Virus record (IMG/VR): IMGVR_UViG_2541047122_000017
Origin: a virus
Lineage: Duplodnaviria > Heunggongvirae > Uroviricota > Caudoviricetes
DNA: 4,431 nucleotides
Direction: 5' to 3' (one strand)
Shown: positions 1 through 4,431 of the stretch, piece by piece
Layout of the letters: every line of letters starts with the position of its first letter
Numbering within the stretch: position 1 is the first letter of the stretch
The notes under the pieces: generated by a model
Seen by the model: the letters and a program-made list of their open reading frames with translations, nothing else
What the model was told of the DNA's origin: nothing
The model's database searches: none
Program-made: the position numbers and the translations under genes

Positions 1-857
1 CTCCCCGGATCTTCATAGTCCTGTCCGTCACCTTTACGGATATACAGTCCCAGCGCCGCAGCAATACGCGCCGCTGTCAGTTCCGCATCCTCATACTCCT
101 TAAGGGCACTGATCCGCATCAGCACCCCCGATAACATGGATGAGCCTCGCGTCTGATGCAGACGACGAGTGAACTTCAGGTGGATCATTTTTCCGGCAGC
201 GATTTCTTTCGTATCACTCTGCCGGCCGCTGACCGGATAATTTTTATAAACCAGATATTTTTTCGGTCTTCCCCACTCATCAAGAAAAACCCCCTGATTC
301 AGTCCGGCGGATTCATCAGTGCGCATGGGAACAAAATCCGGCTCCATCGCCTCAAGCCAGAATGGCACTCCCGCCGTCCGTTCCAGACCGTTTCCCGCAC
401 CACTGACCATCTGCGCAAACACTTCACCATCCCGCAGCCAGGTCCGCAGCAGTAAACGTTCAAGCACAGGACGGGTATACTGCCCTGTCACATCCGGACT
501 CACGGACCATTCAGCCCACAAACGGCGGATATCCGCAGCCAGCTCAGCCGCCATTTCCCCGTTTTTTCGTAATGGCTGAGGCTCCACAATAATTCCCCTG
601 GCACCAATCACCCGCTCTTCCAGCTTGTCAAACACACCAATCACCAGGTCATGATTGATATCCAGAAAACGGGCCTGCTCCCGCAGGGAAACCGCACCGT
701 ATTTACTGAGCTGATCAGCAGAGCGATTTTCCCGCCGGGCTTTATGTGTCCGGGTCGGTTTCACCGCCTCATAGGCCATGATTAACGCCCTTGAACGCAG
801 TCTGGCTGCTTTCCACCCGGGGGAAAACACGCCGATCACATCATCAATAATTGCCAT
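1..857 (-). CDS. Phage portal protein (lambda gpB position), N-terminal 285 codons; the 3' end lies beyond the window start
   Basis: ATG at 857-855 shares one base with the W stop (TAATG) and is preceded by GAGG about 5 nt upstream. I hand-translated the frame and found no stop down to position 1 (MAIIDDVIGVFSPGWKAARLRSRALIMAYEAVKPTRTHKARRENRSADQLSKYGAVSLREQARFLDINHDLVIGVF...GLYIRKGDGQDYEDPG). It is absent from the supplied ORF track only because it has no stop inside the window. Product is assigned by synteny (terminase small, terminase large, W, portal, as in lambda); I could not verify portal-specific motifs from memory. Confidence 0.7.
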   Translation of the reverse strand, partial: MAIIDDVIGVFSPGWKAARLRSRALIMAYEAVKPTRTHKARRENRSADQLSKYGAVSLREQARFLDINHDLVIGVFDKLEERVIGARGIIVEPQPLRKNGEMAAELAADIRRLWAEWSVSPDVTGQYTRPVLERLLLRTWLRDGEVFAQMVSGAGNGLERTAGVPFWLEAMEPDFVPMRTDESAGLNQGVFLDEWGRPKKYLVYKNYPVSGRQSDTKEIAAGKMIHLKFTRRLHQTRGSSMLSGVLMRISALKEYEDAELTAARIAAALGLYIRKGDGQDYEDPG

Positions 858-1093
858 TAAAACCTCGCCAGTTTAAATCCCGGTTTTCCCCGCCTGCGGC
901 TCACCATCGCGGCAAGCCTGCGTTCCCACTCCTGACGTCCGGCGCGGATCTGAGAAAGGCTTTCCAGCGTCAGTTGCTGCCCGTTGAAGGTGACAGACTT
1001 TCCCTCCAGTACGGCCATTTCCGCTTCACGGTACCGCTGTATCATTTCTCTGGCTTCTTCTGTGCTCACAACCAGCCTCCTGATGTTATCCAT
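857..1093 (-). CDS. W: Head-tail connector / head completion protein, gpW-like (78 aa from the ATG at 1093; about 70 aa if the GTG at 1069 is the true start)
   Basis: Small ORF immediately downstream of the terminase large subunit. The C-terminal region (QEWERRLAAMVSRRRGKPGF) resembles the basic RRRGPAGF-type C-terminus of lambda gpW as I recall it; size and position match lambda W. Stop TAA at 859-857. Confidence 0.8.
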   Translation of the reverse strand: MDNIRRLVVSTEEAREMIQRYREAEMAVLEGKSVTFNGQQLTLESLSQIRAGRQEWERRLAAMVSRRRGKPGFKLARF

Positions 1094-3189
1094 GGATTAT
1101 CTTCCGCACGCTCCGTCCACAGTTTTTTCTTCCGGCGACGGCGTTTTTCTGCCCCGGCCGTCAGTTCCGGGGATACCGTTTCACCAGAACGCTCCTGCGG
1201 GAAGACGAGCCACGTTTCCCGCTGTGCCCAGTCCGGTGCGGAGGGCCAGCGGATCTTTTCGTAACCATGCAGAACGGCAAGCGCATCCGCATAAACCAGC
1301 AGGTCAAACGCTTCGTTAGCGCCCCTGCCCGGTTTTCGCCATTTTCCGTCACTGCCGCGCTCTTCATAGGTCAGCTCATCGTAAAACCACCGCCCCAGCC
1401 AGTCGGGAAAGTGGATATAGTTCGGCCCTGGTGTGTCACGCCACAGGGCATTATTTACACGATCCTTAAACGCATCCGTCTGAACCAGCCACAGCGCGAC
1501 ATCGCCACTGGCTCTGGCACGGCGGGCACTTCTGCCGGTATTATCCGGGAAGGTTCGGTTAATCAGCCTGTCACGGCGAAGTCCATCCCCCTTGAACAGA
1601 AACACCCTGTTGCCCAGTCCGTCACTCCGGCAACGACGCCAGAAACGATAGGCGTTATCTGTCACCCCGGCTTCCCCTCCCGTATCCACCGCCATGGCCA
1701 TCAGACGCATGCGCACATCCGGATCAGAAGCCAGCGGCCATGTTTTATGGAACACATCCGTCAGCAACAAATCCCAGTCCTCCGGATATGCCGCCGGATC
1801 AACCGGCAGACTTTCACCGTTGGGACTGCAGCGCAGTGAATGCCGGATGTTGTAGCGATCAACAATCCAGCGTTCCCCCTGCTCTCCGTATCCGGTGATC
1901 TGCACAACAAAACGGCGATTTTTACCGCCCTGTACGTCAACCGTTGCCTCAATAAAACGCACACCATCCGGCACAGATCGCCGGGGAAACGGCTCGGCAC
2001 GCTGTTCAAGCAGTTCACTTTTACGCTGTTCCGTGGCTGAACGGGGCAGATAGGGTCGTCCGATATCGGTGTTCACCACCGCTTTCAGGGTCTCTTCACT
2101 GCCGGTTCGCTCATACTCTTCTTCTGCCGCCAGCAGTTTAAAAATCAGTTGTTCCCAGGTCTGAAACGCCGCAGCTGGCCCCTCCATCCAAAATGACGCA
2201 ATCCGGGAGTTTCGTGGCGTTCCGGTGATACTGCCGTCCGCCGCCGCCCGTTCACCTTCACGAAGCCAGATCCCCTGGTTATTCAGTTCGCGTTTCTGCT
2301 CAGGGGCAATCAGCCCGCGACAATGCGGACACATCAGACGGGCAGCCTGACCGGCAGCCACAAAATCCGGGTTATTCCGGTATCCGGTCATGTTATCCAT
2401 CACCGGCTGAAAATATTCCCCGCAGTGCGGACACGGCCAGTACCACCGGCGGCGGTCTCCCCGGTTATACAGTGACAGGATCCCCGTTGTTGGCGGTGCC
2501 TCATGTGCGCCACCACAACGCCATTTGGTATCGGTGATATCCCGCCCCGGTGAACTCTCGACCAGGGTCATCCCCGAGGACATAAAGGTGGTGGTACGCT
2601 TTGAGGCCAGCGTGAAGGCATCCCCTTCCCCGTCCACGTTTTCAGGGAAACGGTCATAATCCGTCAGCGCCACACGACGGTAATCCGAAGAGGAAAAGAC
2701 GGTGATCGACGGCCAGCCAATCTTCAGGAAGGAGCCGTCAAGAAACATTTTATCGTGGACGTTGTTGTCATTACGGGAAGGACTGAGGCGCTTGCTGACC
2801 TCCGGACTGTGGCGAAACGTCCTGGAAAGACGCGTTCTGGAATGCTCACGCGCCTTCGTCTCAGTCATCTGCACCACCAGCATATCCGCCGGATCACAGA
2901 TGATGCCGTACACAATCCAGCCATCAATCAGCCCTTCGGTTTTCCCGGTTCGCGCAGGTCCCACAAACACCACCGCGTCATATTCACGGGCTGATAATGT
3001 ATTAATGGGGTCAATCATATAGGGCGTCAGCGATGACTCCCACGGACCGGAAGTATTGGCTCCCCGTGGAACCCGCATATAACGCCTGATGGCTTCCGCT
3101 ACTGGTAACCGGCTGGGTGGGCGAAACAGCGAGGCCACTTCGCGCCAGATATCGGATGCGCGGCTATGGCTCTCGTTCACCTGATTCAC
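1066..3189 (-). CDS. terL: Terminase large subunit, lambda gpA-like (707 aa)
   Basis: Long ORF with a canonical Walker A P-loop GPARTGKT (aa 77-84, nt 2938-2961). Two CPHC pairs (C253-x2-C256 and C287-x2-C290), the first (WPCPHCGEYF) resembling the CPHCGEE motif of lambda gpA. DTGG motif (MAVDTGGE) and a C-terminal region (EAFDLLVYADALAVL) reminiscent of lambda gpA (NEALDCFVYALAAL) from memory. N-terminus ...LFRPP... parallels lambda gpA ...LFRPEP.... Start is GTG at 3189-3187 overlapping the upstream stop (GTGA). Confidence 0.95.
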   Translation of the reverse strand: MNQVNESHSRASDIWREVASLFRPPSRLPVAEAIRRYMRVPRGANTSGPWESSLTPYMIDPINTLSAREYDAVVFVGPARTGKTEGLIDGWIVYGIICDPADMLVVQMTETKAREHSRTRLSRTFRHSPEVSKRLSPSRNDNNVHDKMFLDGSFLKIGWPSITVFSSSDYRRVALTDYDRFPENVDGEGDAFTLASKRTTTFMSSGMTLVESSPGRDITDTKWRCGGAHEAPPTTGILSLYNRGDRRRWYWPCPHCGEYFQPVMDNMTGYRNNPDFVAAGQAARLMCPHCRGLIAPEQKRELNNQGIWLREGERAAADGSITGTPRNSRIASFWMEGPAAAFQTWEQLIFKLLAAEEEYERTGSEETLKAVVNTDIGRPYLPRSATEQRKSELLEQRAEPFPRRSVPDGVRFIEATVDVQGGKNRRFVVQITGYGEQGERWIVDRYNIRHSLRCSPNGESLPVDPAAYPEDWDLLLTDVFHKTWPLASDPDVRMRLMAMAVDTGGEAGVTDNAYRFWRRCRSDGLGNRVFLFKGDGLRRDRLINRTFPDNTGRSARRARASGDVALWLVQTDAFKDRVNNALWRDTPGPNYIHFPDWLGRWFYDELTYEERGSDGKWRKPGRGANEAFDLLVYADALAVLHGYEKIRWPSAPDWAQRETWLVFPQERSGETVSPELTAGAEKRRRRKKKLWTERAEDNPWITSGGWL

Positions 3190-3662
3190 ATATCGGCCTC
3201 ATCACAACAGTCAATGACTGCCTTTTCCAGTGTGTCGCGGATCTCATCAACCACAATCTGTACTTCATTCAGTTGTGATGCGGTCCACCCCCTGTCCCTC
3301 TCCAGCCGGTCAGGCCAGGTTTCCAGTACCTGAACTATCGCTTTCACCACGACAGAAAAGGACCGCCTGACATCACTGACTGGCACAAGCTGAACAGTTT
3401 CATGCTGAAATTTAAGACGCTCGCGCTCGGACTGATACCATGCCTTACGAGCGTGAGGATCCATATCCTCATCTTCGGAAGATGGTGGTTTTTCCAGCAA
3501 CGAAGTTATCAAATCCGTCAGGAGATACAGTTTTTTCTTTTCATTACTGCCTGGTGCAAGAGGAACATCCGCCATTCTGGCGGCAACAGTCTGCCGGTGC
3601 AGACCTGAAAGGGCTGCCAGTTGATTAATATTTAACTTCATATTTTTCAGCTCGCCGTCCAT
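3186..3662 (-). CDS. terS: Terminase small subunit, lambda Nu1-like (158 aa; possibly 151 aa if the internal ATG at 3641 is used)
   Basis: N-terminal helix-turn-helix-like segment MKLNINQLAALSGLHRQTV parallels lambda Nu1 MEVNKKQLADIFGASIRTI (from memory). Sits directly upstream of, and is translationally coupled to, the terminase large subunit. Strong SD GGAGGG 6 nt upstream of the ATG at 3662. Acidic central stretch SSEDEDMD. Confidence 0.85.
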   Translation of the reverse strand: MDGELKNMKLNINQLAALSGLHRQTVAARMADVPLAPGSNEKKKLYLLTDLITSLLEKPPSSEDEDMDPHARKAWYQSERERLKFQHETVQLVPVSDVRRSFSVVVKAIVQVLETWPDRLERDRGWTASQLNEVQIVVDEIRDTLEKAVIDCCDEADM

Positions 3663-3847
3663 TTACATCCCTCCACATAAACCGCAGAACAGAAGTGACT
3701 CTGTTTTTTTGTAAAGAAATGCCGCCATATAAAGATGTCGAACAAAAAACAACCACAATCATCATCTTTTTAATACTAACAGCATTAAAAACAACAAGTT
3801 ACCATCATGATGATGATGACGATAAAATCACAAAAATGCGCCTTTTT
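3663..3847 (-). promoter_or_regulatory. Candidate cosB-like terminase-binding region (AT-rich, with repeated ATCATCAT / CATCATGATG motifs)
   Basis: About 185 bp of AT-rich non-coding DNA between the putative cosN and the terS start, the same place and roughly the same length as lambda cosB. Contains AATCATCATC (3757-3766) and the perfect 10-bp palindrome CATCATGATG (3803-3812) followed by GATGATGA. Function is inferred by position only. Confidence 0.4.
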
Positions 3848-3866
3848 CCGCGCCCGCCCGCCCCGT
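3848..3866. other. Candidate cosN (cohesive-end site); predicted 12-nt overhang about 3852-3863
   Basis: Minus strand reads ACGGGGCGGGCGGGCGCGG. This resembles the lambda cos junction ...ACG/GGGCGGCGACCT CGCGG... as I recall it, with the first six bases after the nick (GGGCGG) identical. It lies about 190 bp upstream of the terS ATG, similar to the cos end to Nu1 distance in lambda. It is the only strongly GC-rich block in an otherwise AT-rich intergenic region. Confidence 0.45.
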
Positions 3867-4117
3867 GTTCAGGCCCACCCCACCAGGAGGACCCGCAAAA
3901 ACGATAATGGTTATCATTTGCAACAAAATCCAGTTTCTTCCACCATCGCACCGGACTGGCGACTATGAGGGGACAACACCGCGCTCCGTTAACGCGGTAA
4001 ACCCCGGTGTGTATCGTTTTTGATTATCCCCGCACACTCTCGCAGAGGAGTCTCCCTGTCGGGCTGCGGTCTCTGTTAATGCAGGAATACGGTGACGATA
4101 CGGCGCATCAGCAAAAC

Positions 4118-4431
4118 TTAGTTCAGGCACTGAGTGCGGATATAGTCCTGTGCCCCTTCCAGCTGCTTCTGCATTGTCATCAACCGTTCTCTGAGGATGA
4201 AATAATCCCGTTCAGCGGTGTCTGCCAGTCGGGGGGAGGCTGCATTATCCACGCCGGAGGCGGTGGTGGCTTCACGCACTGACTGACAGACTGCTTTGAT
4301 GTGCAACCGACGACGACCAGCGGCAACATCATCACGCAGAGCATCATTTTCAGCTTTCGCATCAGCTAACTCCTTCGTGTATTTTGCATCGAGCGCAGCA
4401 ACATCACGCTGACGCATCTGCATGTCAGTAA
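4118..4431 (-). CDS. Rz: Rz i-spanin (inner-membrane spanin subunit), C-terminal ~104 codons; the 5' end lies beyond the window end
   Basis: Translation MQMRQRDVAALDAKYTKELADAKAENDALRDDVAAGRRRLHIKAVCQSVREATTASGVDNAASPRLADTAERDYF... is near-identical to the C-terminal two-thirds of lambda Rz as I recall it. The frame stays open upstream of the first in-window Met (..T-D-M-Q-M..) to the window edge. Stop TAA at 4120-4118. Confidence 0.95.
   Translation of the reverse strand, partial: TDMQMRQRDVAALDAKYTKELADAKAENDALRDDVAAGRRRLHIKAVCQSVREATTASGVDNAASPRLADTAERDYFILRERLMTMQKQLEGAQDYIRTQCLN
4180..4362 (-). CDS. Rz1: Rz1 o-spanin (outer-membrane lipoprotein spanin subunit), 60 aa, fully embedded in the +1 frame of Rz
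   Basis: MRKLKMMLCVMMLPLVVVGCTSKQSVSQCVKPPPPPAWIMQPPPDWQTPLNGIISSSENG matches lambda Rz1 almost residue for residue from memory. Signal peptide with lipobox LVVVG-C and a proline-rich mature region. Lies entirely inside Rz in another frame, the classic embedded-gene arrangement. Confidence 0.9.
   Translation of the reverse strand: MRKLKMMLCVMMLPLVVVGCTSKQSVSQCVKPPPPPAWIMQPPPDWQTPLNGIISSSENG

Follow-up and report, generated by a model that had tools for sequence, protein, structure and literature searches.

What might a set of short repeats be doing in an apparently empty stretch of DNA between two phage genes? The DNA analysed here (4,431 nt, referred to as the window) spans a junction in the late region of a lambdoid prophage of the VT1-Sakai, i.e. 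Shiga-toxin, type, with its genes on the − strand. Read in the direction of the phage, Rz is followed by a putative cos, terS (DUF1441), a gpA-type terL and a small W-like ORF, after which the portal gene begins (Table 1). The intergenic stretch is 99.4% identical to that of Enterobacteria phage VT1-Sakai and 94-97% identical to that of several Stx2 phages, and the VT1-Sakai and Stx2 phage records name the product of the DUF1441 gene as small terminase subunit. Such DNA is widespread, as positions 3663-3900 were matched in 689 of 5426 complete E. coli genomes (about 1 in 8), and both Stx1 and Stx2 prophages are among the carriers of the ~130-bp cosB-like segment. An initial annotation had noticed repeats in this segment and proposed them as candidates for the phage's own R elements, different in sequence from those of lambda. 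Comparison with related phages supports this proposal, and we consider it probable that the flagged repeats correspond to R3 and R2 of a lambda-type "complex" cosB and are candidate docking sites of TerS.

Table 1. Features of the window, listed in phage direction; bp are counted from the predicted left end.
Feature	Position	Strand	bp from predicted end	Details
Rz	4423-4118	−		Rz1 nested within
Non-coding stretch, Rz to terS	4117-3663			455 bp
cosQ-like heptamer GGGTCCT	3888..3894	−		24 nt upstream of predicted left end
cosN-like site CACG/GGGCGGGCGGGC/GCGG	3848..3867	−		Predicted cohesive-end sequence starts at 3863
Conserved cosN-proximal block AAAAAGGCGCATTTTTGTGATTTT	3824..3847	−		Spacer from cosN to first repeat
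R3-position element, (CAT)4 block	3802..3823	+	41-62	Phage orientation ATCGTCATCATCATCATGATGG
R3 core matches GATGATGAT, GATGACGAT	3809-3817, 3815-3823	+		
IHF-like site TAACTTGTTGTTT	3789..3801	−	63-75	Presumptive I1 equivalent
R2-position element AAGATGATGATTG	3756..3768	−	96-108	Core GATGATGAT at 3766..3758; inverted relative to R3
R1-position element	3731..3743	+	121-133	Phage orientation GTTCGACATCTTT; core GATGTCGAA on + strand, 3734-3742
terS, small terminase subunit	3186..3662	−		158 aa; Pfam DUF1441, E = 3.8e-48
TerS residues 1-62, predicted winged-HTH DNA-binding domain	3477-3662	−		AF2 model
terL, gpA-type large terminase	1066..3189	−		Pfam GpA_ATPase 1.8e-81, GpA_nuclease 6.2e-84
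Small W-like ORF, then start of portal gene	beyond terL	−		

We placed bp 1 of a predicted left end at window position 3863, because the left ends of lambda (GGGCGGCGACCT), LLS and cdtI line up with the cosN-like site, and because the same motif recurs in relatives: among the ~160 loci encoding DUF1441 TerS proteins that were compared, GGGCGG…CGCGG accompanied by GGGTCC ~30 bp upstream is found again and again at fixed distances from terS, and in most related loci GGGTCC lies ~30 bp upstream of the cosN-like sequence. For lambda the true ends were used in the alignment (…GGGTCCTTTCCGG…GTTACG, followed by GGGCGGCGACCT CGCGGG…) and for cdtI the ends of its record. In the record of phage LLS, a 12-nt 5′ cohesive end (GGGCGGCGCGCT) is annotated at position 1, and terS starts at 130. 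The GGGTCCT of the window also aligns with the GGGTCCT near the right ends of lambda and cdtI. The role of cosQ and a conservation rule for cosQ and cosN in lambda-like cos phages have been described (PMC4669245), and the cosQ heptamer (3894-3888), the GGGCGG left half and the CG nick flanks (CACG/GGGCGG.../(C)GCGG, 3867-3848) are all present in the window. The block which separates the cosN-like site from the first repeat resembles its counterpart in LLS and cdtI, CGCGGAAAAAGGCTAGTTTTT.

The repeats themselves lie exactly where the initial annotation had seen them. AATCATCATC occupies 3757-3766, and the perfect palindrome CATCATGATG at 3803-3812 runs into GATGATGACGAT, which ends at 3823; all of this is located between the cosN-like site (3848-3867) and the terS start codon (3662-3660), in DNA that is AT-rich as described (35% G+C). 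We found that they contain a perfect 9-nt inverted repeat, ATCATCATC at 3758-3766 and GATGATGAT at 3809-3817, with 42 nt between its arms. The motif ATCATCAT occurs three times in the window, each time within the flagged stretch, against 0.32 occurrences expected (three were reached in 1 of 200 shuffles), and two of the three matches overlap inside one tandem run. When 3663-3851 was subjected to dinucleotide shuffling, however, a perfect inverted repeat of at least 9 nt appeared in 185 of 2000 shuffles (9%), so that the repeats alone are weak evidence, barely above chance; a trinucleotide run of at least 12 nt was a much rarer product (7 of 2000, or 0.35%). The significance of the repeats thus comes from their conservation in the ~160 related loci, not from the window alone.

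Loci which share the TerS type of the window (93-100% protein identity, here called type A) provided 17 distinct sequences. Three blocks, GCGCATTTTTGTGATTTTATCGTCATCATCATCAT, AAAAGATGATG and TTTTTGTTCGACATCTTT, are invariant in all of them, while the spacers in between carry many substitutions, and conservation is strongest in the R3 block. Hence the CAT run, AAAAGATGATG and the third block are retained in phages sharing this terS, as the initial annotation had suggested should be checked. One member of its repeat set did not survive this comparison. The 10-bp palindrome had been listed among the candidate sites, yet its outer half is variable: positions 3806-3823 are invariant in the 17 sequences, whereas 3801-3805 read CATCATGTGTG, CATCATTAGTG or CATCATAATGG in relatives, and the palindrome is lost in most of them. 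As 3801-3805 are among the variable positions, the palindrome is incidental, and it is the CAT run that is conserved as a unit. Conservation of this run extends far beyond type A. LLS-like phages, whose DUF1441 TerS is ~50% identical to that of the window, carry the same 15-mer, GTCATCATCATCATG, at bp 44-58, which is a matching offset from the cohesive end; this 15-mer was found in LLS-like prophages of Enterobacter, Citrobacter, Klebsiella, Kosakonia, Rahnella and other genera, and it is followed in these loci by AAGATGTCGAATCG and GTGTTCACCATC. It is with respect to cosN that the elements keep a fixed distance, and not with respect to the terS start, which lies 129 to 203 bp away among the loci (in the window the terS ATG is at about bp 202 from the predicted end).

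A 9-nt core, RRTGnnGAW, fits three elements, on the + strand at 3809-3817 and again at 3815-3823 (R3), on the − strand at 3766-3758 (R2) and on the + strand at 3734-3742 (R1). The middle element is thus inverted with respect to the outer two, R1 having the same orientation as R3. The short motif had been described as present in both direct and inverted orientation; the relation that would matter for function is the inverted one, not the combination of both. Similarly, the repeat set as flagged had caught R3 and R2 but missed the third element, at 3731-3743, which is located outside the flagged span, and to these an IHF-like site at 3789-3801 can now be added. The cores of R1 and R2 share 7 of 9 positions. 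The register of R3 is ambiguous within its periodic run, and the one given in Table 1 is thus a presumptive choice. It should also be noted that the ~7-fold enrichment of RRTGnnGAW in cosB is a description and not a test, since the core was derived after inspecting the data.

The IHF-like sequence between R3 and R2, TAACTTGTTGTTT, has one mismatch to the core consensus YAANNNNTTGATW (WATCAANNNNTTR on the other strand); the resemblance is one to a consensus, and binding of IHF there is a prediction. A core with at most one mismatch lies at bp 59-64 in this same orientation in 80 of 92 distinct cosN-anchored relatives, 37 of them with a perfect match, although such counts overstate the evidence, as the segments are mutually related and not phylogenetically independent, even if they come from many genera. 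For comparison, at most one mismatch was seen in 8.5% of shuffles and a perfect core in 0.7%. In the opposite orientation, the 92 cosN-anchored segments never offered a core better than two mismatches.

If the repeats are bound by TerS, they might be expected to change together with its DNA-binding domain, and the initial annotation had indeed proposed to look for co-variation between the repeats and the HTH of terS. Three phages, CP-1639, 1720a-02 and ASU11 (type B), encode TerS proteins whose last ~70 residues are identical to those of the window and whose first ~87 are different. In a sliding comparison with CP-1639, the stretch that begins at Rz, includes cosQ, cosN and the spacer and ends at 3826 was 93-100% identical; identity dropped to 0-77% from 3825 to ~3400 and was then 100% through all of terL that was compared. 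The block at 3824-3847, invariant or nearly so in type A, is common to type B as well, which diverges only beyond it. The divergent cassette thus consists of the repeat-bearing DNA and the N-terminal domain of TerS (residues 1 to ~87), and its right-hand recombination boundary falls within terS, where the DNA-binding part of the protein meets the TerL-binding part. In the CP-1639 cassette the R3 position is occupied by GGCACCATCACCACCAGTG, R2 by TAGTGTCGAATCTGG and R1 by GTTCATCACTGGTG, and the IHF consensus between R3 and R2 is matched perfectly. The repeat-bearing DNA has therefore been exchanged along with the TerS N-terminus, and other helices go with other repeats; the outcome of this check favours the initial proposal.

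The same tendency was observed in the wider sample, in which the anchored loci formed 10 clusters according to their DNA-binding domain. Six clusters have a recognition helix of the HRQT(V/A)… kind, and in all six RRTGnnGAW fits at the three positions; R2 always follows the IHF core by 34-35 nt, and R1 follows R2 by 23-24 nt. The R2 equivalents in other clusters, GATGTCGAA, AGTGTCGAA and GGTGTCGAT, are located 34-35 nt beyond the point where the IHF site starts, and every cluster with the HRQT helix has GTTC(A/G)nCAYC 23-24 nt past the R2 core. Among these six, a …GGHESN… wing goes with GTG cores and an …APGSN… wing with ATG cores. Clusters with the helices NRGTVKKRL, DRKTVRKRL, NRNMVARRL and HRDTVKKRL have unrelated repeats. 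In clusters such as L144 and L087, the latter a distant relative from Erwinia, R2 and R1 clearly repeat each other, or R3, in inverted form; the R3 and R2 positions of L087 hold a 10-nt inverted repeat, GGTGTCCACA.

The proteins encoded next to the putative cosB are consistent with such a role. TerL has ATPase and endonuclease domains according to Pfam. For TerS, Pfam returned DUF1441 only and thus did not place it in the Nu1 family by sequence; hhalign against lambda Nu1 gave a probability of 15.8%, and a sequence search of the PDB with TerS yielded no match with E below 0.28. Residues 1-62 were modelled with AlphaFold with the help of 33 homologues; the model reached a pLDDT of 86.2 and has the topology strand-helix-helix, loop/wing, strand-helix, while the full-length model shows long C-terminal helices. 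In a Foldseek search against 350,542 PDB chains, the top matches were 7lw0, 7lwr and 7lxs, which are small-terminase DNA-binding domains homologous to Nu1; the corresponding domain of lambda gpNu1 (1j9i) was fourth, and chain 6hn7_B, a lambda-type TerS, was sixth. Probabilities were 0.93-1.00 and TM scores 0.56-0.68, with E values of only 0.015-0.18 for this 55-residue domain. The N-terminal domain of TerS is thus predicted to be a winged HTH of the gpNu1/MerR type, its model best matching domains of the gpNu1 family. In the hhalign register, the recognition helix (17-24) and wing (31-39) of Nu1, whose residues have been described (PMC9026076), correspond to residues 24-31 and 38-46 of the window's TerS, and it is in these segments that types A and B differ most, while their C-terminal ~70 residues are the same. 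Together, the gene position, the annotation in phage records and the modelled gpNu1-like domain indicate that DUF1441, a Pfam family of "unknown function", supplies a large group of cos phages (enterobacterial, Pasteurellaceae and Vibrionaceae) with their small terminase subunit.

The arrangement in the window closely follows that of lambda, in which gpNu1 and IHF act at a cosB of the form R3-I1-R2-R1, and the order cosQ-cosN-R3-IHF site-R2-R1-terS of lambda is also the one predicted for the window. In lambda, R2 is likewise inverted with respect to R3 and R1 (PMC4669245), an arrangement described for lambda and "many lambda-like phages" (PMC4669245, PMC9026076); many of the latter, including Gifsy-1, have complex cosBs (Feiss and colleagues). 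A gpA-type TerL and a winged-HTH N-terminus of TerS (modelled in the case of the window) are also common to both. In lambda R3 occupies ~49-65 (about 49-64 on the lambda sequence, 50-65 according to PMC9026076), R2 109-124 and R1 151-166, with Nu1 at 191. In both phages R3 begins ~45-50 bp from the cohesive end, and R3 of the window extends over about bp 41-62 from the predicted end, or 43-62 if 3821-3802 is counted. The sites of the two phages are unrelated in sequence (RRTGnnGAW and a CAT-periodic R3 in the window, CGTTTCC(T/G)TTCT in lambda), R1 and R2 are 25 bp apart from start to start as opposed to 42 in lambda, and the three elements of the window are less alike than the 16-bp R sites of lambda. 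The TerS proteins belong to different families, DUF1441 and Nu1, with marginal sequence similarity.

Other lambda-like phages provide further parallels. Phage 21 and lambda have cosQ and cosN in common, differ in cosB and in the N-terminal half of TerS, and have an interchangeable C-terminal, TerL-binding half (PMC4669245, PMC9026076). This is exactly the pattern that distinguishes type A from type B, although the discrimination between lambda and 21 has been measured (>1000-fold), whereas that between types A and B is deduced from their sequences. N15, with a simple cosB, and Monarch, with a complex one of three R elements and an IHF site (PMC4669245), represent lambda-like cos groups with a recognition helix and an R3 of their own, as does the window. 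N15 has a single R3 and an rR2 inside terS, whereas R2, R1 and the IHF-like site of the window are all upstream of terS; no further copy of ATCATCAT occurs inside the window's terS, and the window does not conform to an N15-type simple cosB. A further group comprises LLS, yong2, mEp460, Ayreon and cdtI, which have a DUF1441 TerS, the same type of cosN and the layout of three elements with an IHF-like site, and of which LLS and yong2 also share the (CAT)4 R3. In LLS- and mEp460-like phages the R2 and R1 sequences are different and the distance to terS is 129-186 bp, as against about 201 in the window, while cdtI- and Proteus-type members, with another recognition helix, have GGTGACA-type repeats. 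Our literature search found no description of cosB for LLS, yong2, mEp460, Ayreon or cdtI; the genome paper on Ayreon merely predicts the existence of a cos site (PMC5764929).

By analogy with the lambda model (PMC4669245, PMC9026076), the elements could work as follows. In the phage direction, cosQ (GGGTCCT), cosN, a 30-nt conserved spacer, R3, the IHF site, R2 (GATGATGAT), R1 (GTTCGACATC) and terS would form one functional series. IHF would bend the AT-rich DNA between R3 and R2, and this bend would allow the inverted R3 and R2 to be occupied by the two winged-HTH domains of a TerS dimer. Bound in this way, TerS would place the gpA-type TerL to nick cosN, ~45 bp away, and thus start packaging. 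R1 might be an accessory site that adds affinity.

One may ask whether the repeats could be functionless, that is, chance low-complexity sequence which arose by trinucleotide slippage in AT-rich intergenic DNA. A base composition of 35% G+C, the 9% of shuffles with an equally long inverted repeat and the overlap of two of the three ATCATCAT matches within one tandem run would fit this idea. Nevertheless, a trinucleotide run of this length is rare in shuffles (0.35%), 17 relatives all retain the CAT run and its inverted partner unchanged while the neighbouring spacers vary, and the identical GTCATCATCATCATG recurs at the same cohesive-end offset in LLS-like phages of many genera with a TerS only ~50% identical. 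Conservation thus largely refutes a chance origin, which we regard as very unlikely. Conservation of another kind, that of a coding sequence, would be expected if the stretch encoded a small + strand protein in which the GAT run reads HHDDDDD. An intact 70-codon ORF (3695-3907, +) does exist in the window, and PGAP/RefSeq lists a "hypothetical protein" from 3695 to ~3922 in several E. coli genomes (e.g. NZ_CP027591.1, 2591996-2592223), but this ORF is frameshifted within 5-25 codons in 11 of the 17 distinct type A sequences and runs antisense across cosB, cosN and cosQ, and discrete conserved blocks with variable spacers are unlike a codon-periodic pattern. This possibility seems to be the least likely of all, and the PGAP entry across cos is probably a false gene call.

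It is similarly hard to believe that the repeats are a promoter, an operator or the target of a DNA-binding protein other than the terminase. MerR-type HTH proteins are usually transcription factors and one sigma-70-like match is present at 3799-3828 on the + strand; however, promoter-like matches occur at chance level (1 found, 0.8 expected), this one points away from terS, and neither an Rfam search nor a terminator search of the region gave any match. Moreover, the distance of the repeats is fixed to cosN and not to the terS start, and they are exchanged along with the DNA-binding domain of TerS. A more serious objection accepts that TerS binds here and limits the true essential site to the (CAT)4 block, as in the "simple" cosB of N15, the GATGATGAT and GTTCGACATC blocks being kept as accessory, host-factor, or terS translation or transcription signals. 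N15 functions with a single R3 and R1 of lambda is merely accessory (PMC4669245); in addition, R1 and R2 resemble R3 less than the R sites of lambda resemble one another, and the R3 block is the one most strongly conserved. Still, R2 and R1 are invariant in type A, their spacings are fixed across clusters (34-35 and 23-24 nt), they change with the DNA-binding domain and are clear inverted copies in L144 and L087, and an IHF site between R3 and R2 makes sense only if both sides are bound (according to the model in PMC9026076). For these reasons, a lone functional R3 appears unlikely to us.

The interpretation of the repeats as R3 and R2 of a complex cosB implies no unusual biology. Such a set of docking sites would most likely be an ordinary and expected feature of this phage group, and a specialist would not be surprised by it, as the mechanism is textbook lambda biology. 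While the architecture and its logic are well known, the site sequences are newly described for the DUF1441 group, our search of the literature having found no description of cosB sites of DUF1441-type terminases or of Stx prophages. A concrete role could thus be assigned to ~130 bp of "empty" intergenic DNA. The analysis also offers testable site sequences, for which GATCATCAT may be taken as a notional mutant form of the R2 core GATGATGAT, and two natural specificity variants, types A and B, with a common TerL, which bear on whether co-resident EHEC prophages cross-package and hence on the spread of toxin genes. At least 6-10 classes of DNA-binding domain and cosB are present in our sample of loci. 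We may speculate, with considerable reservation, that DUF1441 phages hold a large uncharted set of packaging specificities, and that cosB and the DNA-binding domain of TerS are passed as a single cassette between EHEC prophages with otherwise identical TerL and TerS C-termini. In this scenario, the cassette would decide which co-resident lambdoid prophages of O157-type strains package each other, and a triplet-periodic R3 (CAT, CAC or GCA runs) would permit an easy shift of specificity by point change or slippage.

Several minor observations were made in the course of this comparison. The length of the cosN-like site varies among close relatives (window 3848-3867; loci L002, L003 and L095-L128): it reads GGGCGGGCGGGCGCGG (16 nt) in the window and VT1-Sakai, GGGCGGGCGGCGCGG (15 nt) in most type A and B loci and GGGCGGGTCGGCGCGG in some, while in LLS, cdtI and lambda it comprises 17 nt (a 12-nt end plus CGCGG). 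Compared with these three phages, the distance between the conserved CG flanks is thus shorter by 1 nt in the window and by 2 nt in most relatives of types A and B, and it amounts to 10-11 nt here as against 12 in lambda. In view of these differences, the cohesive end may be 10-11 nt long, or perhaps still 12; alternatively, cos may be defective in some of these prophages. The "complete genome" record of ASU11 (ON416862) lacks 44 bp, GAACACGGGGCGGGCGGCGCGGAAAAAGGCGCATTTTTTGATTT, relative to window positions 3826-3870, with both flanks present; the missing segment takes in the whole predicted cosN. This gap would fit an assembly joined across the virion ends, or a real deletion of cos.

A near-palindrome, GATAACCATTATC on the − strand, is located at 3903-3915, ~10 bp upstream of cosQ. 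It is kept in lambda (GATAATCATTATC) and is looser in cdtI (GATAATCACTCTC); we know of no named cos subsite at this place. The DNA between Rz and cosQ is bracketed by a perfect 11-nt inverted repeat, CAAAAACGATA and TATCGTTTTTG at 3896-3906 and 4012-4022, with arms 105 nt apart, which may be fortuitous because its left arm is different in VT1-Sakai (ATCATTTTGC). Finally, the cdtI/Proteus-type branch (L079, L081, L090 and L092 from Proteus, Morganella and Xenorhabdus, and L087 from Erwinia) has long palindromes past the IHF site, built of GAGGTGACA and TGTCACCTC as in TTGAGGTGACAATATTATTTAATTGTTGTCACCTCAA, so that the layout of its cosB differs from that in the window's branch and exceeds it in elaboration.

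Follow-up and report, generated by a model that had tools for sequence, protein, structure and literature searches.

A putative lambda-type cos site with a variant cohesive-end sequence in an Sp15/VT1-Sakai-like lambdoid Stx prophage

Lambda-type cos sites are known in phages that carry Gifsy/mEp213-type terminases (PMC12315714, PMC4669245), and in 2009 the Sakai prophages Sp4 and Sp14 had their putative cos sites aligned to that of lambda (PMC2669165). Published rules hold that a conserved CG lies outside each nick and that 10 of 16 cosN base pairs are twofold symmetric (PMC4669245, PMC9026076). Work from the Feiss laboratory describes the right half of the overhang as the naturally variable half, a pattern that N15 and Gifsy-1 share (PMC4669245). 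Lambda terminase sets the bottom-strand nick by its distance from R3, and tolerates changes of 1-2 bp in this spacing (PMC4669245, PMC9026076); R3 itself occupies bp 50-65 in lambda and bp 48-60 in N15 (PMC9026076).

The stretch of DNA analysed here, called the window, is 4,431 nt long, and its closest record is the Stx1 prophage VT1-Sakai (Sp15 of O157:H7 Sakai). No cos is annotated in the VT1-Sakai record, and the same is true at this site of the other records inspected. The searchable literature contained no description of an Sp15/VT1-Sakai cos, although the variant may stand in the survey of Vahanian et al. 2017 (Virology 509:140), which lay outside the search. Full-text searches with the end sequences returned only G-quadruplex (aptamer) and unrelated papers, and searches for cosN in Shiga-toxin phages and for DUF1441 as a terminase gave nothing relevant. 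A literature search for experimental ends found none for this phage or for its close relatives (terS identity of 74% or more). The genome of Ayreon had been opened arbitrarily, and the Ahp2 paper contains no end data; the cos of the Stx phage Lys8385Vzw is of an unrelated 3' type. The comparisons below nevertheless indicate that a motif between Rz and the terminase genes is very probably the cosN of a complete lambda-type cos (cosQ-cosN-cosB), in a lambdoid Stx prophage of the Sp15/VT1-Sakai kind.

Gene context and architecture of the candidate cos

On the minus strand the gene order is Rz/Rz1, the putative cos, an intact terS, terL, a small W-like ORF and the start of a portal gene, with the cos lying in a non-coding gap of 455 bp that separates Rz/Rz1 from terS (Table 1). 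The GTG start of terL (3189) overlaps the terS stop (3186) by 4 nt, the usual layout for translational coupling of terminase subunits. Many related records label the DUF1441 terS as terminase small subunit. Window positions 3600-4130 are 99.4% identical to VT1-Sakai, and the cos segment proper (3660-3900) is 100% identical to VT1-Sakai/Sp15; a 321-bp segment (3640-3960) is 100% identical across many complete O157:H7 genomes. Three mechanically called ORFs run across the cos region (3805..3951 on the minus strand, 3807..3968 and 3695..3907 on the plus strand), and in the mEp460 record (JQ182728 44129-44377) an annotated hypothetical protein crosses both cosQ and cosN. These ORFs, the mEp460 protein included, are probably not genes, because conserved non-coding cos elements underlie them.

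Table 1. Features of the window around the putative cos. Bracketed positions are counted from the first overhang base (window 3863).
Feature	Window coordinates	Strand	Sequence and remarks
Rz	4423..4118	minus	Rz1 embedded within
cosQ heptamer	3888..3894	minus	GGGTCCT; 7/7 identical to lambda
Putative cosN	3848..3866	minus	ACG / GGGCGGGCGGGC(G) / (C)GCGG; left half matches lambda and all relatives
Presumed top-strand nick	between 3864 and 3863		
Possible bottom-strand nick	opposite 3853/3852, 3852/3851 or 3851/3850		overhang of 11, 12 or 13 nt, respectively
Near-palindromic block	3832..3847	minus	AAAAAGGCGCATTTTT; between cosN and R3, in the place of the lambda cosN-R3 spacer
R3-like repeat	3802..3822 (42-62)	minus	TCGTCATCATCATCATGATGG; core ATCATCATC at 47-55
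I1-like IHF site	3786..3801 (63-78)	minus	TAACTTGTTGTTTTTA; homology to lambda I1
R2-like repeat, inverted	3753..3769 (95-111)	minus	AAAGATGATGATTGTGG; pairs with R3 (inverted repeats I1, I4) and with R1 (I3)
R1-like repeat, direct	3729..3743 (121-135)	minus	GTTCGACATCTTTAT; inverted repeat I3 TATAAAGATG/CATCTTTTTA with R2
terS, 158 aa	3186..3662	minus	Pfam DUF1441, PF07278, E=3.8e-48
terL, 707 aa	1066..3189	minus	gpA family (ATPase and endonuclease domains); PF05876 E=1.8e-81 and PF20454 E=6.2e-84, both full length

Read from 3866 to 3848, the minus strand gives ACGGGGCGGGCGGGCGCGG, precisely the reading offered by the initial annotation, which had likened it to a lambda junction given as ACG / GGGCGGCGACCT / CGCGG; that junction agrees with NC_001416. 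The likeness resides in the left half, where CACG/GGGCGG is identical, and the proposed variant 3' half is equally apparent: overhang bases 1-6 are those of lambda, and every difference falls within bp 7-12. The distance to terS, put at about 190 bp, is a fair figure, since 186 bp separate the 3' edge of the motif (3848) from the terS ATG. Counted from the first overhang G (3863), the ATG (3662) lies 201 nt downstream, at position 202 from the end, compared with position 191 for lambda Nu1.

Junctions were aligned from phage records with the DUF1441 terS family, together with lambda. In full, the minus-strand junction of the window reads GGGTCCT-24 bp-…ACACG / GGGCGGGCGGGCGCGGAAAAAGGCGCATTTTT. 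That of lambda is GGGTCCT-23 bp-…TTACG / GGGCGGCGACCT / CGCGGGTTTTCGC; that of cdtI and Tritos, whose records begin at GGGCGG, is GGGTCCT-22 bp-…CCACG / GGGCGGGAGCGT / CGCGGAAAAAGGCTAGTTTTT; and LLS and mEp213 have …CCACG / GGGCGGCGCGCT / CGCGGGAAACGGCTAGTTTTT, with bases 1-12 of LLS annotated as a 5' cohesive site. The corresponding segments are CG / GGGCGGGAGCGG / CGCGG in mEp460 and CG / GGGCGGCAGCGG / CGCGGGATTTGGCGCATTTTT in Fels-1, and the yong2 record begins with CGCGGGAAACGG, right after its 12 nt, which stand at the other end of the record. CACG/GGGCGG is identical in the window, lambda, LLS, cdtI, Tritos, mEp213, mEp460 and Fels-1, and it is precisely the homologous G of GGGCGG that opens the cdtI, Tritos and LLS records. 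The LLS/mEp213 end was itself inferred (PMC12315714), and the choice of start in the records of cdtI, Tritos and yong2 is undocumented.

The heptamer cosQ, which in lambda is the packaging-termination element, also occurs as GGGTCCT in LLS, cdtI, Tritos, yong2, mEp460 and mEp213, and its distance to the left nick is 24 bp in the window, 23 in lambda and 22 in cdtI, LLS and Tritos. In many Stx1a phage records, the match to the window runs from Rz and breaks off at 3888, where cosQ ends. Beyond this point one of them, LC645428, has a genuine lambda cos (GGGCGGCGACCT), complete with lambda R sites, and then a Nu1 gene. The window site can thus be regarded as the allelic counterpart of lambda cos, because a homologous Stx1a phage has lambda cos and Nu1 in its place, and by this alignment the mosaic joint between window-type and lambda-cos Stx phages lies at cosQ.

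Just upstream of cosQ on the minus strand is a palindrome, GCAAATGATAACCATTATCG (window 3902-3921), that agrees with the Fur-box consensus GATAATGATAATCATTATC at 16 of 19 positions, a match found in 0/200 shuffles. Lambda (ATGATAATCATTATCA), mEp213 and most related loci keep it at the equivalent place; Tritos, LLS and a few others lack it. We know of no described role for a Fur-box-like palindrome adjoining cos.

Could the motif be a chance GC-rich stretch, or a regulatory or G-quadruplex element, with the true packaging signal elsewhere or packaging by a headful (pac) mechanism? The minus strand of 3848-3885 has five G-runs in about 37 nt (GGTGGGGTGGGCCTGAACACGGGGCGGGCGGGCGCGG), and (GGGC)n repeats are known to form G-quadruplexes. 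Against chance, only 0.15 occurrences per window are expected of the core pattern CGGGGCGGN7CGG, with 1 mismatch allowed, and the composite of cosQ, spacer and cosN, GGGTCCT-N20-26-CGGGGCGG, arose in 0/200 shuffles; related records begin exactly at the site; a TerL of the gpA family makes 5' cohesive ends; no terminator was detected, and the promoter-like signal did not exceed background. Above all, the region is colinear with lambda cos over the palindrome, cosQ, the left half of cosN and I1, a homology that effectively rules out both a chance stretch and a non-packaging element; the reading as a whole, with its pac alternative, is very improbable. The cosN call of the initial annotation is borne out by the agreement of gpA-family TerL, terS, cosQ, the R3-IHF-R2-R1 layout and the record starts. 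In the alignment to lambdoid cos sites that it proposed as a check, conservation extends over cosQ, the flank on the left, overhang bases 1-6 and the block on the right, and in close relatives cos lies at the homologous position rather than elsewhere.

Putative cosB and its pairing with TerS

To the right of cosN, the window has the pattern R3, IHF site, inverted R2 and R1 at lambda-like distances, the repeats being putative TerS-binding sites. The block that precedes R3 conforms to (A/G)AA..GGC..TTTTT, which is conserved in cdtI, Tritos, LLS, yong2, mEp460, Fels-1, Gifsy-2 and Cr-LKS3, and in the aligned IMG/VR loci it is nearly invariant, with single-base variants only. The position of the window R3 agrees with those of lambda and N15, and R3 and R2 form a 100% inverted repeat (ATCATCATC/GATGATGAT). 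The R1 motif TTCGACATCTT sits inverted at the R2 position in LLS, yong2 and mEp213. Between R3 and R2, the IHF-like site aligns with lambda I1 (TAACTTAATGTTTTTA) and contains the sole intergenic match (3789-3801) to WATCAANNNNTTR with 1 mismatch. Its assignment rests on position and on homology to lambda I1, because the number of IHF consensus matches over the whole window is not above chance.

By analogy with lambda, DUF1441 TerS dimers would use their N-terminal domain to bind R3, R2 and R1, aided by IHF bending the DNA at I1, and bound TerS would anchor the gpA-type TerL over cosN. TerL would then nick the top strand after CACG (3864/3863) and, some 12 bp rightward, the bottom strand, producing 5'-protruding, G-rich cohesive ends that start GGGCGGG. 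Packaging would proceed rightward through terS and terL until the following cos, where cosQ would help to end it. In this model, protein binding, nick positions and overhang length are all inferred; what the comparisons show is the sequence anatomy of the site, its homology and equivalent placing to known cos sites, and the joint variation of the R repeats and the TerS N-terminus. The mechanism is textbook lambda biology, and the length polymorphism of cosN described below is the only mildly novel element of the site.

A comparison of 76 related IMG/VR loci revealed two groups that have cosQ and cosN in common and differ in the sequence downstream. In group A, the type of the window, the repeats are of the CATCATC kind; those of group B are of the CAC kind, with GCACCATCACCACC in the R3 place, TAGTGTCGAAT in the R2 place and GTTCATCACTGG, and group B has an IHF site of perfect consensus, TAAGTTGTTGATA, in the same place as in group A. 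The TerS proteins of the two groups are nearly identical in their C-terminal half and differ over the N-terminal ~65 aa, and across the related loci the R repeats co-vary with the TerS N-terminus. The pattern is that of lambda versus 21, with a putative swappable DNA-recognition module of TerS paired with its own cosB, while the constant C-terminal part presumably interacts with TerL. The mosaic joint of the two packaging-specificity groups falls inside terS (loci L007-L086 versus window 3186-3830), and both groups can co-occur in one E. coli genome (IMG genome 2534681835, L014/L015 versus L067).

A direct likeness of this TerS to the helix-turn-helix of Nu1 is only suggestive. An hhalign comparison was colinear and placed LNINQLAALSGLHRQTV opposite the Nu1 helix-turn-helix, at an alignment probability of only 11.5%; a PDB sequence search with TerS gave chance matches only, and a single-sequence AlphaFold model (pLDDT 54.7) was too poor for a fold search.

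Overhang length and the state of cosN

The initial annotation presumed a 12-nt overhang, GGGCGGGCGGGC, with termini at about 3852/3863, which if correct would define the physical genome ends. On sequence evidence the site itself stands; the exact coordinates and the 12-nt length are one reading among several, with overhangs of 11, 12 or 13 nt all possible. The 12-nt figure is insecure because close relatives differ in the length of the segment between the conserved flanks, CACG and GCGG(A/G)A, which measures 8, 11, 12 or 13 nt. The commonest form is the 11-nt GGGCGGGCGGC, in ~42 of the 76 loci (40 of 70 distinct contexts), and GGGCGGACGGC, of equal length, occurs in several. At 12 nt there is the window type, present in 11 IMG/VR loci with both cosB types, as well as GGGCGGGTCGGC, GGGCGGAGGGGC and GGGCGGGAGGGC in several loci, while GGGCGGCAGCGGC and GGGCGGGAGGGGC have 13 nt, the lambda-like spacing. 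The 8-nt form, GGGCGGGC, is found in L022 alone (IMGVR_UViG_2541047125_000017), whose cosN, GGGCGGGCGCGG, has one GGGC unit deleted; it is probably a slippage product, and this cos is possibly dead. Another shortened end is seen in the mEp460_4F5 record (L003, LR595868), which begins CCACGGGGCGGGAGCGCGGAAAAAGG and is three bases shorter in cosN than mEp460 (L194, JQ182728; GGGCGGGAGCGGCGCGG), either through an assembly artefact at the genome end or through a real deletion.

Which of these lengths would the terminase produce in the window? Read as CG/GGGCGGGCGGCG/CG, the common 11-base variant fits the published rules and is symmetric at 10/16 positions, as lambda is. In the window the left CG is present, and the right CG is kept with 11 nt (/CGCGG) or 13 nt (GCG/CGG), not with 12. 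The window is one base shorter between the flanks than lambda, cdtI, LLS, mEp460 and Fels-1, so that in the 12-nt reading the right nick is followed by GC in place of the conserved CG. Twofold symmetry of the window is 6/16 with 12 nt, 4/15 with 11 nt and 10/17 with 13 nt, set against 10/16 for lambda; neither these scores nor the R3 spacing discriminate between the 11-, 12- and 13-nt models. In the distant phage Cr-LKS3, the right-hand cut falls directly before the conserved CGCGGAAG…GGC…TTTTT block, and by analogy this favours the 11-nt reading. The window R3 is ~1 bp further from CGCGG than the R3 of Fels-1, which, with the nick set by distance from R3 as in lambda, would favour the 12-nt reading. 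No contigs ending inside cosN were found in two viral-contig scans (~100 stretches each) or in one metagenome scan (~30).

The honest statement of the predicted termini is 3863 and 3852±1. Within it, a 12-nt overhang, GGGCGGGCGGGC, is our tentative first choice; an 11-nt overhang, GGGCGGGCGGG, is a doubtful though reasonable candidate; 13 nt is unlikely; and a 12-nt overhang moved one base to the right is more unlikely still, as is an overhang of some other kind. Variation in cosN length may come in part from slippage in the (GGGC)n run. A broader proposal, which we consider speculative and rather unlikely as a whole, is that near-identical gpA-type terminases in the O157 prophage pool make ends of 10-13 nt, so that co-resident prophages sharing cosQ, the left part of cosN and even cosB would have incompatible sticky ends, with the window phage making ends of 11 or 13 nt and not 12.

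The same polymorphism raises the question of whether the window has a weakened or dead homologue of cosN, its extra G, giving (GGGC)x3, being a slippage product fixed in the prophage state. The commonest variant (GGGCGGGCGGC followed by GCGG) is one base shorter and reaches 10/16 symmetry, while the window in the 12-nt reading has 6/16 and loses the right CG; and L022 lacks a whole GGGC unit, from which it follows that slippage does occur at cosN. Sp15 DNA is found in a DNase-resistant, particle-associated form, both spontaneously and after mitomycin C (Asadulghani et al. 2009, PMC2669165), and Sp15 has head-gene defects that other prophages complement, with packaging at a low level (PMC2669165). 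Low-level packaging in a prophage that is otherwise defective would suit a weakened site, whereas the presence of Sp15 DNA in particles argues against a dead one and, together with the full-length TerS and TerL, speaks for a site in use. Nor does a weakened site sit well with the occurrence of the window-type variant in 11 IMG/VR loci with both cosB types, with the 100% identity of the 321-bp region in many complete O157:H7 genomes, with the second, independent set of 12-base variants (GGGCGGGTCGGC, GGGCGGAGGGGC, GGGCGGGAGGGC), or with the tolerance of lambda for right-half cosN changes and for spacing changes of 1-2 bp (PMC4669245). A weakened or dead cosN is, on this balance, improbable, and so is its corollary, that nicking is inefficient or inaccurate and packaging depends on tolerance of the enzyme or on helper prophages.

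Under the preferred reading of a standard cosN, the site would place the physical ends of the Sp15/VT1-Sakai-type Stx1 prophage to within 1-2 bases, from sequence comparison, which is of use for annotation, for the orientation of phage genomes and for interpreting packaging and transduction in the O157 prophage pool. If indels in cosN do alter overhang length, these loci would constitute a natural experiment on nick placement by gpA-type terminases, setting local sequence against distance from cosB.

Comparison with known cos systems

In E. coli PICIs, cosQ and cosN are almost the same as in lambda-like helpers (PMC9026076), and a PICI-type satellite that hijacks a helper terminase could in principle own such a site; some related contigs also have a cos without terS or terL downstream. 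PICI cos sites, however, lack phage-type R repeats and are followed by rpp (PMC9026076), whereas the window cos has R repeats and stands after Rz/Rz1 and directly before intact terS, terL, the W-like gene and the portal gene. A PICI cos is thus ruled out for the window by its terS/terL flank, which replaces rpp, and by its R repeats, leaving a satellite origin extremely improbable.

Two complete cos sites, tandemly arranged ~2.54 kb apart and facing the same way, occur in some of the related contigs: L157 (1100-4200), L244, L106, L121 and L122, to which a comparison of two scans adds L096, L103, L107, L115, L117, L135, L146 and L158. The first cos has group-B cosB repeats and the second group-A repeats. 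In L157 the two flank a gene for a 629-aa ClpP-protease/major-capsid fusion, with an SSB gene upstream; the second cos is followed, in the place of terS, by a 93-aa ORF without a Pfam match and then by an Ag43/AIDA autotransporter gene, and neither terS nor terL comes after it. Such contigs could represent a satellite-like element, or else what is left of a rearranged prophage.

The Cylindrospermopsis phage Cr-LKS3 resembles the window in its gpA-type TerL, its DUF1441-like terS, a cosQ-like GGGTCCC, a left nick at CG/GGGC and, directly to the right of the overhang, the conserved CGCGGAAGTCGGCAGTTTTT block. It differs in being distant (~32% terS identity) and in its 9-nt end, a 5' overhang reported as GGGCTCGCG (PMC9303873), which shows that the wider family is not bound to a 12-nt overhang.

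Closer to the window are mEp213/LLS, mEp460, cdtI/Tritos and Fels-1, which have in common with it the terS family (34-59% identity), the left part of cosN and the A-rich/GGC/TTTTT block. The cosQ of mEp213/LLS, mEp460 and cdtI/Tritos is that of the window, while Fels-1 has the variant GGTACTCC; LLS, yong2, mEp213 and Fels-1 have an R3 of the CATCATCAT type, as the window does. The difference lies in cosN, where the two CG flanks enclose 12 nt in mEp213/LLS, mEp460, cdtI/Tritos and Fels-1 (among them GGGCGGCGCGCT, GGGCGGGAGCGT and GGGCGGCAGCGG) and 11 or 13 in the window.

With lambda itself, the window shares cosQ, CACG/GGGCGG, the order R3-I1-inverted R2-R1, a TerL of the gpA family and a terS that starts ~200 nt from the end, and the block around the IHF site, TAACTT..TGTTTTTA, is homologous. 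It departs from lambda at overhang positions 7-12, all of which differ, and is one base shorter ahead of the GCGG/A-rich block. In sequence the R repeats of the two are unrelated, being of the CGTTTCC type in lambda and the CATCATC type in the window, and the window TerS is a DUF1441 protein without a significant sequence match to Nu1.

Follow-up and report, generated by a model that had tools for sequence, protein, structure and literature searches.

The non-coding right end of a VT1-Sakai-type lambdoid prophage: a recombinational mosaic around cos with a candidate structured RNA

The DNA considered here (referred to as the window, 4,431 nt in its full length) raises the question of how a lysis end closely related to that of phage lambda comes to lie so near to a head module which is not, and of what fills the short interval between them. 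In the initial annotation, positions 3867-4117 were read as a mosaic joint, and the exchange point between the two modules was expected within the spacer. The analysis reported here identifies positions 3867-4117 as the non-coding right end of a lambdoid prophage of the VT1-Sakai (Sp15) type, reaching from the last lysis gene to the packaging site. The explanation of the locus as a whole, which is put at a probability of roughly 0.8, is that of an ordinary prophage right end that recombination would have assembled as a mosaic and that carries a probable RNA element within a conserved block. All genes of the window were found on the minus strand and are given here in phage orientation:

4118-4431, minus strand: Rz (i-spanin), 3' two-thirds, its start lying beyond the window; PF03245, E 5e-48; stop codon TAA at 4120-4118
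4180-4362, minus strand: Rz1 (o-spanin), embedded in Rz in the +1 frame; PF06085, E 4e-20
3186-3662, minus strand: small terminase TerS of the DUF1441 family (Fels-1/Gifsy type); PF07278, E 4e-48
1066-3189, minus strand: large terminase TerL of the gpA type; Pfam GpA_ATPase and GpA_nuclease (PF05876, PF20454)
857-1093, minus strand: W-like head-tail joining protein; weak match to lambda W, gpW label in ASU11
3-857, minus strand: portal of the lambda family, N-terminal 285 aa, partial; PF05136, E 2e-58

Between Rz and TerS a non-coding spacer of 455 nt (3663-4117) is located, whose part at 3867-4117 is composed of pieces that assort separately. In phage orientation the Rz stop is succeeded by a 10-nt joint, by a block of about 180 nt and by a 33-nt pre-cos segment with a palindrome, then by cosQ and cosN and thereafter by cosB and terS. 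Comparison with prophage VT1-Sakai (Sp15, AP000400) revealed 99.1% nucleotide identity over all 4431 nt, hence the locus is already present in the databases and is to be regarded as known, namely as the ordinary arrangement of a sequenced Sakai-type prophage. The gene order (Rz, spacer, H0025 = TerS, TerL, portal) is shared with VT1-Sakai of E. coli O157:H7 Sakai, in whose record Rz, a hypothetical protein (TerS), the large terminase and the portal are annotated and the spacer is left unannotated, and several Stx2 prophages match the window with 97-98.6% identity. The window and the Sakai copy are distinct; the spacer of the window was found to be 100% identical in E. coli strain 7784, which possesses no annotated stx in the 6 kb upstream, and at least 80% of the spacer is present in 394 of 5426 complete E. 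coli genomes. A terminator scan of 3600-4200 identified none, and the promoter scan of the same range gave no more than chance would, namely a single weak promoter-like site on the plus strand. Nor was a conserved ORF found in the spacer on either strand, in line with the initial annotation, which had seen no convincing one.

Comparison with lambda revealed the contrast which underlies the idea of a mosaic. Rz and Rz1 possess 94% and 95% protein identity to their lambda counterparts and are thus near-identical to them, as had been claimed. The head genes were described as clearly homologous to those of lambda, a statement which is valid for TerL (24% identity to lambda A over 655 aligned positions) and for the portal (22% protein identity to lambda B, E 4e-4), is weak for the W-like ORF (35% over 34 aa of lambda W, E 9e-4) and does not extend to TerS, for which BLASTP yielded no alignment with Nu1 and which belongs to a different Pfam family (DUF1441). 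The head genes are consequently far more divergent than Rz and Rz1, just as the initial annotation had it, and as the divergence is far from uniform, the modular recombination pattern is real: a lysis end that is about 95% lambda-like adjoins a head module of 22-24% identity.

A divergence gap of this size between Rz/Rz1 and the head genes would be accounted for by one single exchange, by which a lambda-type lysis cassette became linked to a foreign head module through a crossover in the spacer of about 250 nt, and this idea gains from the observation that many relatives lose their similarity to the window inside the spacer. The global alignment with lambda, evaluated in bins of 30 nt, places the boundary elsewhere, as 238 of 240 positions are identical over 4431-4192 and the next two bins drop to 73% and then 60% identity:

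4185-4195, no strand: drop in identity to lambda, from 99% on the right to 60-73% on the left

With its position near 4192 the step falls where Rz and Rz1 overlap, about 75 nt short of the Rz stop and hence outside the spacer, so that the alignment documents a step instead of uniform divergence across lysis and head genes and at the same time moves the exchange point against lambda out of the spacer, where it had been expected. A further difficulty for a single crossover is that the spacer itself contains DNA homologous to lambda. A second lambda-homologous patch aligns window positions 4107-3992 with lambda 46868-46981 at 78.6% identity, which a profile search extends to lambda 46867-47033, just past the bor insert and just before lambdap78, and beyond this block lambda has in common with the window the palindrome, the cosQ heptamer, the R3-I1-R2-R1 layout, the gene order and the left half of cosN, the right half of cosN differing between the two.

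Just before terS a lambda-type cos site consisting of cosQ, cosN and cosB is predicted by sequence homology, with the following elements:

3903-3915, no strand: palindrome GATAACCATTATC, just upstream of cosQ; lambda counterpart GATAATCATTATC
3888-3894, minus strand: cosQ heptamer GGGTCCT (packaging termination signal), the same heptamer as at lambda 48473-48479
about 3848-3866, minus strand: cosN, ACG + GGGCGGGCGGG + CGCGG; left half and CG flank as in lambda
3728-3820, minus strand: cosB-like region, recognized by sequence from inverted repeats and a match to the IHF consensus
3809-3817, in the cosB-like region: R3 core ATCATCATC, from a repeat search
3789-3801, in the cosB-like region: IHF-like site between R3 and R2, one match to the IHF consensus with 1 mismatch
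3758-3766, in the cosB-like region: R2, inverse of ATCATCATC, from an inverted-repeat search
3728-3737, in the cosB-like region: R1-like repeat, third copy

The combined motif GGGTCCT-N22-ACGGGGCGG, at 3894-3858, occurs a single time in the window; none of 200 shuffles contains it. Its cosQ heptamer was reported to be conserved across lambda-like phages (PMC4669245), and in the record of phage 434 the same heptamer is labelled cosQ, 24-30 nt from the right end. The distance from cosQ to the predicted nick amounts to 31 nt in the window vs 30 in lambda, and that from cosQ to the right cosN flank to 42 nt, equal to lambda. The left half of cosN together with the CG before it (ACG/GGGCGG, 3866-3858) recurs unchanged in lambda, Fels-1 and mEp460. 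Written in phage orientation, the spacer sequence is ...GATAACCATTATCGTTTTTGCGGGTCCTCCTGGTGGGGTGGGCCTGAACACG/GGGCGGGCGGGCGCGGAAAAAGG..., to be compared with ...GATAATCATTATCACTTTACGGGTCCTTTCCGGTGATCCGACAGGTTACG/GGGCGGCGACCTCGCGGGTTTTCG... at the right and left ends of lambda. Between the cosN flanks ACG and CGCGG, 11 nt were counted in the window, 10 in CP-1639-type phages and 12 in lambda, Fels-1 and mEp460, and as the characterised relatives possess 12, the cohesive end of the window is predicted only approximately from its 11-nt tract. A variable right half of cosN is likewise found in Gifsy-1, which is among the phages with lambda-like 12-nt 5' cohesive ends (Feiss and co-workers, PMC4669245), and the order R3-I1-R2-R1, which was described for lambda and Gifsy-1 (PMC9026076), is matched by that of the window. 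The record of the relative mEp460_4F5 begins 4 nt ahead of the predicted nick; its cosN tract is 3 nt shorter, possibly as an assembly-end effect. The end of the mEp460 record was considered as a cos marker as well and was discarded, as this record starts at the terS ATG and is thus uninformative on cos. Two Chi-like octamers, GATGGTGG in a hairpin of the block (hairpin B, see below) and CCTGGTGG between cosQ and cosN, are not kept as Chi in relatives.

Modular exchange around cos is textbook knowledge for lambdoid phages. In the window not one but several exchange points were identified, located at no fewer than five places depending on the partner to which it is compared. Similarity to BP-4795-type phages (HNH/P27-like terminases) stops at 3922, that to PhiR5_1 (true lambda Nu1/A/W/B) at 3888, inside cosQ, that to ASU11 at 3871 and that to CP-1639 at 3792, and for ASU11 and CP-1639 the match is restored inside terS, at 3469-3470, with 99.4-99.5% identity. 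Recurrent joints among relatives were found at 4108 and about 3928, i.e., the left and right edges of the block, at 3888-3871, between cosQ and cosN, and at 3792 and 3470, which bound a swap of cosB together with the 5' part of terS. This dependence of at least five break points on the partner, next to the step inside Rz and the lambda homology of the spacer, renders a single crossover in the spacer a very unlikely explanation.

The swap between 3792 and 3470 merits separate description. When compared to CP-1639 and ASU11, the window differs in cosB and in the first 190 nt of terS, with 99.4% identity over the remainder of terS and the complete terL. In CP-1639 TerS the last 68 residues are identical to those of the window and the first 90 are about 60% identical, with the R repeats differing too. 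At the joint near 3470, as far as the compared sequences go, the N-terminal part of TerS therefore varies with cosB and the C-terminal part is invariant. Between lambda and phage 21 packaging specificity is exchanged by cosB and the DNA-binding N-terminal domain of TerS as a unit; the swap between the window and CP-1639/ASU11 is like these modules, but takes place in the DUF1441 family, not in Nu1, and a role in specificity is only putative. The Fels-1/Gifsy/mEp460-type module is related to that of the window by 66-72% nucleotide identity in terS and terL and shares CATCATC-type R repeats and the left half of cosN. Fels-1 carries the same R repeats as the window and lacks both a match to the cosQ heptamer and the block, and in mEp460-type phages the cosN tract has 12 nt and the block is flanked on either side by extra DNA.

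How such joints may arise was addressed experimentally for lambda, which acquires DLP12 DNA across Rz-cos-Nu1 by homologous recombination (De Paepe et al., PMC3945230); 10 of the 19 sequenced junctions adjoin cos, to the left of which exchange is stimulated by the terminase cut (PMC3945230). By analogy with lambda x DLP12, terminase cutting at cos would leave an unprotected double-strand end to the left of cos and thereby stimulate homologous recombination in the ancestors of the window as well. The Rz 3' end, the block and the stretch from cosQ to cosN may then have served as crossover patches for Red/Rad52-type recombinases between otherwise unrelated modules, and selection would hold cosB together with the DNA-binding end of TerS, and cosQ and cosN together with a gpA-type TerL.

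The short distance between Rz and cos was the second feature for which the initial annotation had seen the locus as unusual. Its numbers proved accurate: the Rz stop of the window lies about 254 nt from the predicted nick (about 250 bp from cosN had been given), and the roughly 2 kb given for lambda amount to 2075 nt between the Rz stop at 46427 and the right end at 48502, containing bor and two further ORFs, lambdap78 and lambdap79. Likewise, downstream of Rz the window has no gene for a bor-like lipoprotein on the opposite strand, neither such an ORF nor similarity to one having been detected, and lambda 46428-46866 is without a counterpart. The gene-content comparison did not sustain the view that the short form is the exceptional one. 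Copies of the block were gathered from IMG/VR contigs, E. coli genomes and annotated phages, and the genes next to them were placed by tblastn; the commonest arrangements were these:

Rz, block, DUF1441 TerS: 26 occurrences
Rz, block, Nu1: 18 occurrences
Rz, bor, block, ybcV-like, ybcW-like, Nu1 (lambda's arrangement): 8 occurrences

The loci L003 and L053, near-identical to the window, show the order Rz, block, TerS. In addition, 79 viral-contig loci were chosen by Rz similarity alone, 65 of which contain the block, always on the Rz strand. In 39 of these 65 the block starts exactly 10 nt past the Rz stop, as it does in the window, and the remaining ones carry inserts of 228-264, 440 (bor) or 734-1736 nt between Rz and block at the position of the joint:

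4108-4117, no strand: 10-nt joint from the Rz stop to the block; elsewhere the insertion point of bor, kilA, rha or an unnamed insert of 228-264 nt

Accessory genes which were inserted into phage genomes and are independently expressed, such as bor, lom and similar genes, are termed morons. At the left edge of the block bor, kilA and rha were found as inserts, and at the right edge ybcV, ybcW, DUF3950 and HNH; as different genes occupy the same two points and the empty site is the commonest, moron insertion and not deletion is indicated. The compact layout is hence the commonest state, and lambda, which owes its greater length to bor and the ybcV/ybcW-like genes at the two edges of its block, is an expanded form with morons at both edges; the window carries none and represents the empty-site state. 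The opposite direction of change, i.e., a deletion by which a decaying defective prophage lost bor and its neighbours, might be read from the IS629 carried in the head region of VT1-Sakai, from the cosN tract of 11 rather than 12 nt and from the ASU11 record, which lacks cosN. It is, however, difficult to reconcile with an identical 10-nt junction between Rz and block in 39 of 65 independent viral contigs, with the occurrence of the compact layout next to true lambda Nu1/A heads (PhiR5_1; 18 loci) and with the inserts of other phages, which differ at the same two points in the manner of moron insertion; remnants of bor or ybcV were undetectable at 4108-4117 and at 3895-3927. Loss by deletion is accordingly held to be highly improbable, and the compact layout is taken as an empty moron site in what follows.

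The element which remains constant within this variable surrounding is the block:

3928-4107, minus strand: sharply bounded conserved non-coding block, read on the late-transcript strand as a candidate structured RNA

It was found in 398 phage records, in 391 of them at 80% of its length or more, with identities of 75-100% and in 97 unique variants. Among its holders are lambda, where it resides between bor and lambdap78 (46867-47033), 434, 933W-type podoviruses such as VT2-Sakai, and Salmonella ES18 and SPN3UB, the ES18 record carrying it at its right end; in E. coli K-12 it is located in DLP12 (579008-579177), between borD and ybcV, where RefSeq holds no annotation. In every comparison the edges of the block are sharp and its flanks unrelated, its orientation is that of Rz in 129 of 129 cases, and it precedes at least four terminase types (DUF1441, Nu1, 933W-type and P27/HNH-type). 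Fels-1 and 12 of the Rz-selected loci with ample downstream sequence lack it, and since phages without the block exist, it must be dispensable for some. A scan of genome contigs for the block mainly picked up contaminating lambda DNA and widened the diversity little, and a targeted scan for ES18-like variants revealed a nearly uniform family.

The whole window was searched on both strands against Rfam 15 under permissive settings, without a match at E <=1, and no prior description of the block was found in the literature covered, from which subscription journals were excluded. Published small RNAs of lambda and its prophage relatives were considered as candidates. LPR1/PreS is encoded between ea10 and ral, and LPR2 and 6S in the pR' region (lambda Hfq RIL-seq study); PasA, PasC and PasD adjoin the holin/lysozyme operon, and PasB, located within structural genes, was reported to be restricted to pathogenic lineages. 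All of them reside elsewhere than the block, and the restriction of PasB to pathogens is at odds with the occurrence of the block in K-12.

Some records annotate a protein over the block, as an 'Rz-like spanin' or as hypothetical, and it was therefore asked whether it encodes a small protein. A sense ORF at 3963-4130 matches PHROG 6954 (E 3.5e-17), gp76 of P27 is annotated over the block, and in 34 of 88 variants the frame of this ORF is open across it. In the other 54 variants, however, stops occur at 12 different positions; taking all frames together, none is open throughout the variants. Indels of 1 and 2 nt occur frequently, Pfam yields no match, the third codon position shows the least variation (2.66 vs 5.53 and 4.51), and the predicted peptides, when read by eye, lack a lipobox or membrane segment. 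A coding function of the block is thus very improbable. In strain 155 PGAP places a 90-aa hypothetical protein over cos, which owes its existence to the fusion of two frames by a 1-nt indel; neither the window nor strain 7784 has it. With regard to the conserved small gene or sRNA, by which the modular interpretation of the spacer might have been called into question, no conserved gene was found, and a conserved element with signs of RNA structure lies at 3928-4107, so that this objection applies in part without affecting the modular reading.

Alignment of the block variants allowed deriving a model for the secondary structure of the putative RNA, comprising two long-range helices and several hairpins:

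4095-4101 with 4011-4017, minus strand: helix 1, long-range, RNAalifold
4079-4089 with 4025-4035, minus strand: helix 2, long-range, RNAalifold
4054-4063 and 4037-4047, minus strand: two small apical hairpins, RNAalifold
3993-3998 with 3978-3983, minus strand: hairpin A, local, added by eye
3950-3956 with 3928-3934, minus strand: hairpin B, at the 3' end, RNAalifold

Over the 37 pairs of this model and 88 distinct sequences, 95.2% of the positions were found paired vs 33-58% with the partners slid, and two-sided changes occur in 14 of the 37 pairs vs 4-9 when slid (1-5 on a second alignment), values which in both respects were reached by none of 500 shuffles and which are to be read with the structure having been derived from the same sequences that were used to test it. 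The second alignment, which was model-built and weighted to Salmonella variants, gave the same picture. Compensatory changes are exemplified by hairpin B, with CCGGU/ACCGG, CCUGU/ACAGG and UCGAU/AUCGA, and by helix 2, in which a C-G pair is replaced by G-C in lambda and C-G by A-U or U-A in ES18-type variants. As the block sequences stem from three or four lineages only, with an effective number of 1.58, the compensatory events that are independent of each other are few.

Based on these sequence comparisons, the block may be a cis-acting structured RNA of the late transcript, a reading to which something close to even odds is given, on the doubtful side. Its main rival is a role at the DNA level, either as a protein-binding site or as a functionless 'linker', i.e., a homology patch spread by recombination. 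This rival is attractive insofar as the edges of the block coincide with recombination joints in every comparison and some phages do without it. In addition, the block of VT2-Sakai is itself a recombinant, with a left half of the lambda type and a right half of the window type, by which one pair of helix 2 is broken; the fold of the single sequence is not more stable than those of shuffles (z = -0.91, sense strand), and covariation could also arise in inverted repeats that serve as binding sites of a dimeric protein. Against this rival stand the asymmetry of the exceptions to Watson-Crick pairing, with 349 cells of G·U vs 56 of A·C in the pairs of the block, and the strand preference of the consensus fold, which reaches -24.6 kcal/mol on the Rz (sense) strand vs -6.6 on the antisense strand. 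Compensatory changes affect the long-range helices 1 and 2 as well as the local palindromes, the orientation towards the late operon is fixed in all 129 cases, and 75-85% block identity is kept between lineages with unrelated flanks. A DNA-level or purely recombinational role is hence regarded as unlikely, if by no means negligible.

If the block is indeed a structured RNA, it would act in the late, Q-dependent transcript at the boundary of lysis cassette and packaging functions, where a role as RNA processing or stability element is the best guess. The more far-reaching proposal that it is an undescribed cis-acting RNA of the late transcript which marks the lysis/packaging boundary and doubles as a homology patch for module exchange, in lambda, DLP12, 933W-type phages and ES18 alike, is possible, though it falls short of even odds.

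For lambdoid phages, the mosaic joint as such requires no new biology, given that recombination beside cos was already shown experimentally. What is gained is a base-level map of the joins between the modules and the recognition that a compact Rz-to-cos layout is common and that it is the reference phage lambda which is expanded. The conserved block is the sole part of the locus that may be new and of wider interest. Should it prove to be a functional RNA, a structured element in the late transcript would have been overlooked in the most studied phage, and this element would be common to the Stx-converting phages of EHEC.

Within the window, cosN (3848-3866) comprises a G+C-rich tract enclosed by two conserved flanks (ACG ... 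CGCGG), and the length of this tract was found to differ among relatives, the compared loci including L013 (CP-1639), L007, L004, L006 and L009. The right cosN flank lies 41-42 nt from cosQ in all compared types except the mEp460_4F5 record, where the two are closer together.

Length of the G+C-rich tract between the cosN flanks
12 nt: lambda, Fels-1, mEp460, PhiR40_1
11 nt: window, Sakai
10 nt: CP-1639-type (seven contigs)
9 nt: mEp460_4F5 record

The 'complete genome' record of ASU11 (L012, ON416862.2) lacks cosN altogether: at about locus position 1300-1320, between GGGCCT and TTATGG, it is short of 44 nt that CP-1639 has (GAACACGGGGCGGGCGGCGCGG...GATTT). Either cos has really been deleted, or the gap is an artefact that arose where the virion ends were assembled.

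Two further kinds of short motif were observed around cos and within the gene for the large terminase subunit, terL.

3903-3915: 13-nt palindrome GATAACCATTATC, 8 nt upstream of cosQ
2874-2881, minus strand: the single exact Chi octamer found, GCTGGTGG, within terL on the phage-sense strand, rightward of cos by about 1 kb
Hairpin B (predicted 3' hairpin of the conserved block between Rz and cos): Chi-like octamer GATGGTGG
Between cosQ and cosN: Chi-like octamer CCTGGTGG

The position of the palindrome is kept in lambda (GATAATCATTATC), PhiR5_1, CP-1639, ASU11 and DLP12, and mEp460-type phages are without it.

For E. coli strain 155 (L052, locus 1373-1645), PGAP calls a 90-aa hypothetical protein, WP_001302882.1, on the plus strand of the equivalent of window 3696-3968, thereby crossing cosN, cosQ and cosB. 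Its frame arises by a 1-nt indel joining two short frames which are separate in the window; this call is likely spurious. In phage P27 (L282, 1535-1738), an ORF over the block is labelled 'Rz-like spanin', a label also borne by PHROG 6954. Neither a lipobox nor a membrane segment is obvious in the encoded peptide, and its reading frame is not conserved; the label is apparently a mistaken annotation that has spread between records.

Among 'one genome per species' assembly contigs (L014-L047), most matches to the block were identified as lambda DNA in unrelated taxa, namely Pseudomonas, Kitasatospora, Cohnella, Flavobacterium and several MAGs, with many of the contigs measuring either about 3.5 kb or about 48 kb. 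These matches look like contamination with sequencing-control lambda DNA and not like biology. Viral contig IMGVR_UViG_3300045988_154548 carries two copies of the block (5054-5237 and 6004-6187), located on the same strand about 950 nt apart. The prophage of E. coli strain 7784 (L053) matches the window spacer exactly and possesses, within the 6 kb that precede the window region on its upstream side, the tRNA cluster (Ile-Arg-Arg) and the DUF6645 gene typical of Stx phages; between the two, no stx genes are annotated.

Comparison of window 3470-3870 with CP-1639 and ASU11 revealed that cosB and the first ~190 nt of the small terminase gene terS are exchanged as one unit, while the remaining terS and the entire terL are 99.4-99.5% identical. 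The C-terminal 68 aa of TerS are identical and its N-terminal 90 aa only ~60% identical between the window and the swapped type, and the R repeats of cosB are unlike across the swap (CATCATC type versus CACCATCACC type). By analogy, this exchange looks like a swap of packaging-specificity alleles, as known for lambda and phage 21, with the difference that here it would concern a terminase of the DUF1441 family.
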